Shown: positions 1 to 64,000 of the stretch, piece after piece
Layout of the letters: each line of letters begins with the position of its first letter
How positions within the stretch are numbered: the first letter of the stretch is position 1
Assembly (NCBI RefSeq): GCF_054482525.1
Contig: NZ_CM137006.1
Strand: one strand, 5' to 3'
DNA length: 64,000 nt
Position numbers and translations under genes: made by a program
Notes under the pieces: model-generated
Seen by the model: only the letters and a program-made list of their open reading frames with translations
Databases searched by the model: none
What the model was told of the DNA's origin: nothing

Positions 1-2427
1 AATCCGCATTTTCGTAGCGTAAAACATGATCCTGTCTTGGTGCGTCAATTACCCGTTAAAAACCTGACATTAGCCGATGGCAGCACCTGTCCGGTGGTTA
101 GCGTTTATGATTTGGTACTGGCGAATTACGGCCTCGATCGCGGGCTGGAAGATGAAAACAGCGCGAAAGATTACGCTGAAATCAAACCGTACACCCCAGC
201 CTGGGGTGAGCAAATTACCGGTGTGCCGCGCCAGTATATTGAAACCATCGCTCGTGAATTTGCCGATACTGCCCATAAAACGCATGGGCGCTCGATGATT
301 ATCCTCGGCGCAGGTGTTAACCACTGGTACCACATGGACATGAACTACCGGGGAATGATCAATATGCTGATCTTCTGCGGTTGTGTCGGGCAAAGCGGTG
401 GCGGATGGGCACACTATGTCGGTCAGGAAAAACTGCGCCCGCAAACTGGCTGGTTGCCGCTGGCCTTTGCGCTCGATTGGAACCGACCACCGCGCCAGAT
501 GAACAGCACCTCGTTTTTCTACAATCATTCCAGCCAATGGCGCTATGAAAAAGTCTCTGCTCAGGAGTTACTTTCACCGCTCGCCGATGCCAGTAAGTAC
601 AGCGGTCATCTGATTGATTTCAACGTTCGTGCCGAACGTATGGGCTGGCTACCTTCTGCGCCGCAGCTGGGGCGTAACCCGCTCGGGATTAAAGCTGAAG
701 CCGACAAGGCCGGATTATCCCCCACAGAATTTACCGCCCAGGCGCTGAAATCGGGCGATTTACGCATGGCCTGCGAACAACCAGATAGCGGCAGCAATCA
801 TCCGCGTAATTTGTTTGTCTGGCGTTCTAACCTGCTTGGCTCCTCCGGCAAAGGCCACGAGTATATGCAGAAGTATCTGCTGGGAACCGAAAGTGGGATT
901 CAGGGTCAGGAACTCGGTGCCAGCGACGGGATCAAACCAGAAGAAGTCGAGTGGCAAACTGCGGCGATTGAAGGCAAGCTCGACCTGCTGGTGACGCTCG
1001 ACTTCCGTATGTCCAGTACCTGCCTGTTCTCCGATATCGTTCTGCCCACCGCCACCTGGTACGAAAAAGACGATATGAACACCTCGGATATGCATCCGTT
1101 TATTCATCCGCTTTCTGCGGCGGTCGATCCGGCGTGGGAATCACGCAGCGACTGGGAAATCTACAAAGGTATTGCCAAAGCCTTTTCGCAAGTGTGCGTG
1201 GGCCATCTTGGCAAAGAAACCGACGTGGTATTACAACCACTGCTGCATGACTCTCCGGCAGAACTCTCACAGCCGTGTGAAGTGCTCGACTGGCGCAAAG
1301 GCGAATGCGATCTGATTCCAGGTAAAACTGCGCCCAATATTGTGGCGGTGGAACGCGACTACCCTGCTACCTATGAACGCTTTACCTCGCTCGGGCCATT
1401 GATGGACAAACTTGGCAACGGCGGTAAAGGGATTTCGTGGAATACCCAGGATGAAATCGATTTCCTCGGCAAACTCAACTACACCAAGCGTGAAGGCCCG
1501 GCACAGGGGCGTCCGCTGATTGACACCGCCATTGACGCATCAGAAGTGATTCTGGCGCTGGCACCGGAAACCAACGGTCATGTTGCAGTCAAAGCGTGGC
1601 AGGCACTGGGCGAGATCACCGGACGCGAACATACCCATCTGGCGCTGCACAAAGAGGACGAGAAGATTCGCTTTCGCGATATTCAGGCGCAGCCACGTAA
1701 AATTATCTCCAGCCCCACATGGTCCGGTCTGGAAAGCGATCACGTTTCCTATAACGCGGGATACACCAACGTTCATGAGTTAATTCCGTGGCGCACGCTG
1801 TCGGGACGCCAGCAGCTTTATCAGGATCATCCGTGGATGCGTGCTTTTGGTGAAAGCCTGGTGGCTTATCGCCCGCCTATCGACACCCGTAGCGTCAGTG
1901 AAATGCGCCAGATACCGCCAAACGGCTTCCCGGAAAAAGCACTTAACTTCCTGACGCCGCACCAGAAATGGGGCATTCACTCAACCTACAGTGAAAACCT
2001 GCTAATGCTGACGCTCTCTCGCGGTGGACCGATTGTCTGGATTAGCGAAACCGATGCCCGTGAACTGACCATTGTCGATAACGACTGGGTGGAAGTGTTT
2101 AACGCCAACGGCGCGCTGACTGCCCGCGCGGTGGTCAGCCAACGTGTACCGCCGGGTATGACCATGATGTATCACGCTCAGGAACGCATTATGAATATTC
2201 CTGGTTCGGAAGTAACTGGCATGCGCGGCGGCATTCATAACTCGGTCACCCGCGTTTGTCCGAAACCAACGCATATGATTGGCGGTTACGCGCAGCTGGC
2301 CTGGGGCTTTAACTACTACGGCACCGTCGGCTCGAACCGCGATGAATTCATCATGATCCGCAAGATGAAGAACGTTAACTGGCTGGATGATGAAGGTCGC
2401 GATCAGGTACAGGAGGCGAAAAAATGA
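1..2427 (+). CDS. narZ: Respiratory nitrate reductase 2 alpha subunit, C-terminal part (5' end outside window)
   Basis: Frame is open from base 1 to the TGA at 2425-2427; the track start at 37 is an artefactual TTG. Molybdopterin-oxidoreductase-like sequence followed by narY, narW, narV in operon order. Confidence 0.9.
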   Translation, partial: NPHFRSVKHDPVLVRQLPVKNLTLADGSTCPVVSVYDLVLANYGLDRGLEDENSAKDYAEIKPYTPAWGEQITGVPRQYIETIAREFADTAHKTHGRSMIILGAGVNHWYHMDMNYRGMINMLIFCGCVGQSGGGWAHYVGQEKLRPQTGWLPLAFALDWNRPPRQMNSTSFFYNHSSQWRYEKVSAQELLSPLADASKYSGHLIDFNVRAERMGWLPSAPQLGRNPLGIKAEADKAGLSPTEFTAQALKSGDLRMACEQPDSGSNHPRNLFVWRSNLLGSSGKGHEYMQKYLLGTESGIQGQELGASDGIKPEEVEWQTAAIEGKLDLLVTLDFRMSSTCLFSDIVLPTATWYEKDDMNTSDMHPFIHPLSAAVDPAWESRSDWEIYKGIAKAFSQVCVGHLGKETDVVLQPLLHDSPAELSQPCEVLDWRKGECDLIPGKTAPNIVAVERDYPATYERFTSLGPLMDKLGNGGKGISWNTQDEIDFLGKLNYTKREGPAQGRPLIDTAIDASEVILALAPETNGHVAVKAWQALGEITGREHTHLALHKEDEKIRFRDIQAQPRKIISSPTWSGLESDHVSYNAGYTNVHELIPWRTLSGRQQLYQDHPWMRAFGESLVAYRPPIDTRSVSEMRQIPPNGFPEKALNFLTPHQKWGIHSTYSENLLMLTLSRGGPIVWISETDARELTIVDNDWVEVFNANGALTARAVVSQRVPPGMTMMYHAQERIMNIPGSEVTGMRGGIHNSVTRVCPKPTHMIGGYAQLAWGFNYYGTVGSNRDEFIMIRKMKNVNWLDDEGRDQVQEAKK

Positions 2428-3968
2428 AAATACGTTCGCAAGTCGGCATGGTGCTTAACCTCGATAAATGTATCGGCTGCCATACCTGTTCGGTGACCTG
2501 TAAAAACGTCTGGACCGGACGCGAAGGCATGGAGTACGCATGGTTTAACAACGTCGAAACCAAACCGGGCATTGGTTATCCGAAAAACTGGGAAGATCAG
2601 GAAGAGTGGCAAGGCGGCTGGGTGCGTGATGTGAATGGCAAGATCCGCCCGCGTCTGGGCAGCAAGATGGGCGTAATAACCAAAATCTTCGCCAACCCGG
2701 TGGTGCCGCAGATTGATGATTACTACGAACCTTTCACCTTCGACTACGAACATTTGCATAGCGCACCGGAAGGCAAACATATCCCTACTGCTCGCCCGCG
2801 TTCACTGATTGACGGCAAACGGATGGACAAAGTGATCTGGGGGCCAAACTGGGAAGAATTGTTGGGCGGCGAATTCGAAAAACGCGCCCGTGACCGCAAC
2901 TTCGAGGCCATGCAAAAGGAGATGTACGGGCAGTTTGAAAACACCTTCATGATGTACCTGCCGCGCCTGTGCGAACACTGCCTCAATCCCAGTTGCGTGG
3001 CAACCTGCCCAAGCGGCGCTATCTACAAACGCGAAGAAGACGGCATTGTGCTGATCGATCAGGATAAATGCCGTGGCTGGCGTTTGTGCATTAGCGGTTG
3101 TCCGTACAAAAAAATCTACTTCAACTGGAAAAGCGGCAAGTCAGAAAAATGTATCTTCTGTTACCCACGAATTGAGTCAGGCCAACCCACCGTGTGCTCA
3201 GAAACCTGCGTGGGTCGCATCCGGTATCTGGGCGTGCTGCTTTACGACGCCGACCGCATCGAGGAAGCGGCGAGCACCGAGCGCGAAGTTGACCTCTATG
3301 AACGCCAGTGCGAAGTGTTCCTCGATCCGCTCGATCCCTCAGTGATCGAAGAAGCCCTGAAACAAGGTATTCCACAAAACGTGATTGAAGCTGCTCAGCG
3401 TTCGCCAGTCTACAAAATGGCGATGGACTGGAAACTGGCGTTACCGCTGCACCCTGAATACCGCACCCTGCCGATGGTCTGGTACGTTCCTCCGCTGTCA
3501 CCGATTCAGTCTTACGCTGATGCGGGCGGCTTGCCGAAAAGCGAAGGCGTGCTGCCCGCCATCGAAAGCCTGCGTATTCCGGTGCAATATCTCGCCAATA
3601 TGTTGAGTGCCGGCGATACCGGTCCGGTACTGCGGGCGCTGAAACGGATGATGGCGATGCGCCACTATATGCGTTCACAAACCGTGGAAGGCGTTACCGA
3701 TACCCGCGCCATTGACGAAGTAGGCCTGAGCGTCGCCCAGGTCGAAGAGATGTATCGCTACTTCGCCATTGCCAACTATGAAGACCGTTTTGTCATTCCA
3801 ACCAGTCATCGGGAAATGGCGGGCGATGCCTTCGCAGAACGCAATGGCTGCGGTTTTACCTTTGGCGACGGTTGCCACGGCTCGGACAGCAAATTCAACC
3901 TGTTCAACAGTAGCCGTATCGATGCCATCAACATCACCGAAGTGCGCGACAAAGCGGAGGGCGAATAA
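2424..3968 (+). CDS. narY: Respiratory nitrate reductase 2 beta subunit (iron-sulfur)
   Basis: 514 aa; ATG overlaps the narZ stop (ATGA). Cys clusters typical of NarH-type Fe-S subunits are visible (CIGCHTCSVTC, CEHCLNPSCVATCP, CRGWRLCISGCP, CIFCYPR). Confidence 0.9.
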   Translation: MKIRSQVGMVLNLDKCIGCHTCSVTCKNVWTGREGMEYAWFNNVETKPGIGYPKNWEDQEEWQGGWVRDVNGKIRPRLGSKMGVITKIFANPVVPQIDDYYEPFTFDYEHLHSAPEGKHIPTARPRSLIDGKRMDKVIWGPNWEELLGGEFEKRARDRNFEAMQKEMYGQFENTFMMYLPRLCEHCLNPSCVATCPSGAIYKREEDGIVLIDQDKCRGWRLCISGCPYKKIYFNWKSGKSEKCIFCYPRIESGQPTVCSETCVGRIRYLGVLLYDADRIEEAASTEREVDLYERQCEVFLDPLDPSVIEEALKQGIPQNVIEAAQRSPVYKMAMDWKLALPLHPEYRTLPMVWYVPPLSPIQSYADAGGLPKSEGVLPAIESLRIPVQYLANMLSAGDTGPVLRALKRMMAMRHYMRSQTVEGVTDTRAIDEVGLSVAQVEEMYRYFAIANYEDRFVIPTSHREMAGDAFAERNGCGFTFGDGCHGSDSKFNLFNSSRIDAINITEVRDKAEGE

Positions 3969-4663
3969 TGCAGATCCTCAAAGTGATCGGCCTGTTGATG
4001 GAGTATCCGGACGAGCTGTTATGGGAATGTAAGGAGGATGCGCTGGCGTTGATCCGCCGCGACGCACCGATGCTTACGGATTTTACCCGCAACCTGCTTA
4101 ACGCGCCGCTGCTGGATAAACAGGCCGAATGGTGCGAAGTGTTTGACCGTGGACGTACCACATCGCTGCTGCTGTTCGAACATGTTCATGCCGAGTCCCG
4201 TGATCGCGGCCAGGCAATGGTGGACCTGCTGGCGGAGTATGAAAAGGTCGGCCTGCAGTTGGATTGTCGAGAACTGCCCGATTATCTACCGCTGTATCTG
4301 GAGTACTTAAGCGTACTGCCGGACGATCAGGCGAAAGAAGGCTTGCTCAACGTTGCGCCGATCCTCGCCCTGCTTGGCGGACGCTTAAAACAACGCGAGG
4401 CATCGTGGTACGCGTTATTTGACACCCTGTTGCAACTGGCAGGAAGTACACTTTCAAGTGACAGTGTCACAAAACAGGTGAACAGTGAGGAGCGCGATGA
4501 CACCCGCCAGGCACTGGATGCGGTGTGGGAAGAGGAACAGGTGAAGTTTATTGAAGATAACGCCACGGCGTGTGACAGCTCGCCGCTTAATCAATATCAG
4601 CGACGCTTTAGCCAGGATGTCGCGCCGCAGTATGTCGACATCAGTGCGGGAGGTGGGAAATGA
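3968..4663 (+). CDS. narW: Nitrate reductase 2 assembly chaperone (delta subunit)
   Basis: 231 aa; start overlaps narY stop; position and size match NarJ/NarW. Confidence 0.85.
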
Positions 4664-5340
4664 TTCAGTATCTGAACGTCTTTTTTTATGATATCTACCC
4701 GTACATTTGTGCGACAGTGTTTTTCCTCGGCAGCTGGCTGCGCTACGACTACGGGCAGTATACCTGGCGCGCCTCCTCGAGTCAGATGCTCGATAAACGC
4801 GGGATGGTGATATGGTCGAATCTGTTCCATATCGGCATTTTGGGGATTTTCTTCGGGCACCTGTTCGGCATGTTAACGCCGCACTGGATGTACGCGTGGT
4901 TTCTGCCGGTGGCGGTAAAACAGCAGATGGCGATGGTGCTCGGTGGTATTTGCGGTGTATTGACGTTGATTGGCGGCGCAGGACTGCTGTGGCGCAGGCT
5001 GACTAATCAGCGTGTGCGTGCAACTTCCACTACGCCGGATATTATCATCATGAGCATTTTGCTGATCCAGTGTCTGCTGGGGCTAAGTACCATACCGTTT
5101 TCAGCACAGTATCCTGATGGTAGCGAAATGATGAAGCTGGTGGGTTGGGCGCAAAGCATTGTCACTTTCCGTGGTGGATCGTCAGAAATGCTTAACGGCG
5201 TAGCGTTCGTTTTCCGCCTGCATCTGGTATTGGGAATGACCATCTTCCTGCTCTTCCCGTTCACCCGACTGGTGCATGTGTGGAGCGCGCCGTTTGAGTA
5301 CTTTACTCGTCGGTATCAGATTGTGCGTTCGCGGCGATAA
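4660..5340 (+). CDS. narV: Respiratory nitrate reductase 2 gamma subunit (membrane cytochrome b)
   Basis: 226 aa, strongly hydrophobic with conserved His; ATGA overlap with narW; last gene of the operon. Confidence 0.85.
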
Positions 5341-5419
5341 TTTTCACCCTGGCCGGATAGCCCTTCGCTCTCCGGCCACTTGCAGGCTATGATAGTTCTC
5401 CAGCCACAGGAGAACGTTA

Positions 5420-6313
5420 ATGAAACCGCAGGTGTACCACGTCGATGCTTTTACCTCACAACCGTTTCGCGGCAATTCTGCCGGTGTTGTTTTCCCCGCC
5501 GATAATCTCAGTGAAGCGCAAATGCAGCTTATCGCCCGCGAATTAGGTCATTCCGAAACTGCTTTTCTGCTGCACAGCGACGACAGCGATGTACGCATCC
5601 GCTACTTTACGCCAACGGTTGAAGTGCCGATTTGCGGTCACGCGACAGTAGCTGCGCACTATGTCCGTGCGAAGGTGCTAGGTTTAGGAAATTGCACGAT
5701 CTGGCAAACGTCACTGGCAGGAAAACATCGCGTGACTATCGAAAATCACAATGATGATTATCGTATTTCACTGGAACAAGGTCCGCCGGGCTTTGAGCCA
5801 CCGCTGGAAGGTGAAGCTCGCACGGCAATTATCAACGCGCTTCATCTCACTGAAGACGATATTCTGCCAGGCTTGCCAATTCAGGTGGCAACCACAGGAC
5901 ACTCAAAAGTGATGATCCCACTGAAACCAGAAGTGGATATCGACGCCCTTTCGCCTGATCTTGCTGCGCTGACCGCTATCAGCAAACAGATTGGCTGCAA
6001 TGGTTTCTTCCCGTTCCAGATCCGCCCAGGCAAAAACGAAACCGATGGTCGTATGTTCTCGCCTGCCATTGGTATTGTGGAAGATCCGGTGACTGGCAAT
6101 GCCAATGGCCCGATGGGTGCATGGTTGGTACATCACAACGTATTGCCCCACGATGGCAACGTGTTGCGTGTTAAAGGCCATCAGGGGCGCGCATTGGGGC
6201 GTGACGGCGTGATTGAAGTGACGGTGATAATTCGCAATAACCAACCGGAGAAAGTCACCATTTCTGGCACAGCGGTGATTTTGTTTCATGCCGAATGGGC
6301 AATTGAATTCTGA
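5420..6313 (+). CDS. yddE: PhzF-family isomerase-like protein
   Basis: 297 aa; sequence and position (between narV and nhoA) match YddE. Confidence 0.8.
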   Translation: MKPQVYHVDAFTSQPFRGNSAGVVFPADNLSEAQMQLIARELGHSETAFLLHSDDSDVRIRYFTPTVEVPICGHATVAAHYVRAKVLGLGNCTIWQTSLAGKHRVTIENHNDDYRISLEQGPPGFEPPLEGEARTAIINALHLTEDDILPGLPIQVATTGHSKVMIPLKPEVDIDALSPDLAALTAISKQIGCNGFFPFQIRPGKNETDGRMFSPAIGIVEDPVTGNANGPMGAWLVHHNVLPHDGNVLRVKGHQGRALGRDGVIEVTVIIRNNQPEKVTISGTAVILFHAEWAIEF

Positions 6314-6320
6314 AACCGTT

Positions 6321-6384
6321 GCCTGATGCGCTTCGCTTATCAGGTCTATGTATGCCGGATAAGGCGTTTACGCCGCATCCGGCA
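6321..6384. repeat. REP (repetitive extragenic palindromic) element between convergent yddE and nhoA
   Basis: gcctgatgcgcttcgcttatcaggtctat followed by tgccggataaggcgtttacgccgcatccggca: canonical REP consensus in two palindromic units. Confidence 0.55.
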
Positions 6385-6396
6385 ACCTGACATAAA

Positions 6397-7242
6397 TTAT
6401 TTTCCCGCCTCCGGGTGCGTATCAAACGCCGCCATCACCATCGCTAACTCATCCACAGTAAAGCCATGTTTCGCATCATCTACGCCCAGACCAAACTGTT
6501 CCTGCATCACGGTATATAACGACGCCACATCTGGTAGATTTCGCTGCTCCACCGCGTGCCCATTTTCATAATGGGTAAAATGAAAATTGGTCAGCGTTAG
6601 CTTGCCACCGTCCGGCAAATGGCGGTACATCAGCAAATGATGGCGAAAATGCGACTGCGGCCAGTGCGCAGACCAGAAATTGCCCATTACATAATCGCTT
6701 TGTTGCTGCTCGCAGAGATCAAAACGGTACATCGACTGCCAGTGCTGATGATGATTAAACTGCAACACCCAATCATCACCCTCCTGTAACAACCGATACT
6801 CTCCGTGTGGCGTGATCTGCACGAGATCGGGAACTAAACGAATCGGCGCGGTTAGCGTCTGTCCACCGAAACCGACATCAGCAATCCATTTTTCCCCTTC
6901 CAGTTCCACCAACAACAAACGATGGGTGCGCGGCGGTAATGCTGGCGGATTTGATAACACTACGCGCCCTAACAAGCTGCGAACGTTAAACCCCAGCTCG
7001 CGTAACACCCGCTCAAACACGCCATTCTGCTCAAAACAGTAACCGCCACGACGGGCTGTCACCAGTTTCTCTTCCAGCGATTGATCATCAAGCTGTATTT
7101 CCCTTGGCAGCAAAACGTCGAGGTTTTCAAATGGAATGGTGCAATTGTGTTTCAGGTGCAATGCACGCAGCGTATCAACATTGACCGCAGCAGCTCCCGA
7201 CCAGTTAATACGGGCAAAATAATGATTCAGAATGGGCGTCAT
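6397..7242 (-). CDS. nhoA: Arylamine N-acetyltransferase (N-hydroxyarylamine O-acetyltransferase)
   Basis: 281 aa; NAT-family sequence at the expected position. Confidence 0.85.
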   Translation of the reverse strand: MTPILNHYFARINWSGAAAVNVDTLRALHLKHNCTIPFENLDVLLPREIQLDDQSLEEKLVTARRGGYCFEQNGVFERVLRELGFNVRSLLGRVVLSNPPALPPRTHRLLLVELEGEKWIADVGFGGQTLTAPIRLVPDLVQITPHGEYRLLQEGDDWVLQFNHHQHWQSMYRFDLCEQQQSDYVMGNFWSAHWPQSHFRHHLLMYRHLPDGGKLTLTNFHFTHYENGHAVEQRNLPDVASLYTVMQEQFGLGVDDAKHGFTVDELAMVMAAFDTHPEAGK

Positions 7243-7416
7243 CAGGCGTTTCCCTTAGTGGTTTTCTCAACTTATAACCTGGAATAGACGCCGCACCGGC
7301 TATTTTGTGCGATCGCGGACATGCATCACGTTCGCAAATCGCCAATCCCGTTAATTTCGTTACTTATAGCGTTACGAGCTACGCTTTTAAAACACCCTTC
7401 TTAGCGAGGCGATACC

Positions 7417-7986
7417 GTGAGCCGATTTATCCCCGTCGAATTACACCATGCCAGCCGTCTGTTAAATCATGGCCCAACTGTCTTGATCACCAGTTTCGAT
7501 GAGCAATCCCAGCGGCGTAACATTATGGCAGCAGCCTGGTCAATGCCGGTGGAGTTTGAACCGCCACGCGTGGCGATTGTGGTAGATAAATCGACATGGA
7601 CCAGGGGGTTGATTGAACGTAATGGTAAGTTTGGCATCGTTATCCCGGGTGTTGCAGCAACTAACTGGACGTGGGCGGTGGGAAGTGTGTCGGGGCGTGA
7701 TGAAGATAAGTTTAATTGCTATGGTATTCCGGTTGTGAAAGGTCCGGTACTTGGTTTGCCTCTGGTCGAGGAAAAATGTCTGGCGTGGATGGAGTGCCGC
7801 TTGCTACCTGCGACTTCCGCGCAAGAAAAATACGACACGCTGTTTGGCGAGGTGGTATCAGCAGCGGCAGACGCACGGGTATTTGTCGAAGGCCGCTGGC
7901 AGTTTGATGATGATAAACTCAATACACTACATCACTTAGGTGCTGGCACGTTTGTTACCAGCGGCAAGCGAGTCACCGCGGGCTAA
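7417..7986 (+). CDS. yddH: Flavin reductase-like domain protein
   Basis: 189 aa, GTG start; matches YddH size and context. Confidence 0.75.
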   Translation: MSRFIPVELHHASRLLNHGPTVLITSFDEQSQRRNIMAAAWSMPVEFEPPRVAIVVDKSTWTRGLIERNGKFGIVIPGVAATNWTWAVGSVSGRDEDKFNCYGIPVVKGPVLGLPLVEEKCLAWMECRLLPATSAQEKYDTLFGEVVSAAADARVFVEGRWQFDDDKLNTLHHLGAGTFVTSGKRVTAG

Positions 7987-8051
7987 AGAATCATATGCAG
8001 CAACCAAGTTGCTTAAGCAATGTTTCAATATGAGTTAAAAGCATACTTTAT

Positions 8052-8249
8052 TTACGATTGTATATTTTTAGTGAAGATTAATTTATCCTCACCAATATCA
8101 TAGTAATTGCGTATTATAGCTTCATTGATAAAGCCCTGTTTTGTATAAAATGCGCGGGTGGCACTAAAATCGACATAGCTGGAGGTCTCTACTAAAAGTA
8201 GTCTTGCGTGATTGGGACAGGTCAAGAAAAAGCAGTTTTGCAGTTTTTT
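8052..8249 (-). pseudogene. Remnant of a GNAT-family N-acetyltransferase (C-terminal about 65 codons, no start codon)
   Basis: Minus-strand frame translates to ...LLLVETSSYVDFSATRAFYTKQGFINEAIIRNYYDIGEDKLIFTKNIQS*, resembling the C-terminal motif of GNAT acetyltransferases such as RimI; frame is closed by TGA just upstream and has no Met. Confidence 0.3.
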
Positions 8250-8377
8250 ATTTCAGGGCACAGTTGCGAAAATTGAATACCGTATGGACTAATGTGAGAA
8301 AATTCCGAGGTATGACTGTTTTGATATAGTGGACAATCAAGCGTCTCGAATTAACAATGAATTTCAGGTGCCAAGCC

Positions 8378-8623
8378 TTACAATTTGTAGCATGACGGAT
8401 ATAGGACAACATTAGGAAATCGGACAGAAAATTCATTATAATAAAATGACAACTTATCTCTTTCTCTCACGTTCTGTGAAATTTCACAAAAGTATAAACT
8501 GAGCCAATATGCCTTTATATATAAAAAATACTCATGTTTATTATTATCGGAAAAAGCCAAGATTTTGTCAAGGCCATCAAAAATATCTTTATCATGATCT
8601 ATATGTACTCTTGATGATTTCAC
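8378..8623 (-). CDS. Hypothetical 81-aa protein, unsupported ORF in AT-rich DNA
   Basis: Track ORF with GTG start immediately 3' of the H-repeat transposase; no recognizable family and no good ribosome-binding site. Confidence 0.15.
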   Translation of the reverse strand: MKSSRVHIDHDKDIFDGLDKILAFSDNNKHEYFLYIKAYWLSLYFCEISQNVRERDKLSFYYNEFSVRFPNVVLYPSCYKL

Positions 8624-9800
8624 AATACAGGGAAAGATTACGAAAGCCCGCTCCCCGCAAGGACTGACGCGAGATAGTTTCTGTCCATGGCTGCTTTTCG
8701 CATCTTACGTCTTAACCCTGCCTTGAATACCTTATCATTCGTCAAAATATTAATAGCGATGTGCCGTATCCCTGAAAATAATTCTGCGGCGTTTCCTCTT
8801 CTTATTTTGCAGTCGTCTTCATTCATTACCACGTCCAGACGCCAGTGCAGCTTATTCTCTACGTGCCAGTGATTTCGGATCGCTGTGGCGAACTTTTCTG
8901 CGGTTAAATCAGCAGAACTGATATAATATCTGACCGTCATTTCTGGCTCTTTCTTTTGTTCTGCTATTATTGACCGAAAAGAGACTGCCACGCATAATTT
9001 CTTCAGTCCTTTCCATTCAAACGTGAAATCAATAAGTTCATCAGGGACATCGCAAACAATATGAAGACGGATTTCTTCTCTGCCGTGACTCTTTTCACTT
9101 ATTTCGTAACTGTCATGCTCTGGATTATTTAATTCTTTCAGCGGAAATTTTCCCTCAAAGGCTTTATTTAGTCGTCCCTGATTTCCTTTTACAGCGAATA
9201 AATAATCACCGCCCTGTTTTTGTATCTTCTCTGCAATATCTTTCTGGCAACCCATCGCATCAGTTGTGATGATTTTTCCTTTAATATCCAGCATCTTAAG
9301 AAGTTCAGGGATAGCTGTAATTTCATTGGATTTCTCATCCGTCCTGATCTGTCCGATGACCAGACTGTGCATTGTTGAGAACGCACTAATGACATGAATC
9401 GCTCCCTTGCGGCGACTCTTGTCATAAGAGTGCCGGAGTGTTTTTCCATCAATTGAGATGACGTCTTTATCATCTGAAGAATGACAATCACGCATCCAGT
9501 TAATAAAGCACTCGTGAAATTTTGCAGGACTGATACAGGATACAACTCTGGCGATGGTATCGTGAACAGGAATACCATTTTCAAAATCACCATATTGTTT
9601 TAAAAAATCGAGATGTGTTTCCCCAAAATCCTCTATACCTTCCCAACCTTCTGCACCCGAAATAACGGCACAAATAGTCAACAGTAGAATATCCGATAAT
9701 TTATGTTCCACTTTCCAGGCTTGTCTGTAATCGGGGATAATAGAAATATGTTCCATCATTTTTTTAAGTTCCATTTTGTTCTCCTTAATTATGTAAGGAG
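8600..9800 (-). mobile_element. H-repeat (ISAs1-like) insertion element, approximate extent
   Basis: Transposase ORF plus short flanks; terminal inverted repeats were not identified, so the boundaries are approximate. Confidence 0.5.
8638..9774 (-). CDS. H-repeat-associated protein (ISAs1-family DDE transposase), apparently intact
   Basis: 378 aa with [18 protein letters not shown]... N-terminus typical of E. coli H-rpt proteins; ATG preceded by an aggag ribosome-binding site; Rhs-locus context. Confidence 0.85.
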
Positions 9801-10052
9801 TATTTGATCATGTATAAGCAATAAAAACAGCTTTAGGTAATGAGGAATATCTCAATTTTTAAACATAAAATGCGAATTATTTAGTACAGAAAGTGAACTT
9901 CTGATGATCTTTCCCTGCCCATTGGGTTCATTAAGATCAAGAATAATGGGAATATGCTCAAGAAGACTTTGAATGTTCACCAGACGTCCTTTTCTAATAT
10001 ATTTAATTATTTGGCGATTGAATTTTAATCAAATCAACAAGGTAAAACCAAG

Positions 10053-10084
10053 ATTAAAGTTGTGATGATAATCACAACTTTAAT
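10053..10084. repeat. Perfect 14-bp inverted repeat with 4-nt loop
   Basis: attaaagttgtgat gata atcacaactttaat, 36 to 67 nt 3' of the putative immunity gene; AT-rich stem, so not a typical intrinsic terminator. Confidence 0.5.
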
Positions 10085-10119
10085 GATCTTCCCCTGATTC
10101 CTCCAGTCCTTTTATTTGG

Positions 10120-21360: not shown

Positions 21361-21601
21361 GACGACTCCCTTTGATGAACCGATATTTTTGCTGCTTCAC
21401 AATGCTTCGCTAAGCGTAATCATCGTTACGCTCTTGTTATAAATGGGAATGGTAATCATTATTTTCTCAAATGTGGAGCATTTCTTGCCGTTACGACTAC
21501 AATTTTCTCAATTACTTAACGTATTGTGCCGTTTCGTTTTCCATAAATTTACAATTTTATTACCATGACGGCGTTTTCCCATACTTAACCTGGCTTTTTT
21601 C

Positions 21602-23704
21602 ATGAAGATTTTTTCCGTCCGACAGACCGTTTTGCCCGCGCTGCTTGTCCTTTCCCCCACCGTTTTTGCCGCTGATGAACAGACCATGATTGTCAGTGCC
21701 GCGCCGCAGGTGGTTTCAGAACTGGATACCCCAGCAGCCGTTAGCGTGGTGGATGGCGAGGAGATGCGCCTAGCAACACCGCGCATTAACTTGTCCGAAT
21801 CACTGACCAGCGTGCCTGGTTTGCAGGTACAAAACCGGCAGAACTATGCGCAAGATTTACAGCTGTCGATTCGCGGATTTGGCTCCCGCTCCACTTACGG
21901 AATTCGCGGTATTCGCCTGTATGTTGACGGTATTCCCGCTACCATGCCCGACGGACAAGGGCAGACATCCAATATCGATTTAAGCAGTGTGCAAAATGTG
22001 GAAGTGCTGCGTGGCCCCTTCTCTGCCCTGTATGGCAACGCCTCCGGCGGGGTGATGAATGTCACTACGCAAACCGGACAGCAACCGCCAACCATTGAAG
22101 CCAGTAGTTACTACGGCAGTTTTGGCAGCTGGCGCTATGGGCTGAAAGCAACGGGCGCAACGGGCGACGGCACACAGCCTGGCGATGTCGATTACACCGT
22201 CTCAACCACGCGCTTTACGACCCACGGCTATCGTGACCATAGCGGCGCACAGAAAAATTTGGCCAATGCCAAACTGGGCGTACGCATTGATGAAGCCAGT
22301 AAATTAAACCTGATTTTCAATAGTGTGGATATCAAAGCAGATGACCCTGGTGGGCTAACCAAAGCAGAATGGAAGGCGAATCCACAACAAGCGCCTCGTG
22401 CAGAACAGTACGACACGCGAAAAACCATCAAGCAAACTCAGGCTGGGTTGCGCTATGAACGTAGCCTGAGCGCACAAGATGATATGAGTGTAATGATGTA
22501 TGCCGGAGAGCGAGAAACGACCCAGTACCAGTCAATACCCATGGCACCACAACTTAACCCGTCGCATGCGGGCGGCGTGATTACTCTGCAACGCCATTAT
22601 CAGGGGATAGACAGCCGCTGGACACACCGTGGCGAGCTGGGCGTTCCGCTCACGTTCACTACCGGCCTGAACTACGAAAACATGAGTGAAAATCGCAAAG
22701 GCTACAATAACTTCCGCCTGAATAGCGGCGTGCCGGAATACGGGCAAAAAGGTGAGTTGCGCCGCGACGAACGCAATCTGATGTGGAACGTCGATCCCTA
22801 TTTACAGACGCAGTGGCAGCTGAGCGAAAAACTGTCGCTGGATGCTGGCGTGCGCTACAGCTCCGTGTGGTTTGATTCCAACGACCATTACGTTACTCCG
22901 GGTAACGGCGATGACAGCGGTGATGCCAGTTATCACAAATGGCTACCTGCCGGTTCGTTAAAATATGCAATGACCGATGCCTGGAATATCTATCTGGCAG
23001 CCGGGCGAGGTTTTGAAACGCCGACGATTAATGAGCTGTCTTATCGTGCTGACGGTCAAAGCGGTATGAACTTTGGTTTAAAACCATCCACCAACGATAC
23101 AATTGAGATCGGCAGTAAAACGCGTATTGGTTATGGGCTGCTTAGTCTCGCATTGTTCCAGACCGACACCGATGATGAAATTGTTGTCGATAGCAGTAGC
23201 GGTGGGCGTACGACTTACAAAAATGCCGGAAAGACCCGTCGTCAAGGCGCTGAACTGGCATGGGATCAACGTTTCGCGGGAGATTTTCGCGTAAAAGCGT
23301 CCTGGACCTGGCTTGATGCGACCTATCGCAGCAATGTGTGCAATGAACAGGATTGTAACGGTAACCGGATGCCAGGAATCGCCCGTAATATGGGCTTTGC
23401 GTCGATAGGTTATGTACCGGAAGATGGCTGGTATGCAGGTACGGAAGCGCGTTATATGGGCGATATTATGGCAGATGATGAAAATACGGCCAAAGCGCCG
23501 TCTTATACTCTCGTCGGCTTATTCACCGGGTATAAATACAATTACCACAATTTAACTGTGGATTTATTTGGTCGTGTCGATAATTTATTCGATAAAGAAT
23601 ACGTTGGTTCTGTCATTGTCAATGAGTCAAACGGGCGATATTACGAACCTGCGCCCGGGCGAAATTATGGTGTGGGCATGAATATTGCGTGGCGATTTGA
23701 GTAA
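21602..23704 (+). CDS. yncD: TonB-dependent outer-membrane receptor
   Basis: 700 aa; signal peptide, plug and beta-barrel sequence, C-terminal ...AWRFE aromatic terminus. Confidence 0.9.
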   Translation: MKIFSVRQTVLPALLVLSPTVFAADEQTMIVSAAPQVVSELDTPAAVSVVDGEEMRLATPRINLSESLTSVPGLQVQNRQNYAQDLQLSIRGFGSRSTYGIRGIRLYVDGIPATMPDGQGQTSNIDLSSVQNVEVLRGPFSALYGNASGGVMNVTTQTGQQPPTIEASSYYGSFGSWRYGLKATGATGDGTQPGDVDYTVSTTRFTTHGYRDHSGAQKNLANAKLGVRIDEASKLNLIFNSVDIKADDPGGLTKAEWKANPQQAPRAEQYDTRKTIKQTQAGLRYERSLSAQDDMSVMMYAGERETTQYQSIPMAPQLNPSHAGGVITLQRHYQGIDSRWTHRGELGVPLTFTTGLNYENMSENRKGYNNFRLNSGVPEYGQKGELRRDERNLMWNVDPYLQTQWQLSEKLSLDAGVRYSSVWFDSNDHYVTPGNGDDSGDASYHKWLPAGSLKYAMTDAWNIYLAAGRGFETPTINELSYRADGQSGMNFGLKPSTNDTIEIGSKTRIGYGLLSLALFQTDTDDEIVVDSSSGGRTTYKNAGKTRRQGAELAWDQRFAGDFRVKASWTWLDATYRSNVCNEQDCNGNRMPGIARNMGFASIGYVPEDGWYAGTEARYMGDIMADDENTAKAPSYTLVGLFTGYKYNYHNLTVDLFGRVDNLFDKEYVGSVIVNESNGRYYEPAPGRNYGVGMNIAWRFE

Positions 23705-23712
23705 TTACCTTG

Positions 23713-23734
23713 ATGCCCGGTATTTGCCGGGCAT
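23713..23734. terminator. Hairpin between convergent yncD and mcbR
   Basis: atgcccgg tattt gccgggcat immediately after the yncD stop. Confidence 0.5.
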
Positions 23735-23739
23735 TTACT

Positions 23740-24405
23740 TTAACGATTGTATTGCTGGTATAAAATAGCAATATTTTGTTGCATAATTTCAGCAAGACAA
23801 TGTCTGCATCCCTCTTTGTCTTTTGCTTTTAACGCGGCGAGTAATAGACGATAGTTTTCTATACGCTCCCGTAATTCCGCTGGATTAATCGCTTCATAGA
23901 GATAATGTAAACCAGGTCCCATCCTGACCCACAGTTGCTCAATCATCTCACACAGGATGGGCATATTTGAACGATGATAAATCGCTAAGCGAAATAGCCT
24001 GTTCGCATTAATGATTTGTTCCATGTCGCCCTTTTCTTGCGCCCGCTGTAATTTCTCGAGCAATTCCTCGAGTTCCGCCAGGTCTTGCGGGGTGAGGTTT
24101 TCAACAGCCAGAGTAACTGCCATTAATTCCAGCTCGTAGCGGATCCGATTGATTTCGTCTAATTGACGTTTCCCCACTTCCGGAACTGTAAATGCTTGCG
24201 CTGGTGCGACAGAAAGCGCATTCACCGAAACCAGACGTAATAATGCTTCACGCACAGGTGTAATACTCATACCTAATTGCTCCGCCAGATTTTTAGTAAT
24301 CAGGCGTGCGCCAGGTTTTAGTGCGCCAATACTAAGCTGATGTTTCAGGTCATTCTCAACCTGCAGAGTCAAACTGACATGTTTCATTTTTTCCGTTCCA
24401 GGCAT
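23740..24405 (-). CDS. mcbR: GntR-family transcriptional regulator
   Basis: 221 aa from MPGTEKMKHVSLTLQ...; N-terminal winged helix and FCD-like C-terminus. The track ORF has a 19-codon upstream extension. Confidence 0.85.
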   Translation of the reverse strand: MPGTEKMKHVSLTLQVENDLKHQLSIGALKPGARLITKNLAEQLGMSITPVREALLRLVSVNALSVAPAQAFTVPEVGKRQLDEINRIRYELELMAVTLAVENLTPQDLAELEELLEKLQRAQEKGDMEQIINANRLFRLAIYHRSNMPILCEMIEQLWVRMGPGLHYLYEAINPAELRERIENYRLLLAALKAKDKEGCRHCLAEIMQQNIAILYQQYNR

Positions 24406-24603
24406 TTTAATTCCTTCGCGTGTTTTCTGTCCAACCCTGCCTGCATGGCAGAAGGAGTTCACCTGGGGTATTAAAGTGAATAATCATAAACCACTCACCT
24501 TTATTGTTATTAGCAGCAGAACAATGACGTGGTTAGTTAATTAAAGCTGAAAATAAGCTTTTTGCCTGGATTTTTATGGCGGCTTTACGCCGCCGTCGTA
24601 TCT

Positions 24604-25641
24604 TTAATCATCACCCGCCACGCGGATCACCACTTTGCCGAAGTTTTTACCCTTCAGCAGGCCGATAAACGTCTGTGGCGCATTCTCTAAACCGTCAGTA
24701 ATTTCTTCGCGGTAGTGGATTTTATCCTCTTTCACCCATTGCCCCATCTCCTTCTGAAACTCATGGATGCGGTGACCATAATCCTGAGCGATAATAAATC
24801 CTTGCAGGCGAATACGTTTTTTCAGCACCGTAGCCATCAACAGAGGTAATCGATCCGGGCCGGGTGGTAGCTCTGTAGCGTTATAGCTGCTCACTAAGCC
24901 GCAGACGGGAATGCGCGCAGATGTATTAAGTAACGGTAGCACCGCATCAAATACTTTACCGCCCACGTTTTCATAATAGATATCAACGCCTTTTGGGCAC
25001 GCTTTCGCCAGTTGTTCGGCAAAATCATCCGCGTGATGGTCAAGACAAACATCGAAGCCCAGCACCTCAGTAGCATGGCGGCATTTTTCCACGCCACCGG
25101 CCACCCCAACCACTCTACAACCTTTAAGTTTGCCGATTTGCCCCACCGTCGCCCCTACTGGTCCTGTCGCCGCAGCTACCACCAGCGTTTCGCCCTCTTT
25201 AGGCTGACCGATATCCAGTAGGCCCATATAAGCAGTAAAGCCTGGCATCCCCAGCACACCCAGCGACCACGATGGATTTTGCGGATGATCGCCAAGTTTC
25301 ACCAAATCATCACCACTGGATATGTCATAGTCCTGCCATCCACTGTAGCCCAGCACCCAGTCGCCAGGCTGATAATCAGGATGATTCGACTCCACGACAC
25401 GGCTCACCGTGCCGCCGACCATAACGCCGCCAATATCAACAGGCGGTGAATAAGATGGTTCATCGCTCATACGTCCACGCATATACGGGTCCAGGGACAA
25501 ATAAACTGTGCGCAGTAACACCTGTCCTTCACCCGGTGTGGCGACATCATCTTCTTCAAGACGGAAATTCTCCGGAACCGGCGCGCCATGCGGACGCGAG
25601 GCCAGAACCCAACGGCGGTTACGCTGCTTTTGTTGCCCCAT
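24604..25641 (-). CDS. curA: NADPH-dependent curcumin/dihydrocurcumin reductase (medium-chain dehydrogenase)
   Basis: 345 aa from MGQQKQRNRRWVLASRPHG...; zinc-independent MDR fold. Confidence 0.85.
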   Translation of the reverse strand: MGQQKQRNRRWVLASRPHGAPVPENFRLEEDDVATPGEGQVLLRTVYLSLDPYMRGRMSDEPSYSPPVDIGGVMVGGTVSRVVESNHPDYQPGDWVLGYSGWQDYDISSGDDLVKLGDHPQNPSWSLGVLGMPGFTAYMGLLDIGQPKEGETLVVAAATGPVGATVGQIGKLKGCRVVGVAGGVEKCRHATEVLGFDVCLDHHADDFAEQLAKACPKGVDIYYENVGGKVFDAVLPLLNTSARIPVCGLVSSYNATELPPGPDRLPLLMATVLKKRIRLQGFIIAQDYGHRIHEFQKEMGQWVKEDKIHYREEITDGLENAPQTFIGLLKGKNFGKVVIRVAGDD

Positions 25642-25821
25642 AATGCTCTCCTGTGCTTTTGGCATGAATCCATCAATAGTAGCAGGCTCGCAGGAATGGT
25701 TTTGTTTGCAGCCGTCACATCCCCTCTGCAACACGCAATAATTTCATCGAGGAATCCGTTGCTTCGGGCTGTTTTCGATAGTATTGATAACGTCATCATC
25801 ATTATTTAATCGAGGCCAAAC

Positions 25822-26340
25822 ATGTCCATCCGTTTTGCCCGCAAAGCCGACTGTGCTGCCATTGCGGAAATTTATAACCACGCCGTGTTGTATACGGCGG
25901 CTATCTGGAATGACCAAACGGTGGATGCAGATAACCGCATTGCCTGGTTTGAAGCGCGGACCATAGCAGGTTATCCGGTGCTGGTGAGCGAAGAAGATGG
26001 CGTAGTGACGGGATATGCCTCGTTTGGCGACTGGCGTAGTTTCGATGGTTTTCGCCATACCGTGGAACATTCGGTTTATGTCCATCCCGATCATCAGGGC
26101 AAAGGTCTGGGGCGTAAATTGTTAAGCCGATTGATTGATGAAGCGCGGGATTGCGGGAAGCATGTCATGGTCGCCGGGATCGAATCGCAAAACCAGGCCT
26201 CGCTGCATCTCCACCAGACGCTGGGATTTGTCGTCACCGCACAAATGCCGCAGGTAGGCACTAAATTTGGTCGTTGGCTGGATCTGACATTTATGCAGTT
26301 GCAACTCGACGAGCGCACTGAACCGGACGCGATTGGATGA
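25822..26340 (+). CDS. mnaT: GNAT-family L-amino acid N-acyltransferase
   Basis: 172 aa; GNAT motifs; divergent from curA. Confidence 0.85.
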   Translation: MSIRFARKADCAAIAEIYNHAVLYTAAIWNDQTVDADNRIAWFEARTIAGYPVLVSEEDGVVTGYASFGDWRSFDGFRHTVEHSVYVHPDHQGKGLGRKLLSRLIDEARDCGKHVMVAGIESQNQASLHLHQTLGFVVTAQMPQVGTKFGRWLDLTFMQLQLDERTEPDAIG

Positions 26341-26786
26341 ATCAGTCGCTCACCCTTGCTTTTTTGATTGCCGCCGGAATTGGTCTGGTAGTCCAGAACA
26401 CGCTGATGGTGCGCATCACCCAGACCTCCTCTACCATTCTCATCGCCATGTTGCTGAACTCACTGGTGGGGATTGTGCTCTTTGTTTCTATTTTATGGTT
26501 TAAACAAGGTATGGCGGGGTTTGGCGAACTGGTGTCCAACGTGCGCTGGTGGACACTTATACCTGGCTTGCTGGGATCGTTTTTTGTCTTCGCCAGTATC
26601 AGCGGATATCAGAATGTGGGAGCGGCGACAACTATTGCGGTACTGGTCGCCAGCCAGCTGATTGGCGGTCTGGTGCTGGATATCTTCCGCAGCCATGGCG
26701 TACCACTACGGGCGTTGATCGGCCCAATTTGTGGCGCAATTTTACTTGTGGTTGGTGCCTGGCTGGTGGCCAGGCGCACATTTTAA
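26337..26786 (+). CDS. ydcZ: DUF606-family inner membrane protein
   Basis: 149 aa, hydrophobic; ATGA overlap with mnaT stop. Confidence 0.8.
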   Translation: MNQSLTLAFLIAAGIGLVVQNTLMVRITQTSSTILIAMLLNSLVGIVLFVSILWFKQGMAGFGELVSNVRWWTLIPGLLGSFFVFASISGYQNVGAATTIAVLVASQLIGGLVLDIFRSHGVPLRALIGPICGAILLVVGAWLVARRTF

Positions 26787-27020
26787 TCAGAGGATGGTGC
26801 CACCTTTGGTTAACTGTTCGTGGCGCGCTTCCATATCTTCTTTATGTTTGCGACCGTGATGGGCGATCGCTGTGCGCAGACGCTGCTGCTGGGTATAGCG
26901 ATCTTCCCGACTTAACTCCGCATCATCGCTCAGGGCGATTAATAATTCGTTCATATGGGCAATGACGCTCTCTTCAATCGCGGCATCCACGCGCGCGATG
27001 ACTTCATCCAGATGCGACAT
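26787..27020 (-). CDS. ydcY: Small uncharacterized protein (77 aa)
   Basis: 77-aa ORF at the conserved position. Confidence 0.7.
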   Translation of the reverse strand: MSHLDEVIARVDAAIEESVIAHMNELLIALSDDAELSREDRYTQQQRLRTAIAHHGRKHKEDMEARHEQLTKGGTIL

Positions 27021-27105
27021 ACTTTCTCCTTAGCCACTTGTGAAATTTATCGATTCATCCAAATGATATAAGTCTGCGTGGTGTCGTCAAGCCAGTAAGT
27101 AAGAT

Positions 27106-27279
27106 TTAAAACAGTGAAAACAACAGCGCCACCGGGAAACTCATCGGCCATGTTGCCCCCACCAGAAAGGCGCTTAAGAAACGGATGCGTTTCTTATCGT
27201 GAGAAAGAAACCAGGTGATAAGAAATGCGATTGCTGCCATAACCGCATAAAAAACAAGCATGTGTTGATAGAGAGACAT
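27106..27279 (-). CDS. ortT: Orphan small membrane toxin (GhoT-like)
   Basis: 57 aa from MSLYQHMLVFYAVMAAIAFLITWFLSHDKK...; two hydrophobic helices. The track ORF is extended 25 codons upstream. Confidence 0.7.
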   Translation of the reverse strand: MSLYQHMLVFYAVMAAIAFLITWFLSHDKKRIRFLSAFLVGATWPMSFPVALLFSLF

Positions 27280-27473
27280 GTACGGGCGTCCAGCCAGATG
27301 AATAAAACGCGCGCAAATATGCGTCATTTTTTGACGTGCATCAAGTTTTTTCACCAGTTTGAGAAAAAATCATCAAACAGCAACTTGCCCTTATCCATCT
27401 TCAGAATGAGTATTATTGCGGATTTTCTTAACCCGTACTATACACATAGGGGCAATGATAAAAGGTGGCAAAA

Positions 27474-27569
27474 ATGAATGTTTCCAGTAGAACTGTAGTA
27501 CTGATAAATGTCTTTGCTGCTGTTGGTTTGTTTACTCTTATCTCTATGAGATTTGGCTGGTTTATTTGA
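27474..27569 (+). CDS. yncL: 31-aa small membrane protein
   Basis: ATG at 27474: MNVSSRTVVLINVFAAVGLFTLISMRFGWFI*; single hydrophobic helix; not in the ORF track (below 60 aa). Confidence 0.6.
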   Translation: MNVSSRTVVLINVFAAVGLFTLISMRFGWFI

Positions 27570-27665
27570 TGTAGTGATTTTGCACGCAGCACGTACTGTC
27601 AGAGAAATCAGTGCTCTGACAGTACGCAAGATCATCTCATACTCTTACGATCTGCAATATTATCC

Positions 27666-29090
27666 TTAATGTTTAACCATGACGTGGCGGACGACGGTGT
27701 AATCCTCCAGCCCATAAAGTGACATATCCTTGCCGTAACCAGAAAGTTTCTGCCCACCGTGCGGCATTTCACTTACCAGCATGAAATGGGTATTGACCCA
27801 GGTACAACCATATTGCAGCCGCGCGCTGACGCGATGCGCCCTGCCCACATCTTTCGTCCATACCGAGGATGCAAGTCCGTACTGGCTGTCATTTGCCCAG
27901 TTTACCACCTGTTCTTCATTGTCGAAGAGCGTAACACTCACTACCGGACCAAATACCTCTTTTTGCACGATGGCATCGTCCTGTAATGCGCCAGCCAGTA
28001 GCGTCGGCGCATAGTAATAGCCATTACCCTTGAGCTTTTCACCGCCAGTGATCACTTTGATGTGCCCTGTCGCTTTCGCCTCTTCTACTGCCTTGCTGAC
28101 GCGTTCGAGATGCGCCAGCGAGCTTAAAGGTCCAAGCTCCGTAGACTCGTCATCCGGCGCACCAGATTTTAACGTTGCCACCGCAGCACCCAGTTTTTCC
28201 ACCAGCGTATCGTAAATGCCTTTTTGCGCGTAGATCCGACAAGCCGCAGTACAATCCTGTCCGGCATTGTAATAGCCAAATGTACGTACACCTTCGACCA
28301 CTGCTTCAATATCCGCATCATCAAAAACAATCACTGGCGCTTTGCCACCAAGTTCCATATGAGTACGCTTAATGGAGGGCGCGGTATGGCTGATGATGTG
28401 CTCGCCGGTGGCGATAGAGCCCGTCAGCGACACCATCCGCACTTTGGGATGACCGGTCAGCGGATCGCCCACCGTTTTGCCTCTGCCAAACAGTACGTTA
28501 ATCACGCCTGCCGGGAAGATATCTTTCGCCAGCTCTGCTAACTTCAACGCGGTCAGCGGGGTAATTTCTGATGGTTTAAGCACTACACAGTTCCCTGCCG
28601 CCAGCGCCGGAGCCAGTTTCCACGCGGCCATCATCAGCGGATAATTCCACGGTGCGATCGAAGCCACGACCCCCAACGGATCGCGACGGATCATCGAAGT
28701 ATGACCTTCAAGATATTCACCTGCCGCCAGACCATTCATACAGCGCGCCGCACCAGCGAAAAAGCGAAAAACATCGACAATCGCCGGGATTTCATCATTG
28801 AACGCACTATGCAGCGGTTTGCCACAATTACGGGACTCCAGTTCGGCAAAAACCTGACCATTTTCTTCGATAACATCAGCCAGTTTCAGCAGACATTCCG
28901 CACGCACTTTCGGCGTGGTTTGCCCCCATTCGGCAAATGCTGCATCTGCCGCGCGCACAGCAGCATCGACCTGCTCTGCGGATGCCTCGGCAATCTCCAG
29001 TAAAACGTCCCCCGTTGCCGGATTATAGACAGGCTGTTTTTCCCCTTCGCCGCTAACCAGTTCTCCGTTAATCAGTAACTTATGTTGCAT
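27666..29090 (-). CDS. patD: Gamma-aminobutyraldehyde dehydrogenase (aldehyde dehydrogenase family)
   Basis: 474 aa; ALDH motifs including the catalytic Cys region. Confidence 0.9.
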
Positions 29091-29111
29091 AGCATATTCC
29101 TGTATCAGTGG

Positions 29112-29906
29112 TTATTGACCATTGTCGCCTTCGCGGGTTAGCCACCAGGCTCCCAGGATCGGCAAGGTTGTTACCAACATAACCAGCAGTGCCACCACGT
29201 TAGTTACCGGTACATCACGCGGTCGCCCAAGCTGATTGAGCAACCACAACGGTAACGTTCGTTCATGACCTGCCGTAAAGGTCGTCACGATGATTTCATC
29301 GAACGACAAGGCAAACGCCAGCATTCCTCCTGCCAGTAGCGCCGAACTGAGATTCGGCAACACTACGTAGCGGAAGGTTTGCCAGCCATTGGCCCCAAGA
29401 TCCATTGACGCCTCAACCAGACTCCACGAGGTGCGGCGAAAACGGGCGATGACATTGTTAAACACCACCACTACGCAAAAAGTCGCATGGCCGACCACGA
29501 TGGTGAAAAATCCCGGCTCCAGATTGATGGTTTTAAAGGCGGTTAATAGCGCCAGACCAGTGACAATGCCCGGCAGCGCAATGGGCAGCAGCAGTAACAG
29601 CGAAATGGCATTTTTGCCGAAAAAGTCTCGTCGCCACAGCGCAGCTGCTGCCAGCGTCCCTAACACCAGCGCGATTAATGTCGCCAGCGCTGCCACTTTA
29701 AGTGACAGTGTCACTGCATCAAGAATATCACTACGCTGTGCTGCCACGCTAAACCAGCGCAGCGTCAGGCCTTGCGGTGGAAAACTAAACGCCGCATCTT
29801 CAGTGTTAAACGCATAGGCGGCGATTATCAGGATGGGAAAATGTAGGAAAACAACGCCGCCCCAGGCCGCCAGTTTGAGGAAAAACGGTGCGCGTTCAGA
29901 GTGCAT
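29112..29906 (-). CDS. ydcV: ABC transporter permease
   Basis: 264 aa membrane protein; overlaps the ydcU stop; fourth gene of ydcSTUV. Confidence 0.85.
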
Positions 29907-30837
29907 CGAACGCTCCCAGACGTTTCACGAACGCCAGGTACAGTGCGATAAGAACAATCGGCACCAGGGTGAATGCCGCCGCCATCGGCATATTGCCAAT
30001 CGCCCCCTGCTGGGAATAAACCATATTGCCGATAAAATATCCTGGCGGGCCAACCAGCTGCGGGACGATAAAATCGCCCAGTGTGAGTGAGAAGGTAAAG
30101 ATAGAGCCAGCGGCAATACCCGGGATCGCCAGCGGCAGCACCACATAGCGAAAGGTTTGTCGTGGACGTGCGCCGAGATCAGCTGACGCCTGCAACAATG
30201 ACGGCGGCAAACGCTCAAGCGCCGCCTGCACGGGCAGGATCATGAACGGCAGCCAGATATAGAGAAACACCAGAAAGCGCCCCAGCCCGGAAGTTGACAG
30301 CGTATTGCCGCCCACCGCAGGTAATGTAAGGAACGCAGTCAGCAGTGGTTCCAGCCCAAGATGTTGTAAAAACCACTGAGCCACGCCATCTTTTGCCAGC
30401 AATAACGTCCAGGCATAGGCTTTAACAATGTAGCTCGCCCACATCGGCAACATTACTGCAATATAAAAAAACGCTTTCATTTTCCCGCTGGTATAGCGCG
30501 CCATATACCACGCCATTGGAAAAGCCAGAATGGCGCTGGCGATAGTGACTGCCACAGCCATAGTCAGCGTGCGGAGAATGATGTCGTAATTCGCCGGATT
30601 AAACAGCGCACGGATATTCGCCAGCGTCAGTTCCGGCGTTACCGACATGGTGAAATCGTCAAAGGTATAAAATCCCTGCCATAACAGTGTCAGCAGCGAG
30701 CCGAAATAGACAATGCCAAACCACATTAGCGGGCCAAGCAGCAGTAAAAACAGCCCCAGCCCCGGATTACGCCAGAAGAAACCGGACACCTTACCCAGAC
30801 CTGGACGTGAAGGTGATTGCAATACATTCATCGCCAT
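29896..30837 (-). CDS. ydcU: ABC transporter permease
   Basis: 313 aa membrane protein. Confidence 0.85.
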
Positions 30838-31851
30838 TCACCTCTCCTCAACCAGCGGCACCATCACATCACGCGACCAGGAAACCATCACCTGTTGTCC
30901 GGGCGTGAGCGTGGCAGGCAGTTCTTCGCCTGTCATATTGGCCTGACTCACAAGCAGTTTTTCACCGCCGTTCAATTTCAGTTCAAAACGAGTTGCCGCG
31001 CCCTGATATTGCACCGCCTGGATCGTGCCATTGGCCTGCAGTTCACCAGGGGTGTTGAGGCGGATATGTTCCGGTCGCAGGGCGAAGCTTCCCGTCATGC
31101 CACAAAGTTTCTCTGCCATCAGTCCATCAAAAACATTCGATGTACCAACGAACCCGGCAACAAACGGCGTGCGCGGGCGCATATAGAGATCACGCGGGGA
31201 ATCGACCTGCTCAATGCGTCCATTATTGAAAACCGCCACACGATCGGACATCGATAACGCTTCGCCCTGATCGTGGGTAACGAAGATAAAAGTGATACCG
31301 AGAGACTGTTGCAGCTTTTTCAGTTCCAGTTGCATCTGCTCACGCAATTTGAGATCCAGTGCGCCGAGCGGTTCATCCAGCAATAACACACGCGGTTCGT
31401 TCACCAGTGCTCTGGCGATGGCGACTCGCTGGCGCTGACCACCAGAAAGTTGTGACGGTTTGCGTTGCTGTACAAACCCCAACGCCACTTTCTCCAGCGC
31501 CTCTTGCGCCATTGCGTGCCGCTGCTTTTTATTCACGCCTTTGACCATCAGCCCATAGGCGACATTGTCAAGAATCGACATATGCGGAAATAGTGCGTAG
31601 TCCTGGAAGACAGTATTCACGTCCCGCTCCCACGGTGGCAGATTGCTGGCGGGTTTACCAAAGATAGAGATAGCCCCGCCGGAAAGCTGTTCGAAGCCAG
31701 CAATCAGGCGCAGGCAGGTGGTTTTGCCGGAGCCGGACGGCCCCAGCATAGAGAAGAACTCACCATCTTTTATCGCAATACTGACGCCATCTACTGCGCG
31801 CACGTCACCGTACAACCGCGAGACGTTGTCAAACTCCACTGCGTACGTCAT
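30838..31851 (-). CDS. ydcT: ABC transporter ATP-binding protein
   Basis: 337 aa; Walker A GPSGSGKTT, signature LSGGQRQR, Walker B LLLDEP. Confidence 0.9.
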   Translation of the reverse strand: MTYAVEFDNVSRLYGDVRAVDGVSIAIKDGEFFSMLGPSGSGKTTCLRLIAGFEQLSGGAISIFGKPASNLPPWERDVNTVFQDYALFPHMSILDNVAYGLMVKGVNKKQRHAMAQEALEKVALGFVQQRKPSQLSGGQRQRVAIARALVNEPRVLLLDEPLGALDLKLREQMQLELKKLQQSLGITFIFVTHDQGEALSMSDRVAVFNNGRIEQVDSPRDLYMRPRTPFVAGFVGTSNVFDGLMAEKLCGMTGSFALRPEHIRLNTPGELQANGTIQAVQYQGAATRFELKLNGGEKLLVSQANMTGEELPATLTPGQQVMVSWSRDVMVPLVEER

Positions 31852-31868
31852 AAAACACCCCAGCGAAG

Positions 31869-33014
31869 TTAGCGACCGCCCATAATGGCAATGTAATCCT
31901 GCGTCCAGCGACTGTAGGGAACAAACTTGCCCCCTTCTGCTATAGGTGTTTTCCAGAAGGCGATTTTATCGAAATAGTTAAAACCGTTTGTTTCACACCC
32001 TTTCTCGCCTAATAACGGACTGGCTTTACACCCTTCCGGCACTACCGGTAACGAGCCAAACCAGGCCGCCACATCACCCTGCACTTTTGGCGTTAATGAC
32101 CAGTTCATCCATTTGTAGGCGCAAACCGGATGTTTCGCTTCGCTATGTAGCATGGTGGTGTCAGCCCAACCGGTAACGCCCTCTTTCGGGAAAACGGTAG
32201 CGACAGGCTGGCCTTCGGCTTTCAGGGCGTTGGCCTGATAGGGCCAGGCACTGGATGCAACCACACCCTCGTTTTTGAAATCGCTCATTTGTACGGTAGT
32301 GTCATGCCAGTAGCGATGGATCAAACTATGTTGATCGCGCAGCACTTTCAGCACCGCCTGGTACTGTTCTTCGGTGAGTTGATACGGATCGCTGATGCCC
32401 AACTGCGGCTGAGTGGCTTTAACGAACAACGCAGCGTCCGCAATGTAGATAGGGCCATCATAGGCCTGTACGCGGCCTTTATTGCTCTTGCCGTCCGGCA
32501 GATTCTGCTCAACAAAAACCACTTGCCAGCTATCCGGCGGCGTCGGGAAGGTTTTAGTGTTGTACATCAACAGGTTCGGCCCCCATTGATAAGGTGTGCC
32601 ATAAACTTTGCCACTAACGTTAAACCAGTCGCCTTTAACCACGCGCGGATCGAGCGTTTTCCAGTTGGGAATCAATGCGGTATTAATCGGCTGCACGCGT
32701 TTACCCATAATCAAACGCAGCGAGGCATCGCCGGATGCCGTAACCAGATCGTAACCCCCTTTGGTCATCAGACTGACCATTTCATCGGAAGTCGCGGCGG
32801 TTTTCACATTCACCGCGCAGCCTGTCTCTTTTTCGAACTGCGTTACCCAGTCGTATTGTTTATCAGTTTGTCCGCGTTCGATGTATCCCGGCCAGGCGAT
32901 AATATCCAGTCGCCCTTCCGGTTTATCTAAATTGGTAGGCGGTTCGGCGGCATGAGCGGTGATTATTGTCATGGTGAGCGCACACAGGCTGCTGCGGGCA
33001 AATGTCTTGCTCAT
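31869..33014 (-). CDS. ydcS: Periplasmic substrate-binding protein (polyamine-binding family)
   Basis: 381 aa with signal peptide; first gene of the ABC operon. Confidence 0.85.
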   Translation of the reverse strand: MSKTFARSSLCALTMTIITAHAAEPPTNLDKPEGRLDIIAWPGYIERGQTDKQYDWVTQFEKETGCAVNVKTAATSDEMVSLMTKGGYDLVTASGDASLRLIMGKRVQPINTALIPNWKTLDPRVVKGDWFNVSGKVYGTPYQWGPNLLMYNTKTFPTPPDSWQVVFVEQNLPDGKSNKGRVQAYDGPIYIADAALFVKATQPQLGISDPYQLTEEQYQAVLKVLRDQHSLIHRYWHDTTVQMSDFKNEGVVASSAWPYQANALKAEGQPVATVFPKEGVTGWADTTMLHSEAKHPVCAYKWMNWSLTPKVQGDVAAWFGSLPVVPEGCKASPLLGEKGCETNGFNYFDKIAFWKTPIAEGGKFVPYSRWTQDYIAIMGGR

Positions 33015-33258
33015 AAGGTTTTACTCCTGTCGTAATTAATTGTTCAGCCGCCGTGCCGTAAAAATATCTCCTTGTTTAACCATAGACGGCGGCTTGCAGG
33101 CACACCTTCGCCCCTGAGAAAATTTAATCAGGTTGTGAGCTACCGCGCATTATGCCGTCTGTAAGGTTATCTTCTGGAGTATAGACAAGGAGTTAGGAAA
33201 TATGACTGCTATTCGAAATTCATATTACCCAACCTGAGAGGAATTTAATTAAACGCTA

Positions 33259-34665
33259 TTACAGCCGTTCTTGAATAAGTGTGCCTAATTGTTTTACCGC
33301 CTGTTCTTCACGTTCTCCCCACTGCCACGCGGTATTAAAACGGAAAAAACGTGACCAGTTTTCACCGGTAGAAAACATTTTACCCGGCGCAATACTGATA
33401 TGATGCGTCAGTGCCGCCAGGCTTAATTCGCCCGCATCTAACGGCTCGGGGAGCTCCAGCCAGAGAAAATAACCGCTGTCATTATGATGAATTTTCACTT
33501 CCGCAGGCAGATAACGCAGCAGTGCCTGCCAGGCACGTTGTTTACGTTCCGCAAGCTGGCGACGCAGGCGACGAAGATGGGCGTCGTAACGGCGCGTGGA
33601 AAGGTAATCCACCAGCGCAAGCTGCATCGGTGAGCTGGTGGAAAGCGTACTCATCAACTGCAAGCGTTGAATTTTACGTGCATGTTTTCCGGCGGCGACC
33701 CAACCAATACGAAAACCAGGCACCAGACATTTCGAAAACGAAGAGCAATGCAAAACGCCATCGTGGCGATCCCACGCTTTCGCAGGCAGCGGTTTTTCCC
33801 GTCCAAAATAAAGTTCGCTGTACACGTCATCTTCAATCAGCGTTACGTTGTACTGATTGAGCAACGCTACCAGCCGCGCTTTTTTCTGCGGCGTTAAGGT
33901 AAATCCGAGTGGATTCTGGCTATTAGTCATCAGCCAGCACGCTTTCACCGGATACTCCTGCAACGCCAGTTCCAGCGCCTTGAGATCAATCCCTTCGTTA
34001 ACATCCGTCGCCACCGATAACGCCTTCAGCCGTAACCGCTCCAGCGCCTGCAACGCGCCGTAGAAACAAGGATTCTCTACTATCACCCAATCGCCCGGTT
34101 CAGTGACCGCTTGCAAACTGAGGTTTAATGCCTCTAACGCCCCGGCGGTGATGACAATTTCATCAGGAGAAATAGTAATGCCCTGTAAGGCATAGCGACG
34201 AGCAATAGCCTGACGCAGTTCTGCGTTTCCTGGCGGTAAGTTTTCAATCACGCTCATCGCCGTGGCGGTTTTGCTTACCTGCGCCAGCGAGCGGTTTAGT
34301 TGTTGGAGGGGGAAAAGTCGCGGGTCGGGAAAGGCCGAGGCAAACGGAACTACCGACGGATCGCGACTGGCCTGCAACATATCAAAAATATAGGTGTTGA
34401 TATCGACTGCTTCATCTCGAGTGACTGGAATGACTGGCGCTTTCGGCATTTTTATTGCCTGTGGCGCAACGTAATAACCCGACTGCGGTCGCGCGATAAT
34501 ATATCCCTGACTTTCGAGCAACTGATAGGCATGGCTGACAGTCATAAAGCTCATGCCAGAAAGCGCCACCTGGTCACGCAACGAAGGCAAACGATCGCCA
34601 GGTTGCCAGATACCCGACGCAATCTGCTCGCGTAATTGTTCTGCAAGCTGCTGGTATTTTTTCAT
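33259..34665 (-). CDS. ydcR: MocR-family regulator (GntR HTH fused to aminotransferase-like domain)
   Basis: 468 aa; N-terminal HTH and PLP-fold C-terminal domain. Confidence 0.85.
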   Translation of the reverse strand: MKKYQQLAEQLREQIASGIWQPGDRLPSLRDQVALSGMSFMTVSHAYQLLESQGYIIARPQSGYYVAPQAIKMPKAPVIPVTRDEAVDINTYIFDMLQASRDPSVVPFASAFPDPRLFPLQQLNRSLAQVSKTATAMSVIENLPPGNAELRQAIARRYALQGITISPDEIVITAGALEALNLSLQAVTEPGDWVIVENPCFYGALQALERLRLKALSVATDVNEGIDLKALELALQEYPVKACWLMTNSQNPLGFTLTPQKKARLVALLNQYNVTLIEDDVYSELYFGREKPLPAKAWDRHDGVLHCSSFSKCLVPGFRIGWVAAGKHARKIQRLQLMSTLSTSSPMQLALVDYLSTRRYDAHLRRLRRQLAERKQRAWQALLRYLPAEVKIHHNDSGYFLWLELPEPLDAGELSLAALTHHISIAPGKMFSTGENWSRFFRFNTAWQWGEREEQAVKQLGTLIQERL

Positions 34666-34743
34666 TATCGAATCGTTATTATGTGCAGGTGATTCGGCAG
34701 TCTATATCAGTTGTTAAAAATGACAACTTTTCATAAACTGTTA

Positions 34744-35181
<438 letters not shown>

Positions 35182-35205
35182 GTCATTAACCTTTTTAATT
35201 GGCGA

Positions 35206-35382
35206 TTAACTCAAACCGAGTTGTTTCAGAATAGCTTTATGCAAGGGTTCTTTAATCTCTTCGCTGGGGAGACGCGGCATGACACTGCGCCTCCCGTGAA
35301 AACTGAGTTTTAAATGGTTGCTGCCATTCGCTACATCGACGCCCTGAGATTCGAGCCAACGTCTGAACTCGCTTTGTTTCAC
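35206..35382 (-). CDS. hicA: HicA mRNA-interferase toxin
   Basis: Hand-translated GTG-start ORF: (M)KQSEFRRWLESQGVDVANGSNHLKLSFHGRRSVMPRLPSEEIKEPLHKAILKQLGLS*; 58 aa; absent from the ORF track. Confidence 0.8.
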   Translation of the reverse strand: MKQSEFRRWLESQGVDVANGSNHLKLSFHGRRSVMPRLPSEEIKEPLHKAILKQLGLS

Positions 35383-35603
35383 ATCGCCTCCCTGCCGCTG
35401 AGTATATCAACAAAGTAAACATTAGTGTTTACCTCCGTATGTAATTTGCTCGAAAATAGCACTTAATCGCCGCAACGGCAGAATGCAATGCAAAATCAGG
35501 AAGGAAGATTCCAGAATTTCTTTGCGCTAATTTGCAAAACTGAATAAGAACCTCAAGAAACGATCGGCATCATAGCGGCAAAAGGTGAGAAAAAGGTGGC
35601 GGG

Positions 35604-35834
35604 ATGTTTACGAAGGCGTTATCGGTTGTCTTATTAACGTGTGCGCTGTTCTCAGGACAACTCATGGCAGGGCACAAAGGACATGAATTTATGTGGGTAA
35701 AGAATGTGGATCATCAGCTACGTCATGAAGCGGACAGCGATGAATTGCGTGCCGTGGCGGAAGAGTCGGCGGAAGGTTTGCGCGAGCATTTTTACTGGCA
35801 AAAATCGCGCAAACCAGAAGCGGGACAACGTTAA
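35604..35834 (+). CDS. yncJ: Small secreted protein (DUF2554)
   Basis: 76 aa with signal peptide. Confidence 0.7.
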   Translation: MFTKALSVVLLTCALFSGQLMAGHKGHEFMWVKNVDHQLRHEADSDELRAVAEESAEGLREHFYWQKSRKPEAGQR

Positions 35835-35925
35835 GTCGTTTGATGCCGGATGCGGCGTAACGCCTTACCCGGCAGGCAATATCATGCAGATTCAATAAGT
35901 TGTGAGTAACCAGAAAACTGGCGTT

Positions 35926-37929
35926 TTACCCTTTTCGCTTCGGCAATGTTTTCAGCAGCTCATCCGGACTTACGGATGCCACTACGCTTCCCGGTAACGG
36001 CATTTTCAGTATGTGATTTTTGATTTTGCCAATGACGTGCATCTCGCATGGGCGGCAATCAAACTTTAGCGTTAATACTTCATCGCCGTTAACCAGTTGC
36101 ATTGGCGTCGCCTTCCAGCTTTTGATATTGCCTTTCGCCTGTTTCGGGCACAGATTAAAGGCAAAGCGCAGACAATGCTTGGTGATCATCACCGGGACTT
36201 CGCCCTTCTCTTCATGTGCCTCATACGCCGCGTCAATCAGCTGCACACCATAGCGATGATAAAATTCACGCGCTTTCTGGTTGTATACGTTCGCGAGGAA
36301 ACTCAGATGCGTTTGCGGATAAACCGGCGCAGGATCAGCAACCGGTTTACGGCTGCCCCGCTGGTAACTGGCAAGACGTGCAGCATCCAGCATGTCGGCG
36401 GCTTCACGGCGGAACTGGTTTAACAGACTGTTTGATACAAACAGCGCACCCGGCAAATTAATTTGCACATCGCGGGCGTAATAGATGGTTTGCCCCAGTT
36501 TTGCCAGACCATCCTTTAGATTGTTCATTGCTTTTTCGGCGTTATTGGCTTCGTCGAAATGCCCGTCCAGCGTATGCGTGATGCTGACACCCTCTTCACT
36601 GGTGAGGGTCAGAATCAGTTGTTCCTGCCAGCCGCCCAGTTCAATGTCTACCGCCACCCGACGTTCGCTGGATGTTTTTGTCAGTGCCTGCTGCCAGTTA
36701 TGATCAAGATTACGGTTTAGTGGGTGATGCGGGCGAATTTTGTGCAACTCTGCTGGCATTTCATTGGGCCAGACGCGGTACTGATTTTCTCCGGTTTTCT
36801 CGACCGTATTGGCACGAAAGCCGACGACTTCACGTTTAATCATCACGTTCAGGCCATCGCCATTTGCCAGTGGTTCGGAAACGGCAACATCGAGATGATC
36901 TTTCGCCACTTTCAATACTTCACCCACCGGCAGGCCGATAAATTTCGGCGAATCGAACGCGCCAATATCGCCTTTACGGGCATTCACAAAATAATCTGTG
37001 CTACCACGGTTGAAAGTCTTTTCCGTCGATGGAACAAAGAAATGTTCAGTACGACCTGATGAAGCACGCGCCAGATCGCCACGTTCTTCAATAATGGCAT
37101 CCAGCATTTGGCGATAATGCGCGGTGATATTCTTCACGTAGCTCATATCTTTGTAACGCCCTTCAATCTTGAAGGAGCGTACGCCAGCATCAATCAGCGC
37201 GCCGAGGTTGGCAGTCTGATCGTTATCTTTCATCGACAGCAGATGTTTTTCATAGGAAACCACCCGCCCCTGATCGTCTTTCAATGTGTATGGCAAACGG
37301 CACGCCTGCGAGCAATCGCCACGGTTGGCGCTACGCCCTGTTTGCGCATGAGAAATGTAGCACTGACCCGAATAGGCCACGCACAGTGCGCCATGAATAA
37401 AGAATTCAATGGTCGCGTCCGTGGCCTGGTGAATCGCGCGGATCTGCTCAAGATTCAGCTCTCGCGCCAGCACAATCTGCGTAAAGCCAACATCAGAGAG
37501 GAACTTCGCTTTTTCGACTGTACGAATATCGCACTGCGTACTGGCGTGCAGTTCAATCGGCGGAATATCAAGTTCCAGAATCCCCATATCCTGAACAATC
37601 AGCGCATCGACGCCGGTCTGGTAGAGGTTGGTAATCAGCCGTTGCGCAGGTTCCAGCTCATCATCATGCAAAATGGTGTTAAGCGTGACAAAAATTTTTG
37701 CACCATAACGATGGGCAAACGGCACCAGTTCGGCAATATCTTTCAGGCTATTACTGGCATTATGACGGGCACCAAAACCAGGGCCGCCGATATAAACAGC
37801 ATCGGCACCGTGCAAAATAGCTTCGCGGGCAATGGCGGCATCGCGTGCCGGGCTTAACAGTTCAAGTCGATGAGAAGATACGGTCACATTCTTATCCAGT
37901 AGCTGAAAAATGGCGGCTATTTTAGCCAC
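35926..37929 (-). CDS. rlhA: U32-family peptidase-like protein (23S rRNA 5-hydroxycytidine synthase)
   Basis: 667-aa track ORF; the true start is probably about 14 codons internal. Confidence 0.8.
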   Translation of the reverse strand: MAKIAAIFQLLDKNVTVSSHRLELLSPARDAAIAREAILHGADAVYIGGPGFGARHNASNSLKDIAELVPFAHRYGAKIFVTLNTILHDDELEPAQRLITNLYQTGVDALIVQDMGILELDIPPIELHASTQCDIRTVEKAKFLSDVGFTQIVLARELNLEQIRAIHQATDATIEFFIHGALCVAYSGQCYISHAQTGRSANRGDCSQACRLPYTLKDDQGRVVSYEKHLLSMKDNDQTANLGALIDAGVRSFKIEGRYKDMSYVKNITAHYRQMLDAIIEERGDLARASSGRTEHFFVPSTEKTFNRGSTDYFVNARKGDIGAFDSPKFIGLPVGEVLKVAKDHLDVAVSEPLANGDGLNVMIKREVVGFRANTVEKTGENQYRVWPNEMPAELHKIRPHHPLNRNLDHNWQQALTKTSSERRVAVDIELGGWQEQLILTLTSEEGVSITHTLDGHFDEANNAEKAMNNLKDGLAKLGQTIYYARDVQINLPGALFVSNSLLNQFRREAADMLDAARLASYQRGSRKPVADPAPVYPQTHLSFLANVYNQKAREFYHRYGVQLIDAAYEAHEEKGEVPVMITKHCLRFAFNLCPKQAKGNIKSWKATPMQLVNGDEVLTLKFDCRPCEMHVIGKIKNHILKMPLPGSVVASVSPDELLKTLPKRKG

Positions 37930-37959
37930 AAGCGCGACGTTGCGAAATAGTTTTCCCGC

Positions 37960-38496
37960 TTAACTGCGTGGGTAATGGATGAGAGAATGAAAATGTACGA
38001 TTTGCTCCCCACCATTACGATAGATATGCGTAACGTCTGCAGCAAATCGAGCGCCTTCTCCACAATTAAGGCTCTGCCATTCACCATCAACGCACAGATC
38101 AAGTTGCCCATCAATGACGACAACATGTTCGATTACTCCCTTCTCATGGGGCGTCGATTCACTTAATGCACCTGGTGCCATCTGAATCGAGAAGTGTTCA
38201 AAGCAGAGTTGTGGATCATAAGGAAACAGTGAAGTGATCACCATCGCCTGCTGTTGCGGATCATAAACTGAAGGCGTATCGGACTGCGGCGGAGAAATAA
38301 ATGTCGAAAATGGCACGTTCAACCCGGTGGCAATTTTCCATAATGTCGCGACCGTCGGGCTGGACTCATTACGCTCAATCTGCCCTAACATCGCTTTAGA
38401 AACGCCCGTCGCTTCTGCCAGTCGCGAAAGACTCCAGCCGCGCTGCTGACGTAGCTGTTTAAGTGTGGTGGATAAAAAGCGAGTGAGATTTTCCAT
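37960..38496 (-). CDS. sutR: XRE-HTH plus cupin transcriptional regulator
   Basis: 178 aa; HTH at the N-terminus and cupin at the C-terminus. Confidence 0.8.
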   Translation of the reverse strand: MENLTRFLSTTLKQLRQQRGWSLSRLAEATGVSKAMLGQIERNESSPTVATLWKIATGLNVPFSTFISPPQSDTPSVYDPQQQAMVITSLFPYDPQLCFEHFSIQMAPGALSESTPHEKGVIEHVVVIDGQLDLCVDGEWQSLNCGEGARFAADVTHIYRNGGEQIVHFHSLIHYPRS

Positions 38497-38587
38497 GTGA
38501 CTCCTCCGGCAAAGCGGAAGTTTATCACTTGTGCGTTATAACGGACAAATGCTACGGTGCCTGTACGCTATAACGCACGAGGTGACC

Positions 38588-39760
38588 ATGCGTCTGTTTT
38601 CTATTCCTCCACCCACGCTACTGGCGGGGTTTCTGGCGGTATTAATTGGCTACGCCAGTTCAGCGGCAATAATCTGGCAAGCAGCGATTGTCGCCGGAGC
38701 CACCACTGCACAAATCTCTGGCTGGATGACGGCGCTGGGGCTGGCAATGGGCGTCAGTACGCTGGCTCTGACATTATGGTATCGCGTACCTGTTCTCACC
38801 ACATGGTCAACGCCTGGCGCGGCTTTGTTGGTCACCGGATTACAGGGACTAACACTTAACGAAGCCATCGGCGTTTTTATTGTCACCAACGCGTTAATAG
38901 TCCTCTGCGGCATAACGGGACTCTTTGCTCGTCTGATGCGCATTATTCCGCACTCGCTTGCGGCGGCAATGCTTGCCGGGATTTTATTACGCTTTGGTTT
39001 ACAGGCGTTTGCCAGTCTGGATGGTCAATTTACGTTGTGTGGCAGTATGTTGCTGGTATGGCTGGCAACCAGGGCCGTTGCGCCGCGCTATGCGGTAATT
39101 GCCGCGATGATTATTGGGATCGTGATCGTTATCGCGCAAGGTGACGTTGTCACAACTGATGTTGTCTTTAAACCCGTTCTCCCCACTTATATTACCCCTG
39201 ATTTTTCGTTTGCTCACAGCCTGAGCGTTGCACTCCCCCTTTTTCTGGTGACGATGGCATCGCAAAACGCACCGGGTATCGCAGCAATGAAAGCAGCTGG
39301 ATATTCGGCTCCTGTTTCGCCATTAATTGTATTTACTGGATTGCTGGCACTGGTTTTTTCCCCTTTCGGCGTTTATTCCGTCGGCATTGCGGCAATCACC
39401 GCGGCTATTTGCCAAAGCCCGGAAGCGCATCCGGATAAAGATCAACGTTGGCTGGCAGCTGCCGTTGCCGGCATTTTCTATTTGCTCGCAGGTCTGTTTG
39501 GTAGTGCCATTACCGGGATGATGGCTGCCCTGCCCGTAAGTTGGATCCAGATGCTGGCAGGTCTGGCGCTGTTGAGTACCATTGGCGGCAGTTTGTATCA
39601 GGCGCTGCATAATGAGCGTGAGCGCGACGCGGCGGTGGTGGCATTTCTGGTAACGGCAAGTGGATTGACGCTGTTCGGGATTGGTTCTGCGTTTTGGGGA
39701 TTAATTGCCGGAGGCGTTTGTTACGTGGTGTTGAATTTAATCGCTGACAGAAACCGATAA
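38588..39760 (+). CDS. ydcO: BenE-family membrane transporter
   Basis: About 390 aa from MRLFSIPPPTLLAGF...; polytopic membrane protein. The track ORF has an upstream extension. Confidence 0.8.
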   Translation: MRLFSIPPPTLLAGFLAVLIGYASSAAIIWQAAIVAGATTAQISGWMTALGLAMGVSTLALTLWYRVPVLTTWSTPGAALLVTGLQGLTLNEAIGVFIVTNALIVLCGITGLFARLMRIIPHSLAAAMLAGILLRFGLQAFASLDGQFTLCGSMLLVWLATRAVAPRYAVIAAMIIGIVIVIAQGDVVTTDVVFKPVLPTYITPDFSFAHSLSVALPLFLVTMASQNAPGIAAMKAAGYSAPVSPLIVFTGLLALVFSPFGVYSVGIAAITAAICQSPEAHPDKDQRWLAAAVAGIFYLLAGLFGSAITGMMAALPVSWIQMLAGLALLSTIGGSLYQALHNERERDAAVVAFLVTASGLTLFGIGSAFWGLIAGGVCYVVLNLIADRNR

Positions 39761-39766
39761 TAAAAA

Positions 39767-39786
39767 GCGCCATCTAACGATGGCGC
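39767..39786. terminator. Hairpin between convergent ydcO and ydcL
   Basis: gcgccatc taac gatggcgc, flanked by A-run and T-run. Confidence 0.55.
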
Positions 39787-39794
39787 GTCTGGAA

Positions 39795-40463
39795 CTACTT
39801 TTTGTTAACGTCAAACATGGTGGCATCGGTCGCCATGTCATCAATAACTTGTTTAATATTTTCGAAAGCCATTGGCGTACTTTCGTTATTCAGGTCTTTA
39901 CCTTCGCCCTGACGAACGACTTTGATAACCGGTTTATTAGTCGCTGCATCAATCAGCTCACCTTCAAAATACAGGCGAGTATCCATGGTACGGTGGCCCG
40001 TCGCCATTTGCGTCCCCGCGACCACTAATGCGACAGGAACCACTTCATAGAATTGCAGCCCTTCTTTGCTGGTATCAACACCGGTAATGGCCCCACGGAA
40101 AATCAGACTACGCGGCCCAGCGGTGGTAACCAGTGGTTTACGCTGCGCTATCGCTTCTTTCATTTCGGTGTTGGTATAGTTCAAAATTTTATCCAGAACT
40201 TTCTGCCCTACCTGGGTTGAAGGTTTCGGTACCGGATAATAAGTGACTGGGTTCCAGACTATGCTGTCATATTTGCTTTGATCAAAACTCGGGTCTACCC
40301 AACGTAAAACAGGTTTACCTGTTGCTGAGGTTGTTTCTTTTAAATCAGAGTAATTGTTTAAAAAACCAGAATATTTATCTGGCTGGGTGATTTTAGAGGC
40401 ACAACCAGACAGAGCCAACAAGCCGCATAAAGCTGCAACTTTCGCAATTGATGTGGTACGCAT
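39795..40463 (-). CDS. ydcL: Lipoprotein
   Basis: 222 aa; lipobox LSGCAS near the N-terminus. Confidence 0.8.
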   Translation of the reverse strand: MRTTSIAKVAALCGLLALSGCASKITQPDKYSGFLNNYSDLKETTSATGKPVLRWVDPSFDQSKYDSIVWNPVTYYPVPKPSTQVGQKVLDKILNYTNTEMKEAIAQRKPLVTTAGPRSLIFRGAITGVDTSKEGLQFYEVVPVALVVAGTQMATGHRTMDTRLYFEGELIDAATNKPVIKVVRQGEGKDLNNESTPMAFENIKQVIDDMATDATMFDVNKK

Positions 40464-40561
40464 GAATAGTTTCCTGAGATGATTATATTACTTTCTAAGT
40501 TATAGCAAAAAGCGCCGCTTCGTGTTGTGGCAAAAAAAGTGTTGGTGAAAATAAATTTTTC

Positions 40562-40603
40562 AGCCCCTTTTCAGACGACATAGTCAATGCCGAAAAAGGG
40601 GCT
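40562..40603 (-). terminator. Long-loop hairpin 3' of tehAB
   Basis: agcccctttt ... aaaaggggct, a 10-bp stem with a 22-nt loop followed by a T-rich run on the minus-strand transcript. Confidence 0.4.
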
Positions 40604-40765
40604 AAGTCAATCATCAGTAGTTAAATTTCAGTGAGTTAAGCGGCTAAAAAACTTCGACTACTGTGATTAATTTCACATCCCTTCGATAAAAAATATGCTT
40701 ACCGAAAAGAAGAACAGTAAACCATCTCAGCGTGGGGAATTTTCACGCGCTTTGTTCTTACCGGA

Positions 40766-41359
40766 TCATTTTTTACGTGCCAGCATCGTGGCGAAACGCA
40801 GTTTAATACGATTACCGTTGGCGTCGGTGCGGTGCAGCTCGCCGACGTCTTCATTGTATTTCACCCTCTCCCAGCCTTCGTAATATCGACGTAATTCTCC
40901 CTCTTTGAAGGCAAACGGGAAGCCGACGGTACATGGATAATCAGCGGTATCCATCGCCGCCACAATCAGGTTGTAACCGCCAGGTTTCGTGCAACGTTGC
41001 ATATTGGCAATCAGCCCTGGGATGGTTTTAGCCTCAAGGAACATCAGCACCACAGTCGAAATAATAAAATCGTACTGTCCATCAAATGTGAGGTTATTCA
41101 GATCAACGACCCGGGTGTGTAAATTATCCAGATTTTCAATGGACTTAATGCGCTCGACGTTGGCGATACTCATGGCATTTTTATCCCATGCGTCAACATC
41201 ATAACCATTGGCTGCCAGGTAAAGACTGTTACGACCATTGCCACAGCCCAGATCCAGCGTTTTACCCGGTTTAACCACTTTCACCGCTTCCAGCACTTCA
41301 GAGTGTGTGCGGGTTAATTCATATTTATCAGTAAAATAGTTTTCATCACGAATGATCAT
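40766..41359 (-). CDS. tehB: Tellurite resistance SAM-dependent methyltransferase
   Basis: 197 aa; methyltransferase motif [15 protein letters not shown] overlap with tehA. Confidence 0.9.
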
Positions 41360-42348
41360 TCTTTGTCCTCTGCTTTCATTAAAACGGCGCGCTCGGTTCT
41401 GACTAACAATTTTCCCTGCATCAGAAGCGCAAAAGTACGGATGAGCAGTATTGCAATAATAAAATTGGTAAAGATAAACAGCGGCACCGCCAGCGTATGG
41501 AAAAATCCATTATCGCTGCCACTCCCCAGATGCAAACCGGTGGTTGCCAGTGCAGATACGCCGAACGAGAAACTCCAGAATGAAGCATTAAATGGCTGGG
41601 AGAGATACCATGGCATCAGACGTAGCATAAACAGCAGTTGCAGCAGTCCATAACCGAAAAGCATTTTCGCCAGCGTGTCACCCTCGCCGCCGTTGACGCT
41701 CAGCCAGGCACTACAGGCCACCAGCGCAGGAGCGAGCTGAATGCCGAGTGATGTCCGCAGCGCCGTGGGTAATTCTCCCGAACTGCGCAGACGCTGCAAG
41801 ATCACCGGTTCAAGGCTTAGCCATGAGAAAACGCCTGCGCCTAAAAACACCAGACCGGCGTCGGTGTAGCCCAACGCACCACAGGCCATTGCGCTGATAA
41901 AGTTGTTGGCAACTGTCGGCAGATACAGTCCAGGCGTGGTAGCTTCTTCAGGGTGAGATCCGCGCCATAATCCCGCAGTTTGCCATGCGGCATAAGCCAG
42001 TTGCACCACGACACCAAAACTGAACAGGCACACCGCCAGTGGGCGAAACCACGGAACAAAACCAATCGCCACCAACATCGTCGTTGCCGGAAACAAACTC
42101 ACAAAACTGCTCAGCACTGGATGGCGAACTTCCGCCAGCACGCTATGCGGAAAGCGTATGAGTCGGGTAATAAATGCGCTAGTTAATAATCCCCAGATGA
42201 TCATCGCCAGAATCACCAGCCCATCCCCTAACCAGTGGCTGACCTGCCAAACCTGGCTGGCATAGCGCCAGGCAAATCCCATCCCTATCGTCCCCAACAC
42301 AATACCAAAGTAGCCTGCCGGCAAATTGAGCACTTTATCGCTCTGCAT
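41356..42348 (-). CDS. tehA: Tellurite resistance membrane protein (TDT family)
   Basis: 330 aa from [15 protein letters not shown]...; the track ORF has a 36-codon upstream extension. Confidence 0.85.
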
Positions 42349-42471
42349 CTTCTTACTCATTTTGTTTAATTTATAAAGTATATTTGAAATGCATTTTATG
42401 GAATTTTCTCGAGCATAGCCAGAGCCGCAGAATTTGCTACGGTTATAGTAAGTCACCTGTGAGAAAACGCT

Positions 42472-43452
42472 ATGCGCAAATATCGTCTAAGTGAAGAACA
42501 GCGAGCCTTTAGTTATCAGGAAGATGGCACTAAAAAAAGTGTGTTATTACGGCAGATTATCGCCATTAGCGATTTTAACGATGTGATAGCAGGAACCGCT
42601 GGCGGCTGGATCGATCGCGAAACGGTGTTAGCGCAGGAAGGAAATTGCTGGATTTACGACCAGAATGCTATTGCGTTCGGCGGAACGGTGATTTCCGGTA
42701 ATACGCGTATCACCGGCACCAGCGTACTGTGGGGAGAGGTTTACGCAACGGATAACGTCTGGATCGATAATAGTGAAATCAGCCAGGGTGCATATATAAG
42801 TGACAGCGTCACCATTCGTGACTCATTAGTTTGTGGTCAATGTAGAATATTTGGTCACGCCTTAATTGATCAACATTCTATGATCGTCGCCGCACAAGGC
42901 TTAACGCCCGACCATCAACTCCTGCTACAAATTTATGATCGCGCAAGGGTTAGCGCCTCGCGTATTGTCCACCAGGCACAAATTTATGGCGATGCCGTCG
43001 TCCGGTATGCTTTTATTGAACATCGCGCCGAAGTTTTTGATTTTGCCAGTGTTGAAGGTAATGAAGAGAACAACGTCTGGCTATGCGATTGCGCTAAAGT
43101 TTACGGTCACGCGCAGGTGAAAGCTGGCATAGAAGAAGATGCCATTCCGACGATTCATTACAGTTCACAGGTGGCGGAATATGCCATTGTGGAAGGTAAT
43201 TGTGTGTTAAAACATCATGTCTTGATTGGCGGAAGTGCTGTGGTACGTGGTGGACCGATTCTGCTCGACGAGCACGTTGTAATACAAGGTGAGAGCCGTA
43301 TTACAGGTGCGGTGATAATTGAAAACCATGTGGAGTTAACCGACCACGCCGTCGTTGAAGCCTTTGATGGCGACACGGTTCATGTCCGTGGTCCAAAAGT
43401 CATTAACGGCGAGGAGCGCATTACGCGAACGCCGCTGGCAGGGTTATTGTGA
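42472..43452 (+). CDS. ydcK: Hexapeptide-repeat (left-handed beta-helix) protein
   Basis: 326 aa with repeated hexapeptide-like units. Confidence 0.75.
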
Positions 43453-43983
43453 ATCGATAATACGCGCGTATAAGTTCACATCATCATAGGCATCATTCAG
43501 GAACTCAGCCTGTTTCAGACAACCTTCAAGGATAAAACCATTGCGCAAAGCGACCTGGTTGCTTTGCGCATTGTCCACCCGACATTTGATCACGAAGCGT
43601 CTAAGTTCACCAGACTGAGCGTAATGATGAATCAATGCCTGCAGCGCCTGAGAAATGATCCCCTGCCCCTGATGAGATTCGTCCAGCCAGTAGCCGATTT
43701 CAGCGGTTTTATTCAGTGGTTCAATACGATTAAACGAGATAACGCCGATAAGTTCATCTTCTTTGAAAATCATGAACATTTTGGCATATCCGCGTTGATG
43801 CAACATTACATTGCCCTGCACCGTTTTTCGTGTGTCCTCTTCACTTTGAACAAACTGCGGCCAGTTTAGCGACTGCTGTAACCAGGTTCTATTTTTACAG
43901 ATTAACTGATAAAGAGGTGTGACATGACTTTCTGCAACAGCATGTAATTCAAGTGATTCACTTACTTTTATCGTTTCGGTCAT
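43444..43983 (-). CDS. rimL: Ribosomal protein L7/L12 serine N-acetyltransferase (GNAT)
   Basis: 179 aa from [16 protein letters not shown]...; GNAT fold. Confidence 0.85.
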
Positions 43984-44045
43984 CTTATCTCCAGTCAATC
44001 CATGCAGTTGTTAAAAAAGCCGCCTGGCTGGCGGCTTAGGAAAGT

Positions 44046-44270
44046 TTACACCTCTTTGACGCTCTCCTGCTGCAGGATTTTGAGCATCTCATCTTTTAAC
44101 TGTAGCTTTTGTTTTTTCATGCGGACCACTTCCGCATTGTACCCTCGACCGTCGGAACCTTCCTTTTTGGCAATTTCATGATCAAGTTTATTGTGTTTAT
44201 CGAACAAGGACATAAAGCGAGGATTTTCGTTTTTCAGACGGGATATTAAATCTCGGTATTCTGGAAACAT
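44046..44270 (-). CDS. ydcH: DUF465-family small protein
   Basis: About 74 aa; coiled-coil-like small protein. Confidence 0.7.
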   Translation of the reverse strand: MFPEYRDLISRLKNENPRFMSLFDKHNKLDHEIAKKEGSDGRGYNAEVVRMKKQKLQLKDEMLKILQQESVKEV

Positions 44271-44409
44271 ACGCACTCCCTGTTAGTGGCTGACAAGGTG
44301 TATCTGAAATACACACCATCAGATTACTCATTTAACTTAGGGAAAAATGCGAGCGGGATCGTGTTTAACCAGACGGCACCTCCCGAAGAAGGTACCGAAG
44401 AAAAAACGA

Positions 44410-46065
44410 TTAACTCATCACGCGGTCGTCAACATACTGACGTTTATCGGGCGCTGGCGGGAAATACTGATACAGCCATGTTTCACTGATAGCGTCGCCC
44501 TGACAACGCAGATACATCCGCATATCGACCGGATCAGTGGAGTCCGAAGTCGGATACCAGTCAAACTGAATACGATAACCATCAATGGGTTCAATATAGA
44601 GAATTTCGATTTGCTTCGCTTCCCCACTGGAAAGCGTAATCACCGGCTCAATGCCTTTTGGCGCGGCAGCTTTCAGATCACCACCAACGAAATCGACGGC
44701 AAAACGACGCGCCCATTTTTCGGGATAGTGTTCACCTGGAGCCCAACCTTCCGGGAAACCGCCCATGCCGGTACGCGTCGCCATAACGCGCGCTAATGGG
44801 CAATGAACAGGCGGTTGCGCACTCCAGTACAGACGATACTGGAATGCAAACTCATCACCCGCTTTTACAGCTTTTTCTGGCTGCCAGAAGCAGACAATGT
44901 TATCCAGCGTTTCGCCCGTTGTTGGGATTTCCATCAGGCCGATGGTGCCCTTACCCCACTTGTTACGCGGCTCCACCCACAGACTTGGGCGTTTGTTATA
45001 CCAGCCCATAATGTCCTGATAATGGGAGAAATCACGATCCAGTTGCAATAAACCAAACCCTTTCGGGTTGTTGTCGGTGTAAGCATTGAACTGCAATTTT
45101 TGCGGATTATTCAGCGGACGGCAAATCCACTCGCCATTGCCCCGCCACATGGACAGACGATCTGAGTCATGGATTTGCGGATGAATGGTGTCGCACATCC
45201 GACGTTCATTAGTACCGCAGCTGAACATGCTGGTCATCGGCGCAATGCCCAGCTGTTTAATGTCTTTGCGCGCATACAGGTGATTTTCCACATCCATAAT
45301 CACCTGACTTTTCTCACAATGGATAGTGAACTTATAGGCACCAGTAATGCTGGCGCTATCGAGCAACGCATAAACGGTAAAGGTGGTTGCCCCCGGTTTT
45401 ACCGTATCAAACCAGAAGGCGGTAAAGTCGGGGAACTCTTCTTTACTGTCGGTGTAAGTGTCGATCGCCAGGCCGCGAGCCGACAAACCGTATTGATATG
45501 TATCATCAACCGCGCGGAAATAACTCGCGCCGAGGAATGATACGACATCACGGCGCGCCAGTTCGGGGGCTTTAAACACGCGAAAACCGGCAAAACCGAG
45601 ATCGCTTTGCCCTTCTAATTGTTTGGTATCAACACCCGCATCGTTGTATTTGAACAACTCCGGGCGAAAGTGAATTTCACGCGCCAGATGTGTTGCGGGA
45701 TCAACAGAAAACATACGAACGCGGCGACGGAATCCCATTCCCATATGGAAGAACTGAGCGTCCAGTTGACGGTTCTCAACGTTATGCCAGAGCGATTTTT
45801 CGGCGTCGTATTGAATACTGTTATAAGCCTGCGGCGTCATTGTCGCCAGAGTGTCAGGTAACGGACGCGGCGCACTACGCCACGCGGTTTGCGCTAAGTC
45901 GTGCGCCATTGACTGTAGAATGGAGAAGTCAAAACGCTGGGTTTGCCCGTCGGCAATATCAGAATCTGCCGCGAATGCCGCCTGAGAAAAAAGAGAAGCA
46001 ATGCCGCTGGTACCGCACACGGCGGCCATAGCCATTGAACCTTTAATAAATCGTCTACGATCCAT
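44410..46065 (-). CDS. opgD: Glucans biosynthesis protein D (periplasmic, Tat-exported)
   Basis: 551 aa; twin-arginine signal [16 protein letters not shown]. Confidence 0.9.
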
Positions 46066-46289
46066 ACCTGAAAGTGAGTCCTTCTGGTGTTGTGAATGGT
46101 CCCGCGCTGGTCGTTTTCAGCGGCAAGAAAGTGCTTATTTATGACCGCTCACTCTAGACAATATTTATTAATAATCCAATTGTTGAACTCAGAGAATATG
46201 CATTAATCGGCAATTTTTTTATGTCGATGGGATGAGCCTGATTCGTTTGTAAAATCAGGCAAATTTTTGCAAAGGCGGATGGTCAGAAT

Positions 46290-47633
46290 TTAAAGCAAAC
46301 CACAGCGACGTTTACTGCGTTCTTCCGCTTCCTGATAAAGCTGGAACTCATCCAAAACCGGGCAGCCCAACGCCTGCTCAAATGCTTCGCGACTGGCATT
46401 ACCGTGACTGCGTGCCTGCGTTTCATTACCCAGATTTGACTGGAAGATCCCCGCCGCGCTAACAGGCAAGAAATCTTCATAGGTAATGGGTTGCGCCACT
46501 ACCCAACCACGTTCAATTAAGGGCTGTGGATCGTCTCCGGAATGAATCGCCTGACGATGCGCCTCACCTGAAGGCGTCAGACGGTACCGGAACCATGCCA
46601 ACCCTTGCTGACGCATTAAAAACTCACTGTCAGGAAAAGTGCGGAAGGTTTCCTGTAAATGCATTTGGTGAGTGAGATTATCCTGACCGGTTCCAGCGTT
46701 ACGCAGAAGATCATCATACAGTTGTCGCCCTTTCGGCGTTAATGCCACACCACGCTGCTCTATTTCACCAAAGCGCGCGGTATGCGTACCCTGTTTCTGC
46801 CCTGCAAACAACACCGTCTCTTCCAGTGCTTTAAAGCTGGTCTGGCGTAGTAAAATAGGTACCTCGCGGCGCGGCGGCCCTTCGATCAGAATTTTGGGTT
46901 CAATCCCGCATTCAGGCATCATCGACTGCACCCGGTCAATATCCAGCGTACGTGGCGTCAGGTGGTTGATATGGCATCCAGGAAAACAGACCACATCAGC
47001 AATCAACCGATGTTCGTTGTGCAAGGCGCGATAGGTTTCTTCATCTACCGTTGCTGACTGGTGCCAACGAAACGTTTCCAGGGCTTCCTGCACAAACTCC
47101 TGTGCCTGTGTTTCGTTAAAACCGCCCCGCTGCTCATATTCCTCTAACAGTTGTCGACAACGTGGGGTGAAGATATCGCGCTGACGCAGAATCTCCGCCG
47201 CTTTCTGGCGCAAAATTTCGTTCTCGATAAGCTCAAGGCGGAGTAATGAAGTAAAAACGCGGAAGGGATTACGCGCCAGAGAAGCATCATCAATGGGCCG
47301 AAATGCTGTCGAATGTACCGGCACCCCCGCCTGCGAGAGATCGTAATAGCTCACCGGGTACATCCCCATAATGGCAAACATCCGCCGAAGAGTAGCAAGC
47401 TCTTGTGCAGTCCCAACACGAATCGCCCCATGACGTTCAACATTCAGTCGCGCCAGCTCGTCTGCATTTACCATTTTTTCGTGCAGTTGAGGATTGTTTT
47501 CCAGCACAGCCAGATTCACATCAGCTACCAGTTCCAGCAGCGTGCCGTACTGCGGAACTTCTTGCTGGTACATGGCTGACATTGCCTGCGAAAACTGTTC
47601 CCGAATCTCATCCGCCGTGATGCTGTTCGCCAT
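46290..47633 (-). CDS. ydcJ: DUF1338-family protein
   Basis: 447 aa; size and position match YdcJ. Confidence 0.8.
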   Translation of the reverse strand: MANSITADEIREQFSQAMSAMYQQEVPQYGTLLELVADVNLAVLENNPQLHEKMVNADELARLNVERHGAIRVGTAQELATLRRMFAIMGMYPVSYYDLSQAGVPVHSTAFRPIDDASLARNPFRVFTSLLRLELIENEILRQKAAEILRQRDIFTPRCRQLLEEYEQRGGFNETQAQEFVQEALETFRWHQSATVDEETYRALHNEHRLIADVVCFPGCHINHLTPRTLDIDRVQSMMPECGIEPKILIEGPPRREVPILLRQTSFKALEETVLFAGQKQGTHTARFGEIEQRGVALTPKGRQLYDDLLRNAGTGQDNLTHQMHLQETFRTFPDSEFLMRQQGLAWFRYRLTPSGEAHRQAIHSGDDPQPLIERGWVVAQPITYEDFLPVSAAGIFQSNLGNETQARSHGNASREAFEQALGCPVLDEFQLYQEAEERSKRRCGLL

Positions 47634-47849
47634 AGTGTCTGCCTCCAGTGGTCAGTAATCTGGAGTGTAGGTAACCGCATTCACTCCGGCGGGAAGAATT
47701 TACAAACTGTGATCTCGCCGCGAAAACATCAATATTATCCATTTTGCTGTAACATAATTGCTTTAATTGTTAATAATATTTTGCAATCAAGTTATCATAA
47801 TCAAACAACTTCACTTGTCAGCGACACCGCTTCGTTTTTAACATCGCTT

Positions 47850-48773
47850 ATGGAAAAAAATAGTCTGTTTAGTCAGCGCATCCGTTTGCGCCACCTTCAT
47901 ACATTCGTAGCTGTCGCACAACAAGGAACTTTGGGGCGCGCGGCTGAAACCCTTAATTTGAGTCAACCTGCGCTCTCTAAGACATTGAATGAACTGGAGC
48001 AACTGACGGGCGCTCGCTTGTTTGAGCGTGGTCGTCAGGGGGCGCAACTTACCTTACCCGGCGAACAATTTTTAACGCATGCAGTCAGAGTTCTTGACGC
48101 CATCAACACTGCCGGACAGTCGCTTCATCGTAAAGAAGGTCTTAATAATGATGTCGTCAGGGTTGGTGCACTACCTACTGCGGCACTGGGGATATTACCT
48201 TCGGTTATAGGTCAGTTTCATCAGCAACAAAAAGAGACGACCTTGCAAGTTGCGACAATGAGTAACCCTATGATTCTTGCGGGTTTAAAAACCGGGGAAA
48301 TCGATATCGGCATTGGTCGGATGTCAGATCCTGAACTGATGACCGGGCTTAATTACGAACTGCTGTTTCTTGAATCGCTGAAGCTGGTTGTCCGCCCCAA
48401 TCATCCGCTACTTCAGGAGAACGTAACGCTAAGCCGGGTGCTGGAATGGCCGGTCGTTGTATCACCAGAAGGCACTGCGCCACGCCAGCATTCAGATGCA
48501 TTAGTGCAGAGCCAGGGATGTAAAATTCCTTCGGGTTGTATCGAAACGCTGTCTGCTTCGCTATCTCGTCAACTTACGGTTGAATACGACTACGTGTGGT
48601 TTGTCCCTTCTGGCGCGGTAAAAGACGACCTGCGTCATGCCACGCTGGTGGCCCTGCCTGTTCCGGGACATGGTGCAGGCGAACCGATTGGAATACTGAC
48701 CCGCGTAGATGCAACGTTCTCTTCTGGTTGCCAGTTGATGATTAACGCTATTCGAAAATCAATGCCGTTCTGA
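47850..48773 (+). CDS. ydcI: LysR-family transcriptional regulator
   Basis: 307 aa from MEKNSLFSQRIRLRHLHTFVAVAQ...; LysR HTH. The track ORF has a 47-codon upstream extension. Confidence 0.85.
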   Translation: MEKNSLFSQRIRLRHLHTFVAVAQQGTLGRAAETLNLSQPALSKTLNELEQLTGARLFERGRQGAQLTLPGEQFLTHAVRVLDAINTAGQSLHRKEGLNNDVVRVGALPTAALGILPSVIGQFHQQQKETTLQVATMSNPMILAGLKTGEIDIGIGRMSDPELMTGLNYELLFLESLKLVVRPNHPLLQENVTLSRVLEWPVVVSPEGTAPRQHSDALVQSQGCKIPSGCIETLSASLSRQLTVEYDYVWFVPSGAVKDDLRHATLVALPVPGHGAGEPIGILTRVDATFSSGCQLMINAIRKSMPF

Positions 48774-48778
48774 AAGGT

Positions 48779-48800
48779 GAAGGGATCTGTCGATCCCTTC
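48779..48800. terminator. Hairpin between convergent ydcI and trg
   Basis: gaagggatc tgtc gatcccttc. Confidence 0.5.
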
Positions 48801-48811
48801 CTTGAACATTT

Positions 48812-50452
48812 TCACACCGTAGCGAAACTAACTTGTTCACCCGCTCCGCGAGGTTCTGCCAACACAGAATGTTTGTTCAGACGGAATACGTCCACCGCCT
48901 CAGTTAATCGTGCCGCCTGTTCTTCAAGGGACACCGCCGCCGCTGAGGCCTCTTCTACCAGAGAAGCATTCTGTTGCGTCACCTTATCCATTTCAGAAAT
49001 CGCCTGGCTAACCTGAGTTATGCCTCTGCTTTGTTCATCCGAGGCAGCGGCGATTTCCTGCATGATATGTGTGACACTCGCGACGGCATCAACAATAGTG
49101 CTCATGGTTTTCCCTGCCATTGCCACCTCATCCGACCCCAGGTCAATTAACCTGACTGATTCACTGATCAAGCCTTCAATCTCTTTCGCCGCCTGAGCGC
49201 TGCGGCTTGCGAGTGTCCGTACTTCGCTGGCGACAACGGCAAATCCACGCCCTTGCTCACCCGCTCGCGCGGCTTCAACGGCAGCATTCAGTGCCAGAAT
49301 ATTCGTCTGGAAAGCAATACTGTTGATGACGGAAGTGATCTCGGAAATTTTCTTCGAACTCGTGGAGATAGCGCCCATCGTTTTTACTACACCGGAAACC
49401 GTCTGCCCGCCATCGCTGGCTTTAATAGAAGCCTCCTGCGCCAGTTTGCTGGCATGATGCGCGTTATCCGCATTCTGTTTCACCGTCGCAGTGAGTTGCT
49501 CCATGCTGGCGGCAGTTTGTTCAATTGCCGCCGCTTGTTCTTCGGTGCGAGATGACAGGTCCGCATTGCCAGCTGAAATTTCGCTGGTGCCACGATAAAT
49601 CTCTTCCGCACCCTGTCGAACAGTCCCTACTGTCGTCCCCAGTGAATGCTGCATTTGCTGTAAATGACGACTTAAGCGACCGATTTCATTACGACCCGCC
49701 GGTTCATCATTCATCGTCAGATCGCCACTGGCGATTTTTTCAATCCGTTGTGCGGCATGTTGCAGTGGACGAATGACGATCCGACGTAGCACTATAAATG
49801 TTATCAGCGTCATGACCAGGGCAAGCACAAACGCGCCAATCATGAACATCCCACCCAGGCGGGTGCGCTGATGGGCCAGTTCCGCCAGTTGGTTGGCTCT
49901 GGTGCTACGTATCTTAACGGCTTTGCTCAAAATATCGGTATAAGCATTATCCAGCGGTCGGATCTGCTCACTTTCATGATTGATAATCGCTTCAAACATG
50001 CCATTTTTGGCATATTTCAACATAGGTTGCATACCCGTGATATAAGCCTGGAAGCGTTGATTTAATTCAGTGTCGAGGGCTTCATCAGCAGGTGTTTTCA
50101 CCGACCGATTCTGATAAGCACGATAACCTTGCTGCGACTGTTTAATCTCCGATTCGGCTTGCGCAATATTTCGCTTCATTGCCTCCATTTCCGCAATACG
50201 ACTCGCAGCCCCGGCCTGAATCATATTGATCCGGGCTGAACGCAAAAAATCTGAACTGTTCGCTAACCCGGTCCGAATCTCAATCTCCGCAGTAACATCC
50301 CGCTGATCGCGATCGGCCTGCCAAAGGAAATAGCCGGCCAGGGCTGAACTTAATGCGAATAGAACTAAGATACCGCCAAGAATGCAGGCAAATAACGGAA
50401 CCAGCCTGATGTGATGCAAAAAACCTAATCGCTGTGAGGGAGTTGTATTCAT
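48812..50452 (-). CDS. trg: Methyl-accepting chemotaxis protein III (ribose/galactose sensor)
   Basis: 546 aa; two TM segments, HAMP and the conserved MCP signalling domain. Confidence 0.9.
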
Positions 50453-50707
50453 TACCGTTGTCTCTCTTCCAGGTTTACTCCTGATAGAAAGTCATCGGCA
50501 CTTGACGGTAATTACTTACGACCAAAAACCTCTTTGCGTCACATTTTTACAACAATTATGGCAGAGAAGAATAATGCCATTGGAATGAAGAGAGTAACGA
50601 ATGATTAAACTGGCTAAACCGAATGACGAAAAATTCTGGAAAACAGCACGCAATTTCGTCAGGTGATTATTTTCGTCCCTAAGGAAACCACATAGGATGC
50701 TCACGGG

Positions 50708-50763
50708 TGCCTGAGACTTTCTGTTTTCAGGCTAACCGGGAATCAGAAAGACGAAGGCCCCGA
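50708..50763 (-). ncRNA. sokB: Putative Sok antisense RNA of the hokB locus (approximate position)
   Basis: Inferred from hok/sok architecture: antisense to the hok mRNA leader just upstream of mokB; the segment holds hairpin-forming sequence (gcctgagactttctgttttcaggc). Boundaries not determined. Confidence 0.25.
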
Positions 50764-50792
50764 CCGATATTTCTATCAACCGAGGCCAACGA

Positions 50793-51000
<208 letters not shown>

Positions 51001-51071
51001 GGGCAAGCGCGGGGATTTTCCCCGCGCATCTGACTAGCGGATTCATTTTCTCATGGCACCCCTTTTACACT

Positions 51072-51245
51072 TCAGTTAGTGCATGTTTTTTTCGATGCAC
51101 TAATAGAACCATCATTACAGACAAATTTGCCGCCTGCCGTACAGTGTGAGACCCCCCCTTTCGAACCAGAACAGGGTTTGCGCCCGGCATCGGCATAAAA
51201 GGAAGCAAGCGCTCCCATAACCAAGATAAGTGCCAATTTTTTCAT
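51072..51245 (-). CDS. ydcA: Small secreted Cys-containing protein
   Basis: Hand-translated: MKKLALILVMGALASFYADAGRKPCSGSKGGVSHCTAGGKFVCNDGSISASKKTCTN*; 57 aa with signal peptide. Confidence 0.75.
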   Translation of the reverse strand: MKKLALILVMGALASFYADAGRKPCSGSKGGVSHCTAGGKFVCNDGSISASKKTCTN

Positions 51246-51489
51246 ATAACCTCCATGGTTTATCGAATCTTATGTTCGATTTGAACGTTATACGTTGGTT
51301 TATTTTGATACCGTTGATGAGATCAAAGATCGGGTGAATTGATTAAAAATAAGCCAGATGGACGTATGGGCAAGGATTATGGTTTTATTTGTCATACAAA
51401 TAAATATAATAGGCGCTTCCGATGTAGACCCGTATTCTTCGCCTGTACCACGGGTCGGTTTTAGTACAGGCGTTTTCTTTAAATATCCT

Positions 51490-52020
51490 TCAGGAACGTT
51501 TACGCGGCATCATGCGTAGAAGTGTGTTGTCCTTCCAGAAATAGTGGTGTGCCAGTGCAGCCGCAGCGTGCAACCCGATGACAAAATATCCCAGATTCGC
51601 CAGCGTCTCATGCCACGACTTTAAGCTATCAACCCGTTCGAAATTGGCCTCTGATGCATAAGGCATCGTCATACCAAACGCAAACCACGGGTTACCCCGG
51701 TTATACATCATCACCAAACCAATCACTGGCAGCGCAATAAACAGGAGATAGATCACCAAATGTCCCAAATGCGCCAGTCCCGTCATCATCGGTTTTGGCT
51801 TAGGTATAATCGGCGGGGTTGGGTATTTCAGCCTTAACAAAAGACGAACCACCATCAGCACGAGAATTGTGATGCCACAGGAAACATGAATCATGTTGAT
51901 GAGTGGCCGATCGCTACGTGGGAAGAAACCACGAAACTCCATTGCGCAATACGCTGCGATAACCAGTAAAAAGACCAGCCAGTGAATGCTGATTTGTAAC
52001 CTTGAGTATTTATTTTCCAT
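51490..52020 (-). CDS. cybB: Cytochrome b561
   Basis: 176 aa from MENKYSRLQISIHWLVFLLVIAAY...; four TM helices with conserved His. Confidence 0.85.
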   Translation of the reverse strand: MENKYSRLQISIHWLVFLLVIAAYCAMEFRGFFPRSDRPLINMIHVSCGITILVLMVVRLLLRLKYPTPPIIPKPKPMMTGLAHLGHLVIYLLFIALPVIGLVMMYNRGNPWFAFGMTMPYASEANFERVDSLKSWHETLANLGYFVIGLHAAAALAHHYFWKDNTLLRMMPRKRS

Positions 52021-52208
52021 AACATTTCCTGCTTTAAAACAATTTGCCGTTAACATAACGAGCTTTTCTTAAAATTTCATTAAATATTGTTCACCCGTTT
52101 TCAGTACGTTACGTTTCACGGCAAGAATGTAGATTGCCCATCCCGCCATCCTGGTCTAAGCCTGGAAAGGATCAATTTTCATCCGAACGTTCCTGACAGG
52201 AGAAGACC

Positions 52209-53210
52209 ATGAGTAAAGTTGGTATTAACGGTTTTGGTCGTATCGGTCGACTGGTGTTGCGTCGATTACTTGAAGTCAAAAGCAACATAGACATTGTTGC
52301 TATTAATGATCTCACTTCCCCAAAAATTCTCGCCTACCTGCTGAAACATGATTCAAACTACGGACCGTTCCCCTGGAGCGTTGATTTTACGGAAGATTCA
52401 CTTATCGTTGATGGAAAAAGTATCGCGGTTTACGCCGAAAAAGAGGCTAAAAATATTCCATGGAAAGCGAAAGGCGCAGAAATCATTGTCGAATGTACTG
52501 GCTTTTATACCTCCGCCGAGAAATCGCAGGCGCACCTTGATGCTGGTGCGAAGAAGGTGTTGATTTCCGCCCCTGCCGGTGAAATGAAAACCATCGTTTA
52601 TAACGTCAATGACGACACACTGGATGGCAACGACACCATTGTTTCCGTGGCGTCATGCACCACTAACTGCCTTGCGCCGATGGCCAAAGCCTTGCATGAC
52701 AGTTTCGGGATAGAAGTCGGCACGATGACGACCATTCATGCCTATACCGGCACTCAGTCACTGGTGGATGGCCCGCGTGGTAAAGATCTACGCGCTTCAC
52801 GTGCAGCGGCAGAAAATATCATTCCCCACACTACAGGTGCGGCAAAAGCCATTGGTCTGGTGATCCCAGAACTGAGCGGCAAACTGAAAGGTCATGCGCA
52901 ACGCGTACCCGTGAAAACCGGTTCGGTGACTGAACTGGTGTCTATTCTTGGAAAAAAAGTGACTGCCGAAGAAGTGAACAACGCGCTTAAAAAGGCGACA
53001 AACAATAACGAGTCATTTGGTTATACCGATGAAGAAATAGTCTCTTCTGATATCATAGGCAGCCATTTCGGGTCGGTGTTTGATGCCACGCAAACCGAAA
53101 TTACCGCCGTGGGCGATTTACAACTGGTGAAAACGGTCGCCTGGTACGATAACGAATATGGCTTCGTCACGCAGCTTATTCGCACCCTCGAAAAATTCGC
53201 TAAACTCTGA
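52209..53210 (+). CDS. gapC: Glyceraldehyde-3-phosphate dehydrogenase, intact second copy
   Basis: 333 aa uninterrupted; NAD-binding [10 protein letters not shown] and catalytic SCTTNC motifs present. Confidence 0.85.
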
Positions 53211-53216
53211 CGCGCA

Positions 53217-53245
53217 AAGGCGGAGAGAAAAGCCTCCGCCTCTTT
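53217..53245. terminator. Hairpin between convergent gapC and aldA
   Basis: aaaggcggag agaaaagc ctccgcc followed by tcttt. Confidence 0.5.
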
Positions 53246-53251
53246 CACTCA

Positions 53252-54691
53252 TTACGACTGTAAATAAACCACCTGGGTCTGCAGATATTCATGCAGGCCA
53301 TGTTTACCATCTGCGCCGCCAATACCGGATTTACGCCATCCGGCGTGGAAGCCTTGCATAGCTTCGAAGTTTTCACGGTTAATGTAAGTTTCACCAAACT
53401 TCAGCCCTTTAATGGCTTTCATCGCGACGTTCAAATTTTGGGTATAGATTGATGAGGTCAGGCCGTAATCACTGTCATTAGCCATTGCGATAGCCTCTTC
53501 CAGCGTGTCAAATGCGACCAATGGCAGCACCGGGCCAAAGGTTTCCTCGTGCATAATCGACATTTCCTGGCGAACATCCAGTAGCAATGTCGGCGGATAA
53601 TAATATCCTTTCCCCTCTACCGCTTTGCCACCCAACGCCACTCTCGCCCCTTCTTCTACTGCGCGCGCCACTTTTTGCTCGACCCTTTCCAGCGCCGCGG
53701 CGTTAATCAACGGCCCCATCGCAATGTCGTTGCGTTCAGCGGGGTTACCAAATTGAACCGCCTGCATCGCTTCACCCAGCCGATTGACGAACTGATCATA
53801 AATGCCTTTCTGTACATAAACACGTTCTGCACAGTTACACACTTGCCCACTATTAATGACGCGTGAATCAACGATGGCTTTGACTGCCAGTTCAAGATCG
53901 GCATCGTCCATTACGATAGCTGGTGCTTTACCACCCAATTCCAGACACACTTTGGTGATGTTTTTCGCCGCAGTCGCCATGATCTTTTCACCTGCAGAGA
54001 CGCTGCCTGTCATACTGACCATTGCGACCTTTGGGTTACCCGCCAGTTCTTGCCCAACGGTTTCACCACGCCCCAGAACAAGGTTAAACACGCCGCGCGG
54101 AAGGCCTATTTCATCGACGATTTTGGCGAATGCAATCGCATTGTTTGGCGTAAATTCACTGGGTTTAATGACAATGGTATTACCGGTCAAAAGAGCGGGA
54201 GCCATTTTGCGGGCAATGAGGAAGAACGGGAAGTTCCACGGCAGAATGCCGGTAGTCACACCAAGCGCACGTTTAAACAGAAGAATATTTTCTCCTGGAC
54301 GATCGCTTTGAATAATCTCGCCCTCGTAACGCCGTGCCCACTCCGCCATGTAATCGATATAGTCCGCAGTAAAAGCCACTTCGACTTCAGCCAGCTGCTG
54401 GATCTTGCCCCCTTCTTCAACAATCAGCGCACTGATTTCACTGGCGCGTTCGCGGATCCCGGCGGAGATTTTGCGCAACCAACTGGCGCGTTCAATGGCA
54501 GGCAATGCTTCCCATTCTGGTTGTGCACGTTCTGCTGCATCGATTGCCTTACGGGCATCCTCGGCCTGACCATCGGGAATGCGGGAAATGACAGCCTCAG
54601 TAGCAGGGTTTACCACATCAATCCATGCGTCTCCACGCCAGGTAACAAACTGTCCATCGATATACATAGGATGTTGAACGTGTACTGACAT
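53252..54691 (-). CDS. aldA: Lactaldehyde dehydrogenase
   Basis: 479 aa; ALDH family with the catalytic Cys region. Confidence 0.9.
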   Translation of the reverse strand: MSVHVQHPMYIDGQFVTWRGDAWIDVVNPATEAVISRIPDGQAEDARKAIDAAERAQPEWEALPAIERASWLRKISAGIRERASEISALIVEEGGKIQQLAEVEVAFTADYIDYMAEWARRYEGEIIQSDRPGENILLFKRALGVTTGILPWNFPFFLIARKMAPALLTGNTIVIKPSEFTPNNAIAFAKIVDEIGLPRGVFNLVLGRGETVGQELAGNPKVAMVSMTGSVSAGEKIMATAAKNITKVCLELGGKAPAIVMDDADLELAVKAIVDSRVINSGQVCNCAERVYVQKGIYDQFVNRLGEAMQAVQFGNPAERNDIAMGPLINAAALERVEQKVARAVEEGARVALGGKAVEGKGYYYPPTLLLDVRQEMSIMHEETFGPVLPLVAFDTLEEAIAMANDSDYGLTSSIYTQNLNVAMKAIKGLKFGETYINRENFEAMQGFHAGWRKSGIGGADGKHGLHEYLQTQVVYLQS

Positions 54692-54887
54692 GGGCGACTC
54701 CTGTGATTTATATGTTTGTTTTCGGTGAATACATTGTTAATTAACATCAATCATCAAAGAGACGGCATCGTGAAAGGACAATTCTGTGAAGGGCTTCATA
54801 AAAACAAGTGTAAAAGGAATAAAAGGCAGAAATAAACGTCAGGAGTCATGCCCGTTTGCAAACAAGTGGTTCACAAACGGGCAATTT

Positions 54888-55688
54888 TTAACGTAACGAG
54901 CGACTTTCCATCGCCTCGATGAGCACCGCATCGTGTTTCAGCGTTTGCCATGCATGGATGACTTCTGCCGGAAAATCAACGTGAACGATAAAATCTCGCC
55001 CGCGGGGACCGTAGCCATCGCTATCATCGCGTAAACGCGGCAGCTCGCCAGTGAGTAGTGAGAGATAACGCTCAACCGGCCATAATCCTTGCAACGGATT
55101 AACAAAGATTACACTGTCTGCGTTGTTTCCTAGCTGAGGAACGAATCCGGGATAACTTAACCAGCGTGGTGCATCGGGATTGTCCCCAGTCATACGGCGG
55201 AACGTCGCCATCGTGCGCCGCTGCATGGTGGGGTCCTGAACAACGATAGCCGTATGAACTCGTTCTACGGCCTGATTCAATAGCGCGATGCTAAAGCGTG
55301 CGTTTTCACCGCAGTTTGTTGACTGGTCTTCAATCCAGATTTTTTCATGCGGAATGTGCCAGAACTGATGAGCGATATCCGCCAGGATGGTAGCTTCTGC
55401 TCTGCCAGTGGTGCGGATAGTGTTGTAGTGCGGATGCTGTGCGATGGCACTATACAAAAAAGTTGTCGAGTGACCGATACCACCACTAATCAGTAGAGGA
55501 ATTTGCTGATCGCGGGCAATCTTGCATGCCGCATCGATAGTTGGCATAACCGCATTGCCTGCAAGGATCACGCAATCGGCCTGATACGGCATCTCACCGG
55601 AGAAATCATCCTGCGCCAGCCACTGACCGATAACATTTATGGCATCTATGGTTGCCGGCGAAAGCGTCGGAAACGGGGTAATGTTCAT
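54888..55688 (-). CDS. ydcF: DUF218-domain protein
   Basis: 266 aa at the conserved position. Confidence 0.8.
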
Positions 55689-55902
55689 GGTTCCTCCTTA
55701 TCGTTCCCTTAAGAATACTGCGCGAGATAATAATGAGAAGCGGAGCACTCTGAAAGGAGGAAGTCGTATTTCCTTAACCGCCACTCCGCAAGCCTGCCAT
55801 ATCTTTTAAGGAAATGCTGTAGATAAACATTATTCATCTTGCAGCTGAGAATTGTATTTTTCTGAATTCCTGAATTTTTGCCCTTACCGTTTTAGAATTA
55901 AT

Positions 55903-55937
55903 AAAAAACCCGGCGCTAAATGCTTACCGGGTTTTAG
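55903..55937 (-). terminator. Intrinsic terminator 3' of hrpA
   Basis: aaaacccgg ... ccgggtttt stem followed on the minus-strand transcript by a run of six T then ATT. Confidence 0.6.
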
Positions 55938-55959
55938 ATTTATCAGGCAAATAGCAGTG

Positions 55960-58900
55960 TTAACTGCTAATCTGCTCCATCGCCTGCAAAATACGCTTAT
56001 CTGAAATCGGATAAGGCGTACCAAGTTGTTGAGCGAAGTAACTAACGCGCAACTCTTCTATCATCCAGCGGATCTCTTTCACGTCTTCATCCTCACGACG
56101 TGCGGGCGGCAGTTTGTTGATCCATTGCTGCCACGCCTGCTGGACGTTTTCGACTTTCAGCATCTGAGCACGGTCGCGATGCGGATCAACCGCCAGTTTT
56201 TCCAGTCGTTTTTCAATCGCCTGCAAATAACGCAGCGTGTCGCCCAGCCGTTTAAAACCGTTGCCAGTGACAAAACCGCGATACACCAGCCCGCCCATCT
56301 GCGCTTTAATGTCAGAAAGCCCCAGCGCCATGGTCATATCCACCCGCCCTTTCAGGCGTTTGTTGATATTGAACACTGCCGTAAGGATTTGCTCGACCTG
56401 CTTTGCAATATCCACCACCGTGTCGTTCAGTTCAGCGCGAACTTTTTCATGCAGCGCAGCAAAGCCTTCTTCCGTCCAGACCGGGCCACCATTGGCGTCG
56501 ATCAGTTGATCCACACCGCAGGAGATACAGTCGTCGATCAGCTCCAGCACTTTGCCATACGGGTTAAAGTACAGCCCAAGTTTGGCTTTGTTTGGCAACT
56601 TTTCATGCAAGTATTTGATTGGTGAAGGAATATTCAGCAGCAGTAAACGACGAAGACCGTTCCACATCGCTTGCTTTTGTTCCAGCGGGTTATCAAACAG
56701 TTTGATCGCCACGCTGTCGCGCTCATCCACCAACGCTGGCCACGCCTTCACTTTGTAGTTGCCACGCTTCTGTTCGTAGCTTTCCGGCAGTTGCCCAAAA
56801 CTCCAGATATGTAAGCCGCTCTGCTCGATACCGTCATCCGCCACCGCAGACAGCGTTTCCTGCACTTTGCCTTTCAGAGCATCTTTCAGATCCTGTAATG
56901 AGCGCCCTTCTTTTAGCTTCTTGTTTTTGTCATCCACCACACGGAAGGTGATTTTCAGGTGATCGGGCACCTGATTCCAGTGCCAGTCTTCGCGGTCAAC
57001 GGTGACGCCAGTCATCCGCCGTAGCTCTCGTTCAAGACTGTCGAGCAACGGCAATTCCAGCGGTGTGACGCGGCCTAGAAACGCTTCGGCGTAGTTTGGC
57101 GCGGGCACAAAATTACGGCGTACTGGTTTCGGCAACGATTTAATCAGTGCGATGATCAGTTCACGACGCAGGCCGGGGATCTGCCACTCAAACCCGTTCT
57201 CCTCAACCTGATTAAGCAGCGGCAGTGGAATATGTACGGTCACGCCGTCAGCATCCGCGCCGGGCTCAAACTGATAGCTCAAACGCAGCTTGAGATTGCC
57301 CTGATGCCAGAAGTTCGGGTAATCCAGCTTGCTGATTTTTTCCGCCCCTTCTTTGATCAACATGCTCTTTTCAAAGTTGAGCAAATCAGGCGTATCGCGG
57401 CTGACTTTTTTCCACCAGCTGTCGAAGTGACGTGCGGAGATCACATCGTGGCTGATGCGCTGGTCGTAAAACTCAAACAGCGTTTCGTCATCCACCAGAA
57501 TATCGCGGCGACGTGTTTTGTGTTCCAGTTCTTCCACTTCGGCCCGTAGTTTCAGGTTTTCACGGAAGAATGCATGACGCGTCTGCCAGTCACCTTCCAC
57601 CAGCGCGTGGCGAATAAAGAGTTCACGACATAACGCCGGATCGATCTGGCTGTAGTTGACCTTGCGCGCGGCAACAATCGGCAAGCCATAAACAGTGACT
57701 TTTTCCGTTGCCATCACCGCGCCCTGCGCCCGTTCCCAGTGCGGTTCGCTGTAGGTGCGTTTAATCAAATGCTGAGCAACGGGTTCTACCCATTCAGGGT
57801 CGATACGCGCAGCAATGCGCCCCCACAGGCGGCTGGTTTCTACCAGTTCCGCCACCATTACCCATTTCGGCGGCTTTTTGAATAAACCAGAACCGGGGAA
57901 GATGGAGAAACGCGCGTTACGTGCACCGGTATATTCTTGTTTATCGGCATCTTTCATGCCGATATGGGAAAGCAAACCGGTCAGTAAAGCGATGTGAATT
58001 TCGCGATACTCCGCCGGTTCGCTGTTAACCGGAATGCCAAGTTCTTTCACCACCTGGCGCAACTGGGTGTAGATATCCTGCCATTCGCGCACGCGCAGAT
58101 AGTTGAGATAATCGGTACGACACAGGCGACGGAAGGCGTTGGAAGAAAGCGCCTTTTGCTGCTCGCCAAGATAATTCCACAGATTTACAAACGCGAGGAA
58201 GTCAGACTCTTTGTCGTGGAAGCGACGATGTTTTTCGTCCGATGCCTGCTGTTTGTCCATCGGTCGTTCGCGCGGATCCTGGATGGAGAGCGCGGACGTG
58301 ATAATCATCGCCTCACGCACGCAGCCATGTTTTTGCGCTTCCAGCACCATACGCGCCAGACGAGGATCGACAGGCAACTGCGAGAGCTGGCGACCGAGCG
58401 GCGTCAGTTTATAGGCGCTGGCCTGTTCATCCGTGGTGATCGCGCCCAGCTCTTCGAGCAGACGCACGCCATCCTGGATATTACGTTTATCCGGTGCTTC
58501 GACAAATGGGAACGCGGCGATATCGCCCAACCCCAGCGCAGTCATCTGCAAAATAACCGAGGCCAGGTTGGTACGCAGAATCTCCGGATCGGTAAACTCC
58601 GGGCGCGAAAGGAAATCGTCTTCGGAATAGAGACGAATACAGATCCCTTCGGACACACGACCACAGCGGCCTTTACGCTGATTGGCAGACGCCTGCGAAA
58701 TGGGTTCAATCGGCAAACGCTGCACTTTGGTGCGATAGCTGTAGCGGCTGATACGCGCTGTACCGGGGTCGATAACGTATTTAATCCCCGGTACGGTCAG
58801 CGACGTTTCCGCGACGTTGGTCGCCAGCACAATGCGTCGCCCGCTGTGCGACTGGAACACCCTATTTTGTTCGCTGTTCGAAAGCCGCGCATAAAGCGGC

Positions 58901-59862
58901 AAGATTTCGGTATGCCGCAGATTTAGCTTGTTCAGCGCATCGGCGGTATCGCGAATTTCCCGCTCACCACTCATAAAGATCAGAATGTCGCCTGGGCTTT
59001 CCTGACTCAGTTCGTCTACGGCGTCAAAAATCGCCTGCAACTGATCGCGCTCGGTGTCATCGGCTTCTTCAACAATCGGGCGATAGCGCACTTCCACCGG
59101 ATAGGTCCGACCGGAGACTTCGATAATCGGCGCATTATTAAAGTGGCGCGAAAAGCGTTCCGGGTCGATAGTCGCGGAAGTGATAATGATTTTTAAGTCA
59201 GGACGCCGCGGCAGCAACTCTTTCAAATAGCCGAGCAGAAAATCGATATTCAGGCTGCGTTCGTGCGCTTCGTCAATAATGATGGTGTCGTACTGCATCA
59301 GCAGGCGGTCTTGCTGGATCTCCGCCAGCAGGATACCGTCGGTCATCAGCTTGACCATCGTGTTATCACTTACGTGATCGCTGAAACGCACTTTGTAACC
59401 GATGCAACCACCCGGCTCCGTTTTCAGCTCTTCCGCAATACGGTTCGCCACCGTTCGAGCCGCCAGACGACGCGGCTGGGTATGGCCGATCAGCCCTTTA
59501 ATCCCGCGGCCCAGCTCCATACAGATTTTCGGTAGCTGAGTCGTTTTACCGGAACCCGTTTCCCCGGCGACGATCACCACCTGGTGATCACGAATCGCTT
59601 CGAGAATGTCCTGCTTTTTCTGACTAACCGGCAAATTGTCCGGATAAGTGATTTCCGGTCGTGCCGCTTCACGCAGCAGGACTTTCCCTGCCGCATGGTC
59701 AATCTCTTTCGCCATCTCCTGGAAAATGGCCTGTTGTGCATCAGGATTTTTAACCTTCTTCACGCCGTGCAGACGGCGAGAAGAACGCAGTCTGTCGCGC
59801 AGCATCAGCGAATCCAGCCGCTGCTGCAAGGCCGTAAAGGTCAATTTTTGTTGTTCTGTCAT
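55960..59862 (-). CDS. hrpA: ATP-dependent RNA helicase (DEAH-box)
   Basis: 1300 aa; Walker A GETGSGKTTQ, DEAH box and helicase C-terminal motifs. Confidence 0.9.
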   Translation of the reverse strand: MTEQQKLTFTALQQRLDSLMLRDRLRSSRRLHGVKKVKNPDAQQAIFQEMAKEIDHAAGKVLLREAARPEITYPDNLPVSQKKQDILEAIRDHQVVIVAGETGSGKTTQLPKICMELGRGIKGLIGHTQPRRLAARTVANRIAEELKTEPGGCIGYKVRFSDHVSDNTMVKLMTDGILLAEIQQDRLLMQYDTIIIDEAHERSLNIDFLLGYLKELLPRRPDLKIIITSATIDPERFSRHFNNAPIIEVSGRTYPVEVRYRPIVEEADDTERDQLQAIFDAVDELSQESPGDILIFMSGEREIRDTADALNKLNLRHTEILPLYARLSNSEQNRVFQSHSGRRIVLATNVAETSLTVPGIKYVIDPGTARISRYSYRTKVQRLPIEPISQASANQRKGRCGRVSEGICIRLYSEDDFLSRPEFTDPEILRTNLASVILQMTALGLGDIAAFPFVEAPDKRNIQDGVRLLEELGAITTDEQASAYKLTPLGRQLSQLPVDPRLARMVLEAQKHGCVREAMIITSALSIQDPRERPMDKQQASDEKHRRFHDKESDFLAFVNLWNYLGEQQKALSSNAFRRLCRTDYLNYLRVREWQDIYTQLRQVVKELGIPVNSEPAEYREIHIALLTGLLSHIGMKDADKQEYTGARNARFSIFPGSGLFKKPPKWVMVAELVETSRLWGRIAARIDPEWVEPVAQHLIKRTYSEPHWERAQGAVMATEKVTVYGLPIVAARKVNYSQIDPALCRELFIRHALVEGDWQTRHAFFRENLKLRAEVEELEHKTRRRDILVDDETLFEFYDQRISHDVISARHFDSWWKKVSRDTPDLLNFEKSMLIKEGAEKISKLDYPNFWHQGNLKLRLSYQFEPGADADGVTVHIPLPLLNQVEENGFEWQIPGLRRELIIALIKSLPKPVRRNFVPAPNYAEAFLGRVTPLELPLLDSLERELRRMTGVTVDREDWHWNQVPDHLKITFRVVDDKNKKLKEGRSLQDLKDALKGKVQETLSAVADDGIEQSGLHIWSFGQLPESYEQKRGNYKVKAWPALVDERDSVAIKLFDNPLEQKQAMWNGLRRLLLLNIPSPIKYLHEKLPNKAKLGLYFNPYGKVLELIDDCISCGVDQLIDANGGPVWTEEGFAALHEKVRAELNDTVVDIAKQVEQILTAVFNINKRLKGRVDMTMALGLSDIKAQMGGLVYRGFVTGNGFKRLGDTLRYLQAIEKRLEKLAVDPHRDRAQMLKVENVQQAWQQWINKLPPARREDEDVKEIRWMIEELRVSYFAQQLGTPYPISDKRILQAMEQISS

Positions 59863-60053
59863 AACGTTAGTGGGCAGTAGTCTGCCTGATTAATTTTCTT
59901 TTAAATGATAGATATAGAGTACCACATCGCGGCTTTCAATGCGTTGTTCAATAAATTCGAACATAGGCTTCGATTTATTGCGCTATCTCTGTGGCAGGAT
60001 TGTGAATAAAGTGTCAACAAGCAACGGGGCATCGCCCATTCAAACATCTATAA

Positions 60054-60668
<615 letters not shown>

Positions 60669-60682
60669 CCGGACACGGTCTT

Positions 60683-60712
60683 GATGTGGACTGTAGATAT
60701 TCAGTCCACATC
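60683..60712. terminator. Hairpin between convergent azoR and ynbD
   Basis: gatgtggactg tagatatt cagtccacatc, an 11-bp perfect stem. Confidence 0.5.
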
Positions 60713-60721
60713 TCAATCCAC

Positions 60722-63785
<3,064 letters not shown>

Positions 63786-63800
63786 TTTCTCTATTTTCCT

Positions 63801-64000
63801 TCAGTAACAGCAGTAGCGAATAAAATAAAAAAATACCGGAGCGGTGAAAATTAATGAGTCAATCCTGTCAAGGAGTCCGTCATGTCCTGGTAATAGTTTT
63901 CCACTATCTTTAACACCAATATCTCGTTTGATGGCTGACATCACTACATCGCCGCAAAAACCACTAATACCAATTAACAAACCCGTTAATAATGCCTGTA
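63801..64000 (-). CDS. ynbB: CDP-diglyceride synthetase-like protein, C-terminal part (5' end outside window)
   Basis: Minus-strand frame translates to ...[28 protein letters not shown], containing the CdsA family signature. Confidence 0.7.

What the first reader, a model, noticed from the sequence alone, without database searches (positions are those of the whole stretch)
6321..6384. REP element between convergent yddE and nhoA
Two palindromic units matching the E. coli REP consensus; these can act as mRNA stabilizers, terminators or sites for REP-associated transposases.
Basis: partly seen in the sequence, partly recalled or inferred. Interest (0 to 1): 0.15.

Follow-up and report, generated by a model that had tools for sequence, protein, structure and literature searches.

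The report
Decayed REP pair between yddE and nhoA
The 64 bases are a real but ordinary pair of E. coli REP repeats (one short "z1" unit and one "y" unit, back to back) between two converging genes, in a worn-down form that has lost its spacer and the four-base tag the REP transposase needs.

Summary
Observation confirmed. The window is E. coli PCN033. yddE (5420-6313, +) and nhoA (6397-7242, -) converge on an 83-nt gap. In that gap, 6320-6349 is a z1-type REP in inverted orientation (28/30 to consensus) and 6350-6384 is a y-type REP (34/35). Chance expectation for each is 0.00 matches per window. Both fold far better than shuffles (z about -4.4), and the sequence recurs a median of 24 times per genome in 5,425 of 5,426 E. 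coli genomes.

The pair has BIME-1 composition (z1 + y, GTAG ends facing) but no linker. About 89% of E. coli carry 12 nt there. 102 genomes carry a 35-nt AT-rich, L-like linker with an IHF-like core. The window allele (about 10%) has zero.

Both GTAG tags are mutated (GTAT, ATAG), and E. coli TnpA_REP tolerates no GTAG change. PCN033 also lacks rayT at its canonical locus, so the transposase-site reading fails for this copy. No intrinsic terminator is present.

The hairpins lie 7 and 12 nt from the two stop codons. This fits 3'-end protection and translational damping, both inferred.

In 210 genomes the REP-specific IS1397 sits in the y loop.

Already known kind; low interest.

The parts
5420..6313 (+). 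yddE (PhzF-family isomerase) CDS; stop codon TGA at 6311-6313
   Evidence: ORF list; RefSeq annotation of the identical PCN033 record
6314..6319 (.). Non-repeat spacer between the yddE stop codon and the z1 unit. The RNA stem starts at 6321, 7 nt after the stop codon.
   Evidence: Sequence; fold
6320..6349 (+). z1-type REP in iREP orientation on the + strand (the REP proper reads on the - strand). Stem 6321/6322-6344/6345, loop around 6331-6333. The tail is CTAT (6346-6349) instead of CTAC, so the - strand tag is ATAG instead of GTAG.
   Evidence: 28/30 to the consensus pattern, chance 0.00; folds; colinear alignment with the K-12 fliC-fliA and artJ-rlmC BIME-1 z1 units; z1 = 29-nt type per PMC8266576
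6349..6350 (.). Junction where the inter-REP linker is missing. CTAT abuts GTAT directly. Relative to the common 12-nt-linker allele, the 12 bases CAACCGGGCTAA are deleted, which also removes the C of CTAC.
   Evidence: Alignment of orthologous loci; allele counts
6350..6384 (+). y-type REP in REP orientation on the + strand. The tag is GTAT (6350-6353) instead of GTAG. Stem 6353-6366 / 6371-6384 keeps the conserved AA/GC mismatch (6361-6362 vs 6375-6376). Loop TTTA at 6367-6370.
   Evidence: 34/35 to the consensus pattern, chance 0.00; inverted repeat I1; DNA fold -13.5 kcal/mol, z = -4.24; sub-threshold Rfam naRNA4 (REP325-derived) match, 39.9 bits, E = 2.3e-5
6368..6370 (.). IS1397 insertion point in related genomes. 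The break falls between 6369 and 6370 in the y-REP loop, and TT (6368-6369) is present on both sides of the IS.
   Evidence: FCI48 junctions; M7424; 210 genomes carry the junction
6385..6396 (.). Non-repeat spacer (12 nt) between the y unit and the nhoA stop codon
   Evidence: Sequence; fold
6397..7242 (-). nhoA (N-hydroxyarylamine O-acetyltransferase) CDS; stop codon TAA at 6399-6397
   Evidence: ORF list; RefSeq annotation

Best explanation
This is a chromosomal REP doublet of the E. coli REP/BIME family. A z1 unit and a y unit lie in inverse orientation with their GTAG ends facing each other, which is the composition of a BIME-1. The copy is reduced: it has no inter-REP linker, hence no L motif and no IHF-like core, and both GTAG tags carry a substitution.

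At the DNA level it is most likely an immobile relic. It cannot be bound by E. coli TnpA_REP, and the strain has no rayT at the canonical locus. It is still recognised as a REP by the REP-specific insertion sequence IS1397.

At the RNA level, each of the two convergent transcripts ends in or runs through two stable hairpins. The most likely present-day effect is therefore passive and post-transcriptional. The hairpins would block 3'-to-5' exonucleases and so define and protect the 3' ends of the yddE and nhoA mRNAs. They might also give partial Rho-dependent attenuation of read-through into the opposing gene. Because they start 7 nt (yddE) and 12 nt (nhoA) after the stop codons, they might dampen translation termination of both genes, as reported for REPs within 15 nt of a stop codon.

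Shown here: identity, type, architecture, allele series, loss of the GTAG tags, absence of rayT at its locus, IS1397 targeting, hairpin stability, and the distances to the stop codons. Inferred from the literature: all RNA-level effects.
For: Identity and type: 34/35 and 28/30 to consensus, chance 0.00; colinear with K-12 BIME-1 paralogs. The type names were checked against PMC8266576 (z1 29 nt, z2 37 nt) and the K-12 REPtron sequence.

Dispersed family: (a median of 24 and 40 places per genome).

No linker and no IHF-like site in the window.

GTAG requirement: PMC3333891 (a GTAG mutant is refractory to cleavage) and PMC8266576 ('no mutations were tolerated').

rayT absent between yafL and flhA in PCN033, and no tblastn hit in the 129 kb of the strain held here. 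The locus is unique in E. coli according to PMC3333891.

IS1397 in the y loop in 210 genomes. IS1397's REP specificity: PMC1525189.

Hairpins on both strands.

REP roles in mRNA stability, Rho-dependent attenuation and translation when 15 nt or less from a stop codon: PMC3333891 introduction, PMC2817692, PMC12306157 summarising Liang et al. 2015.
Against: No expression, 3'-end or half-life data for yddE or nhoA were available, so every RNA-level role is inferred.

The substitutions seen among alleles (for example K-12 unit 1 and EC958 unit 2) are transitions that keep a wobble pair on one RNA strand only, and they do not favour one strand consistently. They show no clear sign of selection on either hairpin.

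rayT was excluded only at its canonical locus and in 129 kb of PCN033, not genome-wide.

iREP sequences can be cleaved in vitro when a functional REP is nearby. A residual DNA-level interaction is therefore not formally excluded.
Confidence: 0.85

Rival explanations
1. It is an active mobile REP doublet (REPIN/BIME) that serves as a substrate of the REP-associated tyrosine transposase.
For: Two inverted REPs with a short spacer meet the structural definition of a REPIN/BIME (PMC3337134 abstract; PMC3333891). The outer arms 6318-6330 and 6374-6386 are 92% complementary. Other alleles at the locus keep GTAG and CTAC (AH20I049, EC958, E. albertii).
Against: In the window both tags are mutated (GTAT, ATAG), and TnpA_REP(Ec) tolerates no GTAG change. 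rayT is missing at the unique yafL-fhiA locus of PCN033. The element sits at the same site throughout E. coli and in E. albertii, so it is old and stationary.
Confidence: 0.03
2. It is a bidirectional intrinsic (Rho-independent) terminator shared by the two convergent genes.
For: It has stable G+C-rich hairpins on both strands between convergent genes. REPs have been described as terminators (PMC3333891 introduction).
Against: The terminator scan finds nothing in 6300-6400 on either strand. No T/U run follows either stem. On the + strand the nearest T run, ATTATTTT, starts about 12 nt after the y stem. On the - strand only TTT follows the z1 stem.
Confidence: 0.1
3. It is an IHF-binding BIME-1 (RIP/RIB element) that organises local DNA.
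For: It has z1 + y composition and is a single, non-amplified doublet, as in BIME-1. An allele in 102 genomes carries a 35-nt AT-rich linker that is colinear with the L motifs of K-12 BIME-1 copies and contains ATTCAATAAATTA, one mismatch from WATCAANNNNTTR.
Against: The window allele has no linker at all and no IHF-like match even with one mismatch allowed. The same is true of the 12-nt allele carried by about 89% of E. coli.
Confidence: 0.03
4. It encodes a REP-derived small RNA of the naRNA4 type.
For: Rfam RF02564 naRNA4 matches 6353-6391 (+) at 39.9 bits, E = 2.3e-5, and 6320-6384 (-) at 26.7 bits. A sigma-70-like match on the - strand at 6425..6396 points into the pair.
Against: Both matches are far below the gathering score of 59.5 and cover 39-65 nt of a 77-position model. 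This is what any y REP would give, because naRNA4 is itself made of REPs. The promoter-like match is within chance expectation (1 found, 2.5 expected).
Confidence: 0.03
5. The palindromes are chance features of a G+C-rich intergenic region.
For: None beyond the short length of the units.
Against: 0 of 100 shuffles give either full-length match. 0 of 200 shuffles fold as well. There are tens of copies per genome.
Confidence: 0.005

Closest known systems
E. coli REP / palindromic units (PU), types y and z1
   Same: The length (35 and 30 nt), the imperfect palindrome with an internal AA/GC irregularity, the extragenic position, the high copy number, and near-identity to consensus copies elsewhere in E. 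coli.
   Different: The conserved GTAG tetranucleotide is GTAT in the y unit and ATAG in the z1 unit.
BIME-1 (also called RIP/RIB): z1 and y separated by the long L linker that often carries an IHF site (PMC3333891)
   Same: z1 + y composition, inverse orientation with the GTAG/CTAC ends facing the linker, and a single copy per locus. One allele of this same locus (102 genomes) has a 35-nt L-like linker colinear with K-12 BIME-1 copies.
   Different: The window has a 0-nt linker, so it has no L motif and no IHF-like core.
BIME-2 and atypical BIMEs
   Same: They are inverted REP pairs with short linkers. Atypical BIMEs are defined as mixed combinations of y, z1, z2 and linkers.
   Different: BIME-2 uses the 37-nt z2 unit and is tandemly amplified (for example 3' of K-12 rayT). 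Here the Z unit is the 29-30-nt z1 and there is a single doublet.
REPINs (Pseudomonas and others) mobilised by RAYTs
   Same: Two REPs in inverted orientation separated by a short spacer.
   Different: This copy lacks the recognition tag, and the strain lacks the RAYT at its canonical locus.
REP targets of IS1397 (IS3 family)
   Same: IS1397 is found inserted in the loop of the y unit of this very allele in 210 genomes, as expected from its experimentally shown REP specificity (PMC1525189).
   Different: The window itself carries no IS.
naRNA4 / REP325 (Rfam RF02564)
   Same: Shares REP sequence and hairpin.
   Different: The score is below the family threshold, the locus is different, and there is no evidence of a discrete RNA.

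Membership tests
E. coli REP (PU) family | Imperfect palindrome of 20-40 nt able to form a stem-loop | tested here: met
   Stems 6321-6345 and 6353-6384. DNA folds are -6.5 kcal/mol (z = -3.07) and -13.5 kcal/mol (z = -4.24). RNA folds.
E. coli REP (PU) family | Sequence match to the y / z1 / z2 consensus | tested here: met
   y 34/35 and z1 28/30, with 0.00 matches expected by chance. Aligned to K-12 paralogs.
E. coli REP (PU) family | Conserved GTAG tetranucleotide 5' to the foot of the palindrome | tested here: not met
   GTAT at 6350-6353 (+ strand) and ATAG at 6349-6346 (- strand). Other alleles of the locus keep GTAG/CTAC, so this is decay of a member, not non-membership by descent.
E. 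coli REP (PU) family | Conserved mismatch or bulge (AA opposite GC) in the stem | tested here: met
   In the y unit, A6361 A6362 lie opposite G6375 C6376. The z1 unit has an AA bulge in the - strand fold.
E. coli REP (PU) family | Extragenic and present in many dispersed copies per genome | tested here: met
   The pair lies wholly within the 83-nt gap 6314-6396. There is a median of 24 places per genome for the 110-nt query.
BIME-1 (RIP/RIB) | One z1 and one y REP in inverse orientation, single copy | tested here: met
   No tandem repeats of the doublet.
BIME-1 (RIP/RIB) | Long, conserved L linker between the two REPs | tested here: not met
   The linker is 0 nt in the window, 12 nt in most E. 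coli, and 35 nt (L-like) in only 102 genomes.
BIME-1 (RIP/RIB) | IHF binding site in the linker | tested here: not met
   The window has no match to WATCAANNNNTTR with up to one mismatch, whereas the PEC1021 allele and the K-12 paralogs each have one. Actual IHF binding cannot be tested with these tools.
BIME-2 | z2 (37-nt) + y units, tandemly repeated, S and s/l/r linkers | tested here: not met
   The Z unit is the 30-nt z1 type. Compare the K-12 REPtron z2 units. There is a single doublet.
RAYT/TnpA_REP substrate (REPIN-like mobile doublet) | Intact GTAG guide/recognition tag on a REP strand | tested here: not met
   with the requirement taken from PMC3333891 and PMC8266576.
RAYT/TnpA_REP substrate (REPIN-like mobile doublet) | Cognate rayT gene in the same genome | tested here: inconclusive
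   rayT is absent from the canonical yafL-fhiA locus of PCN033, and tblastn of the 129 kb held finds nothing. The rest of the genome could not be searched.
Intrinsic terminator | G+C-rich hairpin immediately followed by a T run | tested here: not met
   No site within 6300-6400 on either strand.
Translation-damping REPs (Liang, Rudd and Deutscher 2015, as summarised in PMC12306157) | REP hairpin 15 nt or less downstream of a stop codon | tested here: met
   7 nt after the yddE TGA and 12 nt after the nhoA TAA. The effect on translation itself was not tested.

The most novel reading that the evidence does not exclude
The yddE-nhoA doublet is a natural allelic series across more than 5,000 genomes: linkers of 35, 12 and 0 nt, a 12-nt linker flipped in place, GTAG present or absent, and IS1397 present or absent. 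It may record how BIME linkers are made and unmade.

On the local flank tree, the 12-nt state is shared by E. albertii, by a divergent Escherichia lineage (inverted there) and by most E. coli. The 35-nt L-like state occurs in one basal E. coli lineage and has no donor copy anywhere in E. coli.

The most novel reading is that the L/IHF core is a small insertable and excisable module, or that the linker is flipped and resized by template switching between the inverted REP arms, rather than being a fixed part of BIME-1.
Probability: 0.12. Interest if true: 0.35.

Novelty: already known. Interest (0 to 1): 0.1.

Why it matters
It matters little for discovery. REP/BIME elements have been known for about 40 years, and this locus is an ordinary instance; from memory, the K-12 copy is in the curated REP catalogues. 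The practical value is in annotation. The gap between yddE and nhoA should be labelled as a z1-y REP doublet. It should not be labelled an intrinsic terminator, an sRNA gene, an IHF-binding BIME-1 or an active RAYT site. As a side benefit, the locus offers a clean natural series of alleles (linker length, GTAG state, IS1397 insertion). That series could be used to test REP functions in otherwise near-isogenic contexts.

Tried and rejected
1. My recalled assignment of the short unit as 'Z2', and hence 'BIME-2', was wrong. PMC8266576 gives z1 = 29 nt and z2 = 37 nt. The K-12 REPtron, whose BIME is described as y REP + z2 iREP, carries the 37-nt unit. The unit here is z1.
2. I looked for curated REP features in the RefSeq K-12 record. 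None are shown even at a site (5,565-5,669) that I recall as annotated, so the absence is uninformative.
3. The Rfam scan gave only a sub-threshold naRNA4 match, which reflects REP content.
4. The terminator and promoter scan found no terminator. One promoter-like match was within chance expectation.
5. A RAYT-mediated origin for the 12-nt deletion fails. Cutting at the two CT dinucleotides of the 12-nt allele would remove 11 nt, not the observed 12 (sequence reasoning).
6. Recent gene conversion as the source of the 35-nt linker is unlikely. The linker occurs once per genome in the 102 genomes that have it, and paralogs are only 82-86% identical over the whole element, so no donor was found.
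7. Reading the variant positions for compensatory changes was uninformative. There were too few changes, and they are transitions that preserve wobble pairs on different strands.
8. Liang et al. 2015 and the IS1397 primary papers could not be opened. Their content is cited only through open papers that summarise them.
Only E. albertii, one divergent Escherichia, five Citrobacter loci and one Salmonella locus had both genes adjacent.

Full report
**What is there**

The window is the chromosome of E. coli PCN033. A 901-nt query around the finding is 100% identical to NZ_CP006632.1. RefSeq annotates yddE (PhzF-family isomerase, window 5420-6313, +) and nhoA (N-hydroxyarylamine O-acetyltransferase, 6397-7242, -) there as convergent neighbours. 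The gap between them is 83 nt (6314-6396).

Within the gap:
- 6320-6349 reads TGCCTGATGCGCTTCGCTTATCAGGTCTAT.
- 6350-6384 reads GTATGCCGGATAAGGCGTTTACGCCGCATCCGGCA.

**Is it more than chance?**

I took consensus patterns from two unrelated K-12 loci, fliC-fliA and artJ-rlmC. Against these, the second unit matches the y REP at 34 of 35 positions and the first matches the short Z-type REP at 28 of 30. In 100 dinucleotide-preserving shuffles of the window, neither pattern matched even with three mismatches allowed.

- The repeat finder reports the y palindrome (6353-6367 / 6370-6384) and complementarity between the outer halves of the two units (6318-6330 / 6374-6386, 92%).
- As RNA, the region folds to -34.5 kcal/mol (+ strand) and -35.3 kcal/mol (- strand), with z = -4.3 and -4.4 and no shuffle as good.
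- As single-stranded DNA, z = -4.5 and -3.6.
- A 110-nt query across the gap finds a median of 24 places per genome in 5,425 of 5,426 complete E. coli genomes.

**Which kind of REP**

I first recalled the short unit as 'Z2'. This was wrong. Corneloup et al. 2021 give y = 35 nt, z1 = 29 nt and z2 = 37 nt (PMC8266576). The BIME next to K-12 rayT, which Ton-Hoang et al. describe as y REP + z2 iREP (PMC3333891), carries the 37-nt unit GCCTGATGCGACGCTGGCGCGTCTTATCATGCCTAC.

So the window holds a z1 unit in iREP orientation on the + strand, followed by a y unit in REP orientation, with their CTAC and GTAG ends facing each other. By the classification quoted in PMC3333891, z1 + y is the composition of BIME-1. 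A BIME-1 is a single doublet whose REPs are separated by a long, conserved L linker that often carries an IHF site. In the window there is no linker at all: CTAT abuts GTAT.

**The allele series**

I aligned the orthologous gap from twelve E. coli genomes. Three linker lengths appear.

| Linker | Sequence and features | Frequency |
|---|---|---|
| 35 nt (PEC1021) | AGCCGCATCGTAATTTATTGAATATATTGGCTAAT. Colinear with the L motifs of the K-12 fliC-fliA and artJ-rlmC BIME-1 copies. Contains ATTCAATAAATTA, one mismatch from the IHF consensus WATCAANNNNTTR, as the paralogs do. | 102 of 5,426 genomes, once per genome |
| 12 nt (most E. coli, including K-12, O157:H7, BL21, EC958) | AACCGGGCTAAT | 4,848 of 5,471 matching records fall in the identity band expected for a 12-nt gap |
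| 0 nt (window allele) | The bases CAACCGGGCTAA are lost, which also turns CTAC into CTAT. | 356 records at 99% identity or more, plus 210 genomes in which this allele is interrupted by IS1397 |

On a neighbour-joining tree of the coding flanks, the 0-nt allele is nested inside 12-nt E. coli lineages. It is therefore derived.

The polarity of 35 nt versus 12 nt is unresolved.
- E. albertii has the 12-nt linker (AACCGGGCTACT) with intact CTAC and GTAG.
- A divergent Escherichia lineage labelled E. coli SCPM-O-B-8794 has it inverted (ATTAGCCCGGAT, 11 of 12 as reverse complement).
- PEC1021 is the most basal E. coli branch at this locus.
- Parsimony therefore favours gain of the 23-nt core.
- Against this, the linker edges are shared between the two alleles, and no donor copy exists in E. 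coli.

Citrobacter youngae and C. werkmanii carry only a single y REP, with GTAG, at the same site. Salmonella enterica subsp. diarizonae carries none.

**DNA-level activity**

E. coli TnpA_REP binds only the REP strand. It requires the 5' GTAG and the stem mismatch and then cleaves nearby CT sites. A GTAG mutant substrate is refractory to cleavage (PMC3333891). [quoted passage not shown]

In the window the y tag is GTAT and the z1 tag (- strand) is ATAG. The AA/GC mismatch is retained.

The tnpA_REP gene sits at a unique position between yafL and fhiA in E. coli and has been lost in some lineages (PMC3333891). In PCN033, yafL is followed after 161 nt by flhA. That gap begins with a truncated y REP (GTAGGACGG) and holds no rayT. 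tblastn with K-12 RayT finds nothing in the 129 kb of the strain that I hold.

Both tests argue against this copy being a live transposase site, although the rest of the genome was not searched.

By contrast, the REP-specific IS1397 (experimental specificity summarised in PMC1525189) is inserted in the TTTA loop of the y unit, between window positions 6369 and 6370. Strains FCI48 and M7424 show this, and the junction is present in 210 genomes. A REP-recognising transposase has therefore treated this unit as a REP.

**RNA-level role (inferred)**

No intrinsic-terminator signature lies in the gap on either strand, and no T run follows either stem. The literature attributes several roles to REPs:
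- protection of upstream mRNA against 3' exonucleases,
- Rho-dependent attenuation,
- binding of gyrase, Pol I and IHF (PMC3333891 introduction; PMC2817692),
- ribosome stalling and reduced translation when the REP lies within 15 nt of the stop codon (Liang et al. 2015, as summarised in PMC12306157).

Here the first stem begins 7 nt after the yddE TGA. On the other strand, the y stem begins 12 nt after the nhoA TAA. Both convergent mRNAs thus meet two stable hairpins immediately after their stop codons.

I consider passive 3'-end protection, with possible translational damping of both genes, the most likely present effect. I have no expression data, and the few substitutions among alleles give no clear sign of selection on either hairpin.

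**Rivals**

- Active RAYT substrate: contradicted by the tag and by the missing gene.
- Intrinsic bidirectional terminator: no T tract.
- IHF-binding BIME-1: no linker in this allele.
- naRNA4-like sRNA gene: Rfam gives 39.9 bits against a threshold of 59.5, which reflects REP content only.
- Chance: excluded.

**Verdict**

It is a known kind of element at a site where it has sat since before E. coli and E. albertii diverged, here in its most eroded form. Novelty: already known. Interest: low. The allele series, the flipped linker and the recurrently recovered IS1397 insertion are tidy illustrations of REP/BIME dynamics rather than new biology.

Noticed in passing
L141 3689-3849 (PCN033 NZ_CP006632.1 288688-288848): PCN033 has no rayT/tnpA_REP between yafL and flhA. 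The 161-nt gap starts with a truncated y REP (GTAGGACGG). It is then filled by a G+C-rich palindromic repeat (CCCTCTCCCC...GGGGAGAGGG) that I recall as Box C-like. This differs from the two loss modes described in PMC3333891, which are precise excision and hicAB replacement.
   Followed up: partly
window 6369|6370; L016 1971-3418; L139 about 2571-4000: IS1397 is inserted in the loop of the y REP of this locus in 210 of 5,426 E. coli genomes. Where checked, the insertion is on the zero-linker allele.
   Followed up: yes
L057 4973-5059: In a divergent Escherichia lineage labelled E. coli SCPM-O-B-8794, the 12-nt inter-REP linker is present as its reverse complement (ATTAGCCCGGAT), while z1 and y keep their positions. 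This suggests an in-place flip between the 14-bp inverted REP feet.
   Followed up: partly
L077 3687-3744, L106 3630-3688, L021 2911-2969, L135 754-789: Citrobacter youngae and C. werkmanii carry a single y REP with intact GTAG at the same yddE-nhoA gap. This REP is nearly identical to the E. coli unit, although the flanking proteins are only about 81-85% identical. Salmonella enterica subsp. diarizonae has a 38-nt gap without a REP.
   Followed up: partly
L014 451-485: 102 E. coli genomes carry a locus-specific 35-nt L-like linker with an IHF-like core. It occurs once per genome and has no close paralog. Whether it is ancestral or was gained is unresolved.
   Followed up: partly
L009, L012, L015: The flanking genes are decaying in some lineages. 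nhoA is frameshifted in O157:H7 strain 9234, yddE has an internal stop in BL21, and nhoA is truncated in AH20I049.
   Followed up: no
window 35843-35878: Another, solitary y-like REP (TGCCGGATGCGGCGTAACGCCTTACCCGGCAGGC) lies elsewhere in the window.
   Followed up: no
window 6425-6396 (- strand): A sigma-70-like match (TTGATA, 18-nt spacer, AATAAT) inside the 3' end of nhoA points into the REP pair. It is within chance expectation (1 found, 2.5 expected).
   Followed up: no
L003 (NC_000913.3 5000-6500) and L002: The RefSeq K-12 record held by the tool shows no REP repeat_region features at all. The absence of a REP annotation at yddE-nhoA there therefore says nothing.
   Followed up: yes

Follow-up and report, generated by a model that had tools for sequence, protein, structure and literature searches.

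Arrays of orphan toxin/immunity genes located beside CDI and Rhs loci, some of them disrupted by insertion sequences (IS), are well established (Poole et al. 2011, PMC3150448). In the standard arrangement the toxin gene is followed by the immunity gene (PMC3150448, PMC3482391), and orphan immunity genes can be expressed through co-transcription (PMC3150448). In E. coli K-12, the chromosomal site studied here is occupied by the rhsE locus (rhsE-ydcD-yncI-ydcC-pptA-yddH), where pptA lies between ydcC (H-rpt) and yddH and overlaps the yddH stop codon by 4 bp. H-rpt elements are classic substrates for recombination at Rhs loci.

The window (the whole stretch of E. coli DNA that was analysed, 64,000 nucleotides) shares with the K-12 locus its gene order (narV-yddE-nhoA-yddH) as well as the presence, beside an Rhs element, of an H-rpt/ISEc1 element, which over 1291 bp is 95.7% identical to that of K-12 (ydcC). 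The core genes are narV (4660-5340), yddE (5420-6313), nhoA (6397-7242, minus strand) and yddH (7417..7986, plus strand), the last core gene before the variable stretch, which encodes a protein of the flavin reductase family (Pfam Flavin_Reduct, 76 bits) and is called yddH by PGAP in strain PCN033. Between the IS and yddH, K-12 has an intact pptA, which in the window gives way to 607 bp of unrelated AT-rich remnants; likewise, K-12 has an rhsE pseudogene and the window a full-length Rhs core gene (10491..14645, minus strand, 1384 aa; 'RHS element core protein' of PGAP in PCN033). The C-terminal tip of its product is a Tox-WTIP toxin domain (Pfam, 50.2 bits, last 203 residues). Directly downstream lies the candidate Rhs immunity gene (10120..10464, minus strand), annotated as a hypothetical protein in PCN033, whose product has no significant Pfam match. 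Over positions 7401-10600 (3.2 kb) the window is 99.97% identical to PCN033, in which PGAP gives the order yddH, no annotation, ydcC (ISAs1 transposase), hypothetical protein, RHS core protein and frameshifted VgrG.

The variable stretch between yddH and the H-repeat transposase gene (7987-8637, 651 bp) has a computed G+C content of 33.5%, compared with ~52% for the flanking core genes (yddH 52.5%, narV-yddH 51.5%, whole window 50.5%), and PGAP calls no gene in it in the identical genomes listed. The preliminary description had seen here AT-rich filler, interpreted as decayed cargo on the margin of the Rhs/H-rpt island and not as working genes. The composition agrees with this, as does the content, since both homologous parts are gene tails, neither of which is able to make its original protein. 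The stretch is very probably non-functional debris that three separate lesions produced at the end of the VgrG/Rhs toxin island nearest yddH. A search of the 64-kb window for EndoU, for the 186-aa gene described below and for extra copies of either remnant gave no match.

The preliminary description had placed a small tautomerase gene at this site in K-12 and reported it missing from the window. Both points are correct: the K-12 gene between ydcC and yddH is pptA, and K-12 PptA, used as a tblastn query, gave no match at E<1 in the 64 kb. The BLAST alignment between K-12 and the window ends at position 8020, and its last ~34 bp (7987..8020, minus strand) resemble the C-terminal codons of pptA at ~70% identity with a 2-bp indel. 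This short match weakly suggests a relic of the pptA 3' end and, with it, that most of an ancestral pptA gave way to accessory DNA. As the earliest step, AT-rich accessory DNA would have come to occupy the pptA site in a haplotype found in a minority of E. coli (~12% of complete genomes). In its fullest form, the accessory DNA would have been an array of small genes ending in the 186-aa, 211/220-aa and 155-aa GNAT genes; such an array is present in CP053258, with small genes of 90, 110, 140, 186 and 220 aa and without IS, Rhs or VgrG at the site.

The remnant closer to yddH is the 3' part of a gene for a RimI-like GNAT N-acetyltransferase (8052..8210, minus strand), with 52 codons and the stop codon left, corresponding to residues ~104-155 of 155. 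A start-less GNAT C-terminal fragment had been proposed for the open frame 8052..8249 (minus strand), which contains the ORF 8052..8225 (minus strand), and a translated search had been suggested as a check. The fragment indeed aligns to intact GNATs, with 78% identity to residues 104-154 of a 155-aa Salmonella protein (P0005; BLASTP, E 2e-28), but the assignment holds for 8052-8210 and not for 8211-8249, which is unrelated read-through past a deletion junction. The remnant has no start codon of its own, its homology starting at 8210, residue ~104. A full-length 155-aa protein was reconstructed by joining the N-terminus encoded in strain 2012C-4502 (locus L002) to the C-terminus encoded in the window; its residues 105-155 equal window positions 8207..8055 at 100% (tblastn). 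Like other RimI-like GNATs, the reconstructed protein is over the Pfam cutoffs, for Acetyltransf_7 (PF13508; 36.9 bits, cutoff 27) and for Acetyltransf_1 (PF00583; 29.2 bits, cutoff 20.7), whereas the window retains the last 52 codons only. By itself, the fragment has no Pfam match at E<=1 and a sub-threshold NCBIfam match to rimI only (16.7 bits vs a cutoff of 86.4). The best NCBIfam match of the GNAT (rimI) has 34.6 bits, far under the cutoff of 86.4, so the protein is not RimI itself. Intact homologs of 154-157 aa with 70-83% identity are found in Enterobacterales (Salmonella, Enterobacter, Phytobacter, Citrobacter, Kluyvera and Serratia), as stand-alone cargo in varied contexts. A TacT-type toxin was also considered for the GNAT and rejected: the remnant does not meaningfully resemble the TacT-like GNAT of locus L016, no antitoxin gene lies upstream in 2012C-4502, and the intact homologs stand alone.

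Where the window has 651 bp, 2012C-4502 has 1115 bp, with an annotated 126-aa "GNAT family N-acetyltransferase". Window positions 7402-8213 correspond to 4416-5228 of this locus and positions 8211-10600 to 5692-8044, and the 463 bp between them (5229-5691) are missing from the window. The deletion junction (8210..8211) is also present in strains Ecol_316 (L003) and EC42405 (L014). Gone are GNAT codons 1-~103 and 157 bp upstream. Motif A (Q/R-x-x-G-x-G/A), which binds acetyl-CoA, is part of the GNAT fold; in the reconstructed protein it reads QRQGVG (residues ~83-88) and falls in the missing 463 bp. In a second step, this deletion would thus have removed the upstream region, the start and the first ~103 codons including the Q-x-x-G-x-G motif. 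All E. coli GNAT copies examined are broken: 2012C-4502 has an AAA -> TAA nonsense change (FYT*), UTI89, N31 and CP053258 have a frameshift, and the copies of the window, Ecol_316 and EC42405 have lost the 463 bp.

Positions 8211..8377 once separated the GNAT gene from the 211-aa gene as intergenic DNA, and most of the 62-aa ORF (8248..8436, minus strand) lies here; the start of the ORF falls within the tail of the 211-aa gene, in a different frame. The orthologous sequences of 2012C-4502 and of the IS-free array L009 have a TAG at codon 22 and an indel. Because related haplotypes have a stop codon in it, the 62-aa ORF is best taken as spurious, a chance ORF; it has no Pfam or NCBIfam match, and none of the three window ORFs has a Pfam match at E<=1. 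ORF length was discarded as a sign of coding: when the 651 bp were shuffled 2000 times, 12% of the shuffles had a longest open stretch of at least 81 codons, and 13% had a second-longest one of at least 62 codons (P about 0.12-0.13). The claim of remnants therefore stands on homology and not on ORF length.

The second remnant (8378..8627, minus strand) comprises 82 codons and the stop codon, residues 130-211 of a 211-aa protein, and contains the 81-aa ORF (8378..8623, minus strand), which begins with a GTG at 8623. The three ORFs of the preliminary description are confirmed (the frame 8052..8249, 8248..8436 and 8378..8623); its view of the 81-aa ORF as low-complexity has to be given up, and neither is the ORF there by chance, as the product shares 96% identity with residues 130-211 encoded by an intact gene (96.3% over window positions 8626..8381 in tblastn, E 8e-50). 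The intact gene (WP_001032567.1) is found in Ecol_316, in which the sequence of the window runs unbroken into it, and an intact copy is also present in EC42405. Judging from these alignments, the 81-aa ORF represents the 3'-terminal 39% of a genuine gene, which the IS end interrupts within codon 129.

The 211-aa family is small, its 17 clusters coming from E. coli, E. albertii, Shigella and Pseudocitrobacter. Neither the full 211-aa protein nor the 186-aa protein has a significant match in Pfam or NCBIfam, and the best hit of the 211-aa protein among PDB sequences (E 0.063) is not meaningful. Its AlphaFold2 model is all-helical and weak (pLDDT 65.5), and a Foldseek search of the model against the PDB gave no match with E<=0.001; as a weak model without a PDB fold match, the structure was left out of the evidence. 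An apparent concentration of conservation in the C-terminal third of the family was rejected, as it had been produced by the presence of the window fragment in the alignment.

In Pseudocitrobacter, the homolog (63% identity) begins 17 bp past an ORF with an EndoU_bacteria domain (57 bits), within a cassette of DUF2169 and Tox-PAAR-like T6SS genes that follows a VgrG-sized gene. In the loci L006-8, L015 and L017, the distance from the end of the EndoU sequence to the relative downstream is 16-17 bp, and EndoU sequence is also found upstream in L016. On a Shigella contig, an 88-aa ORF for the EndoU C-terminus lies directly upstream of the family member (71% identity, E 9e-41), and EndoU C-terminal sequence is found in the same position on a metagenome contig (E 2e-18) and on a Logan contig (E 2e-6); in E. 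albertii the upstream EndoU match is weak (E 0.015). Because relatives outside E. coli are located 16-17 bp downstream of EndoU, the 211-aa gene is likely an immunity gene against an EndoU-type RNase toxin. Gene neighbourhood being the one basis of this assignment, immunity is probably the role but is given here as a candidate function. No EndoU relic was found upstream of the 211-aa gene in the window or in the E. coli loci of Ecol_316, L009 and EC42405, and in E. coli the gene is an orphan at the end of a small-gene array. The resident Rhs tip is Tox-WTIP, so the 211-aa remnant is unrelated to the resident toxin. The site resembles the orphan modules described earlier in that an AT-rich array of small genes, distal to the main toxin gene, is disrupted by an IS, and in that relatives of the 211-aa gene pair with an EndoU toxin domain (PMC3150448). 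It differs from them in that the immunity-like gene, itself a candidate, is reduced to 39% of its length and has no toxin fragment beside it in E. coli.

The element that cuts this gene is an ISEc1/H-rpt of the ISAs1 family (8628..9917, minus strand, 1290 bp). Its terminal inverted repeats are an 11-bp perfect repeat (CAGGGAAAGAT), the window switching to the terminal repeat at 8628, and its transposase ORF (8638..9774, minus strand) has the Pfam domains DDE_Tnp_1 and DDE_Tnp_1_assoc (104 and 115 bits). The flanks of the element, TCACAATA and CCCATTGG, have no common repeat, i.e. no target-site duplication is present, which fits a later rearrangement. The IS end adjoins different sequence in K-12 and in Ecol_316. 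With the IS-free array L009 as the reference for positions, the junction is at ~7012 in Ecol_316 (upstream of the 186-aa gene), at 7795 in EC42405 (between the 186-aa and 211-aa genes), and at 8387 in the window (inside the 211-aa gene). The same IS end at three nested points suggests that the junctions were made by successive IS-adjacent deletions. In a third step, the right end of the IS would have come to lie inside codon 129 of the 211-aa gene, leaving the 82 C-terminal codons (8378-8627), most likely through an IS-adjacent deletion that also took the 186-aa gene. The combinations of the two lesions were compared as well, and all four occur: both in the window, the GNAT deletion only in Ecol_316, the IS junction only in 2012C-4502, and neither in CP053258. 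This requires recombination, or recurrence, within the 417 bp between the lesions.

The distribution was determined in 5426 complete genomes. Sequence of pptA type is present in 4659 and some part of the GNAT-type stretch in 660, while at least 80% of the 651 bp of the window is found in 237. Records with at least 99% identity to the 651 bp number 34, which contradicts the earlier impression of strain-specific DNA; the stretch is lineage-specific. The junction of IS and remnant occurs as a single piece in about 40 genomes, some of them 4-6% diverged, and in other lineages the AT-rich stretch is cut differently. Among the matches listed, the 651 bp are 100% identical in 30 of 30 genomes. This identity is a sign of close relatedness, the flanks being just as alike (99.97% over 3.2 kb). 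Synteny across E. coli, proposed at the outset as a test of the decayed-cargo reading, is in line with it, the stretch replacing pptA and consisting of the tails of two genes.

In the case of the three IS junctions, independent ISEc1 insertions or homologous recombination between H-rpt copies could have given the same picture, which we regard as somewhat doubtful. For a query of the IS-containing junction, the number of matches per E. coli genome has a median of 3 and a maximum of 9, the behaviour of H-rpt elements at Rhs loci is well known, and the four lesion combinations indicate that recombination does occur in the stretch. A simple insertion, however, should leave a target duplication and the window has none, and the junctions are nested from one side with identical IS orientation and IS end. 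Such a pattern is that of IS-adjacent deletions, in which one IS end is fixed and neighbouring DNA is lost to a varying extent from strain to strain without target duplication; here this mechanism is deduced from strain comparison, with recombination between H-rpt copies as the alternative. The ancestral role of the 211-aa gene can be questioned too. That it was other cargo, e.g. an aminopeptidase, is rather improbable and would leave the remnant reading unaffected. Some members carry the name aminopeptidase in NCBI and UniRef, but the peptidase families of Pfam and NCBIfam give no match, and the NCBI name of the 211/220-aa family, other members of which are "hypothetical", is unsupported by our searches. 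The E. coli and E. albertii members lie in arrays of small genes of unknown role and are not directly preceded by a toxin, and no known immunity family or fold matches the 211-aa protein, both of which would also favour other cargo; against this, EndoU is found 16-17 bp upstream in four independent contexts outside E. coli, in the standard pairing (PMC3150448, PMC3482391).

Turning from origin to present activity, the 82-codon remnant might be expressed as a truncated immunity or decoy protein, by read-through from H-rpt or from the promoter-like site at 8571..8543 (minus strand), which matches the sigma-70 consensus at 11 of 12 positions. The ORF is open from the GTG at 8623, 5 bp off the IS end, and no terminator-like site was found from 8638 to 8052 on the minus strand, so that transcriptional read-through from the transposase gene into the remnants may occur; co-transcription can express orphan immunity genes (PMC3150448). 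The kept part is also the best predicted in the AlphaFold model (pLDDT 80-94, residues ~120-200), and the same junction recurs in the ~40 genomes mentioned above, including the diverged ones. Still, expression as a useful protein is very unlikely: 129 of 211 codons, the N-terminal 61% of the protein, are missing, the GTG has no Shine-Dalgarno-like sequence upstream and its frame differs from that of the transposase, PGAP leaves the ORF uncalled, promoter-like sites in the stretch are at chance level (7 found vs 7.9 +/- 2.7 expected), and the EndoU toxin is absent from the window. The specific version in which the tail, transcribed from H-rpt and translated from the GTG, would have partial EndoU neutralising or decoy activity has a very slim chance of being right; if true, erosion of orphan immunity arrays by IS would create functional truncated immunity proteins and not just debris. 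Just as slim is the chance that the stretch has an overlooked function, as the source of a small RNA or of a small protein (the 62-aa or the 57-aa ORF) or as a regulatory site. Horizontally acquired AT-rich DNA frequently bears regulatory sites, and the stretch is 100% conserved in the identical genomes listed; this conservation is, however, explained by close relatedness, and the stretch is cut differently in other lineages. An Rfam search of 7300-10600 gave a single match at E<=1, located beyond the stretch at 9984-10084, with 21.6 bits vs a gathering score of 80.4; the 62-aa ORF is stopped at codon 22 in 2012C-4502 and L009, and the ORFs have no family match. We infer that non-functional debris is what the stretch now is.

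Overall, what is seen here on the border of a polymorphic-toxin island is ordinary decay, with two pseudogene tails and a chance ORF, a phenomenon that is already known. It can be annotated as two pseudogene remnants, which matters little for the window as a whole. The only mildly new point is that the 211/220-aa proteins probably form a hitherto undescribed family of immunity proteins against EndoU-type T6SS toxins, as their gene neighbourhoods suggest. Of the site itself, it can be added that the yddH-proximal end of the island at the rhsE site has IS-end junctions at three nested positions as well as recombination within 417 bp. The position beside yddH is also a recurrent hotspot for cargo, being occupied by pptA, by the RimI-like GNAT or, on one contig, by a tacA/tacT-like pair.

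Both lesions in the AT-rich 651 bp, the 463-bp deletion in the GNAT gene (junction 8210|8211) and the junction between the ISEc1/H-rpt element and the gene for a 211-aa protein (8627|8628), occur in E. coli in all four possible combinations (the window, 2012C-4502, Ecol_316, the IS-free array of CP053258, and EC42405). The presence of all four implies that recombination, or else recurrent events, took place within the 417 bp between them. The RimI-like GNAT gene adjoining yddH has been inactivated in E. coli by at least three independent routes, nonsense mutation, frameshift and deletion (loci L002, L004, L009 and L013), and no intact E. coli copy was seen among those examined; intact homologs are present in other Enterobacterales. 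Of the 661 hits obtained with the 651-bp stretch, 2 fall on records labelled plasmid.

The position beside pptA/yddH is a hotspot at which cargo recurs. In a Logan contig (SRR24146878, L016, region 1191-3906), a tacA/tacT-like pair of antitoxin and GNAT toxin has yncG/yncH-like genes on one side and a pptA-like gene for a tautomerase on the other, and its GNAT is unrelated to the remnant in the window.

In several taxa, an EndoU nuclease toxin sequence is found 16-17 bp upstream of members of the 211-aa family (L006, a Pseudocitrobacter locus, 3993-5037; contigs L015, 6718-7615, and L017, 2-749; and L016, 1-831). They probably form an undescribed immunity family. Its members are named "aminopeptidase" or "hypothetical" by NCBI, the former name being without support.

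Upstream of the Rhs gene, the gene for VgrG (14712-16856, minus strand) is broken into two ORFs, one at 14712-15038 and the other at 15045-16856, and in E. coli PCN033 VgrG, yncG and yncH are all labelled "frameshifted" by PGAP; the module that delivers Rhs may be defective. The C-terminal tip of the Rhs protein carries a Tox-WTIP domain (10491-11102, minus strand, 50 bits), and the candidate immunity gene for this tip is presumably the small ORF downstream (10120-10464, minus strand), for which a search for a family match returned none.

The IS left-end repeat occurs a second time, as CAGGGGAAGATCAT, at 10083-10096, 166 bp past the real IS end, just after a 32-bp terminator-like palindrome on the minus strand (the two together span 10053-10096). 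By chance, 0.03 such matches are expected. This second copy may be a relic of another H-rpt end.

Follow-up and report, generated by a model that had tools for sequence, protein, structure and literature searches.

The 345 nt that separate the presumed immunity gene of an Rhs locus from the transposase gene of the neighbouring H-repeat (positions 9775-10119) are very probably nested insertion-sequence debris, lying at the 3′ boundary of the Rhs toxin-immunity cassette (we put the probability of this reading at about 0.88). On the minus strand, the immunity stop codon is followed by a 23-nt trailer, then by a left end of the ISEc26/yncI type, and then by the left terminus of ISEc1 (9917), its 143-nt leader and its transposase gene. 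The segment, which carries no annotation in RefSeq, is ordinary IS debris. An earlier note on this DNA had offered two readings of it, an orphan toxin or immunity fragment, or H-repeat terminal sequence. The second was right in kind, but two elements are present rather than one.

The window, i.e. the whole stretch of 64,000 nt that was analysed, is the E. coli chromosome at narZ(YWV)-yddE-nhoA-yddH and the rhsE site. In the segment in question, its sequence is identical to that of strain 1190. The features used below are the following.

8628-9917, minus strand: intact ISEc1-type H-repeat of the ISAs1 family, 1290 bp, delimited by its inverted repeats and by comparison with K-12
8628-8638 (plus strand) and 9907-9917 (minus strand): ISEc1 terminal repeats CAGGGAAAGAT
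8638-9774, minus strand: ydcC, ISAs1 transposase gene, 378-aa ORF, annotated as ISAs1 family transposase in strain 1190
9775-9917, minus strand: ISEc1 5′ untranslated leader and left terminal repeat, the part of ISEc1 that falls in the 345-nt segment
9781-9800, minus strand: 7-bp hairpin whose 3′ arm is the transposase Shine-Dalgarno AAGGAG, with a fold z of only -1.05
9918-9933, minus strand: 16-nt junction between the stump and the ISEc1 terminus
9934-10096, minus strand: left-end stump assigned to a second ISAs1-family element by BLASTN, alignments and peptide comparison
9978-9980, minus strand: GTG start of the truncated transposase gene
9987-9991, minus strand: ribosome-binding site AAGGA of the truncated transposase gene
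10053-10084, minus strand: perfect 14-bp inverted repeat with 4-nt loop, adjoining the stump terminal repeat on its inner side
10084-10096, minus strand: stump terminal inverted repeat CAGGGGAAGATCA, a second H-repeat end, oriented like the ISEc1 one at 9917
10097-10119, minus strand: 23-nt trailer from the immunity stop codon to the stump terminal repeat
10120-10464, minus strand: presumed immunity gene, 114 aa, a 345-nt "hypothetical protein" gene in strain 1190
10491-14645, minus strand: PAAR-Rhs gene with a Tox-WTIP C-terminal tip, from the ORF list and the strain 1190 annotation
15045-16856, minus strand: vgrG, upstream of the PAAR-Rhs gene

The last 159 residues of the PAAR-Rhs protein match PF15654 (1.8e-13). 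The presumed immunity protein, whose stop codon occupies 10120-10122, gave no significant match in a Pfam search and is placed in no family.

The element next to the segment is a complete ISEc1/H-rpt (ydcC, yhhI, ybfD). It has the CAGGG-initial terminal inverted repeats of ISAs1 elements at both ends (CAGGGAAAGAT), and a single transposase ORF (DDE_Tnp_1_assoc plus DDE_Tnp_1) in an element of ~1.3 kb; the N-terminus of the ydcC transposase matches PF13808 with 2.1e-15. The repeat is the core of a longer imperfect one, pairing 8609-8638 with 9907-9936. In K-12, the ydcC element (L006 6673-7963) is 1291 bp long and bounded by CAGGGAAAGAT and CAGGGCAAGAT repeats, and the sole difference from the 1290 bp of the window copy is an A-run shorter by 1 nt in the latter. 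When the segment 9775-10119 was used as a query against 5426 complete E. coli genomes, it was found at 22761 places in 5328 of them (median 5 per genome), nearly all of which span only query positions 1 to 143-151, i.e. 9775 to 9917-9925 of the window. Past the CCCTG, the flanks of the ISEc1 copies are unrelated to each other. Because the multi-copy homology ends there, the K-12 element has the same bounds and the flanks differ, 9775-9917 is the leader and left terminal repeat of ISEc1/H-rpt. The nucleotide comparison that the earlier note had advised for placing the IS boundary thus puts it at 9917. An extra 8 nt of similarity in some matches (CCCATTGG) was rejected as a part of ISEc1, as the flanks vary among copies. 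No direct target duplication was detected around the element (left flank ATTTCACAATA, right flank CCCATTGGGTT), which is consistent with a rearrangement after insertion.

Beyond 9933, the sequence belongs to something else. Judged by its sequence, 9934-10096 is what remains of the left end of another ISAs1-family element, diverged and of the ISEc26/yncI type. This stump comprises the terminal repeat (13 nt), the hairpin (14 bp), a leader, a Shine-Dalgarno, a GTG start and ~16-21 transposase codons. A 14-mer end motif, ATGATCTTYCCCTG (ATGATCTT(T/C)CCCTG), has exactly two occurrences in the 64 kb, for 0.02 expected: once at the ISEc1 end (9904-9917), and once at 10083-10096, directly abutting the hairpin. 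The stump repeat aligns with CAGGGCAAGATCA of ISEc26, and homology continues collinearly from the left terminal repeat (CAGGGNAAGATCA) into the leader. By BLASTN, the stump is 86.5% identical over 163 nt (E = 3.4e-45, window 10096-9934) to a copy in Superficieibacter electus (L014), and 70% identical over ~160 nt both to positions 1-160 of ISEc26 (E = 6.6e-19) and to K-12 yncI (E = 1.1e-20). In the alignment with yncI and ISEc26, read on the minus strand from 10096, the parts come in the order of the repeat CAGGG(G/C)AAGATCA, the 14-bp hairpin, the leader, AAAAGGACG, GTG and the codons for V(N/S)IQSLL.

All ISEc26-like copies conserve AAAAGGACGNCNGGTGA, and the annotated ISEc26 CDS begins at the GTG homologous to 9978-9980; in the copies of ECNB21 and MOD1, this codon is ATG. 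From the homologous GTG, the frame reads the N-terminal sequence of the family: the stump codons VNIQSLLEHIPII match the transposase N-terminus MNIQSLLDHISII, and in a BLASTP comparison the window peptide MNIQSLLEHIPIILDL is identical at 17 of 25 positions to the N-terminus of the Superficieibacter ORF. The latter is open for 87 codons and matches DDE_Tnp_1_assoc (PF13808) with 4.5e-30, and every database relative of it bears the name of an ISAs1 or H-repeat transposase fragment. For the N-terminus of yncI, the match to PF13808 has 3.9e-17.

The stump is a fragment and not a complete element: cut after ~16-21 codons at the ISEc1 terminus, it has neither a right terminal repeat nor a DDE domain. 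The intact ISEc26 of O157:H7 (L007 3032-4336) shares with it the repeat, the 14-bp hairpin, the ribosome-binding site, the GTG and the V(S/N)IQSLL codons, differs at three stem positions on both sides, and has the whole DDE domain and the right end that the stump lacks. A full-length parent of the stump lineage was found neither in E. coli complete genomes, plasmids and viral contigs, nor by a protein search or a pattern scan. In the complete genomes, the sequence 9921-10119 is present once per genome, and adjoins ISEc1 wherever the query spanned both. The plasmid search returned only ISEc26 itself, the viral-contig search 6 loci, none of the stump lineage, and the protein search only N-terminal fragments of at most 152 aa. 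The Superficieibacter relative came from the pattern scan, which did not use the hairpin and covered one genome per species (5 loci); it is itself truncated at 87 aa.

Together, the two left ends account for 306 of the 345 nt (9775-9917 and 9934-10096). Alignment of the entire segment to H-rpt ends, which according to the earlier note would speak against a separate fragment, is therefore found for most of it, but not for 9918-9933 and 10097-10119. The 16-nt junction is either the diverged codons 17-21 of the stump or filler. The nucleotide homology with Superficieibacter stops at 9934, the BLASTP alignment requires a 3-residue gap, and other haplotypes have other sequence in place of this stretch.

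The 14-bp perfect inverted repeat that the earlier note had described at 10053-10084, 36 to 67 nt 3′ of the immunity gene, was located exactly. Its arms, ATTAAAGTTGTGAT (10053-10066) and ATCACAACTTTAAT (10071-10084), are 100% complementary, and the distance from the immunity stop codon is 36-67 nt. Folding goes beyond chance: the 71-nt region reaches -26 kcal/mol on the minus strand (z = -5.6, none of 200 shuffles as good), and -18.8 kcal/mol on the plus strand (z = -4.3). Its position inside the stump's terminal repeat assigns the hairpin to the IS rather than to the immunity gene. The same stem-loop is seen inside the repeat in ISEc26, in K-12 yncI, and in copies from Shigella boydii, Superficieibacter and a Salmonella Kotte contig. 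Among such copies, four unrelated genes stand upstream of the repeat and hairpin, and fold z values lie between -4.6 and -5.7 in four lineages. The hairpin is gone in genomes that have a group II intron fragment in place of the inner sequence, while the immunity gene and the repeat stay. A counterpart in ISEc1 was looked for and rejected, as no equivalent hairpin follows its terminal repeat (fold z = +1.3). A search of 8400-10600 with the covariance models of Rfam 15 (E <= 1) returned nothing relevant. As a structural element, the predicted hairpin is conserved in ISEc26-like left ends.

In an alignment of 8 sequences, 87.5% of the stem cells are paired, versus at most 48% in slid controls. 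Three stem pairs are changed on both sides, i.e. compensatory, and one pair takes the forms A-U, G-C and U-A. Of the 14 unpaired cells, 13 are in two visibly decayed copies, which also carry an in-frame stop. The covariation score was reached by 2 of 500 shuffles, a count that is not to be read as a probability; the eight sequences are related, and two of them are decayed. Because the sample is small and related, the covariation of the stem is suggestive rather than conclusive. In the non-decayed copies, four G.U wobbles are seen on the transposase-sense strand versus one on the antisense strand, which argues weakly for an RNA structure on this strand, the one that also carries rhs and the immunity gene.

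What such a structure would do can be read in several ways. A simple terminator scan of the minus strand scored it as terminator-like, with 14 pairs, 3 of them G-C, and a tail CTTGGTTTTA; the stem, however, is rich in A-T pairs, and the U-tract is not continuous (CUUGGUUUUA). Most probably, the hairpin is a predicted terminator or insulator against transcription that comes into the element from its surroundings. Where it now lies, it would act as the terminator of the vgrG-rhs-immunity transcript. IS10 and IS50 guard their transposase gene from outside transcription by fold-back inhibition, and terminator-like structures at the ends are found in several IS families. The likeness to IS10 and IS50 lies in a stable sense-strand stem-loop at or abutting the terminal repeat, upstream of the transposase start. 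The difference is that their structure hides the ribosome-binding site, whereas the stump hairpin is terminator-like and lies about 70 nt (72 nt) before the start codon. No experiment on such protection in ISAs1 elements was found in the literature.

The hairpin might instead be a site acting at the DNA level, either a sub-terminal palindrome to which the transposase, or a factor of the host, binds, or a cruciform that transposition makes use of. We regard this as possible, if rather unlikely. In its favour, the hairpin abuts the terminal repeat, and symmetry kept by paired changes is what is expected if an element co-evolves with its own transposase; the right end of ISEc26 also has a hairpin, a weaker one, after its repeat. 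Against it, the four independent G.U wobbles fit only a sense-strand RNA, versus one for the antisense strand, a weak argument, and ISEc1 does without a hairpin next to a nearly identical terminal repeat (z = +1.3).

A terminator belonging to the immunity gene itself, or an AT-rich palindrome that arose by chance and has no link to the IS, is a very unlikely reading of the hairpin, even though the hairpin is terminator-like, lies 36 nt past the stop codon and sits in AT-rich DNA, which is rich in palindromes. The hairpin is inside the stump repeat, and not between the repeat and the gene, and it recurs with compensatory changes behind unrelated genes (ISEc26, yncI, L014 and the locus L024). 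Moreover, TUM13936-type genomes keep the immunity gene and have lost the hairpin, and among the 403 genomes considered below, none has the immunity gene and the hairpin without the terminal repeat.

Returning to the predicted RNA terminator or insulator, a broader proposal can be made, which is speculative and which we hold with low confidence. The hairpin would be a selected functional module of ISEc26-like H-repeats, and stumps made of the terminal repeat and the hairpin would persist behind type VI effector-immunity cassettes as operon terminator. They might also serve as a shared boundary, where cassettes are rearranged by H-repeats, and by a group II intron that targets the same 15-nt end. 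In the open-access literature, where work of the 1990s is thinly covered, no paper on the left-end hairpin was found, and the covarying hairpin of ISEc26-like left ends may be a new detail.

The variation between strains bears on how the two ends came together. The immunity gene, the trailer and the stump terminal repeat are found in 403 genomes, and in none of these does the immunity gene occur without the stump repeat. Beyond the repeat, several forms exist. The junction of the window is present in ~41 genomes, with ~163-179 nt of the older element kept. In the form of strain 2e (~316 genomes), the stump is cut at 9950 (147 nt kept), then come 90 nt of unrelated DNA, a filler that matched nothing among the compared loci. 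ISEc1 abuts position 9953 in strain 2012C-4502, which keeps 144 nt of the stump. In TUM13936, where the trailer 10097-10119 and the terminal repeat are both kept even with the hairpin replaced, the repeat is all that remains of the stump, and a 259-nt group II intron fragment follows it. Finally, K-12 keeps positions 1-1207 of the 1305 nt of the ISEc26-type element (defective yncI), ending exactly at the ISEc1 terminus. Across haplotypes, the other breakpoint is constant and is the ISEc1 left terminus.

These forms look like a deletion/replacement series anchored on the ISEc1 left end. The order of events that we infer starts with an ISEc26-like element, which would once have stood behind the immunity gene as yncI stands behind ydcD in K-12. 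Most of it would later have been lost in a rearrangement having the ISEc1 left terminus as its fixed endpoint, which could be an adjacent deletion mediated by an IS, or an insertion with a subsequent deletion. A simple insertion of ISEc1 into the older element was rejected, because a target duplication is missing and the older element does not resume past the ISEc1 right end, where BLASTN detected no ISEc26-like sequence in the window or in K-12. The conserved QQGK codons of the gene in the stump are similar to the ISEc1 end CAGGGAAAGATC. Microhomology was not adopted as the cause of the junction, since haplotypes have different breakpoints and a gap of 3 codons has to be assumed.

It is most improbable that everything up to the immunity gene is terminal sequence of one intact H-repeat, in a longer variant of ISEc1. 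Formally, such an element could be drawn, as 8628-10096 is bounded by inverted CAGGG(A/G)AAGAT repeats and would measure 1469 bp. However, thousands of copies end at 9917 with unrelated flanks, and the K-12 element measures 1291 bp. The additional part, 9934-10096, is homologous to ISEc26/yncI, with its own start and N-terminal codons, and 9918-10081 varies or is missing between strains that keep both ends. The 1469-bp unit itself is found at a single place per genome.

The earlier note had also pointed to a minus-strand frame lacking a Met start, and this frame is indeed present. It reads LKFNRQIIKYIRKGRLVNIQSLLEHIPIILDLNEPNGQGKIIRSSLSVLNNSHFMFKN*, is open over 9855-10028 (58 codons, stop at 9852-9854) and contains no ATG, its sole bacterial start codon being the GTG at 9978-9980. 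The frame is a composite, made of the older element's leader and first codons, followed by a read-through into the ISEc1 terminus. This terminus encodes QGKII in the phase concerned and has no stop for 22 codons, so that the last third of the frame (QGKIIRSSLSVLNNSHFMFKN*) is the ISEc1 end in an open phase. The frame therefore looks long because the stump runs into the ISEc1 end without meeting a stop. A Pfam search with the 42-aa frame, which is too short and chimeric, gave no match. The earlier note's proposal of an orphan toxin or immunity fragment was not borne out, the DNA being homologous over 163 nt to ISAs1-family left ends.

That 9918-10119 is such a fragment displaced by tip replacement has a negligible chance of being right: orphan tips do occur at this locus (strain 2e has this very tip-immunity pair orphaned behind another full-length Rhs) and the frame stays open for 58 codons, but it has no Pfam match, the nucleotide homology to ISAs1 left ends is collinear and includes the terminal repeat, the RBS and the start codon, the encoded peptide matches the N-terminus of a transposase, a third of the frame belongs to ISEc1 sequence, and no Rhs core or PxxxxDPxGL-type junction precedes the frame, none being present in any frame of the segment.

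As nested IS debris, the segment is best annotated as an ISEc1 end plus an ISAs1-family remnant; its open frame could otherwise be mistaken for a gene fragment of the toxin system. The 3′ edge of the Rhs cassette appears as a stack of H-repeat ends with exact breakpoints documented. That H-repeats and their remnants occur in Rhs loci, as well as at junctions of O-antigen recombination, has long been known (PMC3032704, PMC3715488). A fixed ISEc1 terminus combined with a variable stump length fits the long-standing view of H-repeats as elements that mark Rhs and O-antigen loci and remodel them (PMC3032704, PMC3715488).

The closest known arrangement is the K-12 rhsE locus, which occupies the same chromosomal site, between yncG/yncH and yddH-nhoA-yddE-narV. 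There, ydcD-yncI-ydcC has the same order and orientation as in the window: an immunity-like gene, an ISEc26-type left end with its repeat and hairpin, and the exact ISEc1 terminus. The extent of the older element differs, 1207 of 1305 nt in yncI compared with ~163-179 nt in the window, and the window has a full-length Rhs with VgrG, unlike the K-12 locus. With only 70% identity to yncI, the stump is therefore of a different lineage, travelling with a different cassette (Tox-WTIP tip). In K-12, the small ORF yncO starts within the hairpin, whereas the window has ATT at the position of that ATG.

Searching Rfam, a group II intron 5′ fragment (RF01999, 94.8 bits) was found at the left terminal repeats of H-repeats, which are insertion sequences of the ISAs1 family. 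It is located at the following positions:

L004 (E. coli TUM13936), 5742-6000 and 1897-2041: group II intron 5′ fragment
L018, 1-62: group II intron 5′ fragment
L024 (Salmonella Kotte contig), about 340-360: group II intron 5′ fragment

The fragment starts with GTGTGCC, exactly 15 nt inside three distinct left terminal repeats, CAGGGGAAGATCATT, CAGGGAAAGATCACT and CAGGGAAAGATCATC, each written up to the first intron nucleotide. This shared start within three different repeats suggests that the intron uses the H-repeat end as its homing site. The fragment is absent from the window, and in the genomes that carry it, it replaces the hairpin of the type found in the window (10053-10084).

Debris of H-repeats was also seen in other genomes. 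In E. coli ECNB21-M121 (L003, 11590-11713), a tiny ISEc1 derivative with an internal deletion lies upstream of a PAAR-vgrG cluster; in it, a right-end-type repeat is followed directly by the leader of the left end and codons 1-3, and it is another case of H-repeat debris near type VI cassettes. In the Salmonella Kotte contig (L024, 318-420), a stretch of about 100 nt upstream of the ISEc26-like left end contains a stack of three H-repeat terminal repeats, which are of differing types. The stack shows that these ends have been nested in one another repeatedly.

At the junction between ISEc1 and the ISEc26/yncI-type remnant (9906-9920 of the window), the codons CAG GGA AAG ATC of the ISEc1 terminal repeat read QGKI in the frame of the remnant. 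They resemble QQGK(I/V), a motif that is conserved in ISAs1 transposases at codons 19-22, and this likeness could be due to coincidence or to microhomology at the junction. The ISEc1 leader contains a 7-bp inverted repeat, CTCCTTA/TAAGGAG (window 9781-9800), identical in all copies seen. Because its 3′ arm (minus strand) is the Shine-Dalgarno of the transposase, pairing could mask translation initiation; the folding z-score was -1.05, which is not significant.

In K-12 (L006, 5320-5505), the small protein gene yncO has its ATG start within the yncI hairpin, on the 3′ arm, and runs outward over the terminal repeat into ydcD. In the window hairpin, ATT is found at this position, and therefore there is no yncO equivalent.

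The record of strain 1190 (L001, 8717-15059) is identical to the window, except that its annotation lists the genes for Rhs and VgrG as pseudogenes with frameshifts, whereas both are intact ORFs in the window (10491-16856). These frameshifts may be sequencing errors of the assembly, or true strain differences.

Beyond ydcC, where K-12 has pptA, this gene is missing from the window (7990-8627), and two ORFs take its place:

8052-8225: 57-codon ORF
8378-8623: 81-codon ORF, AT-rich

The latter had no Pfam match. At the position of the 57-codon ORF, strain 2012C-4502 carries a full GNAT acetyltransferase gene.

Follow-up and report, generated by a model that had tools for sequence, protein, structure and literature searches.

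Insertion sequences (ISs) of the ISAs1 family carry a single long open reading frame (ORF) within 1.2–1.5 kb and produce a target-site duplication of 8–10 bp (ISfinder), and copies that share at least about 95% nucleotide identity with ISEc1 are by convention counted as its isoforms (ISfinder). The H-repeat (H-rpt) was reportedly first described in papers of the 1990s, by Zhao et al. in 1993. H-repeats are described as part of the Rhs elements of E. coli (PMC3486870; PMC3032704), H-rpt is listed among the components of these elements, and ISAs1-type ends right after Rhs immunity genes are a known feature of them (PMC3486870). The authors of the E. coli W genome paper state that H-rpt has never been seen to transpose (PMC3032704), and the papers that we consulted on ybfD/ybfL and on mobilome sequencing added nothing on H-repeat transposition. 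Two H-repeats of E. coli K-12 stand closest to the one described here: ydcC (b1460, H-rptE, 'H repeat-associated putative transposase'), which lies between an rhs element and yddH, and the RhsB-linked yhhI (ISEc1), which lies 3′ of rhsB and its immunity gene yhhH in the same orientation. At both RhsE and RhsB of K-12, the H-repeat is distal to rhs and an immunity ORF, and we found the same layout in the stretch of DNA analyzed here (64,000 nucleotides, hereafter the window).

The window is a piece of E. coli chromosome with the gene order narZ-narY-narW-narV-yddE-nhoA-yddH, and its positions 8000–10600 are 100% identical to several RefSeq genomes. The minus strand carries, in this order, vgrG, an intact rhs core gene with a Tox-WTIP C-terminal toxin tip (10491–14645, 1,384 aa, outside the IS), an Rhs immunity-type gene (10120–10464, 114 aa, as annotated by RefSeq), an IS remnant, and the H-repeat (8628–9917). 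The H-repeat ORF thus has the position and orientation of the H-repeat component of an Rhs element, 3′ of rhs and the immunity gene and in the same direction, and we confirm the placement just 3′ of the rhs–immunity pair that was given in a preliminary description of this DNA. The feature is the H-repeat of the RhsE locus, with the gene ydcC, and represents a structurally complete, ISEc1-like IS of the ISAs1 family. As an element it is ordinary and already described, and we claim no novelty for it as such.

To map the ends of the element, which the preliminary description had proposed to seek together with a target-site duplication by comparison with other H-rpt copies, we searched positions 8300–10250 against 5,426 complete E. 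coli genomes, 5,348 of which had a match. Query positions 329–1618, corresponding to window 8628–9917, were the alignment limits in most of the matches listed, and the places matching the H-repeat, about 25,700 in total, ranged from 1 to 17 per genome (median 5). At these limits we found perfect inverted repeats of 11 bp, namely IRR (CAGGGAAAGAT, 8628–8638), which overlaps the stop codon of the transposase gene, and its perfect complement IRL (ATCTTTCCCTG on the plus strand, 9907–9917); the ends were therefore located, and no target-site duplication was found at them. A terminus of the same CAGGG.AAGAT type also occurs on the yncI-type ISAs1 element of K-12, and its retention on an element whose DNA is only about 66% identical to the H-repeat supports the view that the H-repeat termini are functional sites. 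The size of the element, 1,290 bp with one ORF of 1,137 bp, lies within the range of the ISAs1 family. The eight other full-length copies compared all measure 1,291 bp, and the base that the window element lacks would lie in the 5′ leader between IRL and the start codon (9775–9906, minus strand; 143 nt including IRL). With yhhI it shares 96.4% of its DNA over 1,291 bp and about 97% of its protein, which by sequence would make it an ISEc1 isoform at a locus other than that of yhhI; RefSeq labels yhhI 'ISAs1-like element ISEc1 family' and names the window gene ydcC, with the product label 'ISAs1 family transposase' only.

The comparison with K-12 ydcC is closer in position. Both copies occupy the same locus in the same orientation relative to rhs, encode 378 aa (about 96% protein identity) and share 95.7% of their DNA sequence over the full length. 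Their left termini agree, the right terminus of the K-12 copy is one base off (CAGGGCAAGAT), and the window leader is 1 bp shorter. Both flanks differ exactly at the termini: the K-12 copy is flanked by pptA on the IRR side and by a yncI pseudogene element of about 1.19 kb on the IRL side, whereas in the window the IRR side is occupied by a truncated gene for a hypothetical protein of 211 aa (8378–8627, minus strand), of which a C-terminal portion of about 83 codons remains, cut off exactly at IRR, and the IRL side by a yncI-like remnant of 179 bp. In K-12 and most strains, yddH and the H-repeat are separated by pptA; the window retains only about 35 bp from the 3′ end of this gene, and its place is taken by a block with a truncated GNAT gene and the hypothetical gene (7987–8627) that is present at a coverage of at least 80% in 237 of the 5,426 genomes. 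A small ORF beside yddH (8052–8225) is a C-terminal piece of this GNAT acetyltransferase gene, which is complete (126 aa) in strain 2012C-4502 and has suffered an internal deletion of about 464 bp in the window at approximately 8211–8213. The neighboring yddH allele (7417–7986) reaches an identity of 99% or more in just 34 genome records, compared to only 90–95% in 4,983, and this whole chromosome segment therefore belongs to a divergent, uncommon haplotype.

The preliminary description had reported an intact ISAs1-family H-repeat transposase of 378 aa, with a ribosome-binding site, next to the Rhs module, and this is borne out by the ORF, by domain and family searches, and by the RefSeq gene name. 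The ydcC gene runs from an ATG at 9774 to 8638 on the minus strand (378 codons, the length of both YdcC and YhhI of K-12) without a frameshift or internal stop, and it is preceded by a Shine-Dalgarno sequence, AAGGAG, at 9781–9786, 6 nt ahead of the ATG (9774–9772). A weak promoter-like match lies in the leader at 9816–9788; a promoter scan of the region returned 9 matches against 8.3 expected in shuffled sequence, and because such matches are no commoner than in shuffles, we do not claim a promoter. An Rfam scan of 7900–10700 returned only a chance-level match (BTnc231, E = 0.2, 21.6 bits against a cut-off of 80.4). The protein matches Pfam DDE_Tnp_1_assoc at residues 8–94 (E = 1.7e-33) and DDE_Tnp_1 at residues 102–343 (E = 1.1e-29), both above the gathering score, and the NCBIfam family model transpos_ISAs1 (NF033564) with 412.8 bits against a cut-off of 70 (E = 8.8e-124). 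We aligned YdcC with 95 full-length family representatives that are 35–53% identical to it. All of these 96 diverse sequences have E306, and at least 90% of them have D109 and D172; D109 sits in the motif IDGK (G110 and K111 being invariant) and D172 in TxDAMGCQ. By alignment, the predicted catalytic triad D109, D172, and E306 is complete, and the intactness of the gene, including its DDE residues, held up when checked as the preliminary description had suggested.

An AlphaFold model built on the alignment of the representatives (mean pLDDT 94.6, pTM 0.91) places D109 on a strand (105–113), D172 just after a strand (168–171), and E306 on a long helix (292–316), so that the predicted core has the RNase-H fold, interrupted between D172 and E306 by a beta-rich insertion. 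The best fold match in the PDB was Tn5 transposase (E = 3.7e-9, TM 0.52–0.55), followed by piggyBac. The transposase of Tn5/IS50 (IS4 family) shares with the YdcC model the RNase-H-fold DDE core and a beta-rich insertion at the corresponding place. Their sequences are only 10–12% identical, the N-terminal domain differs (DDE_Tnp_1_assoc in YdcC), and YdcC is shorter, with 378 aa compared to about 477 aa for the Tn5 protein. We know of no ISAs1 member for which the hairpin cut-and-paste chemistry of Tn5 has been shown. In YdcC, the N-terminal helical domain presumably binds DNA, and the protein would recognize CAGGGAAAGAT, the 11-bp repeat at both termini, where it would cleave and rejoin the DNA.

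Between the H-repeat and the immunity gene, we identified the left-end remnant of a second, yncI-like element of the ISAs1 family (9918–10096, 179 bp, minus strand). It begins with the terminus CAGGGGAAGAT at 10096–10086, has a GTG start at 9980 whose first 21 codons (VNIQSLLEHIPIILDLNEPNG) resemble the N-terminus of K-12 YncI, and ends exactly at the IRL of the H-repeat, with which it shares its orientation. The stop codon of the immunity gene lies 23 bp from the remnant terminus, and in K-12 an ISAs1-type left end likewise lies directly 3′ of the immunity gene, at a distance of about 78 bp. The remnant contains a perfect hairpin at 10053–10084 (14-bp stem, 4-nt loop) that scores as terminator-like on the minus strand, just after the immunity gene, and a hairpin of different sequence occupies the corresponding position in the yncI end of K-12. 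We speculate that the remnant hairpin may end the rhs–immunity transcript and shield the transposase gene from read-through. The window remnant and the left end of K-12 yncI are only about 72% identical, indicating that they are different elements rather than one insertion, and we therefore dropped K-12 yncI as a member of the deletion series of the remnant.

To see how the element fares at this locus in other strains, we sampled the yddH locus in 16 of them. The H-repeat was intact in 6, interrupted by a stop at codon 60 in 3, reduced to a fragment in 6, and absent from 1, in agreement with the earlier statement that H-rpt copies are often degenerate. The island site, from yncH to yddH, was the same in all strains sampled. 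19KM1776 and 2012C-4502 have the arrangement of the window, and in K-12 the order is pptA, the ydcC IS, yncI′, ydcD, and rhsE′. OkiPb01706 carries two intact direct H-repeat copies, each 3′ of an rhs tip–immunity module. STO_Bone4 has lost pptA together with the whole island and keeps only the IS, flanked by yddH and ansP, and CDE6306 has neither island nor IS (yddH-pptA-sulfatase-GGDEF-yncG). The copies with the stop at codon 60 (CFSAN064035, A39, and ERL06-2497) lie between pptA and an IS1 fragment that is followed by rhs, FDAARGOS_1371 and 14EC020 retain only the 5′ part of the IS beside a GGDEF gene, and Ecol_316, WP8-S18-ESBL-07, UTI89, and DETEC-P836 have IS fragments beside an island with M35-peptidase, vgrG, and PAAR genes. 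In OkiPb01706 (locus L016, 1720–1760), the last 18 bp of the pptA-proximal H-repeat are tandemly duplicated at IRL (CCTGATGATCTTTCCCTG twice), which is another small rearrangement at an IS end.

We then asked how long the element has been in place and whether its gene is maintained. Compared to six other copies, ydcC has a dN/dS of 0.09–0.14 at a dS of about 0.16, and compared to its positional orthologue in 2012C-4502, which has the same flanks, a dN/dS of 0.11 at a dS of 0.16. These values indicate that the reading frame is under purifying selection, a signal that gene conversion between copies could mimic or add to. Between the window and 2012C-4502, identity is 95.9% for the H-repeat and 95.3% for the 6.8 kb around it; the IS has diverged in step with its neighbors and has therefore been resident long enough to do so with its frame retained. 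These comparisons show that the H-repeat has long resided where it is now, on the yddH-proximal edge of a vgrG–rhs type VI effector island. Copies that are at least 99% identical occur in only 33 records, and those inspected were at the yddH locus. The exact 378-aa protein is recorded in 1,357 blocks of public assemblies, of which we read 23, and all 26 contigs read with it had the Tox-WTIP tip, the 114-aa gene, the IS, yddH, and nhoA. Plasmid records with a match are few (25 out of 72,556), most being megabase-sized or very small contigs, and the two inspected were pieces of chromosome mislabelled as plasmids: CP054253.1 (narI-nhoA-yddH-ansP) and NZ_OY754386.1 (nfrA-nfrB) carry the plasmid label and look like mis-assigned chromosome segments. 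Within the 64 kb of the window, a BLAST search with 7901–10700 found no second H-repeat copy. We found no target-site duplication at the window copy (flanks ...TTTCACAATA before and CCCATTGGGT... after the IS), at K-12 ydcC and yhhI, at the two copies each of 2012C-4502 and OkiPb01706, at the copy of STO_Bone4, or at the copies in F138, CFSAN064035, ERL06-2497, and A39. With no duplication at any full-length copy examined, none of these E. coli copies shows a clean transposition event by this family. The missing duplication fits later rearrangement at the ends and is no argument against membership in the ISAs1 family. Taken together, nothing in these results points to recent transposition of the window copy, which has probably stayed where it is. 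Its sequence is compatible with transposition competence, so that it may, as the preliminary description suggested, still be mobile.

A different kind of activity is suggested by the DNA next to the element. When strains are compared, the flanking DNA changes exactly at both H-repeat termini, and the yddH locus presents at least seven different junctions at IRL and at least four at IRR. Window 7000–8627 is collinear with positions 6014–7642 of the Ecol_316 locus (L004), and the window from 8628 onward matches L004 from 9047 onward; compared to Ecol_316, the window lacks 1,404 bp that exactly abut IRR and comprise most of the 211-aa gene and all of a 186-aa gene. The 211-aa gene is uninterrupted in 194 genomes, and the IRR junction of the window is found in 46. 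Compared to K-12, STO_Bone4 lacks 259 bp exactly abutting IRR; 2012C-4502 lacks a further stretch of about 35 bp of the remnant, exactly abutting IRL, and its second H-repeat replaces 1,485 bp of vgrG (window 15320–16804). The copy beside nfrB in F138 was considered as a clean new insertion and rejected, as cusS is replaced there. Deletions that run from an exact IS end into unique DNA are a classical product of intramolecular transposition, as in IS1, IS10, and IS903. Since the deletions are exact at the terminus and homologous recombination between copies is unable to make them, we infer that an H-repeat transposase, that of the window copy or of a relative acting in trans, was probably active at the locus in the past. 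The losses of 259 bp and 1,404 bp suggest past transposase-mediated adjacent deletions, and the earlier proposal that the element may have rearranged its neighborhood gains indirect support from these two deletions, both of which start at IRR, and from the change of flanks at both termini. In the explanation that we consider probable, the H-repeat would have acted in cis and given rise to deletions with one endpoint exactly at a terminus; one of them, the loss of 1,404 bp, would have made the IRR junction of the window, and the truncation of the yncI-like IS to 179 bp may be another effect of the H-repeat in cis. Terminus-anchored deletions could also stem from illegitimate or homologous recombination at IS ends that does not involve this transposase.

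Recombination is central to the alternative that fares best, although we still consider it unlikely: that the H-repeat no longer transposes and is merely a portable repeat at which homologous recombination swaps or deletes Rhs tip–immunity cassettes. The two intact direct copies of OkiPb01706, each 3′ of an rhs tip–immunity module, speak for this explanation. In a laboratory-evolved strain, about 1.3 kb were lost by fusion of the neighboring H-repeat genes ybfL and ybfD, indicating that H-repeat copies serve as substrates of homologous recombination in the laboratory (PMC10044804), and the literature holds no observed transposition (PMC3032704). The block of the tip, immunity gene, and remnant in the window (9950–10600) is moreover 99.1% identical to OkiPb01706, while the adjoining IS is 95.6% identical and has another junction, a mosaic that suggests recombination near the IS end and separate histories of cassette and IS. 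However, recombination between copies cannot yield deletions that run from the exact outer terminus into unique DNA, and it leaves the purifying selection on the ydcC ORF unexplained. There is a more far-reaching proposal, to which we give slightly less credence: the ydcC H-repeat would be a long-resident transposase, maintained by selection, that mainly in cis trims and reshapes the distal edge of the vgrG–rhs effector island through terminus-anchored deletions, and ISAs1-type ends would more generally mark the 3′ boundary of rhs tip–immunity cassettes and join in their exchange, giving the element a real role in Rhs toxin turnover rather than that of a bystander.

Selection on the frame could also mean that YdcC is a domesticated or host-retained transposase, fixed in place because the host uses it, for example to remodel or regulate the effector island, and no longer a selfish mobile element. 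K-12, the window, 2012C-4502, OkiPb01706, and STO_Bone4 all have it at one locus and in one orientation, the dN/dS between positional orthologues is 0.11, the exact allele was seen only at the yddH locus in the 26 contigs read, and STO_Bone4 keeps the IS alone after the loss of the whole island and pptA. Nevertheless, we regard this explanation as a shade less credible again. The terminal repeats are still perfect, as expected of a mobile element, and the 1–17 matching places per genome, with a median of 5, are typical IS behavior. CDE6306 lacks both IS and island, and the stop at codon 60 in three of the sampled strains and the fragments in six show that the host does not need ydcC.

Delivery of the rhs toxin module by the H-repeat, whether within a composite transposon or through one-ended mobilization, is highly improbable. 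In its favor, the immunity genes of two unrelated cassettes (window and K-12) are each followed directly by an ISAs1-type left end, and direct H-repeat copies flank vgrG′-rhs-immunity in 2012C-4502. Against it, the second of those copies replaced 1,485 bp of vgrG and is thus a later, destructive event, the 64-kb window holds a single copy with no second one bracketing the rhs cargo as in a composite transposon, a target-site duplication is lacking, the island occupies one chromosomal site in all strains sampled, and IS and cassette differ in divergence. We infer that the H-repeat did not bring in the rhs toxin tip, and the suggestion in the preliminary description that it may have delivered the toxin module is not upheld.

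Two further observations concern the toxin module itself. The vgrG gene upstream of rhs (14712–16820, minus strand) is cut short at codon 592 of its 702 codons by a stop (position 15047) that results from a single G-to-A difference from 19KM1776, and a 591-aa product is called in two other assemblies (L026 and L027); the stop could impair delivery of the Rhs toxin. In addition, 17 of the 19 differences between the window and 19KM1776 over 19.6 kb cluster in about 400 bp of the rhs core (12645–13038), as if gene conversion had copied in a tract of another rhs paralogue there.

On its own, the H-repeat matters little, being a known part of Rhs elements whose gene is already named by annotation pipelines. 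What our analysis adds is descriptive: the precise limits of this copy, a nested remnant that belongs to another ISAs1-type element, and comparative evidence for the repeated loss of DNA from the exact termini. Together with the absent target-site duplication and the purifying selection on ydcC, these details are useful for annotation and not surprising. If the transposase is responsible for the terminus-anchored deletions, they would be the first, indirect, sign of biochemical activity of H-rpt, and the H-repeat would help to shape a type VI effector island.

Follow-up and report, generated by a model that had tools for sequence, protein, structure and literature searches.

The ortT and yncL genes, which encode two very small membrane proteins, can be described with high confidence as single-gene units of the Escherichia coli core genome that are independent of each other, inherited vertically and divergently transcribed. 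They lie between ydcY and patD in the 64,000-nucleotide stretch of DNA analyzed here (the window), which was assigned to E. coli. Both genes already have RefSeq annotations, and for each there are experimental papers devoted to it; known beforehand as they were, they make an ordinary discovery. The value of the case is one of calibration, in that a reader working without tools recognized a 31-codon gene missed by ORF callers, settled on the right start for a 57-codon gene that such callers lengthen, and dismissed an antisense ORF of greater length.

Genomic context of the two genes

The ortT coding sequence occupies positions 27106..27279 on the minus strand and yncL occupies 27474..27569 on the plus strand; the two genes diverge, with 194 bp between their ATG codons. 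The flanking frames are ydcY, for the DUF2526 protein YdcY (26787..27020), and patD, for the 474-aa aldehyde dehydrogenase PatD (27666..29090), both on the minus strand. The original prediction had placed a GhoT-like toxin frame and a single-helix peptide within 200 bp on opposite strands between these neighbors, and the arrangement proved correct, as did the other statements and coordinates of that prediction.

When the 921-bp locus was used as a query, matches were obtained in 5,415 of 5,426 complete E. coli genomes. Strain PCN033 showed 100% identity to the window over the 921 bp, and its RefSeq annotation of ortT, named ‘orphan toxin OrtT’, and of yncL maps exactly to 27106-27279 and 27474-27569. 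The 464-bp ortT-yncL segment was carried by 99.8% of the complete E. coli genomes, never at less than 95% identity, and both genes were annotated in all of the full-length matches that were sampled. Relative to MG1655, the ydcY-patD interval contains 3 substitutions in 645 nt, while ortT and the complete ortT-yncL spacer are free of any difference. Since the locus is nearly identical to that of MG1655, the published K-12 experiments are directly applicable; the functional statements taken from that literature (toxicity, depolarization) refer to over-expression from plasmids.

Coding frames and their selection

The ortT gene (57 aa plus stop) encodes a two-helix membrane toxin of the GhoT/OrtT family, MSLYQHMLVFYAVMAAIAFLITWFLSHDKKRIRFLSAFLVGATWPMSFPVALLFSLF, read from the ATG at 27279. 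The product matched Pfam PF10753 (Toxin_GhoT_OrtT) with an E-value of 8.3e-28 and 96.9 bits against a cut-off of 22.1; residues 4-57 aligned with profile positions 1-55 of 55, which is the entire profile. Hydropathy analysis (GRAVY 1.11) gave two hydrophobic maxima on either side of H27-D28-K29-K30-R31-I32-R33, and this basic loop, HDKKRIR, joins the two hydrophobic helices. The 57-aa frame recognized beforehand as GhoT-like is OrtT, as shown by the full-length PF10753 match, its identity to GhoT (see below) and its K-12-identical DNA.

The yncL gene (31 aa plus stop) encodes a single-helix membrane peptide of the stress response, MNVSSRTVVLINVFAAVGLFTLISMRFGWFI, read from the ATG at 27474. 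It matched the NCBIfam equivalog NF000537 with an E-value of 1.8e-20 and 72.5 bits against a cut-off of 35, residues 1-30 falling on profile positions 1-30 of 30, and precomputed hits of Pfam PF28073 exist on the Salmonella and Citrobacter orthologues. The peptide has a GRAVY of 1.39 and one helix with R6 and R26 at its flanks. With K-12 YncL (b4598; NF000537; PF28073; Salmonella STnc1110) the match is at the equivalog level, the location and orientation agree, and 30 residues out of 31 are shared; the difference is V13 here and F13 in K-12, at a position where orthologues have V, L, I or F. The predicted 31-aa single-helix peptide is YncL, one residue from its K-12 counterpart.

Selection was quantified by pooled Nei-Gojobori analysis of 30-31 distinct orthologous sequences of each gene from Escherichia, Citrobacter, Salmonella and Intestinirhabdus. 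The dN/dS was 0.059 for ortT and 0.113 for yncL, and the variable columns were distributed over the three codon positions as 29/13/51 and 10/7/27, respectively. The remaining five frames of each gene gave values of 0.19-4.2, all above that of the coding frame. Both coding frames are under purifying selection. Conservation had been named in advance as a check to run on the two frames, and their loss or disruption in close relatives as the outcome that would speak against them. Such an outcome was not observed: of 31 syntenic loci, 30 had an undisturbed ortT frame of 57 codons from the ATG, the sole exception being a Citrobacter amalonaticus assembly with a frameshift, and yncL was intact in all 54 species-representative loci.

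The ORF listing gives a different picture of both genes. In it, ortT appears only as an 82-aa GTG-start ORF (27106..27354, minus strand), and yncL, said beforehand to be invisible to the ORF track, is indeed listed only when the minimum length is lowered to 20 aa, as a 34-aa GTG-start ORF (27465..27569, plus strand). At this length it falls below the default cut-off of 60 aa. An ATG ORF of 65 aa (27438..27635, minus strand) runs antisense to yncL. We regard it as extremely unlikely that the longer ORFs, namely the 82-aa form of ortT and/or the 65-aa antisense ORF, are the real ones. Both are open in the window, and many automatic database annotations carry an N-terminally extended OrtT of 63-97 aa. 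However, the in-frame extension upstream of ortT (27280..27354, minus strand) lies outside the gene: the PF10753 match is confined to residues 29-82 of the 82-aa ORF, and the number of open in-frame codons preceding the ATG ranged from 0 to 50 among orthologues, with a stop immediately before the ATG in eight loci. Because the upstream open stretch is so variable, the 82-aa version is an artefact. The 65-aa antisense ORF is spurious, as had been suspected; it lacked a family match among the Pfam and NCBIfam models, its frame had a dN/dS of 1.32, and its open stretch varied from 19 to 89 codons across species, in several of which stop codons interrupt the part that overlaps yncL. This quantitative evidence of selection for the ortT and yncL frames over the longer alternatives is modestly new.

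Relation of OrtT to GhoT and other toxins

K-12 OrtT (YdcX, b1445) was described by Islam, Benedik and Wood in 2015 as an ‘orphan toxin related to tetrahydrofolate’ (PMC4344625). Its coding sequence and the spacer DNA towards yncL are identical here, and its neighbors and RefSeq product name are the same; the gene itself shows no difference, and only the strain background differs. In published work on K-12, over-production of OrtT damaged the inner membrane, collapsed the proton-motive force and the ATP pool, and slowed growth. Induced OrtT was toxic and caused membrane damage, growth arrest, lysis, ATP loss and increased persistence; neither YdcY nor GhoS neutralized it, and attempts with the flanking RNA and with a genomic library were equally negative (PMC4344625).

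GhoT (E. coli b4559), the toxin of the type V GhoT/GhoS system, belongs to the same Pfam family and also has 57 residues. The K-12 GhoT sequence aligns with OrtT without gaps at 63% identity, the two share the two-helix layout, the basic loop and a C-terminal TWPMS.PVALLFSLF motif, and both damage the membrane in the same way (PMC4344625). Unlike GhoT, OrtT is encoded by a gene that stands alone, has an FNR box in the promoter region and lacks an adjacent endoribonuclease antitoxin of the GhoS type. A tblastn search of the 64-kb window with K-12 GhoS returned nothing below E=2.4, and the direct neighbors of ortT are ydcY and yncL, neither of which is a GhoS-type antitoxin gene. OrtT is a GhoT paralogue without a GhoS-type antitoxin; since this partner is absent, ortT was filed as an orphan member of the family and not as a type V system. 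YdcY was considered as a conserved partner of OrtT and rejected, as ydcY was restricted to the Escherichia loci and the published antitoxin test was negative (PMC4344625). The PADLOC defense models gave no match to OrtT, YncL or YdcY.

[quoted passage not shown] The features of such systems, i.e., an antisense RNA gene, a structured leader and an Rfam match, are missing at both ortT and yncL. An Rfam scan of 26000-28500 at E<=1 gave zero matches, so that this interval contains no known sRNA or riboswitch family, including any STnc1110 model. The consensus promoter scan detected no plus-strand promoter-like site antisense to ortT, and neither a structured leader of ortT nor a terminator ahead of ydcY was found, the leader and the 3′ spacer of ortT folding no better than shuffled sequences (z +1.0 and +0.5). 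A weak hairpin at 27307-27324, flagged by the consensus scan, was considered as the terminator of an RNA antisense to ortT and rejected, given that other genera keep its sequence and not its pairing.

Separability of ortT and yncL

To determine the distribution of YncL, one genome per species was scanned with a three-sequence YncL alignment, which returned 54 loci. In all 54 the frame was intact, with an ATG start and 30-31 codons, and had a purine-rich RBS upstream. The invariance of the YncL N-terminus is partly by construction, because the search patterns included MNVSS[KR]TVV; the C-terminal [RK][FY].WF motif was conserved independently of the search pattern. In 29 of the loci, from Escherichia, Citrobacter, Salmonella and Intestinirhabdus, ortT was found divergent from yncL at a distance of 189-198 nt, and YdcY was restricted to those of Escherichia. 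The other 25 loci had no ortT, patD or ydcY within 3.5 kb. They came from Enterobacter, Lelliottia, Leclercia, Pseudescherichia, Silvania, Huaxiibacter and Pseudenterobacter; the YncL equivalog cut-off was exceeded by each of the 30-residue peptides (52-67 bits), and the neighborhoods of these loci were unrelated to that of the window. The Leclercia gene, for example, lies between thrS and a DUF481/pfkB pair, and the Pseudescherichia gene between a LysE transporter and a phosphatase. Conversely, ortT occurred without a nearby YncL homologue in at least four lineages: Kosakonia, with two tandem copies of ortT, Buttiauxella, where a DUF1508 gene takes the position of yncL, and two further lineages.

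These distributions bear on the proposal that the two genes act together as one functional module, in which a small membrane modulator or antidote next to the toxin would explain the apparent orphan status of OrtT. The near-constant spacer and divergent adjacency in 29 species-representative loci of four genera are in its favor, as is the fact that OrtT and YncL are both small inner-membrane proteins. The published antitoxin screen also leaves room for it, as Islam et al. cloned only intergenic RNA and not the yncL CDS itself, besides a genomic library of about 3-fold coverage (PMC4344625). We consider the module very unlikely nonetheless, in view of the bona fide YncL encoded in unrelated contexts in 25 species without ortT within 3.5 kb, and of ortT without yncL in Kosakonia, Buttiauxella and the two further lineages. 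Furthermore, the conserved elements of the spacer fall into two sets on either side of a hypervariable middle, one next to yncL and one next to ortT that moves with that gene; YncL alone depolarizes the membrane and offers no protection (PMC12542507); and the genomic-library screen did not find an antitoxin (PMC4344625). The two genes are independent neighbors, with nothing but adjacency linking them, and this adjacency is a feature of the Escherichia-Citrobacter-Salmonella clade and not a functional requirement. The evidence of evolutionary separability is modestly new.

An FNR box at the putative ortT promoter

An alignment of 18 ortT-yncL spacers revealed two conserved ends and a hypervariable middle, in which E. 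coli strains already differ from one another. The end next to ortT contains ACGCGCGC-AATATGC, the first part of which is conserved across genera, and the palindrome TTGACGTGCATCAA at 27331..27344. The palindrome is an FNR box that agrees with the consensus used (TTGAT-N4-ATCAA) at 9 of 10 positions, and its center lies 58.5 nt upstream of the ortT ATG. All 31 syntenic spacers contained an FNR box centered 55-61 nt from this ATG; the core was exact or one-off in all 31, and perfect sites occurred in several genera. A perfect box at an unchanged distance from ortT was also found in Kosakonia and two other lineages without yncL, where it is followed, as in E. coli, by a 9-nt gap, CATATT and a GC-rich block. 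Upstream of the 25 ortT-less yncL genes the box was absent, with one-mismatch hits at chance level only. Because the FNR box accompanies ortT with or without yncL and never yncL without ortT, it belongs to ortT. Together with the candidate promoter elements described below, it forms a module that at least seven enterobacterial lineages have retained at a constant spacing from ortT, irrespective of the upstream content. Buttiauxella was the one lineage examined whose ortT lacks the box, which was also absent upstream of divergent second ortT paralogues.

The best-conserved candidate for the ortT promoter lies on the minus strand (27316..27344), with a -35 element TTGATG (27344..27339) inside the FNR box, a 17-nt spacer and a -10 element CATATT (27321..27316). 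GCATATT was invariant in all ortT lineages examined, and so was the 9-nt gap that separates it from the FNR box. Between the putative -10 element and the start site lies the GC-rich block, which reads TGCGCGCG on the minus strand (27308..27315) and which may act as the discriminator. The arrangement would be that of a sigma-70-type promoter in which the promoter-distal half of the box doubles as the -35 element, the center of the box falling near -28.5. The same bases also allow a sigma-32-like reading, CTTGATG-N14-ACGCATAT. The consensus promoter and terminator scan missed the promoters of both ortT and yncL; its output was limited to one site close to ydcY (27090→27063) and three terminator-like hairpins, all of them weak.

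As the putative -35 element is overlapped by the FNR box, the geometry predicts repression of ortT by FNR, and on these sequence grounds we suggest that FNR represses ortT. Binding of FNR to this site in vivo has been reported: the ChIP-chip site at ydcX, AAAACTTGATGCACGTCAAAAAAT, is the identical site (PMC1802558), and a strong ChIP-seq peak at yncL/ydcX was listed by Myers et al. (PMC3688515, Tables S5-S7). In glucose minimal medium this peak was among those without an FNR-dependent change in expression (PMC3688515, Table S9). The 11.85-fold increase of ydcX in anaerobic, nitrate/NO-exposed CFT073 (PMC5320621) is consistent with repression by FNR. Class II activation may be an alternative geometry for ortT, with the FNR box at -41.5.

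Since OrtT has no antitoxin, its control is presumably transcriptional. In the mechanism that we propose, active FNR would hold ortT off during anaerobiosis, O2 or NO would release it, and a weak RBS of the GGA type would keep translation of OrtT low. To the specific claim that ortT is a directly FNR-gated toxin gene with its -35 element buried in the FNR box, we assign a probability somewhat short of even. If true, the timing of this membrane-depolarizing protein would be set by the inactivation of FNR through O2 or NO, and not by an antitoxin or by the promoters predicted for sigma-E and sigma-H. The strong FNR ChIP peak, carried in listings as ‘no effect’ since 2007, would then gain a function. 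The conserved FNR box thus offers a testable answer to the question raised by the discoverers of OrtT, namely how a toxin without an antitoxin stays silent. Recognition of the ‘silent’ FNR site as an integral, deeply conserved part of the putative ortT promoter is modestly new.

The published model of ortT expression invokes predicted sigma-E and sigma-H promoters plus ppGpp. A GC-rich block after the putative -10 element would normally argue against positive stringent control. A sigma-E promoter (GGAACTT-N16-TCAAA) was sought by eye in the spacer sequence and rejected, as no more than 8 nt separate AAAACTT from TCAAA.

Expression of yncL and nature of its product

The yncL-proximal end of the spacer contains a putative promoter of the sigma-S type (27416..27444, plus strand), with a -35 element TTGCGG (27416-27421), a 17-nt spacer, a C at -13 (27438) and a -10 element TATACA (27439-27444). 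Two stretches of this promoter, TATTGCGGA and CGTACTATAC, were near-invariant across four genera, and the relocated yncL genes of Enterobacter-type genomes have their own GCTATTCTTGA element. An RBS, AAGGTGG (27462..27468, plus strand), lies 5 nt before the ATG, and a site of this A/GGGTGG type was found in all 29 syntenic loci. Work by others is in line with control by sigma-S: SELEX with the RpoS holoenzyme yielded a strong, high-intensity peak in the yncL/ydcX spacer (PMC5493296), a sigma-S-type promoter was reported for Salmonella yncL, as here, and a Salmonella yncL-lacZ fusion depends on sigma-S (PMC5437024). YncL is induced in minimal medium, in stationary phase and by heat shock, and its production leads to sublethal membrane depolarization, nucleoid condensation and sensitivity to pore-forming peptides (PMC12542507). 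We propose that yncL is expressed from its own sigma-S-type promoter with a strong RBS and a 3′ stem-loop. YncL is made in stationary phase and under stress; once produced, it causes sublethal depolarization, as published for the K-12 protein that differs by one residue.

YncL resembles YohP and other single-helix, stress-induced small membrane proteins in its length of about 30 residues, its one helix and its production in stationary phase or under stress. Proteins of the YohP type, like YncL, cause sublethal depolarization and nucleoid condensation upon production (PMC12542507). There is no sequence homology between YncL and YohP, which belong to separate families at separate loci.

It could be argued that the yncL locus is primarily a non-coding sRNA, as first catalogued in Salmonella under the name STnc1110, and that the 31-codon frame is incidental. 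The original Salmonella annotation was that of an sRNA, and a FLAG-tagged product was undetected in that organism (PMC5437024); the transcript is short, its 3′ end is structured, and it appears as a partner of RprA and KilS in sRNA interactome data. This alternative is nevertheless highly improbable. The dN/dS of yncL is 0.11 with variation mostly at third codon positions, and the ATG, the length of the frame and a strong RBS were kept in all 54 loci, including those in unrelated contexts. A translational lacZ fusion was expressed in Salmonella (PMC5437024), and according to PMC12542507, which cites work by Hemm from 2008 and 2010, the E. coli YncL protein has been detected and studied. Tagged YncL was also cleaved in vivo by RseP (PMC10470546). 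An Rfam match was absent, as noted above, and the behavior of yncL in the interactome data is that of an mRNA target of RprA and KilS.

A conserved hairpin downstream of yncL

A stem-loop with a perfect 12-bp stem and a 9-nt loop lies 3′ of yncL (27593..27625, plus strand), and it is extended by an outer helix in which 27574-27583 pairs with 27626-27635. The minimum free energy of the hairpin was -31.3 kcal/mol (z=-3.3), and 0 of 200 shuffled sequences were as stable. A strong hairpin was present at the equal position in 30 of 31 syntenic loci, with stem sequences that differed between Escherichia, Citrobacter and Salmonella, and among seven Escherichia sequences compensatory double changes were found at four stem pairs. 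The structure is probably the 3′ end or a stabilizer of the yncL transcript; it is termed only a putative terminator because E. coli lacks a T-run after it. This conserved, covarying hairpin is modestly new. The hairpin is directed towards the 3′ end of patD, which converges on yncL, and patD-yncL is among the overlapping transcript pairs detected by RNA-seq (PMC12288877).

An FNR site upstream of ortT

The FNR ChIP site at window positions 27331-27344, which lies between the divergently oriented ortT (also named ydcX; 27106-27279, minus strand) and yncL (27474-27569, plus strand), was found to be kept across genera together with the hexamer CATATT at 27316-27321, the inferred -10 element of ortT. 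Spacing between the FNR site and this invariant hexamer is always 9 nt, and where the two genes occur apart, the site accompanies ortT and not yncL. Since the site stays with ortT at a fixed distance from CATATT, the sequence comparison suggests that FNR may occlude the ortT promoter. The ChIP site at yncL/ydcX has been published as being without effect on expression (PMC3688515). Directly after the inferred -10 element, a conserved GC-rich block, GCGCGCG (27308-27315), would resemble a discriminator. A GC-rich discriminator of this kind is normally associated with negative stringent control; the block thus does not fit easily with a claim in the literature that ppGpp induces ortT.

Some genomes carry two ortT-family genes near each other, arranged in tandem in Kosakonia; paired copies were located at 3010-3183 and 3270-3443 of enterobacterial locus L005, and at 597-770 and 1543-1716 of L065, an ortT locus without yncL. 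The copy nearer to E. coli OrtT retains the FNR-box promoter module, and the more divergent copy (61-65% identity) is without it. A frameshift after codon 38, resulting in an aberrant 88-aa frame, was observed in the ortT of Citrobacter amalonaticus AUH_CA_2023_1 (locus L018, approximately 3135-3306) and in this assembly alone; it could be a true pseudogene or an assembly error.

Relocation of yncL and its 3' stem-loop

Orthologues of YncL with 30 residues were found in Enterobacter, Leclercia, Lelliottia, Silvania and others at 25 loci that lack ortT nearby and are unrelated to that of the window (for example, 3501-3590 in both L054 and L040), the Leclercia context being thrS-DUF481/pfkB. Upstream of these genes lies a conserved element of their own, GCTCGCAAT...GAGCTATTCTTGAAC; yncL has relocated along with its putative promoter. 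Codon 13 (27510-27512) encodes Val (GTC) in the window versus Phe (TTC) in K-12, and V, L, I or F occurs at this position among orthologues; therefore, the peptide in the published work on K-12 was not quite the same as the one encoded here.

A strong stem-loop at 27593-27625 (outer helix, 27574-27635) is positioned between yncL and patD, which converge on each other and appear together as an "excludon" in a published list of overlapping transcripts (PMC12288877). It shows compensatory changes within Escherichia, and its stem sequence is different in Citrobacter and in Salmonella. In E. coli, the stem-loop is not followed by a T-run.

Variation in and around the segment

Both ends of the ortT-yncL spacer are conserved across genera, unlike its middle (27350-27405), which is hypervariable even between E. 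coli strains and forms two clearly distinct haplotypes. ortT is located at a synteny break, because its downstream neighbor is ydcY (DUF2526; 26787-27020) in Escherichia only, and a large Virul_Fac/SrfB-type gene pair in Salmonella and Citrobacter (L002/L003, 3185-5363). Between ortT and ydcY, no terminator-like structure was found; the region's only good sigma-70 consensus match (TTGACG-16-TATCAT, 10/12; 27063-27090, minus strand) is directed towards ydcY.

Among complete E. coli genomes, approximately 19% carry the segment 27106-27569 at 95-99% identity. Six to eight of the matches to this segment of the chromosome were on plasmid-labelled records. In one genome, MSB1_4I, two parts of the segment lie apart from each other, pointing to an insertion or a rearrangement within it.

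Follow-up and report, generated by a model that had tools for sequence, protein, structure and literature searches.

The gene at the center of this analysis, gapC, lies on the forward strand at positions 52209-53210 of the window, that is, the entire stretch of 64,000 nucleotides of contig NZ_CM137006.1 (assembly GCF_054482525.1) that was analyzed. It is a single open reading frame of 333 codons that opens with ATG and closes with TGA at 53208-53210 and encodes a type I NAD-dependent phosphorylating glyceraldehyde-3-phosphate dehydrogenase (GAPDH). The listing of the frames in the window contains no in-frame start further upstream, because each listed frame begins at the first start codon past the preceding stop. 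A Shine-Dalgarno sequence, AGGAG, can be read on the same strand at 52198-52202, 6 nt 5' of the ATG, and is invariant in the 11 Escherichia coli strains that we compared. On one side, gapC is divergent from cybB (51490-52020, reverse strand), and the 188 bp between the two genes (52021-52208) are the presumed gapC promoter region; across the 11 strains, this spacer has a mean column identity of 98%. On the other side, gapC converges on aldA (53252-54691, reverse strand). In the wider neighborhood, ydcF lies past aldA, and ydcA, hokB, and trg lie past cybB.

The 41-bp gap between the convergent gapC and aldA contains a GC-rich hairpin of 8 bp (GGCGGAGA / loop / UCUCCGCC) at 53218-53241. RNA folding of the segment 53205-53255 gave -15.5 kcal/mol (z = -2.25), and the hairpin is likely to be a terminator common to both genes, as predicted from this fold. 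A consensus terminator scan of 51900-53400 gave no call at the hairpin, because its T tract is short. Several minor features surround the locus. An alternative open reading frame of cybB extends over 51490-52056 on the reverse strand, with an ATG at 52056 and 188 aa, against the 176 aa starting from 52020 in the PGAP annotation; if the longer form is real, the cybB-gapC spacer shrinks to 152 bp. Just downstream of the 3' end of cybB, at 51416-51479 on the forward strand, there is a gathering-level Rfam match to the RydC sRNA (92.5 bits), and another one, to the sok antitoxin RNA (110.6 bits), is located at 50705-50856, also on the forward strand, within the hokB/sokB type I toxin-antitoxin locus.

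The best megablast match of the window gapC is the gene of E. coli PCN033 annotated as "gap: type I glyceraldehyde-3-phosphate dehydrogenase" (WP_000048644.1), to which it is 100% identical and for which the PGAP annotation gives identical coordinates; together with the frame listing, this bears out the uninterrupted frame of 333 residues that had been claimed in the initial annotation. The similarity extends well past the gene, with a single substitution in 7,697 bases when the 9 kb around gapC were compared by blastn. Between ydcF and hrpA, PCN033 carries, in addition, about 700 bp of inserted DNA with an IS200/IS605 tnpA; the corresponding place in the window, at about 55900-55905, has no such insertion. 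Given that one substitution and the insertion specific to PCN033, the window cannot be the PCN033 assembly itself; judging from these comparisons, it represents a very close relative of PCN033, nearly identical to it but a distinct strain or assembly. The arrangement cybB-gapC-aldA agrees with that in the annotated genomes of PCN033, K-12, and nine other strains, as is to be expected of an orthologous gapC locus.

At the level of the protein family, the assignment is clear. GapC of the window matches the NCBIfam model of type I GAPDH (TIGR01534, EC 1.2.1.12) with 447 bits (E=3.9e-134), well above the curated equivalog cut-off of 367.2 bits, and residues 3-325 are aligned to positions 1-330 of the 330 in the profile. 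Two Pfam domains, PF00044 (Gp_dh_N, residues 3-102) and PF02800 (Gp_dh_C, residues 155-313), cover the protein end to end. All the functional residues that we located align with those of GapA in the pairwise alignment. These are the dinucleotide-binding motif of the Rossmann fold, GxGxxG, in NGFGRIGR at codons 7-14 (52227-52250, forward strand), which coincides with the NGFGRIGR of GapA; Asp34; the catalytic Cys150 (codon TGC, 52656-52658, forward strand) within SCTTNC at residues 149-154; the catalytic His177 (codon CAT, 52737-52739, forward strand); Thr180; Arg195 and Arg198; Arg232; and WYDNE at 312. His177 follows Cys150 by 27 residues, which gives the catalytic pair of a type I GAPDH. The catalytic and NAD-binding motifs to which the initial annotation had pointed are thus all in place, within matches to the type I model and to the Pfam domains.

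The reaction course can be outlined from what holds for the family and for a crystallized enzyme 99% identical to GapC. Cys150, activated by His177, would attack D-glyceraldehyde 3-phosphate to form a thiohemiacetal; a hydride would then pass to the NAD+ held in the Rossmann domain at the N-terminus, with its GxGxxG (residues 9-14) and Asp34, leaving a thioacyl enzyme, the phosphorolysis of which would release 1,3-bisphosphoglycerate.

GapC shares with E. coli GapA (PDB 1S7C, 1GAD, and 1DC4) the fold, the reaction, and the SCTTNC and GxGxxG motifs, with 47% identity over the full length; the GapA sequence used for this comparison was confirmed to match PDB 1S7C from end to end. It is, however, a paralog encoded at a separate locus and not a duplicate of GapA. 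GapC reached 302.5 bits against the model of GapA-type GAPDH (NF011954 / PRK15425), the cut-off of which is 662, so that this narrower class was rejected. The 60 best PDB matches of the window GapC do not include E. coli GapA. Among these 60, the best non-self matches (E from about 1e-144 to 1e-120) are chains titled just "glyceraldehyde-3-phosphate dehydrogenase", and several of the respective entries are presumably GAPDHs of Gram-positive bacteria (Streptococcus, Staphylococcus).

The fold alone leaves room for a main activity other than that of a GAPDH, such as that of an erythrose-4-phosphate dehydrogenase (Epd/GapB) or of the GAPDH involved in arsenate resistance. The GAPDH paralogs of E. 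coli are known to diverge functionally, Epd being a case in point: it shares with GapC both the superfamily and the domain architecture, and GapC does produce sub-threshold matches to the models of Epd (277 bits with TIGR01532, 280 bits with NF010058) and of the ArsJ-associated GAPDH (307 bits with NF033735). Nevertheless, these scores are far below the respective cut-offs of 530, 539, and 450, whereas the equivalog model of type I GAPDH is passed, and the neighbors of gapC are cybB and aldA, with no arsJ. Biochemical data on a nearly identical protein argue in the same direction. EcGAPDH1 (PDB 7C5F, 7C5G, 7C5H, and related entries, about a dozen besides 7C5F) represents the BL21-type allele of the same gene, at the same locus and of the same length; 330 of its 333 residues are identical to those of the window GapC, including all the catalytic and cofactor-binding ones, and the three differences (I29V, K262Q, and N265T) put Ile29, Lys262, and Asn265 in the window against Val, Gln, and Thr in EcGAPDH1 and BL21. 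This enzyme oxidizes glyceraldehyde 3-phosphate (G3P) with NAD, with a KM for G3P of 0.73 mM, and was crystallized with NAD and G3P bound; the C150A mutant is inactive, and the activity of the wild type is about 8,000-fold that of H177A and about 38,000-fold that of C150S (PMC8615399). Furthermore, synthetic methylotrophic E. coli has been built with gapC of BL21 in place of gapA, and the follow-up proteomics searched for "GapC (BL21)" (PMC11611044, PMC11471845). Against this evidence, a different main activity appears very improbable. The family assignment and the assays of an enzyme that differs by three residues support the view that the window GapC would act as an NAD-dependent phosphorylating GAPDH, and the replacement of gapA by BL21 gapC in the engineered strains indicates that an enzyme of this kind can sustain flux through glycolysis or gluconeogenesis in vivo. 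At the level of the enzyme, then, the earlier suggestion that the strain has a working second GAPDH holds up, given that the C150- and H177-dependent activity of EcGAPDH1 is accompanied by the substitution of gapC for gapA in engineered strains.

The orthologous locus of K-12 MG1655 also lies between cybB and aldA, with 96.0% nucleotide identity to the window gapC, and is annotated there as a pseudogene ("frameshifted; internal stop"). The alignment reveals the two lesions behind this annotation, namely, A115T, which turns Lys39 into TAA, and the loss of one A from the A7 run (nucleotides 744-750 of the gene), which leaves A6 and shifts the frame; K-12 gapC also carries a missense change, R18G. 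The statement in the initial annotation that gapC is a split pseudogene in K-12 is thereby borne out, and the alignments with K-12 gapC and with gapA that it had proposed as a check show that the K-12 lesions are absent from the window and that the catalytic residues line up with those of GapA. Unlike the K-12 gene, that of the window has AAA (Lys) as codon 39 (52323-52325, forward strand), A7 at 52952-52958 (forward strand), and Arg18, so that it bears none of the marks of the K-12-type pseudogene and encodes the full protein.

A homopolymer is the classic site of sequencing errors, and the A7 run is the place in gapC where such an error could most easily create or mask a frameshift. It might be argued, therefore, that the open frame is an artifact of sequencing or assembly and that the actual gene is frameshifted as in K-12, from which it differs at this point by A7 against A6. 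However, the run is A7 in the window and equally in each of the 10 further intact alleles that were compared, and the entire gene is identical to that in the independent assembly of PCN033. The K-12 nonsense substitution, which is unrelated to the homopolymer, is missing from the window as well, and 41 alignment positions (40 substitutions and the indel) separate the window from the K-12 haplotype, so that a miscalled K-12 allele is not what we observe. We regard an artifact as exceedingly improbable and continue with gapC as a genuinely intact gene.

How common this intact state is could be gauged from the complete genomes of E. coli. Megablast found gapC in 5417 of the 5426 (99.8%), with a match spanning at least 80% of the gene in 5409 of them, and the identity at the best place is at least 95% in 5322 of the 5417 matching records, as befits an ortholog present throughout the species. 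To tell the alleles apart, megablast queries of 41-44 nt were used; at this length, any mismatch at the site of the lesion removes every possible 28-nt seed, and only genomes with the queried allele can be matched. The TAA allele at codon 39 was recovered in this way from 1155 of the 5426 genomes and the A6 frameshift allele from 1050, whereas the common haplotype with Lys39 was found in 3718. About 544 genomes matched neither of the codon-39 queries; one contributing cause is the SNP C111T, which breaks the seed and is present in the intact gapC alleles of O145:H28 and ECCNB20-2. The analogous search with the intact A7 allele gave no match and is uninformative on the frequency of that allele, the 28-nt seeds having probably been removed by low-complexity masking of A7; the frequency of intact alleles was accordingly gauged from the Lys39 query, the match lengths in a spread sample, and the annotations. 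Nine alleles taken evenly down the identity ranking (from 98.3% to 95.3%) carry, without exception, the annotation of an intact coding sequence, each with a protein accession of its own. All told, about 79% of the complete E. coli genomes are without the K-12 nonsense lesion.

Among the sources of the genomes with the TAA allele are humans, pigs, chickens, dogs, a housefly, a bullfrog, seawater, and sediment. Because the K-12-type lesions occur in about one-fifth of the complete genomes, many of them those of wild isolates, they look like a polymorphism of lineages rather than a product of domestication, at least as far as such allele counts can tell. By the same token, gapC is, on the evidence of these alleles, ancestrally intact and has remained so in the majority of the genomes; K-12 falls within a large minority clade that would have lost the gene. 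The initial annotation had taken intact gapC as helping to mark a strain other than K-12, and, with 96.0% identity to K-12 and 100% to PCN033, the strain is indeed a different one, but the marker is a weak one because the absence of the K-12 nonsense lesion is shared by about 79% of the complete genomes. The nonsense allele outnumbers the frameshift haplotype by about 100 genomes, a hint that the stop codon came first; seed-breaking SNPs are a possible alternative explanation of the gap between these counts.

Comparison of the 11 intact alleles provides a view of the selection that acts on gapC. They differ at 78 segregating nucleotide sites and 10 variable residues, none of which is catalytic, and the Nei-Gojobori dN/dS is about 0.04 overall and 0.01-0.05 between the window and each other allele, with dS reaching 0.21. 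BL21 gapC, for one, differs from that of the window by 39 nucleotides, mostly in synonymous positions. By the measure of these substitution ratios, the intact alleles are evidently under strong, long-term purifying selection. At the same time, gapC is about twice as diverged from K-12 as its flanking genes, and nearly all of this divergence is synonymous: in the segment 49209-56000, the divergence is 4.0% in gapC and 1.6% in aldA, 1.9% in ydcF, 2.1% in cybB, and 1.5% in trg. The spacers on both sides are unusually diverged from K-12 as well, with 5.9% (94.15% identity) between cybB and gapC and 9.8% between gapC and aldA. The excess divergence of gapC could stem from weak codon bias or from old recombinant allele classes. 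A weak level of expression would fit this pattern, and we infer it because of the four rare ATA codons, the GC3 of 0.49, and the roughly twofold, mostly synonymous divergence relative to the flanks.

The one serious rival of the interpretation that we favor is that gapC encodes a competent enzyme and yet is physiologically nearly silent and dispensable, a cryptic gene drifting to loss. Such a course fits the abundance of the nonsense allele, which has at least 1155 carriers among the 5426 complete genomes, some of them wild (from humans, pigs, poultry, dogs, seawater, and sediment), and it fits two events that involve IS1: in BL21(DE3), where gapC is intact, an IS1 that is absent from the window is inserted upstream, between cybB and gapC, and in another strain, SCPM-O-B-7615, the gene was shortened by an IS1-mediated deletion that removed the 3' parts of gapC and aldA. 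The cybB-gapC spacer would also agree with near silence, given that a scan of 51900-53400 with the sigma-70 consensus found no promoter-like site there, and the rare codons, like the high synonymous divergence, point to low expression. What this scenario does not lead one to expect is the value of dN/dS of about 0.04 across intact alleles as far apart as dS = 0.21, which shows a sustained purifying selection that a silent gene would not undergo, or the retention of gapC in 99.8% of the genomes, with intact frames in BL21 and in all nine of the full-length alleles sampled. [quoted passage not shown] A review by Espinosa-Urgel and colleagues recounts the finding of 1998. On balance, we consider it unlikely that gapC is nearly silent and on its way to loss.

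The interpretation that we favor, and in which we have high confidence, is that the window carries the intact ancestral chromosomal gapC of a PCN033-like E. coli strain other than K-12, a type I GAPDH gene with, presumably, an auxiliary role and conditional or weak expression, which was lost in the K-12 lineage. The losses by nonsense mutation and by IS1 make it clear that some lineages can do without gapC. Under this interpretation, GapC would serve as an auxiliary GAPDH that is weakly or conditionally expressed, and the K-12 lineage, along with the rest of the roughly one-fifth of the sequenced E. coli, would have lost it through a common nonsense mutation and a homopolymer frameshift. A lateral origin of the gene has been claimed in the literature. 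A more specific version of the ecological role can be entertained as a tentative, somewhat doubtful extension, in which gapC is a GAPDH specific to a niche, for example, cold fresh water outside the host, and its inactivation in about 20% of the genomes marks the ecological shift of one successful clade and not decay in the laboratory. Were this the case, the roughly twofold synonymous excess over the neighboring genes would stem from classes of alleles that have been maintained for a long time and would be more than an effect of weak codon bias.

The significance of these observations should not be overstated. The intact form of gapC is already known: a nearly identical enzyme has been crystallized and assayed, and the intact state outside K-12 is credited in later literature to the study of 1998. 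Beyond correct annotation, an intact gapC matters little. Still, there are two GAPDH genes in the strain represented by the window, as in most E. coli, which is relevant to gapA knockouts and to flux engineering in hosts other than K-12. A modest addition is that the gapC lesions of K-12 also occur outside the laboratory strains, which qualifies the older view that laboratory strains accumulated them.

A few further observations concern the mobility of the locus and of related genes. The insertion in BL21(DE3) and the deletion in strain SCPM-O-B-7615 suggest that IS1 has been repeatedly active at the gapC locus. We also considered plasmid-borne copies of gapC, because megablast listed five "plasmid" places, and rejected them: the E. 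coli matches in PLSDB are typed as non-mobilizable throughout, measure 4.7-4.9 Mb or 250-390 kb, and are taken to be mislabeled chromosome, with NZ_CP141089.1, NZ_OL790696.1, NZ_CP134663.1, and others being gapC-bearing records that resemble mislabeled chromosomes (4.7-4.9 Mb). In Pantoea, two megaplasmids of about 0.5 Mb carry a gap gene that is 74% identical to gapC.
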